Shown: positions 1 through 64,000 of the stretch, piece after piece
Numbering within the stretch: the first letter of the stretch is position 1
Layout of the letters: each line of letters starts with the position of its first letter
NCBI GenBank assembly: GCA_035624615.1
Contig: DASPRE010000054.1
Location: 9,584 to 73,583 of the forward strand
DNA length: 64,000 nt
Origin: Burkholderiales bacterium
GTDB taxonomy: Bacteria; Pseudomonadota; Gammaproteobacteria; Burkholderiales; JAHFRG01
Reading direction: 5' to 3'
Position numbers and translations under genes: made by a program
Notes under the pieces: model-generated
The model's database searches: none
The model's input: only the letters and a program-made list of their open reading frames with translations
Told to the model about the DNA's origin: nothing

Positions 1-303
1 GCGACGCACGATTATTGCAAGGTAGACGAGTAACGAATAAGCGAACGCATGCTCACCCAGCAGCGTGGCGTCTGCCACATCCATCAGCAGCCCCATTCCC
101 CATGCCGTGGCGAAACCTACTTTGCGTGGCCAGTAGATGCACCAATAAAGCAGTATTAAAGCTACAAAATCAGGTCTAATTAGCAGACCGAAGCCTGACC
201 AGGGCAGCAGGTTGAGGAAAAGCGCGAGCGCGAGGGATAGGACGATAATACTCGTTTTTACTGGCAGCAGAATTTCCTGCGCTTTTGCTGCTTGGCTGGA
301 CAT
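1..303 (-). CDS. mreD: Rod shape-determining protein MreD (partial; 3' end runs off the window)
   Basis: Own minus-strand translation from the ATG at 303..301 gives MSSQAAKAQEILLPVKTSIIVLSLALALFLNLLPWSGFGLLIRPDFVALILLYWCIYWPRKVGFATAWGMGLLMDV..., a hydrophobic MreD-like protein. Its start overlaps the mreC stop (ATGA), and the order mreB-mreC-mreD is canonical. It is absent from the ORF track because it is open at the window edge. Confidence 0.8.
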   Translation of the reverse strand, partial: MSSQAAKAQEILLPVKTSIIVLSLALALFLNLLPWSGFGLLIRPDFVALILLYWCIYWPRKVGFATAWGMGLLMDVADATLLGEHAFAYSLLVYLAIIVRR

Positions 304-1211
304 CAGTTACCTCTCCTGGCTTTTTTCGTCTTGGCCTCGGTCTTGGAAGACGGGTCTGCAATCAAGTTTTCAGGAGCCCGGGTCGGCGATGTCAACACCA
401 AAACTTGCCGATGCTGGTTTACCCCTGCACTCGGTGTGCAGAAGATGCGTGCAAACGCATAGGCAGCATCGCGTTCTATTTTGGAAACCACCGCGACCGG
501 CAAGCCATAAGGGTAAGTTCCATCAATGCCCGAGGTGACGAGTTGATCACCGGTTTGAAGATCGACATTGACCGGCATATAGCGCAGTTCCAGCCCGCCC
601 GCCTCCCCAGCGCCGAACACTACGGCGCGCAATCCGTTACGGACCACTTGTACAGGCACGGTCTGGTCCTTGTCGGTAATCAGCGTGACTTCACTGACGA
701 GGGGATAGGCGCGCGTTACCTGGCCGATAACTCCGATACTATCTACTACCGCTTGACCGGGCCTAATACTGTCCTCCCTGCCTTTGTCAATGACTATGCG
801 ACGCGAAAACAAGTCACGACCCGAGTAAAGAATTTCCGCAAGCGCCACATTTCCCTGAAAACTATCGCGAGCTTTAAGCAGCTGCCGCAGCTCATTATTT
901 TCCTGCTCCAGGGCTTGATAGCGTTGTAGTTGTGCGGCATTCAGCAGATTTTGCTGCTTCAGCCTGGCGTTTTCATCCGTGAGGTAAGTGTGGGTGGCAA
1001 AAAAATCGCTGACGCGACTCAAAATCAGGCCGGGCGCGGTGGCAAGCTTTTGTAAAGGGTAGATTACGACCGACAGCGACAGCCGGAATGTTTCGAGGTA
1101 TTTAAAGCGGGCGTCGGTAACGAAAAGCAGTAACGATAGCAGCGTGAAAAAAACCAGTCGAGTGAGAGGGCTCGGGCCGCGTTTAAAAAGAGGCGGTAGC
1201 TGGGTGTCCAT
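303..1211 (-). CDS. mreC: Rod shape-determining protein MreC
   Basis: 302-aa ORF with an N-terminal TM segment, a coiled-coil (LQRYQALEQENNELRQLL) and an MreC beta-barrel region (GQVTRAYPLVSEVTLITD...VTSGIDGTYPYGLPVA). It lies directly downstream of mreB. Confidence 0.9.
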   Translation of the reverse strand: MDTQLPPLFKRGPSPLTRLVFFTLLSLLLFVTDARFKYLETFRLSLSVVIYPLQKLATAPGLILSRVSDFFATHTYLTDENARLKQQNLLNAAQLQRYQALEQENNELRQLLKARDSFQGNVALAEILYSGRDLFSRRIVIDKGREDSIRPGQAVVDSIGVIGQVTRAYPLVSEVTLITDKDQTVPVQVVRNGLRAVVFGAGEAGGLELRYMPVNVDLQTGDQLVTSGIDGTYPYGLPVAVVSKIERDAAYAFARIFCTPSAGVNQHRQVLVLTSPTRAPENLIADPSSKTEAKTKKARRGN

Positions 1212-1308
1212 CAGTTTCGAGCTGCGTGTCCCAAGTCCCCGGTCAGGTTGTGCTCTGCAATTAGTCTAAATCCCGTATGAGACTCGCGACTCGAAGTTGA
1301 ACGGAAAA

Positions 1309-2397
<1,089 letters not shown>

Positions 2398-2488
2398 TTA
2401 TAATACCCTATTATGCTTGAAGATTTAAAGGTTTAAAAGGGCGTATTTCCGGTTTATTCCCGCAAGCAGGGGCCCTCTCCCAAAGGCT

Positions 2489-2791
2489 ATGGATAAGCAA
2501 AATTCGTCTTTGTCTTTAGACGACGTCAAACGCATTGCGTACCTGGCGCGAATCGCAATAGATGATTCGGAGGCAGCTGCGGTTCTCAAGCAGTTGTCGG
2601 GAATTTTTGCGCTCATCGGTCAAATGCAGGCGGTGGACACCACGGGCATCGAACCCATGTCGCATGCCCAGGATGTCGTGCTGCGGCTGCGCGACGACAA
2701 AGTAACTGAATCCGACCAGCACGAATTATTTCAGTCAATCGCGCCGCAGGTGGATACCGGTGTGTACCTCGTCCCCAAGGTCATAGAGTAA
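2489..2791 (+). CDS. gatC: Asp/Glu-tRNA(Asn/Gln) amidotransferase subunit C
   Basis: 100-aa ORF (LSLDDVKRIAYLARIAIDDSEAAAVLKQLSGIFALIGQMQAVDT) immediately upstream of gatA and gatB. Confidence 0.9.
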   Translation: MDKQNSSLSLDDVKRIAYLARIAIDDSEAAAVLKQLSGIFALIGQMQAVDTTGIEPMSHAQDVVLRLRDDKVTESDQHELFQSIAPQVDTGVYLVPKVIE

Positions 2792-2849
2792 AGGATTGGA
2801 TAAGCAGCGGCGCAGCCCCCGCTACTTGCGCGCTTGGAAAAATCGTTGA

Positions 2850-4304
2850 ATGCTCAATTACAGTTTAAAACAGCTATCCGAGCTGCTTGCCGCGAAAAAA
2901 ATTTCCAGTGTCGAGCTCACCCAGGAATTTCTTCGACGCATCGCAGGCCTCAACTCGCGGTACAACGCGTTTATCACCGTAGACGAACAAGCGAGCTTGC
3001 AGCAGGCGCGCGCGGCAGATTCCAAGATCGTGCAAGGCCTGGCGCAGCCTTTAACCGGCATTCCCGTTGCGCAAAAAGACATTTTCTGCGCTAAAGGTTG
3101 GCGAACCACATGCGGCTCGAAAATTCTTTCCAATTTCGTTGCGCCTTACGATGCCCACGTGGTGCAGCGCCTCAACGAAACGGGAATGGTCAATCTGGGC
3201 AAGACCAACATGGATGAATTCGCGATGGGTTCATCCAATGAGACGTCGTTCTATGGTCCGGTGAAAAACCCCTGGGATACCAAAACCGTTCCCGGCGGCA
3301 GCTCCGGCGGCTCTGCGTGCGCGGTTGCCGCGCGCATGGCGCCCGCAGCGACTGGCACCGACACCGGCGGTTCCATTCGCCAGCCCGCAGCGCTTTGTGG
3401 AATATCGGGAATAAAGCCGACCTACGGCCTGGTATCACGCTACGGCATGATTGCCTTTGCGTCCAGCCTCGATCAAGGTGGCCCGATGGCGAAAAGCGCG
3501 GAAGATCTCGCGCTGATGTTGAATGTCATGGCCGGGTTCGACGAGCGTGATTCAACCAGCCTGAAACGTCCAGTAGAAGATTATACCCGCGACCTGGGGA
3601 AGCCGCTGACTGGGCTTAAAATCGGACTGCCGCAAGAATATTTTGCCGAAGGCTTAAGCGACGATGTAGCGCGGGCGGTGGATGCTGCCGTTGGACAATA
3701 TCAGAAACTTGGCGCAACCACAGTTGATATCTCGCTTCCGAACACCAGGCTCTCGATTCCGGTGTATTACGTGCTTGCTCCGGCGGAAGCTTCGTCTAAT
3801 CTGTCTCGCTACGATGGCGTGCGTTACGGTTACCGCGCGCCGAAATACAACGATCTTCTCGACATGTACTGCAAGACCCGCGCCCAGGGATTTGGGGCTG
3901 AAGTAAAACGCCGCATACTTATCGGCACCTATGTCTTGTCGCACGGCTACTACGATGCGTATTACCTCAAGGCGCAGAAACTGCGGCGGCTGATTGCGCA
4001 GGATTTCGCACAGGCCTTTAAAAAATGCGATGTCGTCATGGGGCCCACCAGTCCGACCACCGCGTTCAATCTCGGCGAAAAATCGGGCGATCCGGTGCAG
4101 ATGTATCTATCAGACATTTACACCATCGCGGTGAACCTTGCCGGTCTTCCCGGAATGTCGATTCCCTGCGGCTTTGGCGATAAGAAACTTCCGGTGGGCC
4201 TGCATATCATCGGCAATTATTTCAGTGAAGCGCGCATGCTGAATATCGCGCACCAGTACCAGCTGGTGACGGATTGGCATAGCCGCATGCCGGAGGGAAT
4301 CTGA
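2850..4304 (+). CDS. gatA: Asp/Glu-tRNA amidotransferase subunit A (amidase family)
   Basis: 484 aa with the amidase signature [13 protein letters not shown] and the [15 protein letters not shown] motif; sits in the gatCAB order. Confidence 0.95.
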
Positions 4305-4305
4305 C

Positions 4306-5739
4306 ATGCAGTGGGAGATCGTCGTCGGGCTGGAAACTCACGTGCAACTTTTGACGCGCTCGAAAATATTTTCCGGCGCCTCGACCGCATTTGGCGCTGC
4401 ACCCAATACGCAGGCGTGCGCAGTGGATATCGCACTGCCTGGGGTGCTGCCGGTTTTGAACAAAGCCGCTGTGGAAAAAGCCATCATGTTCGGTCTGGCG
4501 GTTGATGCAAAAATCAACCGGCGCTCGGTGTTTGCGCGCAAGAATTATTTTTATCCCGATTTGCCCAAGGGCTACCAGATCAGTCAATACGAGATTCCTA
4601 TCGTGCAAGGCGGCCATTTGCGGATTGTGGTGGGAGATGCCGAAAAGACTGTGCGGCTCACCCGCGCGCATCTGGAAGAAGACGCCGGCAAGTCACTGCA
4701 CGAAAATTTTCAGGATTCAACCGGAATCGATCTCAACCGTGCAGGCACTCCGCTGCTTGAGATTGTCTCCGAGCCGGATATGCGAAGCGCGGCAGAAGCC
4801 GTTGCTTATGCCAAAGCTTTGCATTCGCTAGTTCGTTGGATCGATATCTGCGACGGCAATATGCAGGAAGGTTCTTTCCGTTTCGACGCCAACGTCTCAG
4901 TGCGTCGTCTGGGCGAGTCGCTGGGCACGCGCTGCGAAATAAAGAATCTCAACTCATTCCGGTTCCTCGAACATGCCATCGAATTTGAAGCTCGGCGCCA
5001 GATCGGAATTCTAGAAGACGGTGGTGTAATCGAGCAGGAAACGCGGCTCTATGATCCTGACAAGGATGAGACGCGCTCGATGCGCACCAAGGAGGAAGCG
5101 CACGACTATCGCTATTTTCCTGATCCAGACCTGCTGCCGCTAGATGTGACACAGACGTGGATCGACGAGGTGAAGGAGGTTTTGACCGAACTGCCGCAGG
5201 CGAGGCGCGAGCGCTACCAGCGCGAGTACGGCCTCTCCGCCTATGACACTAGCCTACTGACGGATTCCCAGAGGAAAGCCGACTTTTTTGAATTCGCAGT
5301 CAAGTTGCTCAGCGGGCCCAGCGCAAAGACGGTTGCGAATTGGGTGAACGGCGAGCTTTCCGCAATTCTCAACGATCGCGGAATTGATTTCCCGCAGCTT
5401 CCTTTGGAGCCAATCAAATTTGCGGATTTCATGAAGCTGGTTGTTGACGGAGTCATCTCCGGCAAGGCTGCAAAGGAAGTATTGCGCCGAATGACCGATG
5501 GAGAGGGTGACGCTGAAAGGATTGTCGAAAGACACGGTCTTACGCAGATCTCTGACGTGGGAGAAATCGAGAAAAAGGTTGATGAGGTGCTTACGGCTAA
5601 TCCTAAGCAAGTCGAGGATTACCGTGCCGGAAAAGAAAAGGCCTTCAATTCACTCGTCGGCCAAGTAATGAAAGCGACCAAAGGCAAGGCGAATCCCCAG
5701 CAACTTACTGAAATTTTGAAACGCAAGCTGGCGATTTGA
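4306..5739 (+). CDS. gatB: Asp/Glu-tRNA amidotransferase subunit B
   Basis: 477 aa; [22 protein letters not shown]... and [18 protein letters not shown] are typical GatB. The start lies 1 nt after the gatA stop. Confidence 0.95.
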
Positions 5740-5750
5740 GCCGGGAAAAA

Positions 5751-6386
5751 CTATTTTGTGCTGCCGGTGGGAGCAGGCTGGGTCAACTCGATGTAACGCT
5801 TCCTGTCCGCTTCAAATCGCTTGCGGAGCTCTTCCGTATCAACGCGCTTTTGCACAATAGCTACTTCGAGATCCTGCTTGTTTTTCTCCAGGATCTCAAT
5901 GTCCTGGCGTAATGCGTCCGGCACCGGCTCGTTTTGCCGCGCATAAGCTGCAGCATTTTTGCGGCTCGCGGCAAGTTGATCTTCTACCGTTTTTAGCTGC
6001 GCTTGGGTATCGTTGAGCACTTGCTCTATTTGCTTCAGGTTGCGGTCGCGCGCCAGGTCAATTTCCTCGACGCTTGTGTAAGTACCCAACAAGATTGCGT
6101 CCCGGCGCTTATCTTCCGTCTGTTGTTTGTGTTTAGCTAACTCGTCGTCTCTCGCCTTGATCTGCTCGGGGGTGAGCGCCGGATCATTCTTTTTGATGAC
6201 CACGCCCCCTTTGTTCAGCTCTTCATTGGCGCGGTTTTGGTATTGCGGGGGAATGGTATCTCCATAATGCGTGACGCCATGCTCATCCACCCATTTATAC
6301 ATCACGGCAAAGCCGGGAATGGCCTGCATGACTAAAAACAACAGCACGGCGACGTGCCTGATTGCGCACACTGATTTAAGCGGCAT
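5751..6386 (-). CDS. DUF4124 domain-containing secreted coiled-coil protein
   Basis: Signal peptide followed by MYKWVDEHGVTHYGDTIP (DUF4124 hallmark), then a charged coiled-coil. The start was taken at the internal ATG at 6386. Confidence 0.7.
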   Translation of the reverse strand: MPLKSVCAIRHVAVLLFLVMQAIPGFAVMYKWVDEHGVTHYGDTIPPQYQNRANEELNKGGVVIKKNDPALTPEQIKARDDELAKHKQQTEDKRRDAILLGTYTSVEEIDLARDRNLKQIEQVLNDTQAQLKTVEDQLAASRKNAAAYARQNEPVPDALRQDIEILEKNKQDLEVAIVQKRVDTEELRKRFEADRKRYIELTQPAPTGSTK

Positions 6387-7029
6387 TTGCGTCAACACCA
6401 TATGTCTGGCGGTACTTCCGCACTGCGAGCAAATTATGGACCAGTTCTTCCTTGGTTTGGAGGTAACTTAGAACGTCGTCCAGGGTAATGATGCTGATAA
6501 CAGGCAGCTCGTATTTCATTTTGATCTCCTGAACGGCCGAGAGCTCGCCGCTGCCTCGCTCCATTCGGTCCAAAGCAATTACCAGGCAACAGGGCGTCGC
6601 CCGGTTTGCGCGAATGAGCTGCACCGAATCGCGCACTGATGTGCCTGCGGAAATCACATCGTCCACGATCAACACACGCCCACTCAGCGGCGCCCCAACC
6701 AACGCGCCGCCTTCGCCGTGGTCCTTGGCCTCCTTGCGGTTAAAGCAAAACGGCACATTGTGACCATTTTGCGCAAGCGCAATGGCAGTACCTGCAACCA
6801 GCGGTATGCCTTTGTAGGCGGGCCCGAACAGGACGTCAAACTGTATCTTAGCGGACAATATGGCTTTAGCGTAAAATTGCGCAAGCCCGAAAAGCGACTC
6901 GCCATCATGAAATGAACCGGCATTGAAAAAATACGGTGATAAACGTCCGGCTCTAGTTTTGAATTCACCAAAGCGCAGCACATTTTTGCTTACAGCGAAG
7001 CGAATGAAATCCTGCTTAAAATCGGACAT
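6376..7029 (-). CDS. pyrE: Orotate phosphoribosyltransferase
   Basis: MSDFKQDFIRFAVSKNVLRFGEFKTRAGRLSPYFFNAG... with the PRPP-binding loop VLIVDDVISAGTS. The start was taken at 7029. Confidence 0.9.
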   Translation of the reverse strand: MSDFKQDFIRFAVSKNVLRFGEFKTRAGRLSPYFFNAGSFHDGESLFGLAQFYAKAILSAKIQFDVLFGPAYKGIPLVAGTAIALAQNGHNVPFCFNRKEAKDHGEGGALVGAPLSGRVLIVDDVISAGTSVRDSVQLIRANRATPCCLVIALDRMERGSGELSAVQEIKMKYELPVISIITLDDVLSYLQTKEELVHNLLAVRKYRQTYGVDANAA

Positions 7030-7066
7030 TCCGAAGCGCACTTAAAAAGCCAATGACTACCACAGT

Positions 7067-7843
7067 ATGTTACGCATAATCACCTTAAACCTCAACGGTA
7101 TCCGGTCGGCGGTCACGAAGGGATTTCTCGGCTGGCTCGCTAAATCCGATGGTGACATCGTTTGTCTGCAAGAAATAAAAACGCAAGCAAACGACATGAA
7201 GCCCAACCTGCTTAGACCGCCACGCTACGAGGGATACTTTCACTATGCAGAAAAGAAAGGCTACAGCGGAGTCGGGATATATTGCGCCGTCAAGCCGGAT
7301 AAGGTGATTACGGGACTAGACATTGCCGATATTGATTCGGAAGGCAGATACTTGCGATGCGATTTCGGAAATTTAAGTGTGGTTTCCGTTTATCTTCCCT
7401 CCGGATCAAGTTCGGAAGAAAGGCAAGCTGTGAAGTTTAGCTTCATGCGGAGGTTTTTCCCGCATTTGCGCGACATCGCCAAGAGTGGCAGGGAGTTCAT
7501 TCTGTGCGGCGACTGGAACATCGCACACAAGGAAATTGATTTAAAAAACTGGCGCGGCAATCAGAAAAATTCAGGTTTTCTTCCCGAAGAGCGCGCTTGG
7601 CTTACCCGAGTATTTGATGAACTCGGTCTGGTGGATGTGTTCAGGCTTCTGAATAAGCAACCGGAGCAATATACCTGGTGGTCTAATCGCGGCCAGGCAT
7701 GGGCCAAAAATGTCGGGTGGCGCATTGATTATCATATTGCAACACCAGGAATCGCGGAGAAGGCAAAGCGCGCGAGTATTTATAAAACCAAGCGTTTCTC
7801 AGACCATGCTCCGCTTACTATAGATTACGCCTGCCGCCTTTAA
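7067..7843 (+). CDS. xthA: Exodeoxyribonuclease III
   Basis: 258 aa; MLRIITLNLNGIRSA...DIVCLQEIK...SDHAPLTIDY are ExoIII/AP-endonuclease motifs. Confidence 0.9.
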   Translation: MLRIITLNLNGIRSAVTKGFLGWLAKSDGDIVCLQEIKTQANDMKPNLLRPPRYEGYFHYAEKKGYSGVGIYCAVKPDKVITGLDIADIDSEGRYLRCDFGNLSVVSVYLPSGSSSEERQAVKFSFMRRFFPHLRDIAKSGREFILCGDWNIAHKEIDLKNWRGNQKNSGFLPEERAWLTRVFDELGLVDVFRLLNKQPEQYTWWSNRGQAWAKNVGWRIDYHIATPGIAEKAKRASIYKTKRFSDHAPLTIDYACRL

Positions 7844-7861
7844 CCGACTGCGCTTGAAATC

Positions 7862-9121
7862 GTGCACTCGTCACCCGAAAAGACCAACGCCTATCTTGAG
7901 ATCTTCCGCAACCGGCGCATTGCAGTGGTGTTGTTATTCGGGTTTTCCTCGGGCCTTCCGCTCGCACTGACCGGCAGCACGTTGCAGGCATGGCTGACGG
8001 TCTCCAATATTGATATCCAAACGATCGCCTGGTTTTCTTGGATCGGCGTGCCTTATCTCGCCAAATTCCTCTGGTCGCCGCTCATGGATCGATTCATACC
8101 ACCTTGGCTAGGACGGCGGCGCGGCTGGATGCTGGCCACGCAGCTCGCACTAGCGCTTGGCATCATCGCCATGGGCCTGACTTCTCCCGAGCGCTCGCTG
8201 CTGCTGTTGGGAATGTTGGCGTTGTACGTGGCTTTTGCTTCCGCTTCGCAAGATATCGTGGTGGATGCCTATCGCACTGATCTGTTGAACCCGCCCGAAC
8301 GCGGCATGGGCGCGGCGGTAAGTGTGCTGGGGTATCGCATCGCGATACTGGTATCAGGAGGACTCGCGTTGATTCTCGCCGACCAGATCGGCTGGAGATC
8401 CACCTTTTTTTTGATGGCGCTTGTTATGGGCGTGGGCATATTGACTTCGCTGTTTGCGCCCGAGCCGCAAACTCCCGCTGCAACACCGCGCAATTTGCAA
8501 TCTGCAGTTGTGGAACCACTTAAGGATTTTTTCTCGCGCGAGGGCGCAATACTGTTACTGCTGCTAATTATTCTTTACAAATTCGGCGACGCATTGGCAG
8601 CCACCCTCACTACTGCATTTCTGATACGTGGCGTTGGTTTTTCGCCCACGGATGTGGGCGTTATCAACAAAGGACTGGGGCTGGTGGCGCTTCTCACCGG
8701 CGCACTGATCGGCGGGATGCTACTCACGCGCATGAGTCTTTTCCGTGCACTGATGTGGTTCGGCTGGCTGCAGGCGGTATCAAATCTCTCGTTTATGTTT
8801 CTTGCCTGGGCGGGGAACAGCTATCCTTGGCTGGTGTTTGCGGTGGGATTTGAGAATTTGGCGAGCGGCATGGGCACCGCTGCATTTGTCGCGTTTGCCA
8901 TGAGCCTGTGCAATCACAGATTCAGTGCAACGCAGTACGCGCTGCTCTCGGCTTTGGCGTCTCTCGGGCGGGTATTGTTTGGGCCGATAACAGGAGAAGC
9001 TGTAGTGCTCCTTGGCTGGGCAAATTTCTTTTTTATCACGTTTCTTGCGGCGCTGCCTGGACTGTGGCTGCTGTGGCTGCTGCGCAAGCAGATTCCCGTC
9101 ATTGAAAAAAGCCGCAGTTAG
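7862..9121 (+). CDS. ampG: AmpG-family muropeptide/MFS permease
   Basis: 419 aa and polytopic. The N-terminus FRNRRIAVVLLFGFSSGLPLALTGSTLQAWL and DRFIPPWLGRRRGW match the AmpG family. GTG start. Confidence 0.8.
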   Translation: MHSSPEKTNAYLEIFRNRRIAVVLLFGFSSGLPLALTGSTLQAWLTVSNIDIQTIAWFSWIGVPYLAKFLWSPLMDRFIPPWLGRRRGWMLATQLALALGIIAMGLTSPERSLLLLGMLALYVAFASASQDIVVDAYRTDLLNPPERGMGAAVSVLGYRIAILVSGGLALILADQIGWRSTFFLMALVMGVGILTSLFAPEPQTPAATPRNLQSAVVEPLKDFFSREGAILLLLLIILYKFGDALAATLTTAFLIRGVGFSPTDVGVINKGLGLVALLTGALIGGMLLTRMSLFRALMWFGWLQAVSNLSFMFLAWAGNSYPWLVFAVGFENLASGMGTAAFVAFAMSLCNHRFSATQYALLSALASLGRVLFGPITGEAVVLLGWANFFFITFLAALPGLWLLWLLRKQIPVIEKSRS

Positions 9122-9124
9122 CTT

Positions 9125-9754
9125 TTATGTTGCCTTCTCAAAACGGTACACGGCGATGCTCCCAAGCAGATTGGGAAACAGTTTGACGACGCTTTCTGCC
9201 GTTATTACCACCCGTTCCAAGATTCGCACGGCGTGTTCCGCGCAGAACGCCTCGAAATCATCGATCGTGCACAGATGCACGTTGGGTGTGTCGTACCACT
9301 GATAGGGGAGATTTTTGGACACCGGCATGCGGCCACCGAATACCTGCCAGCGCGCGCGCCAATAGCCGAAGTTGGGAAAAGTAACAATACCTTCGCGCCC
9401 CACCCGCAAAATTTCCTTGACAATGCTCTCGGTATGGCGCATTGCCTGCAGGGTCTGCGACAAAATGACGTAATCGAAAGAGTTAGACTCGAACCCGGAA
9501 AGCCCGGTTTCCAGGTCATTTTGAATCACGTTTACTCCGTTCCTGATGCACGCCAGAATGTTCGCGTCATCAATTTCCACACCGTAGCCGCGGACCGAGA
9601 GGGATTGCTTGAGATAGCGAAGCAATACTCCGTCCCCGCAGCCCAGGTCTAGAACTTTTGATCCGGGCTTGATCCAGGCAGCGATGGCGGCAAAATCAGT
9701 GCGCTCCTTGAGCGCGGGATCGTGCAGGATCGGTTCGCCGAGTTCGGCGTTCAT
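9125..9754 (-). CDS. metW: Methionine biosynthesis protein MetW
   Basis: 209 aa with the SAM-MTase-like fold motif VLDLGCGDG. Its start overlaps the metX stop, giving the canonical metXW pair. Confidence 0.9.
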
Positions 9755-10944
9755 ATCTTGATGTTCCCGAAGTATGCGCGCAGCAGTGCGTGGTAGTGAG
9801 GGTCATCCAGCAGGAACGCATCGTGGCCGTGCTGCGCGTTGATTTCGGCGTAACTCACGTCAAGCTCGTTGTCGAGCAGAGCTTTGACGATTTCCCGGGA
9901 ACGCGCGGGAGGGAAACGCCAGTCGGAAGTGAACGAAGCGACAAAAAAGCCGGCTTTGGCACGCTCGAGCGCTGCCGTAAAGTCGCCGCTGTAATTATGT
10001 GCTGGGTCGAAATAGTCCAGCGCCTTGGTCATCAACAAATAAGTATTGGCATCGAAGCGTGAGGCAAATTTTTCACCTTGGTAGCGCAGGTACGATTCGA
10101 CCTCGAATTCGACATCGAAGTGGAAATTATATGTCCCTGAACGCAGTGCGCGTCCGAATTTTTCCATCATTACGTCATCGGATAGATAGGTGATATGCCC
10201 GAGCATGCGCGCCACGCTTAGACCATTCTTCGGCGTCACGCCATATTTGTAATAATTCCCGCCGTGGAAATCCGGGTCAGTCATGATGGCTTGGCGCGCT
10301 ACTTCGCTGAAAGCGATGTTCTGCGCGGAGAGCTTGGGTGCGGCGGCAATTACCAGCGCGTGGCGCATGCGATCAGGATAGGTGATTGCCCATTGCAGGG
10401 CCTGCATCGCACCAAGGCTGCCGCCGATGCTTCCGGCAAAACATTCGATGCCGAGGTGGTCAGCAAGCCGTGCCTGCGCCTCTACCCAGTCTTCCACCGT
10501 GACCACAGGGAAATCCGCGCCATAAGGATTGCCGGTTTTGGGATTGATGCTCGAAGGCCCAGTCGAGCCGTGACAGCCGCCGAGATTGTTCACGCCGACG
10601 ACGAAAAAGCGGTTGGTGTCCAGTGGTTTTCCAGGCCCCACCAGATTGTCCCACCAGCCGACGTTATTCGGATCATCGGCATAATAGCCTGCGACATGAT
10701 GTGTGCCCGAAAGCGCATGGCAAATCAGCACGGCGTTGGATTTGGATGCATTGAGGGTACCGTAAGTCTCATAAACCAGGTCGTAGCTATCCAGCGCCGA
10801 GCCACACTTAAACGCGAGTGGTGTTTTGAAATGCGCCATCTGTGGCACGACGATTCCGACGGAATTCTCGGAAGCAGGACGGTCCGCGGTTGCGGGATCA
10901 AAAATTCGTTGGGAAATACTCAGTTCCATTTCTTGCGTCTTCAT
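9751..10944 (-). CDS. metX: Homoserine O-acyl(acetyl/succinyl)transferase MetX
   Basis: 397 aa alpha/beta hydrolase; [16 protein letters not shown]...[12 protein letters not shown]...HGHDAFLLD are MetX motifs. Acyl-donor specificity cannot be called from sequence by eye. Confidence 0.9.
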
Positions 10945-11052
10945 CCCCGGTCGTTCTGCGTTGCCTGATCCGGACAGGAAGAGGCGACGCTTTAGCGATA
11001 TTTGTAAATCGCCTGCAAGTTGTCATTTAACTCGGCGATATGACCGGCAAGT

Positions 11053-11087
11053 AAAAATAAAAAACCCGCTTGTTTGGCGAGCGGGTA
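11053..11087 (-). terminator. Rho-independent terminator downstream of the pts operon
   Basis: Minus strand reads ACCCGCT-CGCCAAACA-AGCGGGT followed by TTTTTTATTTTTAC. Confidence 0.7.
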
Positions 11088-11229
11088 TCATCTTTTAGCT
11101 GTATTTATTTAGCGCCCGCAAGCCGGTACAAATCGGCGCTTGATTGCAGGTTACTTTGCAGGTCGGCTTTTGTCAAGCAAATCGGCCTGCTCACACTTCA
11201 AAGGAACGCGTTCTTTGCCTTTTTATAAC

Positions 11230-12951
11230 TTAACTGTTCAGGCGGGAAAGTAGTTCGCGTACTTTATCCGGTTCGTCGGCCTTGAGAATTTTTTGTGTGA
11301 GTCCGGCGATTTCGGGCAGGCTGGTTTTGAGCACCTGTTGCTTGACACTGAGTAGATTGGCCGGGTGCATGGAGAACTGGCGCAAACCAAAGCCCAGCAG
11401 CAAGCGCGTGAGCGAAACATCGCCGGCCATCTCGCCGCAAACGGCAATCGGTACTCCGGCTTTGTTTGCAGCGGTTATTGTATGGGCGATCAAATGCAGC
11501 ACCGCAGGGTGTAGCGGATCGTAAAGATGGGCGACAGCATCGTCGGCGCGGTCTATCGCCAATGTGTACTGAATAAGATCATTGGTGCCAATGGAGAGGA
11601 AGTCGAGCTTTCTAATGAATACACCGAGCGCCAAAGCCGCCGCAGGAATTTCGATCATACCGCCGATTTCAACCCGGTGGTTATATGGGATATGATCTTT
11701 GTCGAGGCTGATTTTCGCCAGCTCGATGAACTGCAACGTTTGGTTGAGCTCCGCGACATTGGAAAGCATCGGAATCAGAATGCGGATATTGCCGTAATCG
11801 GTGGCCCGGAGGATCGCGCGTAATTGTGTATGGAACATATATGGTTCGGCGAGGCAAAGCCGGATAGCGCGCAAGCCTAATGCCGGATTAGGACCGCGCT
11901 CGGCACCATTCATGCTCTTGTCGGCGCCCAAATCCAGCGTGCGAATAGTGACCGGCAGACCGCGCATTTTTTGCGCAACTTTGCGGTACGCTTCCACTTG
12001 CTCCTCTTCGCTGGGCAAATCGGCACGGTTCATGTAGAGAAATTCAGTCCGGAACAGGCCTATGCCGGTCGCGCCATTTTCCTTAACTTGGTCGATGTCC
12101 TGCGGCAACTCGATGTTGGCTTGCAGTTCAACTGCAGTGCCGTCAAGGGTCGTGGCGCGGGTAAGTTTCAGGCGTTTAAGTTTTTGCCGCTCGAGCTCTC
12201 TCTGATTCTGGCGCAGCTTGTACTCTGCGAGTATCTGATTGTCAGGATTGACGATCACCACGCCTTGGGTGCCGTCGATCACCAGCACGTCCTCTTCGTG
12301 CACCAGCTGCCGTGCCTGGTGCAGAGCTACAATCGAAGGAACATTCAGGCTGCGCGCAACAATTGCGGTGTGCGACATTGGTCCGCCAATGTCGGTAATG
12401 AAAGCGGCAAAGCGATGCTGCTTGAACAGTATGAGTTCTGCCGGACTCAGGTCATGTGCAACCAGGATATTATTCTGCTCCAGGTCGATGGGCGGCGGTA
12501 AATGTCCTGGATGGCCCATGAGCGCCTTCAGCACCCGTTCGCCGATCTGGATTACGTCGGCCTTGCGCTCGCGCAGATAACTATCCTCGATCCGGTCAAA
12601 CCGCTCAAGCAATTCGTCCATTTGCTGTTTGAGCGCCCACTCGGCGTTGCAGTGCTGTTCCTCGATGCGTTTCGGGGCGGCTTTGGAAATAATAGGGTCG
12701 GAGAGAATCATTTGGTGCAGATCGAGAAATGCGGAGAGTTCCGCAGGGGCGTCAACCGCCATATTTTCTTGCACGGCCTGCAGTTCTGTTTGTACTTCCT
12801 TTATCGCGGAAGCGAAGCGCGCGATTTCGTCCGCGACTTGCTGCTCGCGCACGGTGTAATGTGCAACTTCCAGCGTAGCGTGCGAAAGCAAATGCGCCTG
12901 CCCGATGGCAATGCCCTCGGATACGCCAATGCCGTGCATGGTGAAGCTCAT
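11230..12951 (-). CDS. ptsI: Phosphoenolpyruvate-protein phosphotransferase (PTS Enzyme I)
   Basis: 573 aa; GGPMSHTAIVARSLNVPSIV (active-site His region) and the C-terminal PEP-utilising TIM barrel motif GTNDLIQYTLAIDR. It has no GAF domain, so it is ptsI-type rather than ptsP. Confidence 0.9.
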   Translation of the reverse strand: MSFTMHGIGVSEGIAIGQAHLLSHATLEVAHYTVREQQVADEIARFASAIKEVQTELQAVQENMAVDAPAELSAFLDLHQMILSDPIISKAAPKRIEEQHCNAEWALKQQMDELLERFDRIEDSYLRERKADVIQIGERVLKALMGHPGHLPPPIDLEQNNILVAHDLSPAELILFKQHRFAAFITDIGGPMSHTAIVARSLNVPSIVALHQARQLVHEEDVLVIDGTQGVVIVNPDNQILAEYKLRQNQRELERQKLKRLKLTRATTLDGTAVELQANIELPQDIDQVKENGATGIGLFRTEFLYMNRADLPSEEEQVEAYRKVAQKMRGLPVTIRTLDLGADKSMNGAERGPNPALGLRAIRLCLAEPYMFHTQLRAILRATDYGNIRILIPMLSNVAELNQTLQFIELAKISLDKDHIPYNHRVEIGGMIEIPAAALALGVFIRKLDFLSIGTNDLIQYTLAIDRADDAVAHLYDPLHPAVLHLIAHTITAANKAGVPIAVCGEMAGDVSLTRLLLGFGLRQFSMHPANLLSVKQQVLKTSLPEIAGLTQKILKADEPDKVRELLSRLNS

Positions 12952-13220
12952 TCACCTTCCCCAAAATAATTTCTTATCAAATCTACGATAGCCTGTAGCG
13001 CTTCGCTTTCATCTTCACCGCTGGTTTCGATGTTAATCGAGCTTCCTTTGCTGGCGGCGAGCATCATCACCCCCATGATGCTTTTTGCGTTGACGCGCTG
13101 ACCATTGCGCGTTAGCCAAATATCGCTTTTGAACCGGCCGGCGAGCTGGGTGAGCTTGGCAGCGGCACGCGCGTGCAACCCGAGTTTGTTGATGATTTCA
13201 GCTTCCCGTTGCAACATCAT
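12948..13220 (-). CDS. ptsH: Phosphocarrier protein HPr
   Basis: MLQREAEIINKLGLHARAAAKLTQLA... carries the GLHARA active-site His15 motif. The start was chosen at an internal Met; alternatives lie at 13217 and 13232. Confidence 0.85.
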   Translation of the reverse strand: MMLQREAEIINKLGLHARAAAKLTQLAGRFKSDIWLTRNGQRVNAKSIMGVMMLAASKGSSINIETSGEDESEALQAIVDLIRNYFGEGE

Positions 13221-13611
13221 AGCCTTCCGCATGGATGTGCAAAACGCCTTCGCAGCCGCCAGAGAGCGCTTTGTCCACTGCCACTTTCAATGACTGGTTG
13301 CGGTAGGTGAGCGCCCGAATCAACATCGGCAGATTGACACCTGTTACACCTTCCGCTTTCCCTGGTATCAGCAGCTTGGTCGCGATGTTGCACGGCGTCG
13401 CACCGTAGATATCGCACAACACCAGCACACCTTGACCCTGGTCAAGCTGTTTCAGCAGTTTCAGCGCTTGCGGCAAGATCGCCTGCGGGTCATCGTGTAC
13501 CGTCACCCCTATTTGCATCAGTTGCGGAGGACGGCTACCCATTACATGGCTCGCACAGTGAATCAAACTTTCACCTAGGGTGCCGTGCGCCACAATCAGA
13601 ATTCCTACCAT
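13198..13611 (-). CDS. PTS EIIA component, mannose/fructose family (stand-alone)
   Basis: 137 aa; MVGILIVAHGTLGESLIH... is the EIIA-Man N-terminus with its catalytic His. A GGAGG RBS precedes the start. Confidence 0.8.
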   Translation of the reverse strand: MVGILIVAHGTLGESLIHCASHVMGSRPPQLMQIGVTVHDDPQAILPQALKLLKQLDQGQGVLVLCDIYGATPCNIATKLLIPGKAEGVTGVNLPMLIRALTYRNQSLKVAVDKALSGGCEGVLHIHAEGYDVATGS

Positions 13612-13742
13612 ATTCCCTCCTCGAATAATGAATTATCTTTAATATTAATCTTACTCCAGCACCCTCAACAAAGCAGCAGTGCAGCGCCGTTTGCTTTGCG
13701 GAGCCGCATAAATCGGGACACTTATGATGGGATTGCCCGCTG

Positions 13743-14693
13743 TTACGGGTTGTGTGCAACAATCTTTTCGAGCGCGTCTATCATCATCGCGGCAACATTA
13801 AAGCCGGTTTGCTCGGTTATCTCCCGCATGCAGGTAGGGCTGGTTACGTTGATTTCCGTGAGGTAATCGCCAATCACATCGAGCCCGACCAGAATCAAGC
13901 CTTCCTTGGCAAGTTGCGGTCCCAGTACATCGGCAATTTCCTGATCGCGTGGCGAAAGCGGCCGCGCCACCCCTGTCCCGCCGGTAGCGAGATTTGCGCG
14001 GGTTTCTCCCGGCTTGGGGATGCGCGCCAAGGCATACGGAGCCGGTCTCCCGTTAATCAGAAGAATGCGCTTGTCGCCGTTGACGACTTCCGGGATATAG
14101 CGTTGCGACATAATAGTCCGAGTTCCGTGCTGGGTGAGCGTTTCGATGGTGGCATTAATATTCACGTCCTGTTCGCGTATGCGGAACACCGATCTTCCCG
14201 CCATTCCATCGAGCGGCTTGAGAATTACGTCATGATACTGCGCGAGGAATTTCAAAATCAGTTCGGCGCGGCGGGTTACCAAGCTTGGCGCGGTGAAAGT
14301 ATTGTATTTGGCAATAGCCAGCTTTTCGTTGAAGTCGCGCAATGCCTTCGGCTTGTTGAAAACTTTTGCCCCCTGTGCTTCCGCGAGCTCCAGCAAATAC
14401 GTGCTGTAGATATACTCCATATCGTACGGCGGATCTTTGCGCATCAGCACAGCATCGAAGCGCTCAAGCGGCATCACCTCAATTTCGCCAGCCCGATACC
14501 AGTCGTCCTCATCGCCGGTCAGCGTAAGCTTACGCGCGTGACCCAGCACTCTGCCCAGTTGCAGCACTACGTCCTGCTGTTCCATGACGTACAGCTCATG
14601 ACCGCGGACCGCGGCCTCGCGCATCATCGCAAAACTGGAGTCTTTGTACGTCTGGATTGAATCGAGCGGGTCGAGGATAAAGGCAAATTTCAT
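13743..14693 (-). CDS. gshB: Glutathione synthetase
   Basis: 316 aa; MKFAFILDPLDSIQTYKDSSFAMM... and the ATP-grasp C-terminus (LVGLDVIGDYLTEINVTSPT) are typical GshB. Confidence 0.9.
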   Translation of the reverse strand: MKFAFILDPLDSIQTYKDSSFAMMREAAVRGHELYVMEQQDVVLQLGRVLGHARKLTLTGDEDDWYRAGEIEVMPLERFDAVLMRKDPPYDMEYIYSTYLLELAEAQGAKVFNKPKALRDFNEKLAIAKYNTFTAPSLVTRRAELILKFLAQYHDVILKPLDGMAGRSVFRIREQDVNINATIETLTQHGTRTIMSQRYIPEVVNGDKRILLINGRPAPYALARIPKPGETRANLATGGTGVARPLSPRDQEIADVLGPQLAKEGLILVGLDVIGDYLTEINVTSPTCMREITEQTGFNVAAMMIDALEKIVAHNP

Positions 14694-14702
14694 GTTACGG
14701 AA

Positions 14703-15995
14703 TCAAGCAGTCGCATTCTCGAAAGCTTTTTCGGTTTGCTCCAGCTCAATAGCTGCGGCGAGCAACGCGAGCCGCGCAATTACTCCATAAACATAGAATC
14801 GATTGGGCACGCAGCCGGGCTGTGTCGGATCAGGAAGCGAGCAGGGGCTCTCGAAAGCTAATGGCACAAAATGCATTCCGGGCGCGTTAAGGTTTTCATC
14901 CGTGCCGCGGCTGGTGTGAACACGGTAAAAGCCGCCAACCACAAAATGATCGATCATGTACACAACCGGTTCGGCCACTGCATCATCGATGCTTTCGAAA
15001 GTGTACACGCCTTCCTGCACCATTACCTCGGTAACCACCAAGCCTTCCTTGACCACCGCCATTTTCTGGCGCTGTTTGCGATTGAGGTCCCGCACGTCCG
15101 ATGCGCTCTTGACAGTCATGATGCCCATGCCGTAAGTGCCGGCATCCGCCTTAACGATGACAAACGGCTGTTCCTTGATGCCGTATTCCTGGTATTTGTC
15201 GCGGACATCGCTTAGGATCTGCTCCACCCAAGTAGCCAGACATTCTTCTCCGCGGCGTTCTTGAAAATTGATTTCCCCGCAGGTCGCAAAATAGGGATTG
15301 ATAAGCCAAGGGTCAATGCCGACGAGTTTGCCGAATTCTTCGGCTACCCGGTTATAAGCGCTAAAGTGGTTTGATTTGCGCCTCGTGGGCCAGCCGGCAT
15401 GCAAAGGCGGTAGCACCGATTGTTCCAGGTTTTTTAGTATTTCGGGAATGCCCGCCGACAAGTCGTTATTTATGATCACTACGCAAGGGTCGAAATCGGC
15501 AAGGCCCAGGCGGTTGCCTTTGCGCACCAACGGCTCAAGCAAAAGGCTGCCGCTGTCCGGCAGCTTTATCTCCGTGGGCGAGGTAATTTCGGGCAGCAAG
15601 CTCCCGATGCGTACATTCATTCCCGCTTGGCGCAGAATGGATTGCAGGGTCACGACGTTCTGCAAGTAATAAACATTGCGTGTGTGACTTTCCGGAATCA
15701 ACAATGCGCCTTTTGCGTCGGGGCAGACTTTTTCCACGGCCACCATCGCCGCCTGCACGCACAACGGCAGGAAATCCGGTTTGACGTTGTTGAAACCGCC
15801 CGGAAATAAATTCGTGTCGACCGGCGCGAGCTTGAAACCGCTGTTGCGCAAGTCCACTGAAGCGTAGAACGGTACCCTGTGCTCCTGCCATTTGCCGCGC
15901 AGCCAGTGTTCGATGGAGGAAACCCTCTGCACCAGTTTAATTTCGATTTCCGGCACACGCCCGGGAAGCGCAGCGGTCAAATGGGGAACGGCCAT
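14703..15995 (-). CDS. gshA: Glutamate-cysteine ligase (proteobacterial ~430-aa type)
   Basis: 430-aa ORF directly upstream of gshB. The family call rests on length, synteny and overall resemblance. Confidence 0.8.
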   Translation of the reverse strand: MAVPHLTAALPGRVPEIEIKLVQRVSSIEHWLRGKWQEHRVPFYASVDLRNSGFKLAPVDTNLFPGGFNNVKPDFLPLCVQAAMVAVEKVCPDAKGALLIPESHTRNVYYLQNVVTLQSILRQAGMNVRIGSLLPEITSPTEIKLPDSGSLLLEPLVRKGNRLGLADFDPCVVIINNDLSAGIPEILKNLEQSVLPPLHAGWPTRRKSNHFSAYNRVAEEFGKLVGIDPWLINPYFATCGEINFQERRGEECLATWVEQILSDVRDKYQEYGIKEQPFVIVKADAGTYGMGIMTVKSASDVRDLNRKQRQKMAVVKEGLVVTEVMVQEGVYTFESIDDAVAEPVVYMIDHFVVGGFYRVHTSRGTDENLNAPGMHFVPLAFESPCSLPDPTQPGCVPNRFYVYGVIARLALLAAAIELEQTEKAFENATA

Positions 15996-16056
15996 GGGGG
16001 AAGCGGAATGGAAAAAGTAAGGACTATTGTAACGGAATGCGCATAGTCTTGCCGAC

Positions 16057-16085
16057 GAAAAAAAGGGGCGCTTGCGCGCCCCTCA
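16057..16085 (-). terminator. Rho-independent terminator downstream of amtB
   Basis: Minus strand reads GAGGGGCGCGCAAGCGCCCCT followed by TTTTTTTCG. Confidence 0.75.
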
Positions 16086-16110
16086 GGAGAAGAACCCTCT
16101 GTTATGACGA

Positions 16111-17511
16111 TTACAACACTTGCTCGCCGTGCAGCGCGATATCCAGCCCTTCGCGCTCCTGCTCTTCGGTGACTCGTATACCTATCACCATATCCAGCAC
16201 CTTGAAGATAATGAAACTCATGACGAAGCTGAAAATCAGAGTCGAGGAAGCGCCAATGAACTGCGTTAATAACTGCCCGGGATTTCCTTCCAGCACGCCG
16301 GCAGTGCCGCCGATGTCCTTCACCGCAAACACGCCTGTGAGGAGTGCCCCGGTAAAGCCGCCGATGCAGTGCACTCCGAAAGCATCCAGCGAGTCATCAT
16401 AACCGAGCATATTTTTCAGCCAGGTTGTGGCCCAGAAGCAGATGACGCCGGCGGCGGCACCGATCCACAGCGAACCGATTGGAGCGACGAAGCCCGAAGC
16501 AGGAGTAATTGCTACCAGCCCTGCTACCGCTCCTGAGCAGATGCCGAGTACTGAAGGTTTGCCTTTGACAATCCACTCTGCAAACATCCAGGCGAGCGCC
16601 GCCGTTGCGGTGGCGATTTGGGTGACCGCCATAGCCATTCCGGCGCGGCCGTCGGCCGCCACAGCGGAACCGGCGTTGAATCCGAACCAACCCACCCACA
16701 GCAACGATGCGCCGATGACCGTGAGCACTAGGTTATGCGGCGGCATGGCTTCCTTGCCATAGCCTATGCGCTTGCCCAGCACCAGCGCCGCAGCAAGACC
16801 CGCAATGCCGGAATTGATGTGCACCACCGTGCCGCCCGCGAAGTCGAGCACGCCCAGGGCAGCCAGCCAGCCCGAAGGTTCCCAGACCCAGTGGGCAACG
16901 GTCGCATACACCACCACTTGCCAAATGGCCATGAACCACAGCATGGCCGAAAATTTCATGCGGTCGGCAAACGAACCGCAGATAAGGGCCGGGGTGATAA
17001 TCGCGAAGGTCATCTGGAAGCACATATACACCGTTTCAGGCACGGTGAGTCCCAGGTGCGAGACTGCGATCTTGGAACCGTTTTGGAAGATCATGCCGTG
17101 CAGGAACAGGCGGCTAAAGCCTCCAAAATAAGGCGTGCTGCCGGGAGTAAAGGCAAGACTGTAAGCTACCACCATCCACAGCACCGTCACCAGGCAGGTG
17201 ACTGCAAAGCTTTGCATTACCGTCGCCAGCACGTTCTTTTTTCGCACCATGCCGCCATAGAAAAGAGCCAGCCCGGGAATGGTCATCATCAGCACCAGCG
17301 CGGTTGATGCAAGCATCCACGCCGTGTCACCGGAATTGATCTTGGCGACGTCAATGACGACCGGCGCAGTGGGTGCCGCAGGTGCGGCAGCCGCCGCCGC
17401 CGCGGGAGCAGCAGCCGGCGCGGCCTCGGGAGCCTTTTGTTCATCCGCCAGCGACAGACTACTGAAGTTAAGCGCTGCAAATAAAAGCAGAAAAGAAAAA
17501 ATGCGTTTCAT
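16111..17511 (-). CDS. amtB: Ammonium transporter AmtB
   Basis: Polytopic protein with Amt signatures (DFAGGTVVHINSGIAGL, GVHCIGGFTGALLTG). The start was set at MKRIFSFLLLFAALNFSSLSLA (signal peptide) at 17511 rather than the upstream ORF start. Confidence 0.9.
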   Translation of the reverse strand: MKRIFSFLLLFAALNFSSLSLADEQKAPEAAPAAAPAAAAAAAPAAPTAPVVIDVAKINSGDTAWMLASTALVLMMTIPGLALFYGGMVRKKNVLATVMQSFAVTCLVTVLWMVVAYSLAFTPGSTPYFGGFSRLFLHGMIFQNGSKIAVSHLGLTVPETVYMCFQMTFAIITPALICGSFADRMKFSAMLWFMAIWQVVVYATVAHWVWEPSGWLAALGVLDFAGGTVVHINSGIAGLAAALVLGKRIGYGKEAMPPHNLVLTVIGASLLWVGWFGFNAGSAVAADGRAGMAMAVTQIATATAALAWMFAEWIVKGKPSVLGICSGAVAGLVAITPASGFVAPIGSLWIGAAAGVICFWATTWLKNMLGYDDSLDAFGVHCIGGFTGALLTGVFAVKDIGGTAGVLEGNPGQLLTQFIGASSTLIFSFVMSFIIFKVLDMVIGIRVTEEQEREGLDIALHGEQVL

Positions 17512-17521
17512 GCTGTTCTCC

Positions 17522-17869
<348 letters not shown>

Positions 17870-17896
17870 TTAGAAGTAAGTAAGAATCGGTGCTGA

Positions 17897-19150
17897 TTAA
17901 AACTTGAGCAGCGCTTCGAGACCGAACGAGTACTGCTGCTTGCTGGTACCGCCGTTGGTTTTCATGAACGCGTCGAGCGGGCCGTTCGGGAAAGGCGCAT
18001 GCCCGTTCGACCAATCGTAACGGTATTCACCGCGCAGCTCGATGTTGGTATATGGCATATACGCCAACGTGTAGGTCATTTCCTTCCATTGCTGCTTCAC
18101 GCCGGTCCGGTAACCATCTTTGTCGTCGAAATACTCAAGCCGTACCGAGCCGCGCCATTGGTCGGTGAACTGATAATTGCCGTAACCCGCGATGCCATTC
18201 CACGTGGCAGTACCATTGCCATCCGCGTCGAATGAGGCGCCGCCATTGGCGAGGTTTGGAGCCCCGGCGTTGCCTTGCCAGCCGTAATCGTAGTTGAGTA
18301 TGAAAGTCAGCTTGTCGGTGGCGTTATAGGTTCCAATCAAATCGACCAGACCACGGTAGCCACCGGGGGAATTAGCGGCAGAAGGCTGGCCAGTGCCGCC
18401 ACAGGAGCTGCCGCACAGTTTCTCGTTACCGAAATAGCCGGCAGCGGCGAAACTGAGATTTTTGAGCGGCGCATATGAGGCGCCTGCTTCAATGGTCTTG
18501 TTTCCGTTGGTATCCTGCAAATCATCCCAGCCGTTGTTGAGGCCCAGTATCAGGCTCAGCTGATCGTTGACCGCGTAGGTTCCGCGCACCCCGGTATGGG
18601 TAAACGGAATGGCGTAGCCAAACAGAATTGACCGAGAAAAGTTGGTATCCTGCGTAGGGTTAATCACTTCCGAGCCCGCGAGCGTTACGAACTTGCCACC
18701 GATACCGGTAAAAGGTCCTCTGGCGTATTGCACGAATGCTTGGGTCAGATCGAATTTGCTGGTGCTGCCCGGATTCTGGTTGTACGGCGCAATCACGTCG
18801 GCATCCTCGCCTACGGTAATATTGACCAGCCCGCCAAAACCTTCCTTCGGCTGCTTGGCGAGAGTGAAGGCCGCTTGATGCACGGTGAATGCATCATGCT
18901 GATTGTCGAACACCCGATCCGCCGACCCGTTCACACCCGGCGTGCCACTCGTAAAGAAGCCGTTGCCGCTGAGATGCGAATAAGAAACATCGATGTAACC
19001 GTTGAGCGTAAGCCCCCATGCGTCCAAAACGTCCTGCAGCGCCGGAACCGGAATTTTCGGTTTGGCGGGAGCAGCAGGTTCATCCGCAAAAACTAAAGCG
19101 GCCGTGCTCAACAAACTCGCCGTGATTAGAACCTGAATGAGTTTTCTCAT
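17897..19150 (-). CDS. Outer-membrane beta-barrel porin (possibly DUF1597-like)
   Basis: Signal peptide MRKLIQVLITASLLSTAALVFA, alternating beta-strand pattern, aromatic-rich sequence and C-terminal ...GLEALLKF (terminal Phe). The sub-family assignment is tentative. Confidence 0.7.
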   Translation of the reverse strand: MRKLIQVLITASLLSTAALVFADEPAAPAKPKIPVPALQDVLDAWGLTLNGYIDVSYSHLSGNGFFTSGTPGVNGSADRVFDNQHDAFTVHQAAFTLAKQPKEGFGGLVNITVGEDADVIAPYNQNPGSTSKFDLTQAFVQYARGPFTGIGGKFVTLAGSEVINPTQDTNFSRSILFGYAIPFTHTGVRGTYAVNDQLSLILGLNNGWDDLQDTNGNKTIEAGASYAPLKNLSFAAAGYFGNEKLCGSSCGGTGQPSAANSPGGYRGLVDLIGTYNATDKLTFILNYDYGWQGNAGAPNLANGGASFDADGNGTATWNGIAGYGNYQFTDQWRGSVRLEYFDDKDGYRTGVKQQWKEMTYTLAYMPYTNIELRGEYRYDWSNGHAPFPNGPLDAFMKTNGGTSKQQYSFGLEALLKF

Positions 19151-19195
19151 TTTGTTTCCTTTCTAAATAAGAATTAAAAAATGCAGCCTGCTCAT

Positions 19196-19212
19196 TAGCA
19201 CAGCGTGTGCCA
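19196..19212 (-). promoter_or_regulatory. Candidate sigma54 (-24/-12) promoter for porin-glnK-amtB
   Basis: Minus strand reads TGGCACACGCTGTGCTA, which fits GG-N10-GC and is close to TGGCAC-N5-TTGCW. It lies about 46 nt upstream of the porin ATG. Confidence 0.6.
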
Positions 19213-19303
19213 GATTGGAATGTGCTGCGAATCAGATGCTTAGATGCTCCTCGAAAATCGCGTGCTAAATGCGATGCACCACTTTAAAGCCGACTAACGA
19301 AGT

Positions 19304-19324
19304 TGCGCACAGATACGGTGCGCA
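19304..19324. promoter_or_regulatory. Candidate NtrC-type enhancer site (perfect inverted repeat)
   Basis: TGCGCAC-AGATACG-GTGCGCA has a GCAC-N7-GTGC core with the same spacing as the NtrC consensus TGCACY-N5-RGTGCA. It sits about 115-135 nt upstream of the putative sigma54 start site. Confidence 0.4.
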
Positions 19325-19371
19325 TGACGCGGCAAATTTGTTACACTCTTGTGGAAAGGCAATGGCGAAAA

Positions 19372-19629
19372 ATGCTGAATCCGAAAATGCTGGACGAAAT
19401 GAGTAAAAAATTGAGCGAAGTCCTGGCGCAGAGCCCGGTTAAGGACATCGAGAAAAATGCACGCGCTCTGCTCGCTTCCCTTTTTGCCCGCGTGGACCTA
19501 ATCACTCGCGAAGAGTTTGACGTGCAACAGGAAGTATTGAAGCGCACCCGCGAGAAACTTGCCGAAATGGAAAGGCGCGTGGGCGAGCTCGAAGCGGCCC
19601 TGTTGCATAAAAATAATAGAAAGGATTAA
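19372..19629 (+). CDS. ubiK: Ubiquinone biosynthesis accessory factor UbiK (YqiC/BMFP family)
   Basis: MLNPKMLDEMSKKLSEVLAQSPVKDIEKNARALLASLFARVDLITREEFDVQQEVLKRTREKL... is typical of UbiK. The internal ATG at 19372 was chosen as the start. Confidence 0.8.
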   Translation: MLNPKMLDEMSKKLSEVLAQSPVKDIEKNARALLASLFARVDLITREEFDVQQEVLKRTREKLAEMERRVGELEAALLHKNNRKD

Positions 19630-19711
19630 TAGGATTTTTCAAGATTCACTGGATCACTGAATTTTTTTGTCTGGTGAAATCTTGCAAATTCTGTCTAATG
19701 GTCTCTAATTC

Positions 19712-21217
19712 ATGTCCCTTGCCGTTCTTTACAGCCGCGCACTTGCCGGCATGGAAGCGCCGCTGGTTACCGTGGAAGTGCATCTTGGCGCAGGTCTCCC
19801 AAGCTTTACTATCGTGGGTCTCCCCGAAGCCGAAGTGAAGGAAAGCAAGGACCGTGTGCGGGCGGCACTGTTGAATTGCCGTTTTGAATTTCCGGCCAGG
19901 CGTATTACGGTAAACCTTGCACCGGCTGATCTTCCAAAGGAGAGCGGGCGATTTGATCTGCCGATTGCCTTGGGCATACTTGCGGCATCCAAACAAATTC
20001 CGTCTGGCAAGCTCGGAGATTATGAACTCGCCGGTGAACTCGCATTGACCGGCGAACTTCGCCCGATACGCGGCGCATTAGCGATGATTTATTCAGCTTC
20101 GCGCTCGGGGCGGGCATTTATTCTGCCGCTGGAAAATGCAGCCGAGGCTGCGCTGGTTGAAGAAGCAGAAGTATATCCGGCCACTTCCCTGCTGCAGGTA
20201 TGCTCGCATTTCAATGGGCATGAGCCGCTCATCCGACATCTGGAAAAGCCTCGCACTGTCCCGCCGTACTATGATGACATGCAGGAGGTTAAGGGCCAGG
20301 CGCACGCTAAACGCGCGCTGGAAATCGCTGCAGCGGGAAGCCACAGCGTATTGATGGTGGGGCCGCCCGGCACCGGAAAGAGCATGCTGGCCGCTCGATT
20401 TCCGGGCATTCTCCCTGAGATGACCGAAGACCAGGCGCTTGAATCGGCGACCATCCAGTCGCTGGCGAGCGGCGGATTTAAAATCGAGCATTGGAAAAAA
20501 CGGCCTTACCGTGCTCCACACCACACCGCTTCCGCGGTTGCGTTGGTGGGCGGAGGAGGAAATCCGCGTCCCGGCGAGATTTCGCTGGCGCTGCATGGTG
20601 TGCTGTTCCTCGATGAGCTACCCGAATTCGACAGAAAAGTCTTGGAAGTGCTGCGCGAGCCGCTGGAGTCCGGGCACATCACAGTGTCGCGAGCCGCGCG
20701 TCAAGCGGATTTTCCCGCACAGTTCCAGTTGATTGCGGCGATGAATCCATGTCCGTGCGGCTATCTCGGGCACTTTAGCGGCAAGTGCAAATGCACACCG
20801 GATCAAGTAGCGCGTTACCGCAGCAAGATTTCCGGTCCGTTGCTCGATCGCATAGACATCCAGATCGAAGTCCCGGCAGTGCCTGAAGATGAACTGACCC
20901 GTCACGCGAGCGGAGAGACTTCCGGTGCAATCAGGTCGCGAGTCGAATTTGCGTATCGGCAACAGCTGGCACGGCAGGGAAAACCCAATGCGCAGCTTGC
21001 TACCCAAGAGATCGACCGCATTTGCATACCGCATGCCGAGGGCATGGAACTGCTCAGGCAAGCAATCAGCCGCTTGAGTCTCTCGGCGCGCGCATATCAC
21101 CGGATATTAAAAGTCGCGCGCAGCATCGCCGATTTGGCTGAGGCTCCGCAGATTTCGGCCGCACACGTAGCAGAAGCCGTGCAATACCGGCGTTTCTTTG
21201 ACCGCAGCAGCTATTGA
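19712..21217 (+). CDS. comM: YifB/ComM family Mg-chelatase-like AAA+ ATPase
   Basis: 501 aa; MSLAVLYSRALAGMEAPLVTVEVHL..., Walker A GPPGTGKSM, and LFLDELPEF. Confidence 0.9.
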   Translation: MSLAVLYSRALAGMEAPLVTVEVHLGAGLPSFTIVGLPEAEVKESKDRVRAALLNCRFEFPARRITVNLAPADLPKESGRFDLPIALGILAASKQIPSGKLGDYELAGELALTGELRPIRGALAMIYSASRSGRAFILPLENAAEAALVEEAEVYPATSLLQVCSHFNGHEPLIRHLEKPRTVPPYYDDMQEVKGQAHAKRALEIAAAGSHSVLMVGPPGTGKSMLAARFPGILPEMTEDQALESATIQSLASGGFKIEHWKKRPYRAPHHTASAVALVGGGGNPRPGEISLALHGVLFLDELPEFDRKVLEVLREPLESGHITVSRAARQADFPAQFQLIAAMNPCPCGYLGHFSGKCKCTPDQVARYRSKISGPLLDRIDIQIEVPAVPEDELTRHASGETSGAIRSRVEFAYRQQLARQGKPNAQLATQEIDRICIPHAEGMELLRQAISRLSLSARAYHRILKVARSIADLAEAPQISAAHVAEAVQYRRFFDRSSY

Positions 21218-21254
21218 TTTGACGTTGAACCGGGTACACACCTAAAGTGGTTTT

Positions 21255-21884
21255 ATGAAAAAAGCAAAGCTTAATATCCTGCTGCTGGCATGCGTCTTGG
21301 CATTGTCCTGCGCAACCCATGAACCTGTGAATCCGGCGCGACGCGATCTTGAGTCCGCGGCTGTGTGTTGCGACAGATACGAGAAGTTCGATTACCAACC
21401 GCTCAAGTTTGGGGATACGCAAAGCTTTACCATAGACACCCGCAGTCCCGCCTTCAATTTTGATGGCGGAAAAAGCTATTTCAAGGCGTTCCACCTGCCG
21501 GTGCAGGGCCGATCGTATTTCATCGTTGTCAACAGTTATTTTACCGACAAGGACAATCTCTCCCGTTCGCCGTACATTTTCCGTCCTGTAGTGATGTTGC
21601 TTGATGCGCAGTATCGTGTTACCCGAAGGATTGACCAAGGCGTCGTTAAACCCATTGAGTCCGGCAACAGCATGAATCACACTTCGCTGGAGATCGAGAT
21701 AAGCGTCAACCCGCGGGCAGCCGATGAAAGATTCATGGTCGTTTATACCACGAGCGCCTTGCTTAGTCAGGTGACGGAATTGAGAGTGTATAAATACAGC
21801 TACGGAAGGATAGAAGAGGATTATCCTGTACAAAACGCGCCCATTGGTAGGCTCCAAATCCAGCTGACCTCTTGGAGAGAATAG
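21255..21884 (+). CDS. Lipoprotein of unknown function (possibly MalM-family-like)
   Basis: Lipobox LALSC at the signal-peptide end; 209 aa and beta-rich. The resemblance to MalM periplasmic proteins is from memory only. Confidence 0.55.
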   Translation: MKKAKLNILLLACVLALSCATHEPVNPARRDLESAAVCCDRYEKFDYQPLKFGDTQSFTIDTRSPAFNFDGGKSYFKAFHLPVQGRSYFIVVNSYFTDKDNLSRSPYIFRPVVMLLDAQYRVTRRIDQGVVKPIESGNSMNHTSLEIEISVNPRAADERFMVVYTTSALLSQVTELRVYKYSYGRIEEDYPVQNAPIGRLQIQLTSWRE

Positions 21885-22934
21885 ATGACCGAGAACACTG
21901 CCGGCGGAATAGAAAGCTGGCGCGAGGAAAAGCGCTCTGCTTATCTTTACCGCTTGGTGGCGGCGGCCGAGGCTGGGAGCGCGCGGCAGGGACTTTTTCT
22001 GGAACTTTCGGATGCCGCCGAAAAGCAGGCGCAAATTTGGGAGAAGAAAATCCGAGACAGCGGTAACAGCGTCCCGCAAGGATATTCACCCGACATACGA
22101 ACGCGCATAGTTGCGTTTCTATTGAAGTTATTCGGTCCGCGCCGGATGCGCCCCGCGCTTGCGGCGATGAAGGTGCGCGGCATGTCGCTTTACACCAAAA
22201 TCGAGCCCGGTCACGCGATTCCGCTAAGCATCGAGGAAGTCGGCCGCCGCCACCGCGCCGTAGGGAGCGGCGGAAATCTGCGCGCCGCCGTGTTTGGAGT
22301 GAATGATGGCTTGGTATCCAATGCCAGTCTGATTATGGGTGTGGCGGGTGCGACGGCGGATAATGCCGTGATCCTGCTGTCCGGCGTTGCCGGGCTGCTT
22401 GCAGGTGCATTTTCTATGGCGGCGGGCGAATACGTTTCAGTGCGCTCGCAGCGCGAAATGTATGAGTACCAGATCGGGCTTGAGCGCGAAGAGCTCGAAC
22501 AATACCCTGAGGAGGAGGCGGCGGAGCTGGCGCTGATATATGAAGCGCGCGGTCTGCAGAAAAGCGAAGCACAGCGTCTTGCGGAAGGCGTCTTGACCAA
22601 TCCGCAAAAGGCACTGGATACGCTGGCGCGCGAAGAACTTGGGCTCAATCCGGAAGAGCTCGGCTCGCCTCGAGGAGCGGCGTTGTCTTCGTTCTTCTCT
22701 TTCGCTTTTGGCAGTGCCATTCCACTTTTTCCATTTCTGTTTGGCGCACCTGACGAGAACTTGTTCATTTCAGTCATAATAAGCGCAGTTGCCCTTTTCA
22801 TCGTTGGCGCGGTCCTAAGTCTCTTTACTGGCCGGCGCGCGCTTTATAGCGGTTTGCGCATGCTGCTTATTGGCGCTGCTGCGGGCGGCGCAACCTACTT
22901 CATTGGCAAAGCCCTGGGTGTCGGTCTCGCTTAA
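21885..22934 (+). CDS. VIT1/CCC1-family iron/manganese transporter with an extended N-terminal cytosolic domain
   Basis: AAVFGVNDGLVSNASLIMGVAGA is the VIT1 signature, and there are C-terminal TM helices. The ATG directly abuts the stop of the lipoprotein gene. Confidence 0.8.
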   Translation: MTENTAGGIESWREEKRSAYLYRLVAAAEAGSARQGLFLELSDAAEKQAQIWEKKIRDSGNSVPQGYSPDIRTRIVAFLLKLFGPRRMRPALAAMKVRGMSLYTKIEPGHAIPLSIEEVGRRHRAVGSGGNLRAAVFGVNDGLVSNASLIMGVAGATADNAVILLSGVAGLLAGAFSMAAGEYVSVRSQREMYEYQIGLEREELEQYPEEEAAELALIYEARGLQKSEAQRLAEGVLTNPQKALDTLAREELGLNPEELGSPRGAALSSFFSFAFGSAIPLFPFLFGAPDENLFISVIISAVALFIVGAVLSLFTGRRALYSGLRMLLIGAAAGGATYFIGKALGVGLA

Positions 22935-22983
22935 CTCGCCAATCTGTTTTTGAATAAGCGCGCACAGTCGGATTGCATGAAAT

Positions 22984-23012
22984 TTGACAAGGCGGGAACT
23001 ACAAGGTAACTT
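22984..23012 (+). promoter_or_regulatory. Candidate sigma70 promoter
   Basis: TTGACA, then a 17-nt spacer (aggcgggaactacaagg), then TAACTT. It would start a transcript near 23019-23021. Confidence 0.4.
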
Positions 23013-23100
23013 GTCGCCCCATCGCGCCGATTTGATATTCAGCTTGCGGGCGCAGGAACCTGTCATGGATTCCAATAAATACTGCTAAAGCGAGACATAA

Positions 23101-23131
23101 CCCGTCCGCGAAAGCAGCACGGGTTTTTTTG
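23101..23131 (+). terminator. Intrinsic terminator-like hairpin 24 nt upstream of the metH start
   Basis: CCCGT..(13 nt)..ACGGG followed by TTTTTTTGTTTTT. Confidence 0.65.
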
Positions 23132-23153
23132 TTTTTAATGCGGTGATATTCAA

Positions 23154-26100
23154 ATGCCATTATCACGAGGCGAGCTGCTCGAACAACTGCTTAAACAGCG
23201 CATCCTGATTCTGGATGGCGCGATGGGCACGATGATCCAGAGTTATAAACTCGATGAAAAGGAATATCGGGGAAAGCGCTTGGCCGATTTTCCGCACGAC
23301 TTGAAGGGTAACAATGATTTGCTCACCCTGACCCAGCCACAGATTATCCAAGGAATTCATTTGGCATATCTGGAAGCGGGCGCCGACATCATCGAAACCA
23401 ATACCTTCAACTCCAATGCGCCGTCGCAAGCAGATTATCATTTGGAGCAGCTGGTTTACGAGCTGAATTTAACCGCCGCCAGGCTCGCTCGCGGAGTGGC
23501 CGACGAATTCGGCGCCAAAACGCCAGGCCAGCCGCGTTTTGTCGCCGGCGCCTTGGGGCCCACGAATAAGACCGCTTCAATCTCCCCGGATGTCAATGAC
23601 CCGGGATTTCGCAATATCACGTTTGACGCGCTGGTCGCGGCTTACAGCGAAGCGGTAGGGGGCTTGCTCGACGGCGGAGTGGATATCCTGCTCATCGAGA
23701 CCATTTTCGACACACTTAATGCAAAAGCGGCGATTTTTGCTGTCGAGCAGTATTTCGAGACGCATCAATTGCGCGTTCCGGTAATGATTTCGGGAACCAT
23801 CACCGACCAGTCAGGCCGCACGCTCACGGGGCAAACCACTGAGGCCTTCTGGAACTCAGTGCGCCATGCGCAGCCGCTTTCCATAGGGCTCAACTGCGCT
23901 CTCGGCGCAAAACTGATGCGCCCGTATATCGAAGAACTCTCACGCGTAGCGGACACCTACGTTTGCGCGTATCCAAATGCCGGGCTTCCCGATCCGCTTT
24001 CTCCCACCGGCTTTCCGGAGGGACCGGAAGATACTGCGGGTTTCCTTCAGGAATTTGCGCAAAGCGGATTTATCAATATCGTCGGCGGCTGTTGCGGCAC
24101 TACTCCAGCGCATATCATGGCAATTCGTGACGCGGTGCAGGGCATTCCACCACGCGTGGTGCCAAAGATAGAAAAAAAACTGCGTCTGTCGGGATTGGAG
24201 CCGCTCAATGTCGGGGACGATTCGCTGTTTGTCAACATCGGCGAGCGCACCAACGTTACCGGCTCCAAAGCTTTCGCGCGGTTGATTCTCAATGGCAATT
24301 ACGGAGAGGCGCTGAGCGTGGCGCGCCAGCAGGTGGAAAACGGCGCGCAGATGATAGATGTGAACATGGACGAGGCGATGCTTGATTCCAAGCAGGCGAT
24401 GATCAAGTTCTTAAATCTCATAGGCTCCGAGCCCGATATTTCGCGTGTTCCGGTGATGATCGACTCCTCAAAATGGGAGGTGATCGAAGCCGGCCTGAAA
24501 TGCGTGCAAGGGAAATGCGTTGTCAATTCAATCAGCCTGAAAGAAGGCGAAGCTGAATTTATCAAGCGCGCCGTGCTCGCCCGGCGCCACGGCGCGGCGA
24601 TAGTAGTGATGGCATTCGACGAAAAGGGCCAGGCGGACACCCTTGCCCGCAAAATTGAAATATGTGCTCGCAGTTATCACATCCTGGTGAAAGACGCGGG
24701 CATGCCGCCCGAAGAAATTATCTTTGACCCCAATATTTTCGCGATTGCCACGGGGATTGATGAACACAACAATTATGCAGTGGACTACATCGAGGCTACC
24801 CGTGCGATCAAGCGTGCGCTGCCACACGCCAAAGTGAGCGGCGGCGTGTCCAATGTCTCATTTTCATTCCGCGGCAACGACCCGGTGCGCGAAGCGATTC
24901 ACACTGTGTTCCTGTATCACGCCATTCAGGCTGGCATGACCATGGGCATTGTCAACGCAGGACAGCTCGGGGTGTATGAGGAAATTCCCAAGGACTTGCT
25001 GGAGCGGGTCGAGGATATTGTGTTGAACCGCCGTGCGGATGCAGCCGAGCGCTTGGTGCAATTCGCCGAAACGGTTAAGGGACAAGGCAAGGTTTTGGCA
25101 GAAGACCTGTCCTGGCGCAAGGGTACCGTCGAAGAGCGCCTCAGCCACTCGCTGGTGAAAGGCATTGATGAATTTATTATCAACGACACTGAGGAAGCGC
25201 GAGCCAAATATCAACACCCGATCCAGGTCATAGAAGGTCCGCTGATGGACGGGATGAACGTGGTGGGCGATTTGTTCGGCTCCGGAAAAATGTTCCTTCC
25301 ACAGGTTGTGAAATCCGCACGCGTTATGAAGCGGGCAGTGGCCTATTTGGTGCCGTTCATCGAGGCTGAAAAGCAGAAATCGGGCGAAGTACAAAAACCC
25401 AAAGGCAAGATTGTGATTGGGACCGTCAAGGGCGATGTACATGACATTGGCAAAAATATCGTTGCCGTGGTATTGCAATGTAACAACTACGAGGTAATTA
25501 ACCTTGGAGTGATGGTGCCGTGCGAGAAGATCCTGCAGACGGCGCGGGAAGAAAAGGCCGATATCATCGGGCTGTCTGGCTTGATTACGCCTTCACTGGA
25601 AGAAATGGCCCATGTGGCAAAGGAGATGCAGCGAGAGGGTTTCACCATTCCGCTGTTAATTGGCGGGGCGACCACGTCTCGAGTGCATACCGCAGTGAAA
25701 ATCGAGCCCGGATATAACGGTGCCACCGTCTGGGTGCCTGATGCGTCGCGCAGCGTAGGCGTCTGCAGCAACCTGCTTTCCGAACAACAGCGCAAGGGCT
25801 ACATAGCAGGCGTCAAGCAGGATAATGAAAAGGTGCGCGTGCAGCACCGGGAGAAGAAAGGCCAGCCGCTGCTCACGCTCGTTGAGGCGAGGAAAAACAG
25901 CCTGGAAACGGATTGGAAGCAGTATATTCCGCCCAAACCCAGCTTTATAGGATTAAAAGCATTTACGGACTATCCGTTGCGGGAGCTGGTGCCGTGCATA
26001 GACTGGACACCGTTTTTCCAGACCTGGGAACTCTCGGGCCGCTATCCGGAAATATTACGAGATGAAATTGTTGGCGAAGCCGCGCACAATCTTTTCCAGG

Positions 26101-26852
26101 ACGCGCAGGCGATGCTCCAGCTCATCATTGCGGAAAAATGGCTCAAAGCGAACGCGGTGATCGGCTTGTTCTCCGCCAACTCGGTGGATAGCGACGACAT
26201 TGAGATTTACACCGATGAATCTCGCACCAACGTGGCCATGATTTTTCACAACTTGCGCCAGCAAAACGCCAAGCCGCAAGGCAATCCGAACCTTTGCCTT
26301 GCTGATTTCATTGCTCCCAAGATTTCTGGAACCAAGGATTATATCGGCGCCTTTGCTGTGACAACCGGCGTCCGAATCGATGCTCGAGTCAAAGCCTATG
26401 AGGAAAAACACGACGATTACAATGCCATCATGCTGAAAGCCCTTGCCGACCGGCTTGCCGAGGCCTTCGCAGAGCATATGCATTTGCGCGTGCGAAAAGA
26501 ATTCTGGGGTTATGCAAAGAATGAAAGCCTGGATAACGACGCGCTGATTGCAGAGAAATACCGCGGCATCCGTCCCGCGCCGGGCTATCCGGCTTGCCCG
26601 GACCACACCGAAAAAAAGGGATTATTCGATCTGTTGAAAGCGCCGGAAGTCGGTATTACGCTGACCGAGGGTTTCGCAATGCTTCCGGCAGCGGCGGTGA
26701 GCGGCTTTTACTTTTCTCATCCGGAGTCTCGATACTTTGCAGTCGGCAAAATTGGCAGGGACCAAGCGCAGGACTACGCTCGCCGAAAAGGAATGAGTCT
26801 GGCTGAAGCGGAAAAGTGGCTTGCGCCGGTTTTAGGATATGATATTAGGTAG
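23154..26852 (+). CDS. metH: Cobalamin-dependent methionine synthase
   Basis: 1232 aa with Hcy-binding ([13 protein letters not shown]), pterin-binding, B12-binding ([11 protein letters not shown] = DxHxxG) and AdoMet-activation domains. Confidence 0.97.
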
Positions 26853-27055
26853 CCGGGAGCAGCCCGGCGGCTGGTTACTTTATTTTGCTCGCCCAAAATA
26901 AAGTAACCAAACAAAAGGACGCCCTGCTTCGCCGCCGCTGCGCGGTTTCCTGCGCAACTCAGTAAAATCGGGCGCTGCGCAACTCGCGCATCGCGCTCAG
27001 ACAGTGCTCGCTTAAAAGCTCCCGATTTGACTTCGTCGCTTGGCGGCTCAGAAGG
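26852..27055. repeat. Structured GC-rich intergenic repeat element (MITE/REP-like; family recognised from other betaproteobacteria, name unknown)
   Basis: Contains the GCCGGG/CCCGGC hairpin, a perfect 15-bp palindrome, the direct repeat CTGCGCAACTC x2 and the inverted AAATCGGG/CCCGATTT. The minus strand reads ...GCAGGAAACCGCGCAGCGGCGGCGAAGCAGGGCGTCCTTTTGTTTGGTTACTTTATTTTGGGCGAGCAAAATAAAGTAACC..., which matches a repeat I recall from Ralstonia/Burkholderia-type genomes. Confidence 0.6.
26873..26908. repeat. Perfect 15-bp inverted repeat (hairpin) within the element
   Basis: GGTTACTTTATTTTG, then ctcgcc, then CAAAATAAAGTAACC. Confidence 0.95.
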
Positions 27056-27147
27056 GAATTGAAAATCGCAAATACGCAGTTAGAGTCGATTAACAATTAC
27101 TATCGTGGGTTGAGGCATAATATTATTCGGCAAGGAGGATCAAATTG

Positions 27148-27471
27148 ATGGCGTACACCTTTGAAGAGTTGAAAGGCAAAACCGTGGCGGAGCTTCGGGA
27201 TATCGCCAAAGGCATCGAACACGAGGCGGTAAAGGGTTATTCCCAGCTGAACAAAGACCATCTGCTGGTTGCATTGTGCAAGGCTCTGAACATTGCCACG
27301 CACGGGCATCACGAAGTGGTGGGGGTTAACAAAACTGCCATCAAGACCGAAATCCGGGCATTGAAGAAGAAACGCGACGAGTTTCTTGCGGCCCATGATC
27401 ATACCCAGCTCAAAAACATCCGACGAACGATCCATCGCCTGAAGAGAACGCTACACAAGGCGACGGTCTAG
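27148..27471 (+). CDS. Small basic protein with a Rho_N/SAP-like N-terminal domain
   Basis: AAGGAGG RBS 9 nt upstream of the ATG. MAYTFEELKGKTVAELRDIAKGIEHEAVKGYSQLNKDHLLVALCKAL resembles the Rho termination factor N-terminal (Rho_N) fold. The C-terminal half is His/Lys/Arg-rich and helical. Confidence 0.7.
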   Translation: MAYTFEELKGKTVAELRDIAKGIEHEAVKGYSQLNKDHLLVALCKALNIATHGHHEVVGVNKTAIKTEIRALKKKRDEFLAAHDHTQLKNIRRTIHRLKRTLHKATV

Positions 27472-27582
27472 ATTTCAGCTAAAACATTACGCTGTCGGCA
27501 AAGAAAAATCACCGTTTCCCGCCAGACAATATACTGAAGTATGACGGGGCCGGTAAACGCAGAATTGAAAGGAGGCAGGGTT

Positions 27583-28020
27583 ATGCTTAAAGAGTTCAGG
27601 GAGTTCGCCATGCGCGGCAACGTGGTAGATATGGCCGTGGGTATCATCATAGGCGCTGCCTTTGGCGCCATCGTTCAATCACTCGTTGCGGATGTTATTA
27701 TGCCGCCGATCGGTTTGATTCTCGGCAATGTGGATTTTTCCAATCTTTTCGTAGTGCTCAAGGAAGGCGCTGCGGTAGCGCCGTATGCGTCTCTTGCAGA
27801 AGCGCAGAAGGCCGGGGCGGTCACGATCAACTATGGCAAGTTTCTTAACGCGGTAGTGGGCTTTGTGATTGTGGCATTTGCGGTATTTATGTTGGTACGC
27901 GCCATCAATCAGTTAAAGCGAAAGGAACAGGCGGCGCCGACGACCAAGGAATGTCCGCAATGTTTTTCAACCATCTCGATAAGAGCCAAGCGCTGCCCGA
28001 ACTGCACTTCGCAGATTTAA
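27583..28020 (+). CDS. mscL: Large-conductance mechanosensitive channel MscL with a C-terminal CxxC...CxxC tail
   Basis: [28 protein letters not shown]... is the canonical MscL N-terminus. A GGAGG RBS precedes the start. The internal ATG at 27583 was chosen as the start. Confidence 0.9.
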
Positions 28021-28030
28021 AAGTGCCAAC

Positions 28031-28726
28031 ATGAGAACCGTTCGGCTCGCGTTCCTATTAACGTTTGTGTTCCTCGCCGTTTCTGGGAATGCGCGTGCCG
28101 CCGAGGAGGCGCCGAGCTATAACGTGGTGGAGCTGCAGGCTGAGGCGCAGCGCGATATCCAGAACGATTTAATGACGGCATCTTTATACGTTGAGCAAAG
28201 CGGCGAAAACGCTGCGCGAGTCTCCGATGCGGTGAATAAAATCGTGAATGAAGCATTGCGAGCCGCGCAGGAGGTTAAAAGCGTAAAAGCGAGCACCGAG
28301 GGTTACCAGACTTACCCGGTTTACAGCAAGACCGCCAGATTGGAAGCGTGGAGAGTGCGCTCTGAGATGCGCATTGAGAGCAAAGATTTCAGCGCCGCTT
28401 CCAATCTTATCGGCAAGCTGCAGTCTACGATGCGTCTTTCTTCTCTTGTTTTTACGGTATCTCCTGATGCGAGGCGGCAGGCAGAGAACGAGCTGATCGC
28501 CCAAGCCATTTCCAATTTTCGCGAACGTGCCGATATCGTTAAACGCTCGCTTAACGGACGCGGGTACAAGCTCCGAAAAATGAGCATCAACACCGGCGCG
28601 TTTCATCCCCGCCCAATGCTTGCCCGCGCGATGGCCTCGCCCTCGCAGGAGGTCACGGCGCCTAATGTGGAGGCAGGCACCAGCCAGATTACCGTTGTCA
28701 TCAGCGGCACCATCGAAGTGGAATGA
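28031..28726 (+). CDS. SIMPL/DUF541 periplasmic protein (YggE-like)
   Basis: Signal peptide plus the typical SIMPL pattern (YNVVELQAEAQRDIQNDL...GYQTYPVY...ISGTIEVE). Confidence 0.85.
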   Translation: MRTVRLAFLLTFVFLAVSGNARAAEEAPSYNVVELQAEAQRDIQNDLMTASLYVEQSGENAARVSDAVNKIVNEALRAAQEVKSVKASTEGYQTYPVYSKTARLEAWRVRSEMRIESKDFSAASNLIGKLQSTMRLSSLVFTVSPDARRQAENELIAQAISNFRERADIVKRSLNGRGYKLRKMSINTGAFHPRPMLARAMASPSQEVTAPNVEAGTSQITVVISGTIEVE

Positions 28727-28735
28727 GGCTGGGGC

Positions 28736-28936
28736 ATGGGACGATGGCTGATCGTTCTGGGCGTGATTCTGGTTATCGCCGGCTTGCTCTGGCCGTGGCT
28801 GACCAAAGTCGGCCTAGGTCATCTCCCCGGCGATATCCGCATCGAGCGGAAAGGGTTCGTCTTCTATTTCCCGCTCACCAGCGGGCTAATTGTCTCGGGT
28901 GTGCTTACGTTGATACTGTGGATCTTCCGCCGTTAG
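28736..28936 (+). CDS. DUF2905 family small membrane protein
   Basis: MGRWLIVLGVILVIAGLLWPWL...LPGDIRIERKGFVFYFPLTSGLIVSGVLTLILW is the characteristic DUF2905 sequence. Confidence 0.75.
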   Translation: MGRWLIVLGVILVIAGLLWPWLTKVGLGHLPGDIRIERKGFVFYFPLTSGLIVSGVLTLILWIFRR

Positions 28937-30104
28937 AAAACCGCGCCGCTCGGAACGCGCGGTAAGCCGCGCGCGCAAGCACAAACAGGGTAATAACGCC
29001 CAGCAGTGCGGCGAGCGCCTTCCAAAACAGACCGTCGTCCTCGCCCTGTTTCAGCTTGATCTCGGTCCACATTCTCGACATGATCCTCCGGTGCTTGCGG
29101 TCGAGGTCTTTCATGAACTCCAAATGCTTGGTAGTTTCCGGGTCAGGGAAAATAGCCGGGTTATTTGCGATCTCCGGTTTGACGAATGGCAGCGCGGCAG
29201 CGTTAGGATTTCCTGCTCCGATGAGGTTGGTCAGCTCCGCCGAGTTTTGGCCTTCGAGCATGAAGTTGATGAATTTATGCGCCAGATCCGGCCGCGGCCC
29301 GGATTTGTGTATGACCATGCTATCCATTCCTATCACCGCGCCTTCCTTGGGTATTGTCCAGTTTATGGTGAAGTTGCGCTGCGCTTTTTGTGCATCGAGC
29401 GCTGCCTGGAAAAAATCGCTGGAATAGCCATGCGCGAGCCAGATATTGCCGACCGTGAGTTCCTTGATGTAGCTTTGCGCGTTGAATGCTGCCCAGTAAG
29501 GCTTGGCGCGGATGATCAAATCGCGCGCCTGTTTCCATTTTTCCTCATCCGTGTCGTTGATGGAATAGCCGAGATATTTCATCGCGGCCGCCATCAGCTC
29601 CCGTTGCGAGTCGAGCACGGTGACCCGGCCTTTTACTTTGGTTAAGTATTTCGGCTCGAAAATCACCGCCCAGGTGTCGGTCGGCAGCCCAAGTTCCTGC
29701 ATTTTCTGCTTGTTGTAGCCTATCACCGTTGTCGAATAGGCATATGGCACGGAATATTTGTTGCCCGGGTCGAAATCGCGGTTCAGGTATTCCGGCTTGA
29801 TGTTCTTGAGATTGGGTAAAAGCGATTTGTCGAGCGGCCGCAGCGCGTCTTGCTTGATCAGCGAATCCACGGCGTTCTGCGTCGGCACAATGATATCGTA
29901 GCCGGTGGCGCCGGCAGCAAGTTTTGCCAGCATTTCCTCGTTGTCGCCGTAATAGTCCTGCACCAGCTTGCAATTGCAGGATTTTTGAAATCGCTCGACC
30001 GTGTCATCCGAGATGTAATTGTTCCAGTTGTAGAGGTGCAACATCTCTTCTGCAAAAATGCTATTGCTGAACAGCAGTACGCATACCAAAAGCCAGCGCT
30101 TCAT
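28905..30104 (-). CDS. Polyamine (spermidine/putrescine) ABC transporter substrate-binding protein with a C-terminal hydrophobic extension
   Basis: Signal peptide MKRWLLVCVLLFSNSIFA; PotD/PotF-like (LHLYNWNNYISDD...). About 45 extra C-terminal residues include a TM-like helix. Confidence 0.85.
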   Translation of the reverse strand: MKRWLLVCVLLFSNSIFAEEMLHLYNWNNYISDDTVERFQKSCNCKLVQDYYGDNEEMLAKLAAGATGYDIIVPTQNAVDSLIKQDALRPLDKSLLPNLKNIKPEYLNRDFDPGNKYSVPYAYSTTVIGYNKQKMQELGLPTDTWAVIFEPKYLTKVKGRVTVLDSQRELMAAAMKYLGYSINDTDEEKWKQARDLIIRAKPYWAAFNAQSYIKELTVGNIWLAHGYSSDFFQAALDAQKAQRNFTINWTIPKEGAVIGMDSMVIHKSGPRPDLAHKFINFMLEGQNSAELTNLIGAGNPNAAALPFVKPEIANNPAIFPDPETTKHLEFMKDLDRKHRRIMSRMWTEIKLKQGEDDGLFWKALAALLGVITLFVLARAAYRAFRAARFSNGGRSTVST

Positions 30105-30880
30105 TTCGCAACCCCCCGCAGCACATCGGGCGCGAATTTGGAGGCCACGATGATGGTAGTCAGCGTCAGCAGCATCAGCAGGGTGGAGACAGCGTTTACT
30201 TCGGGCGTCACCGCGATCTTGATCATCGAGTAAATCTGCAGCGGCAGCGTAGTGACTCCCACGCCCACAGTGAAGAATGTAATCACGAAATCATCGATCG
30301 AAAGGGTAAATGACATCAACGTGCCAGCGATCACCCCGGGCATAATCAGCGGAAATGTGACCAGTTTGAATGTTTGCCACGGGGTGGCGCCGAGATCACG
30401 CGCCGCCTCAAAAATGCTCTCATCCATTCCGGCCAGCCGCGCTCGCACCACGATGGCGACAAAGCCGATGCAGAATGTGATGTGCGCTATGATGATCGAC
30501 AGCATGCCCAACGTCAGGTTCATCACCTGGATGAAAAACAGCAGCAGGGAAACGCCCAACAAAATTTCCGGCATTGCTACCGGCGTGATCACCATAAACG
30601 GCAGGAGTTTCGGCTTATAGCGGTGGATGGCGATTCCCGCCATGGTGCCCAAAGCAGTGGCAACGAGGCTGGAAACGATTGCGATAGTAAGCGAATTGAC
30701 CGCCGCGCCGATCATCTGGCTGTCGTTGAACAGTACGCGATACCAGCTAAGTGTGAAACCCACCCATTCAGCATTCAGCCGCGAGTCGTTGAAGGAATAG
30801 ACCACGACGATGATAAGCGGCACGTAAAGAAACGCATACACTAGGACTGAGGCCGACCACAGCCAGGAACTTTTAGGCAT
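30101..30880 (-). CDS. Polyamine ABC transporter permease (PotC-like)
   Basis: 259 aa, 6 TM segments, EAA-like loop (FEAARDLGATPWQTFKLVTFPL). Confidence 0.85.
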   Translation of the reverse strand: MPKSSWLWSASVLVYAFLYVPLIIVVVYSFNDSRLNAEWVGFTLSWYRVLFNDSQMIGAAVNSLTIAIVSSLVATALGTMAGIAIHRYKPKLLPFMVITPVAMPEILLGVSLLLFFIQVMNLTLGMLSIIIAHITFCIGFVAIVVRARLAGMDESIFEAARDLGATPWQTFKLVTFPLIMPGVIAGTLMSFTLSIDDFVITFFTVGVGVTTLPLQIYSMIKIAVTPEVNAVSTLLMLLTLTTIIVASKFAPDVLRGVAK

Positions 30881-31772
30881 TTCTTACTCCTCGACGGCTG
30901 ATCAACATCGTGATGCCTGCAAGCATCAGCACTGCGACAGTGAGCATGATGGAAAGCGTGCTGCCAAACGGCCAGTCGCGAGTTCCAAGGAACTGGTCTT
31001 TTATGAGGTTGCCGATCAGAATGTCGCCGGTGCCCCCCAGGATGTCGGGAACAGCAAACATGCCGAGCACCGGGATGAATACCAGAGCGGATCCGGAATA
31101 CACGCCGGGGAGAGACAGTGGCCAAGTGACCTTCCAAAACCTGTTCCACGCGTTCGCGCCGAGATCCTGGGCAGCGTCAAGCAGTACTGGATCATGTTTT
31201 TCCAGATTGGTGTATAGCGGCAGCACCATAAACGGTAGGTGCACGTATACCATGCCTACCAGGACTGCGAAGGGTGAAAACAAAAGTGGCACTGGCGCAA
31301 TGCCGAACCATCCAAGGGCATGATTGACCGCAAGGCTGAAGGCCGACTGCGGGCCCAGAATAATCATCCAAGCGTAAACGCGGATCAAGAAATTGCTTGC
31401 GAAAGGTAATATCACCAACAGTACCATAAAGTCGCGGTGCTTCTTTGGACTGTGCGCGATCAGCAACGCCAGCGGGTAAGCCATCAGCAGACAAATGAGG
31501 GTGCTTGCCATTGCGACGCCGAAAGATTTTATGAAAATCTGGGTGTAAATGAAATCGCTGAAGAAGAACTTGTAAGTTTCCACCGTGAGCCCGGTTTCCT
31601 TGCCTGAAACGCCTCCGAATATCGGAGCAAGCCCGCCGTAGTCACCGGGGTAGCGGAAAGAGGCAACCAGGATGATGATGCTGGGAAGCAAAAAGAACAT
31701 CGTTAGGTAAAGAAAGGGCGGCCCGCTGACCAGCCACTTGGTAATTCGTTCCGAGGTCAAGAATTTATTCAT
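30873..31772 (-). CDS. Polyamine ABC transporter permease (PotB-like)
   Basis: 299 aa, with the loop LLDAAQDLGANAWNRFWKVTWPL. It overlaps neighbours on both sides, consistent with an operon. Confidence 0.85.
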   Translation of the reverse strand: MNKFLTSERITKWLVSGPPFLYLTMFFLLPSIIILVASFRYPGDYGGLAPIFGGVSGKETGLTVETYKFFFSDFIYTQIFIKSFGVAMASTLICLLMAYPLALLIAHSPKKHRDFMVLLVILPFASNFLIRVYAWMIILGPQSAFSLAVNHALGWFGIAPVPLLFSPFAVLVGMVYVHLPFMVLPLYTNLEKHDPVLLDAAQDLGANAWNRFWKVTWPLSLPGVYSGSALVFIPVLGMFAVPDILGGTGDILIGNLIKDQFLGTRDWPFGSTLSIMLTVAVLMLAGITMLISRRGVRNA

Positions 31773-32850
31773 TCAGAAATAATCCTGCGTCCTTCGGCCA
31801 TGCGACCTCGACCTTGTCCCCGGTTTCGAAAAATTTACCGCGCCCCGGTGCCGAATTAGGCAGCAGCGCCTCGATGCGGGCCCCGTTATTGAGATCAACG
31901 ATATAAGTGGTGATATCGCCCACATACAGCAAATCGCGCACTTTTCCGGGAAAGTGGTTCTCGCCCGCGACCTCTTCGATTTTGGCGGCGATGCGCACTT
32001 GTTCCGGCCGCAGAGCCAGAAAACCTTTTTGGCCCGGCGCGGCACCACTTTTGGCGGGCGCCCGCACTTCTCCCATGCCCGGGATACCGAGGCGCAGATA
32101 ATCGGGACTCGTCCCCAGTACTTCCGCGTGCAGCATGTTGATACGGCCGATGAAGTCGGCAACAAAACGGTTTGCGGGAAAACTGTAAATTTTAGAGGGC
32201 ACATCCATCTGCTCGATCCTGCCGGCGTTCATTACCGCGATCCGATGTGAAAGCGCAAGCGCTTCAGCCTGCGAATGAGTCACAAATACGAACGTAATAC
32301 CGACATCGCGCTGCAAGGTTATGAGCTCGATTTGCATCTCCTCGCGCAGCTTAGCATCCAGCGCGCCCAGCGGCTCATCGAGCATCAACAGGCGTGGACG
32401 GTTGACCAGGCCACGAGCGAGCGCGACGCGCTGCTTCTGGCCTCCGGAAAGTTCATGCGGGAAACTTCCACCTTTATCAGAAAGATGAACCTGTTCCAGC
32501 GCCTCTTTAACTTTGACCGCTATTTCATCTGGGCTTTTCCCCGCCATTTTCAGCGGGAAAGAAACATTGCCGGCAACGGTCATGTGTGGAAACAGCGCGT
32601 AACTCTGAAAAACGGTATGTATCGGACGCTTCTCCGGCGGCGTGCCCACGAGGTCCTTGCCGTCGAGCAAAATCTGTCCACCATCCGGCAGGTCGAATCC
32701 TGCGATCATTCGAAGCAACGTGGTTTTGCCACATCCGGAAGGTCCGAGCAGGGTAAAGAATTCTCCTGCCTCAATATCGATGCTGACGTTGTCCACTGCC
32801 ACCAGGTCGCCGAAACGGCGGGTAACATTGCGGATTTCTAGAAGCGCCAT
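31765..32850 (-). CDS. Polyamine ABC transporter ATP-binding protein (PotA-like)
   Basis: Walker A GPSGCGKTT, signature LSGGQKQRVALARG, Walker B LLMLDEP, and a C-terminal TOBE-like domain. Confidence 0.9.
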   Translation of the reverse strand: MALLEIRNVTRRFGDLVAVDNVSIDIEAGEFFTLLGPSGCGKTTLLRMIAGFDLPDGGQILLDGKDLVGTPPEKRPIHTVFQSYALFPHMTVAGNVSFPLKMAGKSPDEIAVKVKEALEQVHLSDKGGSFPHELSGGQKQRVALARGLVNRPRLLMLDEPLGALDAKLREEMQIELITLQRDVGITFVFVTHSQAEALALSHRIAVMNAGRIEQMDVPSKIYSFPANRFVADFIGRINMLHAEVLGTSPDYLRLGIPGMGEVRAPAKSGAAPGQKGFLALRPEQVRIAAKIEEVAGENHFPGKVRDLLYVGDITTYIVDLNNGARIEALLPNSAPGRGKFFETGDKVEVAWPKDAGLFLNE

Positions 32851-32967
32851 GTAAAGTCCAGGCGATAAAAACCGGTTATTCTAGCAAATATGAAAAAGAT
32901 TGGAATCGAGTTGCCGGAGACAATCCTGGTCAACGCGCCGCTGTTGAAACCGTCGCGAAGCCGGCGT

Positions 32968-34485
32968 TCAGGTGTACAAAATAGCGACGGCCAGCATGGT
33001 GGCGAGCAATGCGGCGATAACCGACAACCATTTGTTTTGCTCTTTGTATTCAGTGCGCAACTGCTGCAGTTCCTGTTTCAGCGCCTGAATGCGGTCTTCG
33101 GTAAGCGCACGATGAATGAGGCGAGGCAGTTGTGGCAGCAGCGTGCCCCAGTAGGGCGCTTCCTGGCGAATGCGGCGCAACAGACCGCGCCAGCCCACTT
33201 GTTCGCTCATCCACCGCTCGAGGAAAGGCTTCGCGGTTTTCCATACGTCGAGGTTGGGATCAAGCTCGCGCCCGAGCCCTTCTATATTTAACAGGGTCTT
33301 TTGCAGTAGTACCAGCTGCGGTTGAATTTCCACGTTGAAGCGGCGCGCAGCCTGGAACAAATTTAACAGCAGCTTGCCAAAAGAAATATCCTTGAGCGGC
33401 CTGTCGAAAATCGGTTCGCATACGGCGCGAATGGCGGCCTCGAATTCGTCCACCCGTGTTTCCTTCGGAATCCAGCCCGATTCGATGTGTGCCTGCGCAA
33501 CCCGCTTGTAGTCGCGGCGGAAAAATGCGAGGAAATTCTGCGCAAGGTAATTCTTGTCAACATCGTCGAGCGTGCCCATGATTCCAAAATCGAGAGCAAC
33601 GTATTCCCCTTGCGGCGTGACAAAAATATTTCCCGGATGCATATCGGCATGAAAAAAGCCGTCTCGCAAAACTTGGGTGAAGAATATTTCAACGCCGGCG
33701 CGAGCCAGTTTTGGAATATTCACGCCCTGTTTCCGCAGTGCCTCGACCTGGCTGATTGGCGTACCCTGCATGCGCTGCATAACCATAACCTCGGTTGAGC
33801 AATAGTCCCAATACACTTCGGGAATCCGCAACAGCGGAGAATTTTCAAAATTGCGACGCAGTTGGCTGGCGTTGGCCGCTTCGTGCATAAGGTCCAATTC
33901 ATGGTACAGATGTTTCTCAAATTCTGCGACCACTTCATGCGGCTTCAGGCGCTTGCCTTCAGCCCACAGCGTTTCAATTAGCGACGCCCCGATATCCAGC
34001 AACGCCAAATCCTTGGCGATTACGGCAGCGATACCGGGGCGCAGAATTTTGACCGCGACCTCGGTGCCGTTCTCGAGCACCGCAAAGTGTACTTGCGCCA
34101 CGGACGCGCTTGCTACCGGTTGCGCGTCGAATTTCTGAAACACCAGGTCCAAGGGTTTGCCGTACACTCTCTCCAAGGTGGAAATCGCTTCCGCGGATGG
34201 GAAGGGAGGAACTTGGTCCTGGAGTTTCGCGAGCTCATCCGCGATATCCGCAGGAAGCAAGTCGCGACGCGTGGACAGCACCTGTCCAAATTTGACGAAG
34301 ATTGGCCCCAGTGCTTCCAGCGCCAGACGCAGCCGTTCGGCGCGCGGCTTTCTGAGAGTCCGCCAGAATAGCAAAACTCTGAGCAGCACGCGCAAAGTGC
34401 GCACGCGTTCGTGCCCGAGAAAAAACTCATCGAGGCCGAAGCGCAGACTGACGCCGATGATTTTGAGGAAGCGGAGTAACCGCAT
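32968..34485 (-). CDS. ubiB: Ubiquinone biosynthesis regulatory kinase-like protein UbiB (ABC1 family)
   Basis: 505 aa; [31 protein letters not shown] and two C-terminal TM segments. Confidence 0.92.
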
Positions 34486-34524
34486 GCGCGGATTGTAACC
34501 GCCAGATGCGCGACCGGCTAGTTG

Positions 34525-35082
34525 TCAGCGGGAGATATTTTGCAGCCGCTTTTCCAGGCGCTCGACATCATCGCGTAGGGCATCGACTTCGGCGATGAAT
34601 TGTTTGACGTGCGTGGATTTGGCGATCAGTGGGCGTTCTTCAGTCCAGTATTCCGAAAAAGAGTGGCTAAAGCTGTCAAACGTTTGTCGGCCCCAAGTGC
34701 CGAAGCTTTTGACAGTGCTGACCATGCGCCGTGCAGCGATATCACCCAAGATATGGCTTAGATCTTCCTCCGCATCCCAGCCCAGGTTTTTCGCGACATA
34801 AGCGATTGCTCCGGCAAATTCGCTGTCTCCGCTGATTTCAACCTGTTTGTACGCGGCCTCGTCGTGCATTAGCAGACGCAACAGCAGCAGCGGGGTTAAG
34901 AAAAATTTCGCGTCAGGCGCCGAATCAGCGGTGGCAGTTGCCGCTTCGCCGCCGGAGGTAATGGTGAAGGACAAAGAAAACGGTGGGATTAGGAAACGAA
35001 CGGTCTTGCCGGCAAAGGGCTTAAGTCGTTCGCGCGACCAGGTTTCGCCACGCAACAGGTGATTCAGCGCCCCGTGCAGCAT
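34525..35082 (-). CDS. ubiJ: Ubiquinone biosynthesis accessory factor UbiJ (SCP2 domain)
   Basis: 185 aa; N-terminal SCP2-like region (NHLLRGETWSRERLKPFAGKTVRF). It sits directly upstream of ubiB. Confidence 0.75.
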   Translation of the reverse strand: MLHGALNHLLRGETWSRERLKPFAGKTVRFLIPPFSLSFTITSGGEAATATADSAPDAKFFLTPLLLLRLLMHDEAAYKQVEISGDSEFAGAIAYVAKNLGWDAEEDLSHILGDIAARRMVSTVKSFGTWGRQTFDSFSHSFSEYWTEERPLIAKSTHVKQFIAEVDALRDDVERLEKRLQNISR

Positions 35083-35091
35083 GTTTAGCAG

Positions 35092-35925
35092 TCAGCGAAC
35101 ATGATGGATGCCGGTAAGCAGCCAGACCGATTTGGGGTCGTTCAAAGATTTCTGCACGTTCCAGATTTCATAGAACGGCCGGGCTGGCGCGCTGGCCGCT
35201 TTACGGCTTAGCCCGCTGAAGCGCACGCTGGCATTGGCTATATTGCCGTCGATCGCGAGTTCCAACAATTCGGCATCCAGCGTGAGGATATCGGTTTTCT
35301 GCCGCTGGTCGCCGCGCGCTGCGATTTGTCTGCTCAAATCATGGAATGCTTGGAGTGTCGCGTAGTCGCGGATCACATCAAGATCCTTGGCATCAATTGC
35401 CGCTAGCAGGCGGGAAAAGCCTTCCTTGGCGTTGCGCAGGAAAGGGTCGATTTCGAAACCAATCGGATACGGTGTGGGCCGCGTGGTGCCGCCGAACATT
35501 CTGGCGGGCGGCGAGGGAGTAGTTTCAGCCCCCAGCGACGCGTACTGCATCGTTTCATTTATCGGCTTCTTGCGCATCACGCGGAATAGGAAGAACCCAG
35601 TGCTGAACAATAGCGCAAGCATCGCGAAGTCAGCAAAGCGAATTCGATCGAAAGCGGCTCCGGTTAATAGCGCTGCGACCAATCCGCCAGCCGTCAATCC
35701 TGAAAGGGGCCGGGTTTGCTCTGCTGGAGCAGGTATGGGCACGGGGGGCTGGATCGGACGAGGGGGAAGCGGAGTGGCGTGCTGCCTTGCCGGATTATGC
35801 CGTTTGCCGATGCTGTTCCCGTTGCCGAGGTGCTTGGTGGCGTGAGCGTCAAAACCAGCAAGTCCGAGACCTAACACGGCTAGGAACAGCAGCAGGGCCG
35901 ATTTATTTAAGGCGCTTTGACTCAT
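35092..35925 (-). CDS. Tim44-like domain-containing membrane protein
   Basis: Signal/TM segment, a Pro-rich linker, and a C-terminal Tim44-like domain (FLRNAKEGFSRLLAAIDAKDLDVIRDYATLQAF...WLLTGI). This is the usual position between ubiE and ubiJ in betaproteobacteria. Confidence 0.75.
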   Translation of the reverse strand: MSQSALNKSALLLFLAVLGLGLAGFDAHATKHLGNGNSIGKRHNPARQHATPLPPRPIQPPVPIPAPAEQTRPLSGLTAGGLVAALLTGAAFDRIRFADFAMLALLFSTGFFLFRVMRKKPINETMQYASLGAETTPSPPARMFGGTTRPTPYPIGFEIDPFLRNAKEGFSRLLAAIDAKDLDVIRDYATLQAFHDLSRQIAARGDQRQKTDILTLDAELLELAIDGNIANASVRFSGLSRKAASAPARPFYEIWNVQKSLNDPKSVWLLTGIHHVR

Positions 35926-35927
35926 AT

Positions 35928-37169
35928 TCAGGATTCTATCACTTGGAATTCGGGCCGAATATCGAATTGCAAATATCGTTGGGCTGATCTTACGAAAGAT
36001 TCAGCCTCCTGCGGGCTCTTGCCGCTCGCGAAAATGAAGCCGAGGTAACTCGCTCCTTCAGGGGGCGGGGTAACAATATGCCCGATTTCAGCGGTAATCT
36101 GGATATCGGTGATACCCGCCAATTTCACGGCAAGGTCAAGATTGTGCGCACCCTGGTATATCCCGCGGGTGGGAATGGGTATCATCATCACCGCTACAGA
36201 TTTTTCAGGACTAAACGCTGGCAATGGTTCGCCCAACGCTTGGCGCAAAATCAGTTCCTCGATGCTCATTCCCAGCCAGTGGCGCAGCACGCGGCCGCAC
36301 AAGCCACCGATTGAACGTGCCGCTATTTCCAGAAGCCAAATGCCCGAGCTGTTTACGCGCATCTCAGCATGCACTGGGCCGGCGGTGAGTCCCGCGATCC
36401 CGCAGGCGCACTGAACCGTGTGCCGTATTTGATCCTGCGTGTCTTGCGGAAGGCGGGAAGGAGCCACGTAAACTGTTTCCTCGAAGTAGGGCCCGTCCAG
36501 CGGATCAGGCTTGTCGAATAGCGCCAGGGTCTTGAGACGGCCGTTTTCCAATATGCCCTCAAGGGCGTATTCCATGCCCGGAATGAAGCTTTCAATAATT
36601 ATCCCTAGCGCTTTCGCATCGCGGTCGGCTTTATTCTGGATTGCGCGCACCCGGCTTACCGCCTGCAGGTATTGCAGCGGATCGTCGGCACGGATTACGC
36701 CCCGGCTTGCCGAGAGCCTTCTTGCTTTGACTACTACCGGGAAATGCAGCCTGGGAATCAGGGCAGCGGAGTCTGTATTGTCCTGCAAATGGTGAAATTC
36801 AGGACAGTTGTATCCATTTGAGCTCAGCAGCTTGCGGAATTCCAGTTTGTCGCGCAGCGCTCGCACCGCCTCAGGTTTGTTTCCATTTAGCCCAAGGCGT
36901 TCATTGAGCAATGCGGCAAGCTCGAGGCCGTGATCATCCACTGCCAGTACGGCATCGACCCGGCGCGTGAGGGACTGCAAAATAATTTCACCTGCCTGTT
37001 CGGGCCTGTCGAATTGCACCGACATGATCGGAGCTAACCCCCATTGTGGCGCCAGTTGATGGCAGTAATCGGCTGCGCTGATGATCTCAACATTGAGCAC
37101 TTCGGCAGCCGCGAGGAAATCGTTGTTGCGGTAAGAAGTGGTGGGGAGAAGGAGGAGCATCTGCCTCAT
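35928..37169 (-). CDS. ATP-grasp domain-containing ligase (substrate unknown)
   Basis: About 413 aa with pre-ATP-grasp and ATP-grasp features (VVVKARRLSASRGVIRADD..., IIESFIPGMEYALEGI, LLEIAARSIGG). Start at ATG 37169, with alternatives at 37160 and 37202. The stop lies 2 nt before the Tim44-like ATG. Confidence 0.8.
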   Translation of the reverse strand: MRQMLLLLPTTSYRNNDFLAAAEVLNVEIISAADYCHQLAPQWGLAPIMSVQFDRPEQAGEIILQSLTRRVDAVLAVDDHGLELAALLNERLGLNGNKPEAVRALRDKLEFRKLLSSNGYNCPEFHHLQDNTDSAALIPRLHFPVVVKARRLSASRGVIRADDPLQYLQAVSRVRAIQNKADRDAKALGIIIESFIPGMEYALEGILENGRLKTLALFDKPDPLDGPYFEETVYVAPSRLPQDTQDQIRHTVQCACGIAGLTAGPVHAEMRVNSSGIWLLEIAARSIGGLCGRVLRHWLGMSIEELILRQALGEPLPAFSPEKSVAVMMIPIPTRGIYQGAHNLDLAVKLAGITDIQITAEIGHIVTPPPEGASYLGFIFASGKSPQEAESFVRSAQRYLQFDIRPEFQVIES

Positions 37170-37215
37170 TTTTCGAATCCCAAACTGCCGAGGCGCGAAC
37201 ACACCGGGCTAGGTG

Positions 37216-38661
37216 TTAAAAACTCTGCAGCTGCTGATGGGTTGGTTCGGCACAGCAATACCAAGGCTCCGATAGCCGGGGAATTGAAATTTGATTTTTT
37301 GATTCAGGCAAAGCGGAGGCCGGAATGCCCAGCGCGCTGTGCGCCATTTGCCAGATGCGTTCAAATATTTCGCCACGAGGCAACTTATTTGATTGTTCAA
37401 CCATCGATTGCGTCTCGTATTGCAAACGGTCTACCCGTGGGTCTCGATGCTGCCACGGATAACCCAGAAGAACCGGGTCGAAATCACCGATCAGATCGCG
37501 GAAACCCGGCAATTGCAGCAGATATGATCCTGCGGGGATCAACAGGCGAAGGGAGAGTTGCACCGGCGGCACACTCTCCACGAGATCAAGATCGGCGATG
37601 CGCCGCAACAGTTCGATATATCCTTCGAGAGTCGTCCACGGAGTGAATGCGACAAAAGTCGGGGCGAAAGCAATGCCGACATGGTGCATCAGCGCCACCA
37701 CGCGGTTGAAATCCTCGCTTGAGTGGTTTTTTGCCAAGTATTCCAGGACACGGTCATCTACTGATTCTACTGCCGAAGTGATGAACAGGCAGCCGGTGTT
37801 TTTCAGTTCCGGCAGCAGCCCCGCATTTTCGATAAGATGCTGCACTTTAATGGTGGCGTCATAAGTTACCCCGCGAAATTCACTGTGGAGAGCGCGCGCT
37901 ATTTTCAGGGCATGGGTTGGCCCGTTGAAGAAATCGGGGTCCCCGAAAGAAATGTGTTGCGCGCCCATCGCTATCTGCTGGCGGATATCGGCCAGCACTA
38001 CCTCCGCTGGCACAATGCGGAACCTGCCCTGATACACGGGCACCACGGGGCAATGGCGGCATAGATGCCTGCAGCCCCGGCTGGCTTCAGCAAAGCCAAC
38101 CAGTTTGGATTCCCCGTCCGGAAGCTCCAGCCGGGCGTACCTCTGTAAAACCGGAAGAACTGAACGCTCAGGCAATACGAAACTGATTTTTTTTAGATTG
38201 ACTACCGGCTCGACTTGTTTAGCGTAGACTCGCCCGTTTCTGAGGCGTTGTGCGAGGTTTAGCAGCCCCGGCTCAAATTCACCGCCCAGAACGGTTTGCA
38301 TTCCGAGGCTTTTAAAAAGCAGTTCATTCATGGGTGCATACAAGCCGTAGGCGCACAAATGCGCCTTGGGAGAAAGCTTTTTGATGCGTGGCAGTGCTTC
38401 AATCGCGATGCGCGTTCCGGTATGCATGCCAACGTAAATGGCAACCAGCGATGTTTGCTCCAGCTCCGCCGCGTCGAGTTTTTGCAATGACAGATCAATA
38501 CAGCCCACTTCAAATCCCGCGCGCTTCAGCCATGCTGCCGGCTCAGCCAGCGCGAAGGGTTGTCGCCCCAGCTCGTAAGGGTTGATCAGAACGACTTTGA
38601 ATTTAGCGGCTAAGCGGGATTGCAAGCCGTTGGCATCGATGGGAACAGGATCCACGGTCAA
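37216..38661 (-). CDS. B12-binding-domain radical SAM protein with a C-terminal CCAEP tail
   Basis: N-terminal Rossmann/B12-like region ([15 protein letters not shown]...), radical SAM cluster motif [11 protein letters not shown] (CxxxCxxC), and C-terminus ...[19 protein letters not shown]. The TTG start overlaps the ubiE TGA; an alternative GTG lies at 38655. Confidence 0.85.
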
Positions 38662-39398
38662 TACTTATAGCCGCGATGCAGCGCCACGACTCCGGCGCTG
38701 AGATTAAAATATTCAACGCGCTCGAATCCGGCCTGTTCCATCATCTGTTTCAGTTCCTCCTGCGCGGGATGCATACGGATGGATTCGGCAAGATAGCGGT
38801 AGCTGTCGGCATCGTTGACCACGAGCTTGCCCAGGGCCGGCAATAGCTTGAACGAATATGCATCGTAGAAGGGTTGCAGCGGTTCCCAGATTTTGGAAAA
38901 TTCCAGCACTAAAAGCCGTCCTCCGGGCCTCAACACGCGCAGCATTTCACGAAGCGCCAAATCCTTGTGCGTCATGTTCCTTAGACCAAAAGCAACGCTC
39001 ACGCAATCGAAGTAGTCGCTTGGGAATGGAAGTTTTTCCGCACTGCATTGTGCGGTCGGCAACGTGAGGCCATGATCGAGTAATCGGTCGCGGCCGAGCC
39101 TGAGCATGCTGTTGTTTATATCAGTGAACCATATTGTGCCGCTTTTGCCCACACGCTTGGCGAACAGCAGACTCATATCTGCAGTGCCGCCTGCGATATC
39201 CAGCACACGATCGCCGGTTTTAGTCGCGCTCAATTCGGCGGCAAAACGCTTCCACAGCCGATGCACGCCCAGCGACATCAGGTCATTCATTAAATCGTAG
39301 CGATTCGCCACCGAGTTGAAGACTCCCGCAACCCGAGAGGTTTTTTCCTCCTCAGTGACTTTTTGGAATCCAAAATCGGTAGATTTACTCATAACCAT
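38658..39398 (-). CDS. ubiE: Ubiquinone/menaquinone C-methyltransferase UbiE
   Basis: 246 aa; [43 protein letters not shown] and [11 protein letters not shown] are UbiE hallmarks. Confidence 0.93.
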
Positions 39399-39500
39399 TA
39401 TTTAAAAGATCAGCCGTATGAGAATAGCAATGGCCGATAAACGTCCAAGCATTTCGCAATTTCCCGAAAGCCTCGGTTTGCATTGTTTTCCACGCCGTTT

Positions 39501-39911
39501 TTATTTGGATTTAGGGCGCGACTCAAACGCGCCTGCGACGGGCTCGCGACTTGCCCCCGCGCTTTCCATGCGCTGCAAGTATTCCTGCCACATTCTTTCC
39601 TGGTTTTCCCCCAGCATGTACAGGTAATCCCACGAGTATATGCCAGTATCATGTCCATCGGAAAAACAGGGCTGCACTGCATAGCTGCCCACCGGTTCAA
39701 TTCCGGTAATCTCGATGTTTTTCTTACCGGCCTGCAATGTTTCCTGACCGGGTCCGTGGCCGCGTACTTCGGCGGAAGGGGAATATACGCGTAGGAATTC
39801 GTACGGAAGCTGGAAGTTTTTTCCGTCAGAAAATGAGATTTCCATTACCCGTGACTTTTGATGAAGCTTGATTTCAGTCGGGGTTGGAGTGTCTTTGCCG
39901 AGTCCTGCCAT
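39501..39911 (-). CDS. DUF971 (gamma-butyrobetaine hydroxylase-like N-terminal) domain protein
   Basis: 136 aa; FSDGKNFQLPYEFLRVYSPSAEVRGHG...FSDGHDTGIYSWDYL is characteristic of DUF971. This is the usual neighbour upstream of ubiE. Confidence 0.8.
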   Translation of the reverse strand: MAGLGKDTPTPTEIKLHQKSRVMEISFSDGKNFQLPYEFLRVYSPSAEVRGHGPGQETLQAGKKNIEITGIEPVGSYAVQPCFSDGHDTGIYSWDYLYMLGENQERMWQEYLQRMESAGASREPVAGAFESRPKSK

Positions 39912-40024
39912 GATCTTCCCGCACAGAAACCGCCGTTAAATTCAGGAAATCATCATAACCGACTTGGGACAAAACAAAAACCAATGCTAATGAAGTGGTT
40001 TTTCCGAGTTCGTTTTACCTGAGT

Positions 40025-41626
40025 TTAGGCGCTGCTGAAGTCGATGTGCTCATAGTCGCTGCCTTTTTCCATGAGCCGGGTGAGCTTCACGCGCTGCGGT
40101 TCGCTGGTAAATACTTCTATAACTCGTCCCGTCTGAAACCACCCACTGGGAAGAATCAGCGAAGGTTCAGTATTTTGGTCCGCCACGTCCGGCAGCAAAA
40201 AGGCCTGGACGTAGGGAGGAGGTAACCCCACACTGACTGGACGAACCGCAATTGGCTCCGGAACTCCCGGCAAGGCTCGAACGCCAATGTGCAGTTCGCC
40301 GTTCTGCTTGAGAGTCATCCATTGCACTACGCACAATAGAAATATCTTTCCGCCTGCCGGACAGGTTCCGATAAGTTGGTGAAGATTCAGTCGTGATCCG
40401 CCACCATCGGGCGCGCGCACCAAGCCGAAACCCTGGGGTCCCTCGTTTATGGTTTTCCATGTTTCCAGAGCAAAACCCATTTGGGAAGCCCGCAATTCTT
40501 CGCGTTGCTTGCTTAAGTGACCGAAGGTTGCCAGCTCTTCTTCCTCTTGACGCGAAAGTTGCGGAGCCCCGGGCTGCTTGAATGGTTTGCCGGTTATGTG
40601 ATAATAAATTGCAGGAATGCCAGTGCAAACCTGCATCACACTATCTGCCTGACGGCGCGGATTAACCGCCCCGCTGCCCGGCTTGCACCACTGCTGATAA
40701 AGCAGTTTGAGAAGAGCTTCACATCCGGGCTGCGTGCAGTCGGCGCCAAGTCCGAGGTCCGCGGGTGACTGGCCTTGCTCGAGGAGGACAATTCTTTTCA
40801 ACAGGTTTTTAGCAAGGTCGTCTACAATTAGGTAGCGGGTCGACTCTGGAGTACTTTCTTGCAACCGGGGCTTCACGCCTTGATTGCCCCCAACGTCTAC
40901 CGCAACTACAAATGCGCTGTCTGACCATTTCGTTATGATGCTGGTCTTATCGCCCCACTTTTCCAGCCAGCGCTTGGCGAGTTCCAGCTGCTTCGGAGTG
41001 AGCGAAAAGGGATTGCCAAGGCCGAGCAACAGCGCTTGAGCGTAATCTACAGCGCAACTTGTGGCCTTCGCATCCCGGCTAAGGTTGTCCTGCACCGGAG
41101 CTCCTGCAAGGCTGTGTTTCTCGGCGAATAGATACAATGCGTGTAGGTGTTGCCACAAATCGGGGAAAACTTCGTGATTGGTAAGGAAATGCTCCAAGAT
41201 GGATAGCGTCGTGTATCGAAGGCAGCGTTGGCATACGAGGGCTGCGTTTTTTCTGGCTTCTTCGCTGCCCTCGACCGCGTCCTGCAAGCAGCGCTGATAT
41301 GCCGCACGAAAGGTCTGCCAAAGTTCCACTACCTGCTTCCACTGCGCGGTCTCCGCCGCAGTAAGCGGCAGCGGTTTACCTACGTATTTCTTTGCGCAGT
41401 CGGTCTGTACCAATTCCACTGTTTCGCGCAATACTTCGAGCGTCCTAAGCCGCTCCACGGGATTCATGCGGAATTGCAGGAAACGCGTAAGTTCGGAAAT
41501 CAATTGCTGTTGTACTTGCGCCGAGTTGGTGAGCGGCAGTTGCTCAATCCAGCGTTTGCAGGAAGCGGCGTCACTCAACGCCGTGGCGGTTCCGGGTCGT
41601 GTGTCGGGAAGCGGCATGGGCAACAT
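40025..41626 (-). CDS. Hypothetical 533-aa cytoplasmic protein (no family recognised; possible PilZ-like C-terminal region)
   Basis: A long uninterrupted ORF with coding-like composition and no TM or signal sequence. KQREELR (RxxxR) is followed about 20 aa later by NEGPQGFGL, which is reminiscent of PilZ motifs. Confidence 0.65.
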   Translation of the reverse strand: MLPMPLPDTRPGTATALSDAASCKRWIEQLPLTNSAQVQQQLISELTRFLQFRMNPVERLRTLEVLRETVELVQTDCAKKYVGKPLPLTAAETAQWKQVVELWQTFRAAYQRCLQDAVEGSEEARKNAALVCQRCLRYTTLSILEHFLTNHEVFPDLWQHLHALYLFAEKHSLAGAPVQDNLSRDAKATSCAVDYAQALLLGLGNPFSLTPKQLELAKRWLEKWGDKTSIITKWSDSAFVVAVDVGGNQGVKPRLQESTPESTRYLIVDDLAKNLLKRIVLLEQGQSPADLGLGADCTQPGCEALLKLLYQQWCKPGSGAVNPRRQADSVMQVCTGIPAIYYHITGKPFKQPGAPQLSRQEEEELATFGHLSKQREELRASQMGFALETWKTINEGPQGFGLVRAPDGGGSRLNLHQLIGTCPAGGKIFLLCVVQWMTLKQNGELHIGVRALPGVPEPIAVRPVSVGLPPPYVQAFLLPDVADQNTEPSLILPSGWFQTGRVIEVFTSEPQRVKLTRLMEKGSDYEHIDFSSA

Positions 41627-41845
41627 TTGGATATCACTTTTTCAATGCAGGCTAATCGTAAATCGAAAAAATGCTTGCAGTACAGCTCTTAAAGTTGGTG
41701 AAACGGCGCGCCAGGCGACGCGAAGCTCTTTTCCGCAGAGCAGTTGCAAAAATGCCTAGCATTATTGACTAATATTACCTGACATGCGGGATACCCCGAT
41801 AAAATTTCGTCAACTTCCGAGCACGTTCGAAGGCGATCGGGTTTA

Positions 41846-42523
41846 CTAATGCGCCACTGCACCAAACGCTTTTTGCAGCAGCTTGCCACTGTATTGGGCA
41901 GGATGAGCGCGTATCGCTTTTTCGTGCTCTTTAATCACAACAAACAATCCGTCGAGCGTTTTTTGCGTCACATATTGGTCCAAGTTGGGTGTGTTGGTCA
42001 ACCCGAACCGCGATGCCTGGGCGGCGAATTCGTTGTATTTTTCCACCATCCCTACCTTGTGAGTAGCCTGGGTGACAATGGGCAGGAATTTGGCGCGCAG
42101 TTGGTTTTCCGTGGTCTTGCGGAAATACTTCGTGGCTGCATCATCGCCGCCGGCAAGTATTCCCTTCGCATCGCTCACAGTCATTTTTTTTATTGCATTT
42201 GACAGTAGCGGCTTGGCTTCGGGAACCGCAGCTTCCGCCGCACGGTTCATGGTTACGGTCAATTCATCGGCGTAGCTGCCGAATCCGAATTTGCGCATTA
42301 CGCTTGCAGTTTTCTGCAGCTGGTCTGGCAGAGGAATTTTGACTTGCGGGTTACCGAGAAAACCGTTTTTAATACCCAGCTTCCCCACTGCGGCATTGCA
42401 ACTCTGGTTCAGGGCTTCTTTCAGCCCGCCTATGGCGTCCTTATTGCTGAGGCTGGTTAAATCAGCGGCGTACACTGGCAGGCTCAGGGCCAGCCCGATT
42501 ACAAAGACCGGGTCAATGCGCAT
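41846..42523 (-). CDS. DUF4197 domain-containing periplasmic protein
   Basis: Signal peptide MRIDPVFVIGLALSLPVYA, then LSNKDAIGGLKEALNQS..., the DUF4197 N-terminal hallmark. The internal ATG at 42523 was chosen as the start. Confidence 0.75.
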   Translation of the reverse strand: MRIDPVFVIGLALSLPVYAADLTSLSNKDAIGGLKEALNQSCNAAVGKLGIKNGFLGNPQVKIPLPDQLQKTASVMRKFGFGSYADELTVTMNRAAEAAVPEAKPLLSNAIKKMTVSDAKGILAGGDDAATKYFRKTTENQLRAKFLPIVTQATHKVGMVEKYNEFAAQASRFGLTNTPNLDQYVTQKTLDGLFVVIKEHEKAIRAHPAQYSGKLLQKAFGAVAH

Positions 42524-42539
42524 GACGAGTCCTATATTC

Positions 42540-43403
42540 TTATGCCACGCCGTGTGTTTTGAACCAGTCCTGCAATTTCCGCCATCCATCCTGAGCTTCT
42601 GCTCTGCGGTAAGTTGGCCGATAGTCGGCATTAAAGCCGTGCGGCGCGTTCGGATAAATAACGATTTCCGATTTGCTGCCCGCTTCCTTAAGAGCCTTGC
42701 GCATGCGCTCTATGGTTTCCAATGGTATACCCTGATCAGCTCCGGCATACAAACCGAGTACCGGGGCTTTAAGCGATGCCACAAGATCAATCGGGTTTTT
42801 TGGCTTCAATGCACTAGCGTTGCCGGCAAGGGGCCCATACCACGCGACGCCCGCTTTCAGTCTGTTGCTGTGAGCGGCATATAACCAGACGATGCGCCCG
42901 CCCCAGCAGAAACCGGTGATGCCAAGCTTGGAAGTACTGCCTTTCCCGGATTTGTCCGCCCACGCGACGGTCGCATCAAGATCGGACATGACTTGCGCAT
43001 CCGGCACTTTGGATACGACTTGATCCAATATTTGCTGAATGTCCGAGAGCTTCGATACGTCGCCCTGGCGTGCGTAAAGTTCGGGCGCGATTGACAGGTA
43101 GCCGATCTTAGCGAGCCGCCGGCAGAGGTCTTTAATATGCTCATGCACGCCAAAAATTTCCTGGACGACCAGTACCACCGGAAAGCTGCTGCCTGCGGCG
43201 GGCATGGCGCGATAGGCGGGAATCTCACCGTCCGACGCCGGAATTTTCACTTCGCCGGCAGTTAAGCCTTTGGTATCGGTGCGTATCGTTTGGGCGGATA
43301 CCGGTTGCACAGCGAGGGCAAAACCGGTGGTCAACATACTCACCACAAATTCGCGACGAGTGAATTCGGTTTTGGGCTTTAAGCTCAGCAATTGCGAGTC
43401 CAT
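42540..43403 (-). CDS. Dienelactone hydrolase family protein (Tat-exported)
   Basis: Twin-arginine signal ([19 protein letters not shown]), nucleophile motif GFCWGG, and a C-terminal HGF. Start at ATG 43403 with a GGAGAG RBS. Confidence 0.85.
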
Positions 43404-43521
43404 AGGAGACTCTCCGTAGATATACACCCTGTAATTCTAACCCGATAATGCAGCTAGTGGCAGTGGCGTAGCCGCGCGTGTAATGCTAGGCTAGCTCGCG
43501 CTTTGCTTCGGTGCCAATCAG

Positions 43522-44262
43522 ATGATCGCCTTAGAAAACGTTTCCAAAACCTATGGAAAGCAGCTGGCTCTCGCGCCTACCAGTCTGCAGTTCACTAAGG
43601 GTCGGATTGCCGCGCTGATCGGTCCAAGCGGCTGCGGCAAATCGACGCTGCTTCGCCTGATGCTGGGGTTGGTTCAACCTGACGAGGGCCGGGTAATTTT
43701 CAACGGCGAGCAATTGGGCGGCAATAACGTGGAGCGCGTCCGTCACGCGATTGGCTACGTGATTCAGGACGGAGGTTTGTTTCCTCATTTGACGGCGCGC
43801 GCGAACGTGGTTTTGCTCGCCCATTTTTTGCGGCGGAACACGTCCTGGATTGAGGAGCGGGTAAATAATTTGACTGAGCTGGTGCGGATCCCGCGCGCCG
43901 CGCTGGCGCGCTACCCAAGCGAACTTTCTGGAGGCCAGCGCCAGCGCGTCGGATTGATGCGTGCGCTGATGCTCGATCCCGAGATACTGCTGCTCGACGA
44001 GCCATTAGGCGCGCTCGATCCGATCGTCCGCAGCGAATTGCAAAGGGAGCTCAAGGGCATATTTACGCATCTCGGAAAAACGGTCATTCTGGTGACACAT
44101 GACATGAATGAGGCGGCTTATCTGGCTTCCGACATTGTGCTGCTGCGCGAGGGGCGGGTGGTACAGCGGGGCACGCTCAACGAATTGCTGCATCATCCTG
44201 CCGAACCATATGTAACGCAGTTTATCCAGGCGCAGCGCGCAACGTTAGCGGAAATGCCATAA
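43522..44262 (+). CDS. Osmoprotectant (glycine betaine/choline-type) ABC transporter ATP-binding protein
   Basis: Walker A GPSGCGKST, signature LSGGQRQRVGLMRAL, Walker B LLLDEP. Confidence 0.9.
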   Translation: MIALENVSKTYGKQLALAPTSLQFTKGRIAALIGPSGCGKSTLLRLMLGLVQPDEGRVIFNGEQLGGNNVERVRHAIGYVIQDGGLFPHLTARANVVLLAHFLRRNTSWIEERVNNLTELVRIPRAALARYPSELSGGQRQRVGLMRALMLDPEILLLDEPLGALDPIVRSELQRELKGIFTHLGKTVILVTHDMNEAAYLASDIVLLREGRVVQRGTLNELLHHPAEPYVTQFIQAQRATLAEMP

Positions 44263-44264
44263 CA

Positions 44265-45773
44265 ATGCCCAGAACACTGTGTATTATTCTAATGCTGATC
44301 ACGCCCGCGGTATTCGCCGAAGCCACGCTCAATATCGGCTCCAAGCGGTTCACCGAATCCTATATTCTCGGCGAAATTCTGACTCAGGCCGCAGGATATG
44401 CCAACGAAGCAAAGGTGGTCCACAAACAGGGACTGGGCAACACCGGGATATTGTTTGCCGCATTGCAAAGCGGGAGCATCGACATTTATCCGGAATATTC
44501 CGGGACCATCTGGTTCGAGTTGCTGAAAAAGAGTGCGGCCGGAGATCTCGCAGCGCTCAATCGCGCGCTTGCCCCACTCGGCTTGGCGGCGGCCATTCCG
44601 ATCGGGTTCAACAACACTTACGCACTCGCGATGCAAGATGCCCGCGCGGCCAAACTCGGTATTTCGAGCATCAGCGATCTTGCTTACCATCCTGAACTGA
44701 AGTTCGGACTGTCGCAGGAATTCCTGAACCGCAAGGACGGATGGTTGCAACTCAAAAGCGCATATGCGCTGCCGTTAGAACCGCTAGGCCTCGATCACGG
44801 TCTGGCTTATGAAGCGCTGACCGAAGGCAAGATAGATGTCATGGATATTTACTCCACCGATGCCAAAATCGCCAAATACCATTTGCGCGTGCTCAACGAT
44901 GACAAACACATTTTCCCCTCTTACGATGCGTTGTTGCTTTATCGCAGCGATGTGCCGGGTCGTTTTCCCAAAACCTGGGCGGCGCTAGAGAAACTAGAGG
45001 GAAAGATTTCCGCAAATCAAATGGCGGCGATGAACGCTGAAGCGGAGCTTGAAGGTAAACCTTTTCCCGCAATCGCTGCCGATTTCCTCGCTTCCGGAAC
45101 AGTACCAAAGCCGGGCGGCCGGGCCAGCAAAAATTTGTTAAGGCTCATTTTTGCTGTGGACTTCTGGCGCCTGACCGCTGAACATTTGCTTCTGGTATTT
45201 GTGTCGCTTGGCGGAGCGATAGTGCTGGGCATTCCACTCGGGGTCTGCGCCGCCCACGTGCCCGTGGCCAGGCAGCCAATTCTTTCTGTGGTCGGAGTAA
45301 TTCAGACCTTGCCATCGCTCGCACTGCTCGCATTTCTGATTTCCATGCTCGGCACCATCGGTGTAATTCCGGCGCTGATCGCGCTGTTTCTTTATGCGCT
45401 GCTCCCGATTGTGCGAAATACTCATGCCGGTATTAGCGACATCCAGCCTTCGCTTACAGAGGCGGCGCAATCGCTGGGGCTGCCATTCTTCGCGCGCCTG
45501 CGGCTGATTGAACTGCCGCTGGCGTCGCGCGCGATTCTTGCCGGTATAAAAACCTCCGCAGTCATTAATGTTGGGACGGCGACCATTGCCGCTTTTGTCG
45601 GCGCCGGCGGTTATGGCGAGCGCATTGTTCAGGGCTTGGCGTTAAACGATGCTGCAACCATGCTTGCCGGGGCGATTCCCGCCGCGGCGCTGGCGCTGCT
45701 GCTGCAAGGTGGTTTTGAATTGCTTGACCGCTGGCTGATTCCCGCGGGATTAAGGGCAGCTACTTCGGCTTGA
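44265..45773 (+). CDS. Fused substrate-binding protein / permease of the osmoprotectant ABC transporter
   Basis: The N-terminal half is OpuC/ProX-like SBP (LNIGSKRFTESYILGEIL...IDIYPEYSGT). The C-terminal half is a BPD-type permease with an EAA loop (LTEAAQSLGLPFFARLRLIELPLA). Confidence 0.85.
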   Translation: MPRTLCIILMLITPAVFAEATLNIGSKRFTESYILGEILTQAAGYANEAKVVHKQGLGNTGILFAALQSGSIDIYPEYSGTIWFELLKKSAAGDLAALNRALAPLGLAAAIPIGFNNTYALAMQDARAAKLGISSISDLAYHPELKFGLSQEFLNRKDGWLQLKSAYALPLEPLGLDHGLAYEALTEGKIDVMDIYSTDAKIAKYHLRVLNDDKHIFPSYDALLLYRSDVPGRFPKTWAALEKLEGKISANQMAAMNAEAELEGKPFPAIAADFLASGTVPKPGGRASKNLLRLIFAVDFWRLTAEHLLLVFVSLGGAIVLGIPLGVCAAHVPVARQPILSVVGVIQTLPSLALLAFLISMLGTIGVIPALIALFLYALLPIVRNTHAGISDIQPSLTEAAQSLGLPFFARLRLIELPLASRAILAGIKTSAVINVGTATIAAFVGAGGYGERIVQGLALNDAATMLAGAIPAAALALLLQGGFELLDRWLIPAGLRAATSA

Positions 45774-46587
45774 CGAATTTCAGCGTCATTCGGTCTGACT
45801 CGCCAATGGCGAGATATTTTTCCCGGTCCTGGTCGCCGAGGCGGAGCGTCGGCGGCAGAGTCCACACCCCTTTGGGATAGTCCTTGGTGTCTTTGGGATT
45901 GGCGTTGATTTCCGATTTAGCGATCAGCCTGAAACCGGCGTGCCGCGCGAGCTCAATCACATAATCTTCGGTTACATAGCCGCTGCGTATCATCTCTTGC
46001 AGCGGCGTTCCTGGTTTGGCTCGATGATCGGTGACACCGAGGGTGCCACCGGGTTTCAATGCGACATAAAATGCCTTGAAAGTGGCTTCAGCATTGCCGT
46101 CTTTCGCCCAGTTGTGCACGTTGCGAAAAGTCAGCACCATGTCCGCCGAGCCAGGCGGAGCAATCGTGGTGTGTTCCGGCGCCTGCAGCTGAGTGAGAAT
46201 GATCTTGTCGTATATTTCGGGATATTGTGCGAGTTTTTTCAGATATTCCCGCCCGATTTCCCTGCGGATGTCGGGAGTAGCCTTTGATTGTAAGGCGAGG
46301 CCCGCCTCATAGAGCCTGCCTTTATCTCGCAAAACCGGCGCGAGGATTTCAGTGTACCAGCCGCCGCCCGGCCAGATCTCTACTACCGTCATGTTCGCTT
46401 CAAGCCCGAAAAACAGCAATGTTTCCTTGGGATGGCGGTAAACATCGCGCGCCTTGTTTTTCGCGTCGCGATGATCTCCTGCGATGGCCTGGTCTAGCAA
46501 CAGTTCGGTGTCGCTTGCCGCGGAAGCGGATGAAGAGAAACACGCCAACATGGTTGAAAACAGTATTGCTCTCTTAAGCCGTTTCAT
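45760..46587 (-). CDS. Class I methyltransferase-fold protein with an N-terminal signal peptide
   Basis: MKRLKRAILFSTMLACFSSSASA signal, then VVEIWPGGGWYTEILAP (a glycine-rich SAM-binding-like motif). The start was set at ATG 46587 instead of the longer ORF. Confidence 0.8.
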   Translation of the reverse strand: MKRLKRAILFSTMLACFSSSASAASDTELLLDQAIAGDHRDAKNKARDVYRHPKETLLFFGLEANMTVVEIWPGGGWYTEILAPVLRDKGRLYEAGLALQSKATPDIRREIGREYLKKLAQYPEIYDKIILTQLQAPEHTTIAPPGSADMVLTFRNVHNWAKDGNAEATFKAFYVALKPGGTLGVTDHRAKPGTPLQEMIRSGYVTEDYVIELARHAGFRLIAKSEINANPKDTKDYPKGVWTLPPTLRLGDQDREKYLAIGESDRMTLKFVKPK

Positions 46588-46832
46588 TTTAGCTCCGCGG
46601 GAATTATCAAGCATACCTGATTCTGACCGGCTTCTGCCTGAATAGTGCAATCTGTAACCAGCCGGTGAGAGCAAGCGTGGCAGTATCGGCACTGCCGGAA
46701 ATCGCGCAGCCCAGCGGGCCATCGAACCACTTGATTCGGCGATCCCGGGAAGAGATATGGACGAGGCAATGAGCTGCCCCCGACTTTGACTCCTTATCTC
46801 AACCCTCTCCTGCGAGCGCGCTCGAACTCCGG

Positions 46833-47207
46833 CTACTGCTTGTGCACATGCACGACACCGGTCATGAAGGGATGCAAGGTGCAGATGTAACTGAAGTCAC
46901 CTTCGCTGGCAAAAGTATGCTCGAACTTGTCGTCGGTATCCAAACCTTTCGAGGCAAAACTCTTGTCGTTGCTGGTCACCGTATGCGGCGTTTCGTCGCG
47001 ATTGGTCCAGATGACCTTGGTGCCGGGTGCAATGGTAATGTCCTTCGGCGAGAACGCGAACTTCGTGATATTGACATCGACGGCCGCCACAGGCGGAGCT
47101 GCCGCCGCGAAAATCGCAGGCATCACGAAGGCTGTGCATAAGACCAGCCCAAGAGCGGCGCAGGCGCGAAGCAGACGGATGGTGTTGCGAGAGAAAGCGT
47201 AGCTCAT
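46833..47207 (-). CDS. Cupredoxin (type-1 blue copper, plastocyanin/amicyanin-like)
   Basis: Signal/anchor sequence and copper ligands in the classic arrangement: ...DETPHTVTS... and YICTLHPFMTG (Cys-x2-His-x2-Met). Confidence 0.8.
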   Translation of the reverse strand: MSYAFSRNTIRLLRACAALGLVLCTAFVMPAIFAAAAPPVAAVDVNITKFAFSPKDITIAPGTKVIWTNRDETPHTVTSNDKSFASKGLDTDDKFEHTFASEGDFSYICTLHPFMTGVVHVHKQ

Positions 47208-47263
47208 GTTACTTTCCTTTTATACAATGACAAATTTCGCAAACTTGGGCACCTGGCGGCGGT

Positions 47264-48226
47264 TCAGCGATCGAGCGGCCTGTCGATCAGCGCAAGTTCA
47301 TGCCGTCCGCGCACAACGCTGAGCTGGCGCGTGCCAAGCACCTTGCCGAGTTCGCCGGCGGGCACTGTTACCGGACCGGGCTCGCCAATGCCCGCCTGTC
47401 CGGGTGTGGGCAATGGGTAGGCGAGTGACATCGCCGTGTGCAGCGCGATATGGCCTTCGACCTTCTGCAGAACTTGATGGATATGTCCGTTCAGCACTGT
47501 GACCGATCCGAACGGACGCAACAGCGCCGTCGCCTGCACGGAATCGGCCGTGCCCCAACCCCAGGGTTCCCAAATCGTCCACAGCGGAATATGGGCGAGC
47601 ACCACGATTGGTGTTGAGTGCGAGACGCGCGCGAGATCGCCTTTCATCCAGGTGATTTGCTCGTCGCCTAGCGCCGCCATCGTGCCCATCTTAAAGTTAA
47701 GCACATTGTTCAAGCCGATGAAATGCACGCCGCCCTGATCAAAGCTGTACCAGGACTTGCCATTGCCATCGTGATCGAAAAACTTGAGATAGCCGTTCAC
47801 GCCTTCATCGATCGCGTCGTGTTCGCCCGGAATCGTATGCACGCGGTCAACATGGATTTCCTTCAGCACCTCGCGCGCCTGACTGAATTCCTCGGGTTTC
47901 GACAAATGGCTCACATCGCCGGTATGTACCACGAAGGCTGGCGGTTGCGATAGCGCGTTGATGTCGGCGATGGCGCGGCGCAGGCTGCCGACAACGTCGG
48001 GATTGGCCGCTTTGTGAAAGCCGATATGGGTATCGCTAATCTGTACGAACGTCAGCGCATTCTTTTCGGCCGCTGCGGGGGTGCCCGTGCTCGTCGCGCC
48101 GAGCGCACGCGGAACACCGCCGGCAACTGTCCAGACGACAGCGGCGCCGGTCCAGGCGGCTAGACAGCTCAATGCCTGGCGGCGGGCAGGATTGTGGCCG
48201 GGGTCAGCGGGGTCATATTTGCTCAT
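47264..48226 (-). CDS. Tat-exported metallophosphoesterase (calcineurin-like, CpdA-type)
   Basis: Twin-arginine signal (PARRQALSCLAAW...) and metallophosphoesterase motifs: QISDTHIG, HTGDVSH, GEHD, LAHIP, NGHIH. An AGGAG RBS precedes the start. Confidence 0.85.
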   Translation of the reverse strand: MSKYDPADPGHNPARRQALSCLAAWTGAAVVWTVAGGVPRALGATSTGTPAAAEKNALTFVQISDTHIGFHKAANPDVVGSLRRAIADINALSQPPAFVVHTGDVSHLSKPEEFSQAREVLKEIHVDRVHTIPGEHDAIDEGVNGYLKFFDHDGNGKSWYSFDQGGVHFIGLNNVLNFKMGTMAALGDEQITWMKGDLARVSHSTPIVVLAHIPLWTIWEPWGWGTADSVQATALLRPFGSVTVLNGHIHQVLQKVEGHIALHTAMSLAYPLPTPGQAGIGEPGPVTVPAGELGKVLGTRQLSVVRGRHELALIDRPLDR

Positions 48227-48269
48227 TTGAGTCTCCTTTTGTATTAAGTTTAAGGTAGTCCTTAACCTG

Positions 48270-48300
48270 TATTACTGAATTCGCAACCGAAATATTCCCC
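48270..48300 (-). promoter_or_regulatory. ECF-type promoter candidate upstream of the metallophosphoesterase-cupredoxin genes
   Basis: Minus strand reads GGGGAATA, then 17 nt, then GTAATAC. This is one of three copies of this motif within 500 bp. Confidence 0.55.
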
Positions 48301-48319
48301 GAAGTTGCCTTCGGGGAAT
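48294..48319 (-). terminator. Perfect 11-bp stem hairpin downstream of the small secreted protein gene
   Basis: ATTCCCCGAAG, then ttgc, then CTTCGGGGAAT. On the minus strand it is followed by ATTTCGGTT, a weak U-tract. It overlaps the -35 of the promoter candidate above. Confidence 0.55.
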
Positions 48320-48352
48320 TCCGGAAATTAACTATTCAGACTCGAGGTATTA

Positions 48353-48601
48353 CTAGCCGCCCTGGTTGCTGGGAAGCAATTGGCTATCGAGCCATGAGTC
48401 GGGCGAGCTGTTTGTCTTGTCCGCCGGCTCGATCACTTGCTTCTGGGATTCCGTGCAGGGGATGTCCCCGTATTGCTGGGAATTGCGCGCCATTTTGACT
48501 TCTACTTTAGCGTCTTCCGCTGCAAGAGCAGGCTGAAGCGCAGAGATCGAAAGCAGGGCGCCCAATGCAAGAGCTGACAACTTGTTGCTGTACGTAAACA
48601 T
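48353..48601 (-). CDS. Small secreted protein of unknown function (82 aa precursor)
   Basis: AGGAGA RBS 7 nt upstream of ATG 48601; signal peptide MFTYSNKLSALALGALLSISALQPALA. The mature part is about 55 aa, acidic/polar, with a single Cys. Confidence 0.6.
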   Translation of the reverse strand: MFTYSNKLSALALGALLSISALQPALAAEDAKVEVKMARNSQQYGDIPCTESQKQVIEPADKTNSSPDSWLDSQLLPSNQGG

Positions 48602-48664
48602 TTTTGAATCTCCTATATGAAGGTTTAGGTGTGACGATCTGCCAATCAAACCGTCTACACCCTG

Positions 48665-48695
48665 CATAACTTGCGAGCCTCAATTAATATTCCCC
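48665..48695 (-). promoter_or_regulatory. ECF-type promoter candidate upstream of the small secreted protein gene
   Basis: Minus strand reads GGGGAATA, then 17 nt, then GTTATGC. Confidence 0.55.
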
Positions 48696-48717
48696 GATTT
48701 CGTTTTAATTTAAGTTT

Positions 48718-48748
48718 GGGAATAAAATAAGCAGATACCAGGTAATAC
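48718..48748 (+). promoter_or_regulatory. ECF-type (autoregulatory) promoter candidate upstream of the ECF sigma gene
   Basis: Plus strand reads GGGAATA, then 17 nt, then GTAATAC. Caveat: the -10 lies only about 16 nt before the TTG start, so the leader would be very short. Confidence 0.45.
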
Positions 48749-48763
48749 ATAATAGGAAGAGCC

Positions 48764-49282
48764 TTGAGCGACACGAATCGACGCTTTGAAAAAGTCGCGC
48801 TGCCGCATCTCAGCGCCGCCTATAACCTGGCGCGGTGGCTGACCCGGAATGATCACGACGCGGAGGATATGGTGCAGGAAGCGTACTTGCGCGCTTTTAA
48901 GTTTTTTGACAGCTTTCGGGGAGATGATGGACGCGCCTGGCTGCTGGCCATCGTGCGCAATACTTGTTACACCTGGTTGAAACAGAATCGCATCCAGGAG
49001 CTGCACGATTCTTTTGACGAAGAGGCGCACGCCGAAGCGGACAGCGGTAGCGATCCGCAAACCTTCATGCTGCAAAACGCCGACAAGAAGTTGCTTGACC
49101 GTGCGCTTGAAGCACTGCCGCTGGAATTCAGGGAAATATTGATTATGCGAGAGCTTGAAGATCTTTCCTACAAGGAAATTGCGACGGTGGCAGGCATTCC
49201 GCTGGGCACGGTGATGTCGCGGCTCGCCCGCGCTAGGAACATGCTTCGCGCTTCGCTTGAACGGAATATGCAGGAGAAATGA
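48764..49282 (+). CDS. ECF-family RNA polymerase sigma-70 factor
   Basis: 172 aa; region 2 (DAEDMVQEAYLRAFKFFDSFRG...WLLAIVRNTCY) and region 4 (LPLEFREILIMRELEDLSYKEIATVAGIPLGTVMSRLARAR). TTG start. Confidence 0.9.
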   Translation: MSDTNRRFEKVALPHLSAAYNLARWLTRNDHDAEDMVQEAYLRAFKFFDSFRGDDGRAWLLAIVRNTCYTWLKQNRIQELHDSFDEEAHAEADSGSDPQTFMLQNADKKLLDRALEALPLEFREILIMRELEDLSYKEIATVAGIPLGTVMSRLARARNMLRASLERNMQEK

Positions 49283-49283
49283 A

Positions 49284-50060
49284 ATGAATTGCGATGAAAG
49301 CCGGAATCTGATTCACGGCTACCTCGATAGGGAAATCGATTTGGTGCGTGCTATGGAAATTGAAAAGCACCTTGAGGGCTGCGCTGCTTGCAAGGGGGTT
49401 TACTCTCGGGAGACCGCTATGCGATCCGCTATTCGTGAGCGCGGGAGCTATTATGTTGCGCCAAAATATCTTGAAGCGCGCATCCGTGCTGCGCTGCCCA
49501 AGCCCCGCAAAAAAGCGACTGTATTCGGACAGCCAAGCTTGAACTTGTTAGGTTTTGCCGCTTCAATGGCTTTTGCAGTGGTAATTACCTGGGGCGTAGC
49601 GATGCAGCTCAATACGGCTACTGCAAATGATCGTCTTGCGGATGAAATCCTCTCAGCCCATGTACGCTCGCTGATGGCGAATCATTTGGTGGATGTTGAT
49701 TCGTCAGACAAGCACACGGTGAAGCCTTGGTTTAATGGCAAGTTGGATTTCTCACCTGAGGTTTTCGATTTGGCTGCGCAGGATTTTCCGTTGATCGGCG
49801 GCCGTCTTGATTACATCAATGGCAGACCGGTGGCTGCGCTGGTATACCGGCATCGCAAGCATTTCATCAATTTTTTTCATTGGCCTGATGAATCGCAGGA
49901 GAAAAACTTCGTACGTACGAAAACCAAGCAGGGGTATAACCTGGTTTACTGGGCAAATTCGGGAATGGGATATTGTTGGGTGGTTTCCGACTTGCAGGAG
50001 AACGAGCTCATGCAGTTTGTGAAACTTTTGCAACAGCAACAGCGCGCGGCCGTGTCGTGA
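49284..50060 (+). CDS. Anti-sigma factor (zf-HC2 N-terminus, single TM, periplasmic C-terminal domain)
   Basis: MNCDESRNLIHGYLDREIDLVRAMEIEKHLEGCAACKG (HxxxCxxC anti-sigma domain) and one TM segment (LLGFAASMAFAVVITWGVA). The ATG lies 1 nt after the sigma stop. Confidence 0.8.
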   Translation: MNCDESRNLIHGYLDREIDLVRAMEIEKHLEGCAACKGVYSRETAMRSAIRERGSYYVAPKYLEARIRAALPKPRKKATVFGQPSLNLLGFAASMAFAVVITWGVAMQLNTATANDRLADEILSAHVRSLMANHLVDVDSSDKHTVKPWFNGKLDFSPEVFDLAAQDFPLIGGRLDYINGRPVAALVYRHRKHFINFFHWPDESQEKNFVRTKTKQGYNLVYWANSGMGYCWVVSDLQENELMQFVKLLQQQQRAAVS

Positions 50061-50064
50061 GGCG

Positions 50065-51783
50065 TTACTTTTTCGGAATGTAAAGATCGGTGACGGTGCC
50101 TTCCGCCACTTCGGCGGAGAAAAACACCGTTTCTGACAGCGTGGGATGCGGATGGATGGTGAGAGCAATATCCTGCGCGTCGGCTCCCATTTCCAGCGCG
50201 AGCACGGTTTCGGAAATCAGCTCGCCTGCGTTTGGCCCGACTATGCCTGCGCCGAGGAGTCTGTTGGTGCTCTTGTCGAATAACAACTTGCTCATACCTT
50301 CATCGCGTCCCTGCGCGAGGGCGCGCCCGCTTGCCGCCCAGGGAAATACCGCCTTTTCAAATTCGATGCCTTGTTCGCTGGCTTGAATTTCGGTGAAGCC
50401 CATCCACGCCACTTCCGGGTCGGTGTAGGCCACCGAAGGAATAGTGCGCGCATCAAACGCCACCTTATGTCCGGCTATGACTTCGGCAGCAACCCTGCCC
50501 TCATGGCTTGCCTTGTGCGCAAGCATTGGTTCTCCAACAATATCGCCAATTGCGAAAATGTGCGGCACGTTGGTGCGCATTTGCTTGTCAACCGGGATAA
50601 TTCCTTTGTCAGTCACCTGAACACCGGCATTCTCTGCACCTATCGCTTTGCCATTGGATTTTCTGCCAACCGCTACCAGGACGCGGTCGAATAGCTGCGG
50701 TTTCGGCGCATTGTTTCCATCAAAATGAACTTTTAATCCGTCCTTTTGTGCTTCGATTTTTGCAGCTTCGGTATTGAGGTAAATTCCCTCGTAGCGCTTT
50801 TCGATGCGTTTTTGCAGGGGCTTGATAAGATCGCGATCCGCACCGAGCATCAATCCATCGAGCAGTTCCACCACGCTGATTTTCGAGCCCAGCGCGTCGT
50901 ACACACACGCCAATTCCAAACCGATAATGCCACCGCCAATTACCAGCAATCTTGGCGGAATATCCCGAATTTGCAGCGCACTCGTTGAATCCATAATGCG
51001 CAGGTCGTCTGGGTAACCCGGAATTTTCGCCGCCTGCGATCCCGCTGCGATAATGCAGTAATCGAAGGACACTGTTTTCCCGCCATCTCTGGTTTGCACC
51101 TGCATCATATTCGGTGATGCGAACTGGGCCACGCCTTGCACTACCTGCACCTTGCGCTGCCGGGCGAGTCCCGCAAGGCCCTTGCTGAGCTTGGCGGTCA
51201 CGCTCTGCTTCCAGCCTCGAAGTTTGTCGGTTTCGATTTCGGGTTTGCCGAAATTCACGCCTTGACGAGCCATCTCCTCCGCTTCGCTGATAACCTTCGC
51301 TACGTGCAGCAATGCTTTCGATGGAATGCATCCGACGTTGAGGCAAACGCCGCCCAGATCGGAATAGCGTTCGATCAATACCACCTGCTTCCCCAGATCG
51401 GCGGCGCGGAACGCCGCAGTATAACCGCCCGGCCCGGCGCCCAGCACCACGACTTCGGCACGAATATCAGCACTGCCGGGTTTGCCAGCCTGAACAACGG
51501 GCGTGGGTTTAAGCGGTTCAGCGGTTTCGGCAGTTACTGAAGCTACAGCTTCCAAAGTGAGAATCAATGAGCCTTCAGATACCTTGTCGCCGGTTTTGAT
51601 CCTGAGCTCCTTCACCACGCCCGCCTGAGGGGCGGGAATATCCATGGTTGCCTTGTCAGATTCCAACGTGACCAGCGGATCTTCCTTGGCGACTTTGTCC
51701 CCAGGTTTCACCAGCACTTCAATTATCGGTACATCCCTGAAATCGCCGATATCGGGGATCGTGACGTCGATGAGCTTGTTCAT
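50065..51783 (-). CDS. lpdA: Dihydrolipoyl dehydrogenase with an N-terminal lipoyl domain
   Basis: 572 aa; lipoyl motif LESDKATMDIPAP, FAD motif GAGPGGYTAAFRAA, redox-active disulfide GGVCLNVGCIPSK, and a C-terminal HPHPTLSE. Confidence 0.93.
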   Translation of the reverse strand: MNKLIDVTIPDIGDFRDVPIIEVLVKPGDKVAKEDPLVTLESDKATMDIPAPQAGVVKELRIKTGDKVSEGSLILTLEAVASVTAETAEPLKPTPVVQAGKPGSADIRAEVVVLGAGPGGYTAAFRAADLGKQVVLIERYSDLGGVCLNVGCIPSKALLHVAKVISEAEEMARQGVNFGKPEIETDKLRGWKQSVTAKLSKGLAGLARQRKVQVVQGVAQFASPNMMQVQTRDGGKTVSFDYCIIAAGSQAAKIPGYPDDLRIMDSTSALQIRDIPPRLLVIGGGIIGLELACVYDALGSKISVVELLDGLMLGADRDLIKPLQKRIEKRYEGIYLNTEAAKIEAQKDGLKVHFDGNNAPKPQLFDRVLVAVGRKSNGKAIGAENAGVQVTDKGIIPVDKQMRTNVPHIFAIGDIVGEPMLAHKASHEGRVAAEVIAGHKVAFDARTIPSVAYTDPEVAWMGFTEIQASEQGIEFEKAVFPWAASGRALAQGRDEGMSKLLFDKSTNRLLGAGIVGPNAGELISETVLALEMGADAQDIALTIHPHPTLSETVFFSAEVAEGTVTDLYIPKK

Positions 51784-51928
51784 AGAAGCGTAAATTAATG
51801 ACCTGGGCGAAAATCTAAAACAACAGACAGGATTTACAGGATTTCAATCGATGGCAGGATAAATTAGGTTGATCCCGATAAATCCAGTTAATCCCGCTTA
51901 TTTGTTTTTCGTCATTGTGGCTTGCAGT

Positions 51929-53194
51929 TTATTGCCGTACCTGACCGTCGCCGAGCACGATGAACTTCTGCGAAGTGAGCCCTTCCAGCCCAACCGGACC
52001 GCGCGCGTGGATCTTGTCGGTGGAAATGCCGATTTCTGCTCCCAGCCCGTATTCGAAGCCGTCCGCGAAGCGGGTCGAGGCATTGACCATGACCGAGCTT
52101 GAATCGACTTCGCGCAGGAAACGCATCGCATGGCCGTAGTCCTCGGTTACGATTGCATCGGTATGTTGGGATCCGTAAGTGGCGATGTGTTCGATCGCCT
52201 GATCGAGATTTTTCACCACGCGCACGCTCAAGATCGGCGCCAGGTATTCGGTATACCAATCTTCCTCGGTGGCCGGTTTCATTTGCGGTACCAGCCCGCG
52301 CGAAGCCTGATCGCCGCGCAATTCGACGCCTTTGTCCAGATAAATCCTGCACAACGTCGGCAAAACCTTGGGAGCGATCGCCTCCGCAACCAGCAGCGTT
52401 TCCATGGTGTTACAGGTCCCATAGCGTTGTGTTTTGGCGTTATCGGCGATCCGTACCGCTTTGTCCACGTCGGCCTTGTCGTCGATGTAGACATGGCACA
52501 CGCCGTCTAGATGCTTGATAACTGGAATGCGCGCCTCGCTAGAGATGCGCTCAATCAGGCTTTTGCCGCCCCGCGGAACGATGACATCCACGTAATCCTT
52601 CATGGTTACCAATTCGCCGACTGCCGCGCGGTCCGTGGTTTCAATAACCTGTACCGATGTTTCCGGCAATTCCGCTGTTCTTAACCCTTCGCGCACCAGT
52701 GTTGCAATGGCTTGATTGGAGTGCGTTGCTTCCGACCCGCCCCGCAAGATAGCTGCATTTCCCGCCTTGAGGCACAGCCCGGCGGCATCCGCAGTGACGT
52801 TGGGACGCGCTTCATAAATGATTCCGATCACTCCCAAGGGCACGCGCATTTTCCCGACCTGAATACCTGAAGGGCGGAAACTGAGCTCGCTGATTTCGCC
52901 CACCGGGTCAGGCAGCTGCACGATCTGCAGCAGGCCTTCAGCCATGCTGTCGACCGCTTTTGCCGAAAGTGCAAGACGATCGAGCAGCGCTTCATCCAAC
53001 TTGTTAGCGCGTGCAGATTCCATATCTTTGCTGTTCGCCGCAAGCAAGCTCTTGACTTCGCGCCGGATTGCCTGCGCCATGGATGTAAGCGCCTTGTTCT
53101 TGGATTTAGTGTCGGCGCGCGCCATGTAACGGGAAGCGGCGCGCGCCGCCCGCCCGACGCCTTGCATGTACTTTTTAATGTCCAGAATATCCAT
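51929..53194 (-). CDS. proA: Glutamate-5-semialdehyde dehydrogenase
   Basis: 421 aa; typical ProA throughout ([14 protein letters not shown], catalytic-Cys region [12 protein letters not shown]). Confidence 0.95.
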
Positions 53195-53195
53195 A

Positions 53196-54227
53196 TCAAG
53201 CTATTTTAACCCCGACCGGGCCGGAACAGAAACGCAATCCCAGTTTCAAAAATTCGTCCCAAGTATTGCCTGAAGCCAGGCCTTTAACCATGCGGTCAAG
53301 CCGCGCACACTGCAAAAGTGCATCTTCGAGCATACCTCTACGCCATCGCTTCGCGGCGCGCTGCATGAGTTCCTGGCGCGCGCCCCATACGCGCACTTCG
53401 CGAAACATCTGCTGCAACGGCTTGCCGCACTCTACGCCGCTTACGATTTTGAGCAACACACGAATATCTTCGCTCACAGCCCACAGAATGAGCGGTAGCG
53501 GTGCCCCCTCGCCGCGCAATCCTTCGAGAATGCGTGAAATGCGGACTGCATCCGCCATCAGCATCGCTTCGCTGAGCTTGAATACATCGTAGCGCGCGAC
53601 TTCCAGCACCGATTCCTTGACCTGTTCGAAGCTCAATTTTCCCTCCGGAAACAGCAGTGCAAGTTTTTGTATTTCCTGATACGCGGCGAGTAAATTGCCT
53701 TCGACGCGATCGGAAATAAACTGCAAGGTGTCTGGATCGGCGCTTTGATTCTGTGCCGCAAGCCTTCCCTTTATCCACTGCGGAAGTTGCGTGCGTTCCA
53801 CCGCTTTGGCGTTGACCACCGGCCCATGGCTGGCCAGGGACCCGAACCATTTTGAACTCTGTGTCTGCCGGTCCAGCTTCGGGAGCTGTACCAAACCCAT
53901 CAGTTCGGGCCCCAACACCGAGCAGAAATCTTCAATTGCTTGTGCGCCTTCACTGCCCGGTTTTCCAGAAGGGATGCGCAGATCGATCAACTTTCTGCTG
54001 GCAAATAGGGAGGGACTTCTGCTGCTCATTGCTAGGCGCTGCCAATCAAATCCCGCATCAGCAGTTAATATTTCACGCTCGGCAAATCCCGCCCGCCTTG
54101 CCGCCGCACGTATCAAATCCGCGGCCTCCAGTGCCAGCAGCGGCTCGTCACCGTATATTGTGTAGAGGGATTTAAGTCCGCGCGGTAAATGCTGCGCGAG
54201 TTGCTCCGGGTCGAGGCGCATTGTCAA
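53196..54227 (-). CDS. holA: DNA polymerase III delta subunit
   Basis: 343 aa and HolA-like ([11 protein letters not shown]...), in the conserved leuS-lptE-holA arrangement. Confidence 0.85.
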
Positions 54228-54721
54228 ATGGGGGCTCTGGCCCCGCTCATGCGCTGCAGCACCTGCAGCACGGCGTCGCTTTGCATATCCCTGTACAACT
54301 GCGCTTCTTCGTAGTCCTTGGCCAACACTTGCGCGTCATTGTAAGAAACGTTGCGTTTCAGCGTTAATATGGTTGGAGCTATCCAGTTCTGGCCCTTGCT
54401 GTTGTACACGCGGAAGGTGACGTACAGCCGCAGTTCATATTCCGCCACGGTCCCGCCGGTGTTTATGGCCAGAATGCGCCGTTCCCTGGACTCGCTCTCA
54501 AGTTGAAAAATGGCTTCGGCGTCTTTTGGATTATCGCTCAAGCGGGCGTTAGTACCGGCAAGCACTGCGCGCTTTAATTCCGTAGCAAATGTAGCGTCAT
54601 TCGCGGGGCTAACGTACAAGGTATCAAACGGCAGGGTGGCTTGGCCCCGCAGATGAAAACCACATGCCATGACGGTAAGGCAAAGTGCCGATATCAGTAT
54701 TTTCTTGGCAAGAGCAGACAT
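54224..54721 (-). CDS. lptE: LPS-assembly lipoprotein LptE
   Basis: Lipobox VMAC followed by GFHLRG, the LptE N-terminal hallmark. It sits between leuS and holA. Confidence 0.8.
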   Translation of the reverse strand: MSALAKKILISALCLTVMACGFHLRGQATLPFDTLYVSPANDATFATELKRAVLAGTNARLSDNPKDAEAIFQLESESRERRILAINTGGTVAEYELRLYVTFRVYNSKGQNWIAPTILTLKRNVSYNDAQVLAKDYEEAQLYRDMQSDAVLQVLQRMSGARAPI

Positions 54722-54723
54722 CT

Positions 54724-57438
<2,715 letters not shown>

Positions 57439-57647
57439 TCAGGCAAAAAACTGCGCGCGACCGCTTTTTTTGTGCTGAAATTTTCCGCGTAGTGCAATGG
57501 TCGGTGACACTAACGCGATCTTCGCACTCAGCAATGAAATCTCTTATCGCAAAAATCAAGAAATCTGAGAGTTGCCTACAATTTTGTACTATTTGTGCGG
57601 CATAACGTCTAGAATAACGAGGATAGATTTCGGGAGCGAATTCCGCA

Positions 57648-58520
57648 GTGTCTCGCAAATTTCCAGTCATCGCAGTGACCGGCTCGTCTGGAGCGGGTAC
57701 CAGTTTGGTCACCCAGACGTTCGAGCACATTTTCCGCCGTGAGGGAATCAATGCCGTCGTCATCGAGGGCGACAGCTTTCACCGTTATGATCGTGAGCAA
57801 ATGAAGCTCCAGATTGCTAAGGCAGAAAAAAACAGCGAGCGTCCCATCAGCCATTTCGGTCCGGAGGCCAACTTGTTTCAGGAACTCGAGACCTTGTTTC
57901 GCCAGTATGGTGAGCGCGGTACGGGTAAGATGAGAAGTTATCTGCACAATGAGGAGGAAGCCGCGCCATTCAAGCAGCCGGCTGGCACCTTTTCACCATG
58001 GGAGCCGCTACCCGAAGCAAGTGAACTCCTGTTTTACGAGGGATTACACGGCGGCGTGGTCACGGAGGATGTCAACGTCGCCAAACATGTTGATTTGCTT
58101 ATCGGGGTGGTGCCGATAGTCAACTTGGAATGGATACAGAAAATACACCGCGACATGAAGGAGCGCGGCTACTCAATCGAGGCCGTGACCCAGACGATCC
58201 TGCGCCGAATGCATGACTACGTTTATTACATCACGCCGCAATTTTCCCGCACCCATATCAATTTCCAGCGTGTGCCGACGGTGGACACTTCCAATCCGTT
58301 TATCGCGCGCGACATTCCTACGGCGGATGAGAGCTTTGTGGTGATCCGCTACCGCAATCCCAAGGGAATAAATTTTCCCTATCTGCTAGCCATGATCCAC
58401 GATTCTTTCATGTCGCGCCCCAACTGCATTGTGGTCCCCGGCGGTAAAATGGGCTTGGCGATGCAGCTCATATTCACGCCGCTCATCCTCGAGCTGATGG
58501 AAAAGAAAAAGCTCGCGTGA
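57648..58520 (+). CDS. prk: Phosphoribulokinase
   Basis: 290 aa; SRKFPVIAVTGSSGAGTS...EGDSFHRYDR... is typical of proteobacterial class I PRK. GTG start. Confidence 0.9.
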   Translation: MSRKFPVIAVTGSSGAGTSLVTQTFEHIFRREGINAVVIEGDSFHRYDREQMKLQIAKAEKNSERPISHFGPEANLFQELETLFRQYGERGTGKMRSYLHNEEEAAPFKQPAGTFSPWEPLPEASELLFYEGLHGGVVTEDVNVAKHVDLLIGVVPIVNLEWIQKIHRDMKERGYSIEAVTQTILRRMHDYVYYITPQFSRTHINFQRVPTVDTSNPFIARDIPTADESFVVIRYRNPKGINFPYLLAMIHDSFMSRPNCIVVPGGKMGLAMQLIFTPLILELMEKKKLA

Positions 58521-58591
58521 TTCCCGCTTCGGTCAAGTAACGGCTATCGCTTATAATAGTTCGTTAAGCGAACCAGCATCGAGCAGCCTGC

Positions 58592-60775
58592 ATGTCGATC
58601 CTCTCCGGGTTAAATCCCGAGCAGCTCAAAGCCGTAACTCTTCCTAAGCAATCTGTGCTGGTGCTCGCTGGCGCGGGCAGTGGCAAGACGCGCGTGCTCA
58701 CCACACGCATCGCGTGGCTGATTCAGACCGGCCAAACGAGTCCCATGGGCGTACTTGCAGTTACCTTTACCAACAAGGCAGCGAAGGAAATGCTCGCTCG
58801 CATTTCGGCGATGCTACCGATCAACACCCGCGGCATGTGGGTCGGCACATTTCACGGATTATGCAATCGCCTGCTGCGTGCGCATTATCGCGATGCGGAA
58901 TTGCCGCAGCTTTTCCAGATAATGGACAGCGCGGATCAATTGGCATTGATCAAACGCCTTATGAAAGGCCTCAATGTTGACGATGAAAAATATCCGGCAA
59001 GACAGCTTCAGCACTTTATAAATGACGCAAAAGAGCAAGGCCTGCGTCCTGCTCAAGTTACGGCTGCGGATGATTTTTCGCGCAAGTTTAATGAACTTTA
59101 TGCGGCTTACGACGAGCTTTGCCAGCGCGAGGGCGTAGTGGACTTCGCTGAATTGTTGCTTCGCTCGCATGAATTACTGTCGCGCAACGAATTCCTGCGT
59201 GAACATTACCGCGGCCGCTTTCAGCATATTCTAGTAGATGAACTGCAGGACACCAGCCGTTTGCAATATCTTTGGCTGAAACTGCTGGCAGGCCCGAACA
59301 ATACGGTTTTCGCAGTTGGCGATGATGACCAATCGATTTATGCTTTCCGGGGCGCGAGCGCGGGAAACATGCTGAGCTTCGAGTCGGACTTTGGGGCAGC
59401 CACCGTTGTCAAACTCGAGCAAAACTACCGTTCACACGCCAACATTCTGGATGCGGCGAATGCGCTGATTCGGCACAACAAAGCGCGGCTCGGCAAAAAC
59501 TTGTGGACTGGCGAGGGGCATGGCGAACTGCTGCGCTTTTTTGAAGCCGCCGATGACGTTGAAGAAGCAAGATTTATCGTTGAAGAGGTAAGAGCGCTGG
59601 CAGCGGAGGGGATCAAACTTTCAGATATGGCGGTGCTCTACCGTTCCAACGCGCAGTCCAGATTGCTGGAACACGCATTATTTTCCGCCGCAATTCCATA
59701 CCGGGTATACGGAGGTCTGCGTTTTTTTGAGCGCCAGGAAATCAAGCACGCGCTCGCCTATCTTCGACTCGTCGCAAACCCAGACGATGATGGGGCAATA
59801 CTGCGAGTGATCAATTTTCCACTGCGCGGAATTGGCAGCCGCAGCCTGGAGCAATTGCGGGAGCAGGCGCTAGAACAGCGCAGCAGTTTATGGCGCGCGG
59901 CGCTAAGCAGGAGCGGGGATACGGTGCGGGGAAGGGACACGGTGCAGAAAAAGGGCATCGAAGGTTTTGTCGCCTTGATTGAAGAACTGCGCTCGGCCTG
60001 TACCGGCCTGGCATTGCCGGAGGTAATCGAATATGTCGTCGAACAGAGCGGCCTCAGGCTGCATTACCAGGGGCAGAAAGACGGTGCTGATCGTCTGGAA
60101 AATTTGGGCGAACTCACTAATGCTGCGGCCGCCTTTGTAAATGAAAGCTCCGAATCAGGGATGCAAGACTTGCTGCAAGATTTTTTGGCCCATGCCGCAT
60201 TGGAAGCGGGCGAACACCAGGCGGGAGAAGGCGCGGATGCCTTGCAGCTGATGACCGTACATTCTGCCAAGGGCCTGGAATTTCACACGGTGTTCATCAG
60301 CGGCTTGGAAGAGGGTTTGTTTCCACATGAGCAAAGCCTGGTTGAAGCCGGTGGACTGGAAGAAGAGCGAAGATTGATGTACGTGGCGCTAACGCGCGCC
60401 CGGCGCAGGCTTTACTTGAGCTATTCGCAAAGCCGCATGTTGCACGGGCAGACGCGCTACGGCATTGCTTCGCGTTTTCTGGGGGAAATTCCTGTGGAGC
60501 TCATCAAGCCTGTCAACTTGAGCCTGAACGTTGAGACTTCGGTGCTGGCCATTGGAGAAGGAAATACCGCACAATTGGGCACCCAATCGTCAACATTCAG
60601 CGGCCAAGTCTGGTCACCGTGGCGTGTTGGCCAAAGTGTCCTGCATCCGAAATTTGGTGCCGGGGTGATCGTCAATGCCGAAGGACGCGGGTCGGATGCC
60701 CGGGTGCAGGTCAATTTTCACCAAGCCGGCGTGAAGTGGCTGGCGCTGGAATACGCCAAGCTGACTGCGGCTTGA
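58592..60775 (+). CDS. uvrD: ATP-dependent DNA helicase II (UvrD family)
   Basis: 727 aa; SF1 motifs AGAGSGKTRVL, ILVDELQDTS, GDDDQSIYAFRGA, TVHSAKGLEF, YVALTRAR. Confidence 0.9.
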   Translation: MSILSGLNPEQLKAVTLPKQSVLVLAGAGSGKTRVLTTRIAWLIQTGQTSPMGVLAVTFTNKAAKEMLARISAMLPINTRGMWVGTFHGLCNRLLRAHYRDAELPQLFQIMDSADQLALIKRLMKGLNVDDEKYPARQLQHFINDAKEQGLRPAQVTAADDFSRKFNELYAAYDELCQREGVVDFAELLLRSHELLSRNEFLREHYRGRFQHILVDELQDTSRLQYLWLKLLAGPNNTVFAVGDDDQSIYAFRGASAGNMLSFESDFGAATVVKLEQNYRSHANILDAANALIRHNKARLGKNLWTGEGHGELLRFFEAADDVEEARFIVEEVRALAAEGIKLSDMAVLYRSNAQSRLLEHALFSAAIPYRVYGGLRFFERQEIKHALAYLRLVANPDDDGAILRVINFPLRGIGSRSLEQLREQALEQRSSLWRAALSRSGDTVRGRDTVQKKGIEGFVALIEELRSACTGLALPEVIEYVVEQSGLRLHYQGQKDGADRLENLGELTNAAAAFVNESSESGMQDLLQDFLAHAALEAGEHQAGEGADALQLMTVHSAKGLEFHTVFISGLEEGLFPHEQSLVEAGGLEEERRLMYVALTRARRRLYLSYSQSRMLHGQTRYGIASRFLGEIPVELIKPVNLSLNVETSVLAIGEGNTAQLGTQSSTFSGQVWSPWRVGQSVLHPKFGAGVIVNAEGRGSDARVQVNFHQAGVKWLALEYAKLTAA

Positions 60776-60796
60776 AGTGAGGAACCACAGATTCGC

Positions 60797-61504
60797 CTAA
60801 GCATTTGCATAAATGTCCCGGTAGCTCGCGTAAATGGATGTAAAAATCACCGGGAACAAAACCAGCCAACCAAGAAGCAGCGGAATGCTGGCAATTAGCG
60901 AAAGCACGCACAATGCGATGCCATAAATCAAAAACGGAATAACGTTTTTCAGGCACGCGTCGAAGCTTGATTTCAATGCCGGCACCGGCTGCATGTCATT
61001 AAATACCGCGAGTGCCGGAGCGAACCACAATGCCATGGCAAGCGGCACAAAGAGTGCGAGCCCAACCAGCAGTGCAAGCATGGCGCCACTCATTGCCGCG
61101 GTCATTGCCGCGATATCGGGCTGGCCGCTTTTCATGATGCTGAACATGGCACCTCCGCCGAGTACGAACATCACGCCAAGTATGATGATTTGTCCAACAA
61201 GGTAGATGCCACCCATTGCAATAAGTGAGTTCGTGCTTTTCCTGAAGCCCGCAAATAAATGCGCGATTTCCAGTTCTTCACCGTTTTGCTGCGCCTGGCA
61301 ACCGATCATTAATCCGCCGATAAAAACGGGCCACAGGATATAAAGCACCAAGGGTCCAAGTAGCGGAATAAAATGCAGCGCAATCGCGATCAGGATCAAG
61401 ATGATATTCAGGACCACCCAGATAACCGGACTTTTTTTAAAGAGCTCAAACCCCTGGACAATCCATTGCCAGCCTTGGCCGGCGGCGACTTGACGTGGCT
61501 CCAT
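60797..61504 (-). CDS. Polytopic inner-membrane protein (BPSS1780/DUF2189-like)
   Basis: 235 aa; N-terminus RQVAAGQGWQWIVQGFELFKKSPVIWVVL plus 5-6 TM helices. The family name is recalled, not verified. Confidence 0.65.
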   Translation of the reverse strand: MEPRQVAAGQGWQWIVQGFELFKKSPVIWVVLNIILILIAIALHFIPLLGPLVLYILWPVFIGGLMIGCQAQQNGEELEIAHLFAGFRKSTNSLIAMGGIYLVGQIIILGVMFVLGGGAMFSIMKSGQPDIAAMTAAMSGAMLALLVGLALFVPLAMALWFAPALAVFNDMQPVPALKSSFDACLKNVIPFLIYGIALCVLSLIASIPLLLGWLVLFPVIFTSIYASYRDIYANA

Positions 61505-61584
61505 GACGCTCTCCCAAAAACGATTTGTTATTTAAGCTTGGTAAGTTACACCGATTTGTGCAAGATTTGAAGCAGTTGCGCGGC

Positions 61585-62529
61585 TCACGGCCAGATGGCG
61601 TCCAATTTACTGCTGGCGTGCTGTTTGAGAATATTCCGGAAATGATTGGGATCCTTTGCGTGGGTAAGTTCTCCCGGCCGCGGCAGGTGGAAGTCGTACA
61701 AACGCGATACCCAGAAGCGCAATGCGGCCGCGCGCAACATCACCGGCCAGGCCTTGCGCTCGTTCGCCGTGAAGGGACGCTCGGCATGATAGGCTGAAAG
61801 CAATCCCCGGGTGCGCTCGGGATCCAGTTCATAGCTTGCGGTCATGCACCAGTCATTTGCCGCGATAGCCAAATCATATAACAATACATCGTTGCAAGCG
61901 AAATAGAAGTCGATGACGCCGCTGATGCTGTCATTGCGAAACAGCACATTATCGCGGAACAAATCGGCGTGTATCACGCCGCGCGGCAGATCCTGGTCAC
62001 GGTGAAGAGACTGGAATCGCAGTTCTTCTCGGAGAAGTTCCGCTTCAATGGGCGGCAGCAAGGGCAAGAGCTGCGGGGCCGTCGCATTCCACCAACGCGT
62101 GCCACGCGGGTTGTCCATCCTTGCTGTATAAGTCTGGCCCGCAAGATGCATGTCGGCAAGCAGCGCTCCTACTTCGGCGCAATGCCTGGTCGAGGGTTTC
62201 TCCAGATCAGTGCCCTCGAGACGGGTGACAATGCACGCCGGTCTGCCGTTGAGTTCACCTAAGAAGTAATTTTGAAGGTTGGCAATCGGGTCGGGGCAAG
62301 GTATCCCGTGGCTTGCCAGGTGTGACATCAGGTTGAGGTAAAATGGCAGCTCTTCGGCGCGCAGCTTTTCGAACAGAGTGAGCACGTATCGGCCATGAGT
62401 AGTATCTACAAAATAATTGGTATTCTCGATTCCGGCTGCGATCCCGTGCAGACCGTTAAGCGTGCCGAGCGAGTAGTTTTTAAGCCACGCCGAAAGCTGT
62501 TCCGGGGTAACGGTAGTAAAGACGGACAT
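61585..62529 (-). CDS. thrB: Homoserine kinase (ThrB type II, APH-fold)
   Basis: 314 aa; [22 protein letters not shown]...GIENTNYFV...[14 protein letters not shown] are typical of the Pseudomonas/betaproteobacterial ThrB. Confidence 0.85.
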
Positions 62530-62617
62530 GGTTTAGGGGCAATCGGCGCTCAGCGATCAGTGTTCTGCTGCTGGCATTGTCTTGAGACCCGGTTTGGTAA
62601 CGACTTGAACTGACGTT

Positions 62618-62947
62618 TTAGAATTGAAATATCAGCCACATCGGTACTTTGACCGGGTTAGCCGTATCGTCACGGATGAACCTGCCGGTACCATTTTCAT
62701 CAACCAGGTAATAGGGTATGCCCGTAGCCGGAGTAACTTTGACCATGTATAACCTGCCGTGCATGCGGTATTCTTCTATCGTTTCTTCGCCGCGCTTTAT
62801 GATGGTCACTTCTGGCTCCAGCGACTGATCGCTTTGCGGCTGCGGGGGAGGGGGTGCCTCGGGCAAAGGCTGCAAATTCTTAGGGCGGTCGTTCTGCGCG
62901 AACGCAGTCAACGCAATGCATAACAATGCCGCAGCAAGGACGCGCAT
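62618..62947 (-). CDS. DUF2782 domain-containing periplasmic protein
   Basis: Signal peptide MRVLAAALLCIALTAFA, then EPEVTIIKRGEETIEEYRMHGRLYMVKVTP..GIPYYLVD (DUF2782 hallmark). The internal ATG at 62947 was chosen as the start. Confidence 0.75.
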   Translation of the reverse strand: MRVLAAALLCIALTAFAQNDRPKNLQPLPEAPPPPQPQSDQSLEPEVTIIKRGEETIEEYRMHGRLYMVKVTPATGIPYYLVDENGTGRFIRDDTANPVKVPMWLIFQF

Positions 62948-63005
62948 TTCTAGTAAATTGCCAGCCCGAAAGAGAAGACGCGGTAGTCTACCATTAGACA
63001 AGCAT

Positions 63006-63734
63006 CTACAGGTTAAGTTGGACTTCCCTCTCCTGTGGCGAAGGCTCGAAACCACGTTTTTCATAATGATGGAAAATTGCCTCCACCACCGCTTTGGGCT
63101 CATTTATGACATGAATGAGATGCATATCCTCGGCATCAATCATTTCTTCGGCGACCAGCGTATGCTTGAACCAGTCCAGCATGCCGCGCCAAAATGGTTC
63201 ATGGACCAGGATGATCGGCATTTTGCGCGTTTTGCCGGTCTGTACCAGTGTGAGGGCCTCCATTAATTCATCCAGCGTGCCAAATCCGCCGGGCAGCACC
63301 ACGTACGCCGTGGCAAATTTGACAAACATTACCTTGCGCGCAAAGAAATGCTGAAATGTCTGGCTGATATCCTGGTACGCATTACTGCGCTGCTCGTGCG
63401 GGAGCTGAATGTTCAAGCCAACGCTCGGACTGGTACCGAAAAAAGCGCCTTTATTGGCGGCTTCCATGATGCCGGGCCCGCCGCCGGAAATCACGCTGAA
63501 ACCCGCATCAGACAGTTGCCGTGCGATAGCTTCGCCAAGCTTGTAATAGGGATGCTCCGGCGTGCTGCGCGAGCTGCCGAATATGCTTACCGCAGGACGA
63601 ATCGCCCTCAAGCGTTCGGTTGCTTCCACAAATTCTGACATAATTGCAAATACGCGCCAGGATTCGCGAGCCGACCACGTTTTTTCAAGAAACTCCGGGG
63701 TTATTGATTGCTGCAATTTCTCTGGAAGGTCCAT
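63006..63734 (-). CDS. LOG-family (TIGR00730) nucleotide 5'-monophosphate nucleosidase
   Basis: GGGPGIMEAANKGA and PGGFGTLDEL motifs. The internal ATG at 63734 was chosen as the start. Confidence 0.85.
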   Translation of the reverse strand: MDLPEKLQQSITPEFLEKTWSARESWRVFAIMSEFVEATERLRAIRPAVSIFGSSRSTPEHPYYKLGEAIARQLSDAGFSVISGGGPGIMEAANKGAFFGTSPSVGLNIQLPHEQRSNAYQDISQTFQHFFARKVMFVKFATAYVVLPGGFGTLDELMEALTLVQTGKTRKMPIILVHEPFWRGMLDWFKHTLVAEEMIDAEDMHLIHVINEPKAVVEAIFHHYEKRGFEPSPQEREVQLNL

Positions 63735-63785
63735 TTTAAAAATCCGTTTAATGAATTCAAAGTTTAGTTTGTAAGACGTGCCGAA

Positions 63786-64000
63786 ATGAAAAGCGCTTCC
63801 CAAAATTGCGGAACGGAACGCGTCACGCCTTCAAGCGGCAGCAAGACGCTGCTTTTGGTTGACGGTTCCTCGTATCTGTACCGCGCATTTCACGCGCTGC
63901 CCGATTTGCGCAGCAGCCGGGGCGAGCCTACGAATGCGATTCACGGCGTGCTCAACATGCTGCGCCGCCTGCGCAAAGAATACAAGGCAGATTATATCGC
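63786..64000 (+). CDS. polA: DNA polymerase I (N-terminal 5'-3' exonuclease domain; partial, runs off the window)
   Basis: Own translation: [71 protein letters not shown]..., the canonical PolA N-terminus. Confidence 0.85.

Follow-up and report, generated by a model that had tools for sequence, protein, structure and literature searches.

A CCAEP-tail radical SAM protein and an amino-acid-ligase-type ATP-grasp protein as a candidate enzyme module within a ubiquinone accessory operon of a Burkholderiales bacterium

The region analyzed, hereafter the window, is a 64,000-nucleotide stretch of contig DASPRE010000054.1 from a Burkholderiales bacterium (assembly GCA_035624615.1). On the minus strand, it carries genes for a DUF971 protein, UbiE, a radical SAM protein (rSAM), an ATP-grasp protein, a Tim44-like protein, UbiJ, and UbiB, in this order (Table 1). 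An earlier note had described this gene order with its coordinates, and every open reading frame was found as described. The identity of each gene in the operon is backed by both Pfam and NCBIfam, and the scores of ubiE (here, the gene between DUF971 and rSAM) and ubiB exceed the equivalog cut-offs. For ubiJ, the assignment draws on the conserved gene position in addition to a weak score for the UbiJ model.

Table 1. Genes of the operon and motifs of the rSAM protein in the window.
Feature	Position	Strand	Evidence or remark
DUF971 (GBBH-like_N)	39501..39911	(-)	PF06155 111 bits; first gene of the operon
ubiE, C-methyltransferase of ubiquinone/menaquinone synthesis	38658..39398	(-)	NF001240 409.9 bits (cut-off 378); PF01209 283 bits
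CCAEP-tail rSAM, 481 aa	37216..38661	(-)	NF040546 599.6 bits; PF04055 match
CxxxCxxC [4Fe-4S]/SAM motif CRHLCRHC of rSAM	38050..38073	(-)	C197, C201, C204
CCAEP motif of rSAM (C469, C470, A, E, P)	37243..37257	(-)	C-terminal
L-amino-acid-ligase-type ATP-grasp, 413 aa	35928..37169	(-)	Listed open reading frame reaches GTG 37202
Tim44-like membrane protein of the ubi accessory operon	35092..35925	(-)	PF04280 51.9 bits
ubiJ, SCP2-domain ubiquinone accessory protein	34525..35082	(-)	PF02036 27.3 bits; UbiJ NCBIfam model weak, 32.8 bits
ubiB, ABC1 atypical kinase	32968..34485	(-)	NF003404 818 bits (cut-off 667)

The genes in this operon are tightly packed. The TGA stop codon of ubiE and the TTG start codon of rSAM share the sequence TTGA at 38658–38661 (a GTG two codons downstream of the TTG is an alternative start), and the TGA of the ATP-grasp gene (35928–35930) lies 2 nt from the ATG of the Tim44-like gene at 35925, both as reported previously in the earlier note. 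The junction spacings from ubiE to ubiB are −4, 46, 2, 9, and 39 nt, and tight junctions are also kept across the clade of the window. Promoter-like and terminator-like matches within the operon are not more common than in shuffled sequence. These junctions, together with the absence of above-chance promoter or terminator signals, are consistent with a single operon. Given that the pair is placed between ubiE and the Tim44-like gene in the lineage of the window, the rSAM and ATP-grasp genes are probably transcribed together with the ubi genes. No Rfam element, and therefore no riboswitch, was found anywhere in the window. Recent horizontal insertion of the pair was rejected because its composition is not foreign; the GC3 values of rSAM and the ATP-grasp gene (0.59 and 0.61, respectively) are to be compared with a window mean of 0.62 ± 0.04.

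Judged by its match to NF040546, the rSAM protein is a true member of the CUAEP/CCAEP-tail family, to which the earlier note had attributed it. The score lies above the cut-off of 500, and residues 23–479 correspond to positions 1–467 of the 468 positions in the model. Its N-terminal domain is Rossmann-like and is followed by a radical SAM barrel and, at the C-terminus, by a flexible tail. The cluster motif [11 protein letters not shown] and the C-terminus [16 protein letters not shown] given in the earlier note were both found. The three cysteines of the cluster motif are found without exception in the 116 family members and also in PaArsL. The C-terminal end reads [15 protein letters not shown] and includes the C[C/U]AEP tail, for which an alignment of homologs had been suggested; the tail proved to be essentially invariant among approximately 80 species loci. 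The extreme C-terminus QQLQSF is kept in Proteobacteria but not in the selenocysteine (Sec)-type loci that still have the ligase. Exactly three non-cluster cysteines are invariant in the CCAEP family, namely C291 in the barrel and C469 and C470 (or U) in the tail.

Selenocysteine versions of the family, which had been anticipated, do occur in some lineages, with an in-frame TGA in place of the second tail cysteine (L069, L071, L078–L080, and T. roseum). The suggested SECIS element fared less uniformly. Individual folds of the Sec-type loci contain a hairpin right after the UGA. However, when six Sec-type sequences were aligned without gaps, RNAalifold arrived at another consensus with no compensatory pairs, and the per-sequence hairpins are register-shifted relative to each other, such that the SECIS proposal draws solely on the individual folds.

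The AF2 model of rSAM (pTM 0.84) has beta-alpha repeats over residues 22–141, which form a Rossmann-type domain ahead of the barrel. The low pLDDT of the tail in this model suggests a flexible, mobile arm. The top Foldseek matches of the model are AprD4, TsrM, OxsB, and MgmA, all of which combine a Rossmann-like domain with a radical SAM barrel as rSAM does, at only 15–21% identity; the model is also similar to MiaB. The domain previously described as B12-binding-like has the Rossmann-like fold, but a connection to cobalamin appears doubtful. The Pfam B12-binding family PF02310 has no match to rSAM at E ≤ 0.01, although a precomputed match exists in two rSAM homologs, and according to a 2026 review, cobalamin is not bound by AprD4 and ArsL homologs. 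The "B12" label appears to reflect the fold alone and is otherwise unsupported.

The second-best NCBIfam model for rSAM is ArsL (NF040542), which matches over nearly the full length with 263 bits (cut-off 450). The rSAM protein has 32% identity to PaArsL over 405 aa (E 8e-67), and 63 of the 116 family-invariant columns are common to the CCAEP family and PaArsL. By these sequence comparisons, ArsL is the closest and the sole characterized relative of rSAM. A PDB sequence search with rSAM returned no ArsL structure and only AprD4 (E 8e-7). ArsL splits SAM into MTA plus an ACP (3-amino-3-carboxypropyl) group and moves the latter to arsenite, which is bound via three cysteines in a C-terminal tail that is required for activity. 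Both proteins have a Rossmann-like N-terminus, a barrel with CxxxCxxC, a short Cys-rich C-terminal tail, and three invariant non-cluster cysteines. However, all three arsenite-binding cysteines of ArsL are in its tail (RCCLKC), whereas the third invariant cysteine of rSAM is C291 in the barrel, and about 45 more residues separate the CCAEP/CUAEP tail from the core. In addition, the residue before the third cluster cysteine is Tyr in ArsL and His in the window rSAM. The genomic contexts differ as well. ArsL is found with arsQ/arsM/arsN/ars resistance genes and is partnered by a methyltransferase, whereas rSAM is partnered by an amino-acid ligase and lacks ars genes around it. Using P. amygdali ars proteins as tblastn queries, none was found in the window, and across 160 loci ArsM was matched once and ArsN1 twice. 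Arsenite was therefore judged to be an unlikely substrate of rSAM.

The ATP-grasp protein matches PF13535 (ATP-grasp_4; 94.2 bits) and PF18603 (LAL_C2; 47.5 bits, cut-off 29.4), domains that it has in common with BL00235, BacD/YwfE, and DdaF; compared with these ligases, it is not located within an antibiotic cluster. Given that its AF2 model (pLDDT 60, pTM 0.48) does not have the quality needed for Foldseek or pocket analysis, the type of ligase was assigned by comparing its sequence with solved ligases. In the PDB, it matches best the L-amino acid ligase BL00235 (3VOT; E 1.5e-35, residues 63–408), followed by BacD (about 2e-6 to 4e-6). By these matches, the protein is of the L-amino-acid-ligase (free-amino-acid) type, and dipeptide synthesis is predicted. 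Every curated model of this ligase class scores far below its cut-off, indicating that the protein is a member of an unnamed family. Because homologs begin with MKRVLLLLP and the ATG at 37169 gives MRQMLLLLP, this ATG (46 nt past the rSAM stop) is most likely the true start rather than the GTG.

The pairing of rSAM with an ATP-grasp gene, as pointed out in the earlier note, is conserved beyond the window. The rSAM-seeded set comprised 80 species-level loci, with ubi genes counted within 10-kb flanks. Among the 70 loci with enough sequence, 42 have the ATP-grasp gene downstream of rSAM on the same strand. The pairing extends to distant Acidobacteriota (Sec forms) and Gammaproteobacteria, in which the ATP-grasp proteins are 34–42% identical. 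DUF971 precedes rSAM in 37 of 77 species loci, frequently with an overlap at the rSAM start, and is its conserved upstream partner in most Betaproteobacteria. YggX occurs in 30 of 80 species loci, and distant phyla also have it next to the pair (L073, L075, L079, and L080). Nfu, IscU-like, and IscA/ErpA-like genes are also recurrent near the module, for which the conserved order is [YggX]-DUF971-rSAM-[DUF169]-ATP-grasp. Look-ups seeded with the ATP-grasp protein returned DUF971-rSAM-ATP-grasp again. Approximately 40% of the species loci have no adjacent ATP-grasp gene; rSAM is alone in one whole gammaproteobacterial clade and stands amid unrelated housekeeping genes in many carriers, and two metagenome loci have kept the ATP-grasp gene and lost rSAM. 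These loci indicate that the two enzymes are not strictly interdependent. NCBIfam provided no informative name for DUF169, an Ldi-like protein, an alpha/beta-hydrolase-like protein (c15), and orf533. In the literature searched, this set of partners (ATP-grasp ligase, DUF971, YggX, and DUF169) was not found for NF040546. Mutant-fitness work has assigned DUF971 (by cofitness) and YggX to Fe-S cluster maintenance and not to quinone synthesis.

Our preferred reading, to which we assign a probability of about 0.45, is that the pair is a self-contained, ancient two-gene enzyme module with no family-wide connection to quinones, which performs an ArsL-type transfer followed by ligation to a dipeptide. 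In this scheme, the [4Fe-4S] cluster of rSAM would reductively cleave SAM at the C-gamma-S bond, as in ArsL, and the ACP group would be transferred to an atom held on the flexible Cys-Cys (or Cys-Sec) tail, possibly with participation of the invariant C291. The product would be a methionine-like amino acid, 2-amino-4-X-butanoate, which the ATP-grasp protein would couple to a second amino acid. BL00235, its closest solved relative, makes Met-Gly and Met-Met and thus accepts an ACP-heteroatom amino acid, methionine, at the N-terminal position. DUF971 and YggX may keep the Fe-S cluster of rSAM, if oxygen-sensitive or damaged by turnover, in working order. Homology is our basis for the transfer chemistry, for what the tail does, and for the ligase substrate. 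Counting against ArsL-like chemistry are the score for the ArsL model, which is well below the cut-off, and the different sequence and spacing of the tail. At 32% identity, the chemistry of radical SAM enzymes can differ, including the canonical 5'-deoxyadenosyl type. The genomic context points to no alternative substrate for rSAM.

The alternative that survives best, although we consider it unlikely, is that rSAM is a canonical 5'-deoxyadenosyl enzyme acting on a free small molecule, with the ligase working on the same metabolite before or after the rSAM step. The Cys-Cys/Sec tail would then be a redox-active swinging arm rather than a substrate site, forming a selenenylsulfide or disulfide as does the GCUG of thioredoxin reductase (TrxR) and delivering electrons or a hydrogen atom. 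In selenoproteins, redox-active positions are typically the ones at which Sec replaces Cys, the tail is flexible in the AF2 model, and C291 could serve as the redox partner. Moreover, the fold is common to MiaB and to canonical 5'-deoxyadenosyl enzymes such as AprD4, and the resemblance to ArsL is limited by the low identity and the His/Tyr difference noted above. However, the only characterized homolog with a Cys-rich C-terminal tail binds the substrate atom there and cleaves SAM non-canonically, and over half of the family-invariant positions are common to that homolog. Haft's survey also ties CU motifs to heavy-atom chemistry.

Somewhat more doubtful is a function in iron or Fe-S homeostasis, in which the module, together with YggX and DUF971, would make or repair a small molecule or cofactor that carries iron or sulfur, or in which rSAM would give up a cluster as a sulfur donor in the manner of LipA, BioB, and MiaB. 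The frequencies of YggX and DUF971, the overlap of DUF971 with the rSAM start, the persistence of YggX beside the pair in distant phyla, and the recurrence of Nfu, IscU-like, and IscA/ErpA-like genes all fit this possibility, as does the structural similarity to MiaB. Nevertheless, apart from the tail and C291, rSAM has no second conserved set of three cysteines for an auxiliary cluster, and an amino-acid ligase has no known part in Fe-S assembly. For Fe-S helper genes beside an Fe-S enzyme, support of its maturation is the simpler explanation.

The setting of the pair in the window had led to the proposal of an accessory step in ubiquinone biosynthesis or modification, or of action on a Ubi metabolon protein. 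The tabulation of homolog neighborhoods, named beforehand as a check, bore out the co-occurrence of the two genes but not an enrichment of ubi genes, the lack of which the earlier note had itself named as refuting its proposal; any ubi gene within 10 kb was found in only three of the 80 rSAM-seeded loci (L001, L033, and L039), the usual partners being DUF971 and YggX. No recurring quinone-related gene cluster was found among the neighbors of the rSAM loci. In a scan of 80 DUF971-seeded loci, the gene next to DUF971 is rSAM in 56 (with no ubiE) and ubiE in 16. The latter include seven with the fused order of the window and nine with the canonical DUF971-ubiE-Tim44-ubiJ order, which lacks the pair and has the Tim44-like gene directly after ubiE (e.g., L118, L136, L141, L144, and L156). 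A ubi gene is nearby in seven of the 63 DUF971-seeded loci that contain rSAM. Separate DUF971 paralogs for the ubi-linked and rSAM-linked arrangements were considered and rejected. The DUF971 proteins from all three architectures intermingle, with between-group identity equal to within-group identity and nearest neighbors that cross groups, and thus belong to one orthologous group. The rSAM tree places the clade of the window, which is monophyletic, within non-ubi sequences. This clade carries a fusion of the DUF971-ubiE and DUF971-rSAM arrangements, and the placement of the pair is lineage-specific.

Because the usual partners are Fe-S maintenance genes, the tie between the pair and the quinone genes looks local and not functional. 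Two or three separate branches at least (the clade of the window, L033, and L039/L115) have the fused arrangement, possibly as independent events, which leaves a slight chance that the association with the ubi operon was selected. Together with the overlapping or 2-nt junctions in the clade of the window and the position of DUF971 beside ubiE in some genomes and rSAM in others, this is the evidence for a quinone function. We nevertheless consider such a function very improbable, in view of the rarity of ubi genes near rSAM, the canonical operons that lack the pair, and the solitary rSAM genes in many carriers. Furthermore, DUF971 is a general Fe-S maintenance factor and not a Ubi protein, and the ligase type and ArsL homology indicate amino-acid chemistry. 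Least probable of all is RiPP-type maturation or protein modification, possibly of the tail of rSAM itself, as radical SAM/ATP-grasp combinations in RiPP pathways and the QQLQSF conserved in Proteobacteria might suggest, but no precursor-peptide gene exists, as the earlier note had stated (the gaps of 46 nt or less in the window are too short for one, and those elsewhere are typically <120 nt), neither protein has an RRE or peptide-binding domain in Pfam or NCBIfam, the ligase is of the free-amino-acid type, and the extreme C-terminus is not kept in Sec-type loci with the ligase.

The two-step scheme preferred here, an ArsL-type transfer followed by dipeptide ligation, has parallels in other systems. 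In the PylB/PylC system of pyrrolysine biosynthesis, an ATP-grasp enzyme takes the unusual amino acid produced by a radical SAM enzyme and ligates it to another amino acid, which is the same logic as that proposed for the pair. However, PylB is a canonical 5'-deoxyadenosyl lysine mutase that, unlike rSAM, has neither a Rossmann domain nor a Cys tail, and PylC is D-Ala-D-Ala-ligase-like, whereas the ATP-grasp protein in the window is of the L-amino-acid-ligase type. No counterpart of PylD is present at the window locus, and no sequence relationship of PylB/PylC to the pair was detected using Pfam and NCBIfam. For the tail, MerA (CC) and thioredoxin reductase (GCUG) have flexible C-terminal arms with adjacent Cys-Cys or Cys-Sec, which ferry a metal ion and reducing equivalents, respectively, to or from a buried active site. 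The comparison with rSAM is one of analogy only, as the folds and chemistries are unrelated.

NF040546 is curated by NCBI without a described function, partners, or structure. To our knowledge, ArsL is so far the sole radical SAM enzyme of canonical fold known for cleaving SAM on the "wrong" side and forming a carbon-metalloid bond. Its closest relatives comprise thousands of proteins with no function assigned, some of them selenoproteins, in soil, groundwater, and sediment bacteria. The genomic companions of this family are an amino-acid ligase and Fe-S maintenance genes rather than quinone genes, which moves the focus from quinone profiling to SAM-cleavage products, tail-bound elements, and dipeptide metabolites. 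As a caution for annotation, tight embedding in an operon in one lineage can mislead about function when the neighboring gene, here DUF971, is a shared general-purpose gene. For DUF971 and YggX, rSAM is a possible concrete client enzyme. A bolder extension, which we offer tentatively and regard as rather unlikely in full, is that the CCAEP/CUAEP enzymes constitute a large and widespread sister family of ArsL that would form a carbon-chalcogen or carbon-metalloid (non-arsenic) bond on the swinging Cys-Cys/Sec tail; the ligase would convert the product to a novel dipeptide, and DUF971 and YggX would be specific repair partners of a cluster that passes through an Fe-C intermediate. If true, this would be the second case in nature of a canonical radical SAM fold that cleaves SAM non-canonically and would add a new organo-element metabolite to aerobic chemolithoautotrophs.

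On the minus strand of the window, ORF listing and translation give seven co-directional genes (see table), and all seven identities are upheld by Pfam and NCBIfam. The radical SAM protein (rSAM) falls in NF040546, the "CUAEP/CCAEP-tail radical SAM (seleno)protein" family of NCBIfam, to which the earlier note had assigned it. The gene arrangement and tight junctions described there are also present. The rSAM TTG start shares bases with the ubiE TGA in a TTGA junction (an alternative GTG start lies two codons inward), and the Tim44-like ATG is 2 nt beyond the ATP-grasp stop. Homologues begin MKRVLLLLP, and translation of the ATP-grasp gene therefore most likely starts at the ATG at 37169; this start gives a 413-aa protein and a gap of 46 nt to the rSAM stop. 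Promoter-like and terminator-like sites in the region do not exceed the frequency seen in shuffled sequence, Rfam elements are absent from it, and GC3 of the rSAM and ATP-grasp genes is ordinary for the genome. The gene content of the window (mreBC, gatAB, metH, gshAB, amtB/glnK, leuS, and phosphoribulokinase) is that of an unremarkable stretch of chromosome from an autotrophic betaproteobacterium. Directly upstream of DUF971 is a 533-aa ORF, homologues of which precede DUF971 in ubi-type loci (as tandem duplicates in L033, L136, and L144); in rSAM-type loci, YggX takes this place instead.

Features of the rSAM region, in window coordinates
Feature	Position	Strand	Evidence
533-aa ORF	40025-41626	-	no Pfam or NCBIfam match
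DUF971	39501-39911	-	ORF listing; Pfam/NCBIfam
ubiE	38658-39398	-	409.9 bits, cut-off 378
rSAM, 481 aa	37216-38661	-	NF040546, 599.6 bits, cut-off 500
C291 codon of rSAM	37789-37791	-	
T-x-Q/E-Q-L codons of rSAM	37228-37242	-	
ATP-grasp, as listed	35928-37202	-	ATP-grasp_4 + LAL_C2
Tim44-like protein	35092-35925	-	Pfam/NCBIfam
ubiJ	34525-35082	-	Pfam/NCBIfam
ubiB	32968-34485	-	818 bits, cut-off 667

The AF2 model of the rSAM (pTM 0.84) is confident except for the first 17 and the last ~25 residues, the latter bearing the CCAEP motif. Foldseek searches with this model retrieved the Rossmann-plus-barrel radical SAM enzymes AprD4, TsrM, OxsB, and MgmA, followed by MiaB. The Pfam B12-binding model does not match the window rSAM, and AprD4 and ArsL homologues bind no cobalamin according to a 2026 review; the "B12" label therefore reflects no more than a resemblance in fold. 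Among NCBIfam models, ArsL ranks second and matches over nearly the full length (263 bits, below the cut-off of 450). The experimentally studied ArsL of Pseudomonas amygdali (PaArsL), taken from a plasmid record with the cluster arsQ-arsL-arsM-aquaporin-arsN1, shares 32% identity with the rSAM over 405 residues (E 8e-67). The CCAEP family has 116 positions with conservation of 97% or more, and PaArsL carries the family residue at 63 of them. ArsL splits SAM to give methylthioadenosine plus a 3-amino-3-carboxypropyl (ACP) species, and the latter forms a carbon-arsenic bond; the three cysteines of its C-terminal RCCLKC tail bind arsenite, and the tail is essential for activity. Outside the cluster motif, the CCAEP family has exactly three invariant cysteines, namely C469 and C470 in the tail and C291 in the barrel. 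C291 is invariant in 116/116 family members examined and is replaced by Leu in PaArsL. Thus, the CCAEP family has the same number of thiols that ArsL uses for arsenite, but with one of them in the barrel.

The partner protein bears ATP-grasp_4 and LAL_C2 domains. None of the curated NCBIfam models names its family, and the solved proteins that it matches best are L-amino acid ligases, first BL00235 (3VOT, E 1.5e-35), of which Met-Gly and Met-Met are products, and then BacD. Building on these observed homologies, motifs, and gene associations, a mechanism may be proposed by homology with ArsL, in which rSAM chemistry, tail role, and ligase substrate are inferred rather than shown. The rSAM would pass the aminocarboxypropyl group from SAM onto a soft atom held by its flexible Cys-Cys/Sec tail, with C291 possibly completing this hold. 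The product would be a methionine-like amino acid, which the ligase would convert to a dipeptide, and DUF971 and YggX would support the Fe-S cluster of the rSAM. As a whole, this reading is given a probability of roughly 45%. The lack of ars genes in the window, and in nearly all of the 160 loci, makes arsenite an unlikely substrate.

The conservation of the tail expected in the earlier note holds across the family, with the motif SE[PN]WYC[C/U]AEPT essentially invariant in 80 species-level genome loci. In five of these 80 (one Caldilineales and four Acidobacteriota), an in-frame TGA occupies the second Cys position and the frame is conserved beyond it. The rSAM of Thermomicrobium roseum DSM 5159 (TRD_RS12835, megaplasmid NC_011961.1, L161:8001-9482) is annotated to end in ESWFC; a TGA and then in-frame AEP with ~20 codons follow, such that it appears to be an unrecognized selenoprotein truncated in RefSeq. 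A hairpin follows this UGA as well, and its neighbors include an MFS transporter, a large GNAT-annotated protein, and a PLP aminotransferase. When folded individually, five of six Sec-type sequences form a hairpin of 6-8 bp that begins 14-17 nt past the UGA, with stems that vary among species while pairing is kept. Ungapped RNAalifold of the Sec-type sequences did not capture this hairpin, so the putative SECIS is considered likely rather than demonstrated. At the same position as this hairpin, CCAEP is followed by a conserved T-x-Q/E-Q-L, which the window encodes by the partly self-complementary CAGCAGCTGCAG; its conservation may partly stem from an ancestral SECIS. A third cysteine is found in the rSAM tail region of a gammaproteobacterial clade (L044, L047, and L050-L068). 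The Cys-Cys/Sec tail could also be read as a thioredoxin-reductase-like redox arm accompanying canonical 5'-dA chemistry; set beside the kinship with ArsL, this alternative seems unlikely.

Among the 80 species-level loci seeded on the rSAM, neighbor patterns were obtained by de novo clustering of adjoining ORFs. The radical SAM/ATP-grasp association seen in the window proved, as the earlier note had expected, to be a conserved pair, with the ligase downstream on the same strand in 42 of the 70 loci with enough sequence. Searches seeded on the ATP-grasp again gave DUF971-rSAM-ATP-grasp. Even where ligase identity drops to 34-42%, as in two gammaproteobacterial loci and in the Sec forms of Acidobacteriota, the pairing is kept; it is therefore ancient. 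DUF971 is upstream in 37/77 loci, YggX (Fe2+ trafficking) is present in 30/80, and DUF169 in 8/80; in Betaproteobacteria, the order that recurs is [YggX]-DUF971-rSAM-[DUF169]-ATP-grasp, occasionally with Nfu, IscU-like, and IscA/ErpA-like genes nearby. Such neighbors are consistent with a direct part of the module in Fe-S or iron homeostasis, which is somewhat more doubtful than the redox arm; under the ArsL-type mechanism, DUF971 and YggX would act as maintenance partners.

Several local variants of the module were also observed. The DUF169 protein (PF02596, COG2043), which has conserved cysteines, follows the rSAM in L005, L008, L026, L028, L061, L071, and L110, mostly between rSAM and ligase and otherwise directly downstream of the rSAM; DUF169-bearing loci are from several Betaproteobacteria and one Acidobacteriota Sec-type locus. 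A ~220-aa class I SAM-dependent methyltransferase adjoins the module in L027 and in the Polaromonas isolate loci L046 and L048 (after the ATP-grasp) and in L041 (before the rSAM), and could be an ArsM counterpart in these lineages. In the gammaproteobacterial clade with the third cysteine, the rSAM stands alone amid housekeeping genes, between RNase D and glycerol-metabolism genes, with no adjacent ATP-grasp or DUF971; its neighbor is an alpha/beta-hydrolase-like protein of ~300 aa that matches no family. In a small alphaproteobacterial group, the rSAM is accompanied by Ldi-like and EthD proteins: in L067 (Methylocapsa), L070 (labeled Chromatiales), L076 (labeled Pseudomonadota), and L077 (an alphaproteobacterial MAG), it comes after a linalool dehydratase/isomerase-like protein of ~550 aa (PF18566) and is near an EthD-domain protein, with neither ATP-grasp nor DUF971, which suggests that the same enzyme is put to a different use. 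Finally, the rSAM is missing from two metagenome loci in which its flanking genes, DUF971 and ATP-grasp, are intact. In L111, residue ~42 is fused in frame to the last 7 residues by a clean deletion (L111:7400-7620); in L099, all that is left is the final ~25 codons, CCAEP included (L099:4280-4440). These losses are either true deletions or assembly artifacts.

The earlier note saw in the pair a plausible accessory step of quinone biosynthesis or modification. The tight junctions persist in the window's clade, and co-transcription is therefore likely there. However, a ubi gene (ubiE, Tim44-like, ubiJ, or ubiB) occurs within 10 kb in only 3/80 rSAM loci (L001, L033, and L039), and the surroundings of homologues show no enrichment in genes for Ubi proteins or quinones. 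Judged by the refuting condition that the note itself had set, a quinone-linked function therefore does not hold. Among the 80 closest DUF971 orthologues in metagenomes, the next gene is rSAM in 56 loci and ubiE in 16. Nine of these 16 have the canonical DUF971-ubiE-Tim44-ubiJ order, or its beginning, without the rSAM, and seven have the fused order of the window, six of them being close window relatives. DUF971 sequences from the three architectures are intermingled, with identity between groups equal to that within groups, indicating one orthologous gene with a variable downstream neighbor. Mutant-fitness work has assigned DUF971 to the upkeep of Fe-S clusters; it is therefore a general factor rather than a Ubi protein, and its place upstream of both ubiE and rSAM thus implies no functional tie between them. 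The rSAM tree recovers the window clade as a monophyletic group lying within non-ubi sequences, with L033 and L039 on other branches. The simplest history starts from a canonical DUF971-ubiE-Tim44-ubiJ-ubiB operon, into which the two-gene unit was inserted after ubiE and before the Tim44-like gene. A role in quinone metabolism is accordingly improbable, and peptide or protein modification, with L-amino acid ligases as the closest solved relatives of the partner, even more so.

The NF040546 family was named by NCBI and flagged by Haft as uncharacterized, and a literature search found no paper on the function or partners of CUAEP/CCAEP-tail proteins; the window genes thus belong to a family that has a name but has not been studied. 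Taken as a whole, the module fits best as a variation on ArsL, in which an ArsL-like enzyme with a different tail is joined by an amino-acid ligase and by partners for Fe-S maintenance. With the quinone reading gone, moderate interest remains in the family itself: it is large, some of its members are selenoproteins, and no family stands closer to an enzyme whose chemistry is highly unusual.

Follow-up and report, generated by a model that had tools for sequence, protein, structure and literature searches.

The locus at positions 46833 to 50060 of the DNA analyzed, a 64-kb stretch referred to here as the window, raises the question of whether an ECF sigma/anti-sigma pair governs a compact regulon through repeated promoter-like motifs and, if so, what that regulon comprises. 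The locus is very probably a compact, autoregulated ECF sigma/anti-sigma module with three GGGAATA-N17-GT(A/T)AT promoters, made up of the following features.

48718..48748, plus strand: predicted autoregulatory ECF promoter of the sigma/anti-sigma operon (-35 GGGAATA(AAAT), 17-nt spacer, -10 GTAATAC)
48764..49282, plus strand: ECF (group 4) sigma factor, 172 aa (Pfam Sigma70_r2, 54.2 bits; Sigma70_r4_2, 59.1 bits)
49284..50060, plus strand: membrane anti-sigma factor, 258 aa (Pfam zf-HC2, 37.9 bits; cut-off, 22.2)
48664..48694, minus strand: predicted divergent target promoter of the small secreted protein (GGGAATA-N17-GTTATGC)
48353..48601, minus strand: predicted secreted protein, 82 aa (signal peptide MFTYSNKLSALALGALLSISALQPALA/AE, ending ALA-AE)
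48294..48319, minus strand: terminator-like hairpin after the small ORF (11-bp stem, GCAA loop, then AUAUUU)
48269..48299, minus strand: predicted target promoter of the MPE-cupredoxin operon (GGGAATA-N17-GTAATAC; ATG 43 nt downstream)
47264..48226, minus strand: Tat-signal metallophosphoesterase-fold protein (MPE), 320 aa (Pfam Metallophos [PF00149], 48.5 bits versus 21.5)
46833..47207, minus strand: secreted type 1 (blue) copper cupredoxin, 124 aa (Pfam Copper-bind, 40.4 bits; Cupredoxin_1, 36.2 bits)

Promoter motifs in the window

A pattern search for GGGAATA-N17-GT(A/T)AT(A/G)C found three copies inside 480 bp, compared to 0.13 expected in the 64-kb window. These were the sole matches in the 64 kb at two or fewer mismatches, and none of 100 shuffles reached three. 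The copies at 48718-48748 (plus strand) and 48269-48299 (minus strand) matched GGGAATA-N17-GTAATAC with no mismatches, and the copy at 48664-48694 (minus strand) carried two (GTTATGC). The spacer was 17 nt in all three, every copy was correctly oriented with a start codon 16 to 63 nt downstream, and TCGGGGAATATT was read off the sequence in both minus-strand copies. The three copies that an earlier sequence-only reading had placed within about 480 bp, with identical spacing and an identical stretch in the two minus-strand copies, are therefore genuine. Its plus-strand coordinates were correct, but its minus-strand ranges omitted 1 base at the -10 end; counting the additional 5' G, these copies span 48695..48664 and 48300..48269. 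The TTG start of the sigma gene, preceded by the ribosome-binding site AGGAAG, lies 16 nt past the promoter at 48718..48748.

A looser pattern, GGAAT-N18-GTWAT, had four matches in the window (0.13 expected). The fourth, at 11771-11798, has no extended -35 and falls within an ORF of 573 aa encoded on the other strand; for these reasons, it was taken as a chance match.

When the five closest loci were aligned, the spacers of the motifs had drifted, but their -35 and -10 blocks were invariant. Across loci L001 to L004, the sigma promoter element was invariant, as were the -35 and -10 of the small-protein promoter, whose spacer varied. For the window organism, the promoter assignments rest on sequence, and the start sites are predicted. 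Such predictions do not guarantee activity, since in C. metallidurans no start site was detected, under the conditions used, for the predicted autoregulatory promoters of the related ECF genes rpoO, rpoL, and rpoP (PMC13492112).

Recurrence of the motif and gene neighborhood in related loci

The sample of related loci comprised about 80 loci (78 to 82, by count) from at least six phyla. In 67 of the approximately 80 loci, GGAAT-N18-GT preceded the sigma gene by at most 100 nt, with fixed spacing, and the consensus upstream of sigma in 69 related loci was CGGGAATAAAAT-N12-RGTCT. The -10 sequences of the window (GTAATAC and GTTATGC) are unlike the GTCT of most of these loci. GGAAT-N18-GT occurred 229 times in the related loci, versus about 70 occurrences expected; of the 229, 67 were the sigma-upstream sites just given, and 36 were found within 200 nt on the opposite strand. 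GGAAT-N17/18-GT also preceded 53 of 54 neighboring Tat-MPE genes, compared to 104 of 1080 random 400-nt segments (∼10%). The sigma-upstream and MPE-upstream sites lend comparative support to the previous claim of one autoregulatory and two target ECF promoters.

Two alternative readings of the repeated element, as an operator recognized by a DNA-binding regulator and as a short dispersed repeat, are highly improbable. Divergent copies do hold a partial palindrome, GGAATATT(CC), and in some loci (e.g., L012 and L050) the divergent -35 is the perfect palindrome GGAATATTCC, but the sigma-proximal copy, GGGAATAAAAT, is nonpalindromic. Moreover, conservation takes a bipartite form: two blocks are separated by a fixed 17 or 18 nt, and the spacer sequence is free. 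The element is strand specific with respect to the gene that follows, its distance from start codons is that of a promoter, and no Rfam or repeat family matches it.

The motifs could also be real ECF promoters that are read mainly by a paralogous sigma factor encoded elsewhere, in which case the locus would be a target or cross-talk node. A second genomic sigma factor could read the sites. RpoE1, RpoE4, and RpoE6 of S. meliloti have common GGAATA-type promoters and cross-activate one another's operons (PMC6180224), and groups ECF26 and ECF207 were placed among possibly "promiscuous" sigma factors in a study of C. metallidurans (PMC13492112). Judged from the 64-kb window and the related loci, this alternative is nevertheless unlikely, as the motif travels with the sigma/anti-sigma pair through many phyla and lies right upstream of the sigma gene in the 67 loci, which is the expected signature of autoregulation.

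The synteny that the sequence-only reading had put forward as a check was present. An MPE gene was found in 61 of 82 related loci, and in nearly all cases a cupredoxin (type 1 Cu or CuA-type CxxxCxxxHxxM) either came next or was part of the same protein. Pfam Metallophos and Copper-bind domains were combined in a single ORF in L034 (419 aa) and L023 (418 aa), and MPE-cluster ORFs of comparable length (412 to 430 aa) were found in L036, L039, L041, and L056. Among cultured organisms, R. solanacearum carries the module on its megaplasmids, where the annotated order is COX2-like protein, metallophosphoesterase, sigma, and anti-sigma. The linkage of sigma, MPE, and cupredoxin is ancient and functional rather than a chance feature of this locus.

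Sigma factor, anti-sigma factor, and their known relatives

Domain matches in both proteins (Sigma70_r2 and Sigma70_r4_2 in one, zf-HC2 in the other) upheld the identification of an ECF sigma/anti-sigma pair. The sigma factor contains regions sigma2 and sigma4 only, as is typical of ECF (group 4) factors of about 170 to 200 aa, and scored 100.4 bits against NCBIfam model TIGR02937 (cut-off, 42.9). The anti-sigma gene begins 1 nt after the sigma stop codon, and such an adjoining cognate anti-sigma gene, together with a conserved (predicted autoregulatory) promoter upstream of the sigma gene, is an ECF hallmark. The best NCBIfam model for the window sigma was NF009185/PRK12533 (227.6 bits; next family, 125.6), a curated, unnamed sigma family that the sequence-only reading had missed. 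The score is below the model cut-off of 248 bits, which the homologues from R. solanacearum (309.6 bits) and C. necator (298.7 bits) passed, and by sequence the window sigma is a diverged relative of PRK12533. In R. solanacearum (L082), the megaplasmid sigma is likewise accompanied by a divergent Tat-MPE plus cupredoxin and by both promoters, whereas the window sigma is without the ∼25- to 35-residue N-terminal extension of the model and of the Ralstonia and Cupriavidus proteins, and the window -10 is GTAAT rather than GTCT or GTAAA. Because the model has no functional name, membership would be silent on function.

Both the kind of promoter and the kind of anti-sigma factor had been described before, for group ECF26 of the Staron 2009 classification (S. 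meliloti RpoE1-EcfR1, RpoE4-EcfR4, and RpoE6-EcfR6), which was likewise missed earlier. The window motifs and the related loci share the ECF26 consensus (-35 GGAATA/-10 GT; PMC6180224), and the RpoE1 promoter mapped by 5'-RACE, GGGAATAAAT-N-GTCTTA (PMC6180224), is essentially the consensus of the 69 related loci. The window anti-sigma aligns over its full length with EcfR1 orthologues of Sinorhizobium/Ensifer loci (27% identity to Sinorhizobium EcfR1 over residues 6-231/246; E = 7e-14) and has the N-terminal anti-sigma domain, single transmembrane helix, and RsiW-like periplasmic domain of the ECF26 type. Autoregulation (predicted here) and small secreted and periplasmic redox proteins as neighbors or targets are further likenesses; the targets of RpoE4 are sorT-sorU-azu2, pseudoazurin included (PMC6180224). 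However, the window sigma is just 32 to 38% identical to RpoE1 and RpoE6, which score best on PRK12511 and PRK12546 and reach 75 to 101 bits with PRK12533; because of these values, its sequence suggests placement in a neighboring group rather than in ECF26 itself. The S. meliloti systems also differ in responding to sulfite compounds and in targeting sulfite dehydrogenase, catalase, or protease, compared to MPE and cupredoxin in the window. The ECF207 promoter given by the ECF Hub (-35 GAATAA, -10 GGTCT; PMC13492112, Table 4), the group of C. metallidurans RpoO (Rmet_0597), fits the cross-phylum GGGAATAAAAT-N12-RGTCT better than the ECF26 -10, CGTTTT, does, a link that is based on the motif alone and from which the window -10 (GTAAT) departs.

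The anti-sigma factor consists of an N-terminal zinc-binding anti-sigma (ZAS) domain, one predicted transmembrane helix (residues 89 to 109 by structure model), and a conserved periplasmic domain of ∼150 residues, for which the structure model was too poor for use (pLDDT, 55.8). Its homologues carry the JGI label "anti-sigma factor RsiW." The motif H29-x3-C33-x2-C36 with upstream C3 predicts zinc binding; C3, H29, C33, and C36 were invariant in 42 homologues, as were >35 periplasmic positions, so that invariant positions are more numerous in the periplasmic domain than in the ZAS domain.

Release of sigma by oxidation of the cytoplasmic ZAS thiols, as in RsrA, would make the protein a cytoplasmic redox sensor with periplasmic outputs, and this is rather doubtful. 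The complete and invariant ligand set (C...H-x3-C-x2-C) is shared with the ECF12 systems SigR/SigH; RsrA (TIGR03988) was the best NCBIfam match of the N-terminal 70 residues, although at 43.3 bits it was under the cut-off of 62.5; and M. tuberculosis SigH was the best solved relative of the window sigma (E = 2e-22). The C3-to-H29 spacing presumably equals the C11-to-H37 spacing of RsrA, and we take GGAAT-N18-GT(T) to be the geometry of SigR/SigH promoters as well. In contrast to the soluble RsrA and RshA, the window anti-sigma is membrane anchored and has a large periplasmic domain, richer in invariant residues than the ZAS domain. In membrane ZAS proteins such as RsiW, moreover, the zinc is structural and release is by proteolysis. 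Finally, all outputs of the regulon are extracytoplasmic, exported proteins rather than the cytoplasmic thiol-repair enzymes of ECF12.

In the favored reading of an autoregulated module, the membrane anti-sigma would bind sigma through its zinc-binding N-terminal domain in the resting state. Once the anti-sigma was inactivated, most likely by an event in the periplasm that affects its highly conserved C-terminal domain and less likely by oxidation of the ZAS cysteines, free sigma would steer RNA polymerase to the three promoters. Its own promoter would provide positive feedback and resupply of anti-sigma, the second would drive the small secreted protein, and the third would drive the operon of the Tat-exported MPE and the blue copper electron carrier. 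Envelope, metal, or redox stress as the signal is a guess.

Putative target gene products

ORFs, the signal peptide, Pfam matches, and the RR motif bore out the products previously proposed, namely, an 82-aa secreted protein, a Tat metallophosphoesterase, and a type 1 cupredoxin. Export of the MPE by the Tat pathway is predicted from RRQALSCLAAWTGAAVVW, where a twin-arginine motif (RR at residues 15 and 16) precedes a hydrophobic stretch; RR was invariant in 53 relatives, and RRxFL was found in 51 of the 53. Also invariant in the 53 relatives were D65-x-H67, G103-D104, G134-E135-x-D137, H168, N174, H212, and G247-H-I-H250. Four of the five calcineurin-like motifs are canonical, which places the protein in PF00149 by sequence; motif III is a variant, G-E-H-D in the window, with Glu for Asn in all 53 relatives. 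Among solved structures, the family profile best matched the Rv0805/Icc class III phosphodiesterases, GpdQ, and purple acid phosphatases (E, ∼3e-9 to 1e-8). The MPE shares DxH, GD, H, and GHxH with these enzymes, at a similarity of about 39 bits only, but differs in motif III (G-E-(H/N)-D in 53/53, never GNH(D/E)), in its predicted Tat export, and in being obligately paired with or fused to an electron transfer cupredoxin.

The cupredoxin ligands read from the sequence (ETPHTV...C-T-L-H-P-F-M) fit the H...C-x2-H-x2-M of type 1 Cu, and the best solved relatives included amicyanin (E = 4e-11) and a blue copper domain protein, 5fc9 (E = 6e-14). The gap between the two genes is 56 nt, and the cupredoxin is probably cotranscribed with MPE. 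The output of the module might be a periplasmic enzyme whose di-metal center is redox coupled to the cupredoxin and which is used under envelope redox or metal stress. A redox role for MPE is our working inference, drawn solely from the cupredoxin partnership and weak similarity to Fe-containing phosphoesterases. No description of an MPE-cupredoxin pairing or fusion was found in the literature searched, nor was a characterized ECF response that matches a regulon of MPE, cupredoxin, and small protein, so that the earlier statement to this effect holds across that literature. With a regulon that recurs in many bacterial phyla, the conserved MPE-cupredoxin effector pair is an interesting lead.

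The 82-aa protein had no Pfam or NCBIfam match. By tblastn, it was found at 94%, 70%, 44%, and 36% identity in L001, L002, L003, and L004, respectively, and in no loci beyond these close relatives. Its C-terminal motif DxWLxxQL recurs in L012, in a protein of 88 aa that occupies the corresponding place. The hairpin downstream of the small ORF (RNA fold, -24.4 kcal/mol; z, -4.4) includes in its 3' arm the -35 GGGGAAT of the MPE-cupredoxin promoter; it is kept in L001 to L003 and has a compensatory C>T/G>A pair in L004.

Promoter motifs and transcription units in the window

A search of the 64-kb window for GGGAATA-N17-GTAATAC, allowing up to two mismatches, returned exactly three sites, at 48718-48748 (+), 48664-48694 (-), and 48269-48299 (-). 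Dinucleotide-preserving shuffles (n = 100) gave an expectation of 0.13 sites, and none of the 100 reached three. These are the three near-identical motifs around an ECF sigma/anti-sigma pair that a sequence-only reading had described; the identical 17-nt spacing and the stretch TCGGGGAATATT shared by the two minus-strand copies were also as described, and the coordinates were correct apart from the minus-strand ranges, which lacked one base at the -10 end. The bare core GGAAT-N18-GT was not rare in the window (11 observed versus 6.75 expected), and what sets the three sites apart is therefore their extended -35, their -10 heptamer, and their clustering. The looser pattern GGAAT-N18-GTWAT added one site in the window, at 11771. 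This match (GGAAT-N18-GTAAT, 11771-11798, +) was judged to be due to chance because it lies within a 573-aa ORF on the opposite strand (11230-12951, -) and does not have the extended -35 GGGAATA. A weak plus-strand site at 48324-48353 (GAAAT-N18-GTATTAC), antisense into the small ORF, had a position weight matrix (PWM) score of 10.0, the level of shuffled sequence, and is probably also a chance match, since its -35 is not kept in the four loci closest to the window (L001 to L004). An Rfam search of the region produced no match.

Each motif lies at promoter distance from a transcription unit; the features of the three units are as follows.

Features of the locus
48764-49282 (+), ECF sigma factor, 172 aa, Sigma70_r2 and r4_2 domains; TTG start 16 nt downstream of the plus-strand motif
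49284-50060 (+), anti-sigma factor, 258 aa, N-terminal zf-HC2 domain; starts one base past the sigma gene
48353-48601 (-), small protein, 82 aa, clear signal peptide; behind the first minus-strand motif
48294-48319 (-), hairpin, 11 bp with an AUAUUU tail; follows the small ORF and reaches into the promoter of the next gene
47264-48226 (-), metallophosphoesterase-fold protein (MPE), 320 aa, Metallophos domain and twin-arginine leader; behind the second minus-strand motif
46833-47207 (-), cupredoxin, 124 aa, type-1 copper ligands H...C-x2-H-x2-M; 56 nt after the MPE gene

The -35 of the MPE promoter, GGGGAAT, is part of the 3' arm of the hairpin (-24.4 kcal/mol, z = -4.4), and the putative terminator of one unit thus overlaps the promoter of the next. 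In L004, a compensatory C>T/G>A change preserves the hairpin stem. The 82-aa protein had no match in family-model searches and was limited to the closest relatives of the window locus. It ends in DSWLDSQL, and its positional counterpart in the related locus L012 (~4015-4278, -), a secreted protein of 88 aa, contains two DxWLxQQL repeats, the two proteins having the motif DxWLxxQL in common. Proteins of this type may be a family of small periplasmic partners of the anti-sigma factor. An ORF 110 nt past the cupredoxin gene (45760-46722, -) had a below-threshold match to Methyltransf_23 and an apparent internal signal peptide. This methyltransferase-like ORF was rejected as a member of the module and treated as local synteny, because it was syntenic in L002 and L004 only.

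Conservation of the promoters across related loci

At least 378 relatives of the anti-sigma factor were found among GTDB species genomes, and searches of a large protein collection with the sigma and anti-sigma factors each gave at least 8,000 scored candidates below the E-value limits. Comparative analysis was based on the 80 best loci among these relatives, which span Burkholderiales, other Betaproteobacteria, several classes of Acidobacteriota, Binatia-like "delta proteobacteria," Chloroflexia, Ktedonobacteria, Ignavibacteriales, Verrucomicrobia, and others. Nearly all 80 carried CGGGAATAAAAT-N12-(A/G)GTCT 5' of the sigma gene, with exactly 18 nt from GGAAT to GT; GGTAAT or GGTATA replaces GTCT in betaproteobacterial members, including the window. 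Core-pattern counts were used in place of PWM scores for the related loci; a PWM trained on sigma-proximal promoters alone scored the divergent promoters low (11.1 versus 23.6), since the matrix learns the AAAAT extension. GGAAT-N18-GT occurred 229 times over the related loci (~70 expected); 67 of these sites precede the sigma gene by no more than 100 nt, and 36 are on the opposite strand at a distance of up to 200 nt. All three promoters were found in the four closest loci (sigma 84 to 95% identical), where the -35 and -10 blocks were invariant and the spacers divergent, the standard pattern of a phylogenetic footprint. Conservation that is bipartite, strand specific, and of fixed spacing makes it very improbable that the motifs are an operator or a repeat.

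In eight loci, a minor cluster of plus-strand GGAAT-N18-GT sites was present just 3' of the anti-sigma gene, ~1.4 to 1.6 kb past the sigma start (e.g., position 6267 of the Cupriavidus necator locus, L081), and some lineages may thus have additional targets in this direction. The window has no GGAAT-N18-GT site 3' of its anti-sigma gene, where a convergent dihydrolipoamide-dehydrogenase-like ORF is located (50065-51783).

The MPE and its cupredoxin partner

Clustering of all ORFs showed the MPE to be the conserved neighbor besides the sigma and anti-sigma factors (61 of 82 loci), usually divergent from the sigma gene, and the synteny check that had been proposed for the locus thus came out positive, with the sigma/anti-sigma pair keeping its MPE-cupredoxin neighbors across related loci. 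Among MPE genes with a recognizable RR leader, 53 of 54 had GGAAT-N17/18-GT <400 nt upstream, mostly 80 to 130 nt from the RR codons, compared with 104 of 1,080 random 400-nt segments from the same loci. Binatia-like loci had N17 spacing before the MPE. At loci without a neighboring MPE, a divergent GGAAT-N18-GT preceded other exported or membrane proteins, including DoxX (L019, L020, and L035), a YNCE-like propeller (L053 and L064), and a Tat ferritin-like protein (L045), and these are therefore taken as lineage-specific alternative targets of the sigma family.

The RR, DxH, GD, H, and GHIH motifs were invariant in the MPE family, as were W222, W224, T226, and D228. Motif III (window residues 134 to 137) read G-E-(H/N)-D in each of the 53 aligned members and never GNH(D/E), so that Glu always stands where the canonical motif has the metal-ligand Asn. 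Two paralogous MPE types, about 37 to 38% identical, were distinguished: the gene after the window type encodes a type-1 copper cupredoxin, and the gene after the other type encodes a COX2-like cupredoxin with the CuA signature CxxxCxxxHxxM. The two types interchange at one position in very close relatives (window, L001, and L003 versus L002 and L004). L002 (3049-3954) and L004 (2996-3901), whose sigma factor is 91% identical to that of the window, carry the other paralogue and a CuA-type cupredoxin behind the same promoter, as if one MPE-cupredoxin cassette had been exchanged for the other. Pfam matches to both Metallophos and Copper-bind were found in single ORFs at L034 (3011-4270, 419 aa) and L023 (5921-7177, 418 aa), and MPE-cluster ORFs of 412 to 430 aa in the acidobacteriotal loci L036, L039, L041, and L056 are candidate fusions by their length.

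These fusions argue for a physical and functional partnership, and together with the exchange of type-1 copper and CuA partners they argue that the "phosphoesterase" works with an electron carrier, which to our knowledge is not something for which the phosphoesterase fold is known. Among solved structures, those closest to the MPE profile, all with weak scores, were Rv0805/Icc, GpdQ, and purple acid phosphatases. Fe-containing centers are present in several of these and are redox sensitive in the purple acid phosphatases. An obligate cupredoxin partner, in places fused to the MPE, points to possible redox coupling between the MPE metal center and the cupredoxin. A broader proposal, which we consider possible but would not call probable, is that this sigma family has as its conserved output a previously unrecognized periplasmic redox enzyme system, in which the di-metal center of a Tat-exported G-E-(H/N)-D MPE would trade electrons with a dedicated, sometimes fused, type-1 copper or CuA cupredoxin; an ECF pathway with a His/Asp/Met-rich periplasmic sensor domain would turn this system on, and the cue would be a periplasmic oxidant, a sulfur species, or a metal. 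No description of a phylum-spanning MPE-cupredoxin effector was found in the searchable literature, and the main text of PMC7826278 does not mention MPE or cupredoxin contexts.

Regulation and relation to described ECF groups

The near-identity of the three sites is expected because ECF sigma factors require near-consensus promoters. In ECF systems, the anti-sigma factor sequesters the sigma factor, and its inactivation frees the sigma factor for its own operon and targets. At this locus, inactivation of the anti-sigma factor would thus release sigma to transcribe the sigma operon and its targets, and the trigger would most likely be a periplasmic input, either the binding of a ligand or metal or, as for RsiW, regulated proteolysis. 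Release through thiol oxidation of the zinc-binding anti-sigma (ZAS) motif would be compatible with the invariance of all four ZAS zinc ligands among the anti-sigma homologues but is less likely given that invariant positions are more numerous in the periplasmic domain (residues 126 to 236; H126, M131, D137, D142, H144, and H193 among them) than in the ZAS domain. From this difference we infer that a periplasmic input is the favored trigger. The periplasmic domain had no Pfam family match, and an AlphaFold2 model of the anti-sigma factor from a 42-sequence alignment had a mean pLDDT of 55.8, with values of ~30 in the most conserved stretch (residues ~131 to 162), leaving this domain too uncertain for use.

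The closest solved sigma factor was Mycobacterium tuberculosis SigH, and GGAAT-N18-GT is the promoter geometry of SigR/SigH. The anti-sigma factor is membrane bound, and the system is therefore not of the ECF12 type. Rhodius 2013 contains no ECF26, ECF13, or GGAAT text. Assignment to ECF18 was dropped; RskA-like anti-sigma factors occur in that group (PMC7826278), and its promoter differs (GCATCC/CGTAT; PMC13492112). The cross-species promoter consensus of ECF26 is -35 GGAATA/-10 GT, and the 5'-RACE-mapped Sinorhizobium meliloti rpoE1 promoter, GGGAATAAAT...GTCTTA, is essentially the consensus of the related loci (PMC6180224). ECF26 anti-sigma factors have a three-part architecture like that of the window anti-sigma factor, and orthologues of the S. 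meliloti anti-sigma factor EcfR1 from Sinorhizobium/Ensifer loci, retrieved with a degenerate RpoE1 promoter pattern, aligned with it over nearly the full length (E = 7e-14). The exact published RpoE1 promoter gave no match as a query, and the sole match to a degenerate RpoE4 promoter pattern was an unrelated Dependentiae contig. The characterized outputs of ECF26 (sorT-sorU-azu2; PMC6180224) are likewise periplasmic redox enzymes and small electron carriers.

The window sigma factor was only 32 to 38% identical to RpoE1 and RpoE6. Its top NCBIfam model was NF009185/PRK12533 (227.6 bits against a cutoff of 248; next family, 125.6), which the Ralstonia (309.6) and C. necator (298.7) homologues pass, whereas RpoE1 and RpoE6 scored 75 to 101 bits on it and preferred PRK12511 or PRK12546. 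On these grounds, the system may be filed as ECF26-like, PRK12533 type, without a group number. ECF Hub promoters quoted in a 2026 study are GGAATA/CGTTTT for ECF26 and GAATAA/GGTCT for ECF207, the group of Cupriavidus metallidurans RpoO (PMC13492112); the latter fits the related-loci consensus better, making ECF207 a candidate group by promoter motif. Related sigma factors in C. metallidurans had predicted autoregulatory promoters without a start site under the conditions tested (PMC13492112), and activity of the window promoters therefore needs demonstration rather than assumption. Reading of the motifs by a paralogous sigma factor from elsewhere in the genome has a precedent in the paralogue cross-talk documented in S. 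meliloti (PMC6180224), but it is quite improbable here given the strict association of the motif with the local sigma gene, which argues that the local sigma factor is the main reader.

The regulatory system is a fresh case of a known type, not a new kind; the promoter code and anti-sigma type have already been described, and a curated but unnamed sigma family model exists. Large-scale predictions of ECF promoters and regulons are also available and probably cover the cultured members of this sigma family (Todor et al. 2020; PMC7776599). The regulation is that of a textbook ECF circuit and mainly confirms that reading of raw sequence can recover a real regulon: by the comparative evidence, the claim that the motifs are ECF regulon promoters was a real finding, correctly interpreted. 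Lasting interest is moderate and attaches to the MPE-cupredoxin effector, which spans phyla, is sometimes fused, and is kept together with the sigma/anti-sigma pair under one promoter code in Acidobacteriota, Binatia-like bacteria, Chloroflexia, Ignavibacteriales, Verrucomicrobia, and Burkholderiales.

Among cultured hosts, C. necator (L081) has the sigma/anti-sigma pair and no MPE, with neighbors that had no Pfam matches. The module was found in Cupriavidus campinensis, Caballeronia, and Gemmatirosa. The host range takes in the plant pathogen Ralstonia solanacearum, on whose megaplasmids the annotated order is [quoted passage not shown] On the megaplasmid of strain GMI1000, the MPE gene is located at ~2,069,017-2,069,808. 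Both promoters were present at the R. solanacearum locus (L082), and since this species is genetically tractable, the signal and the enzyme activity are directly testable there.
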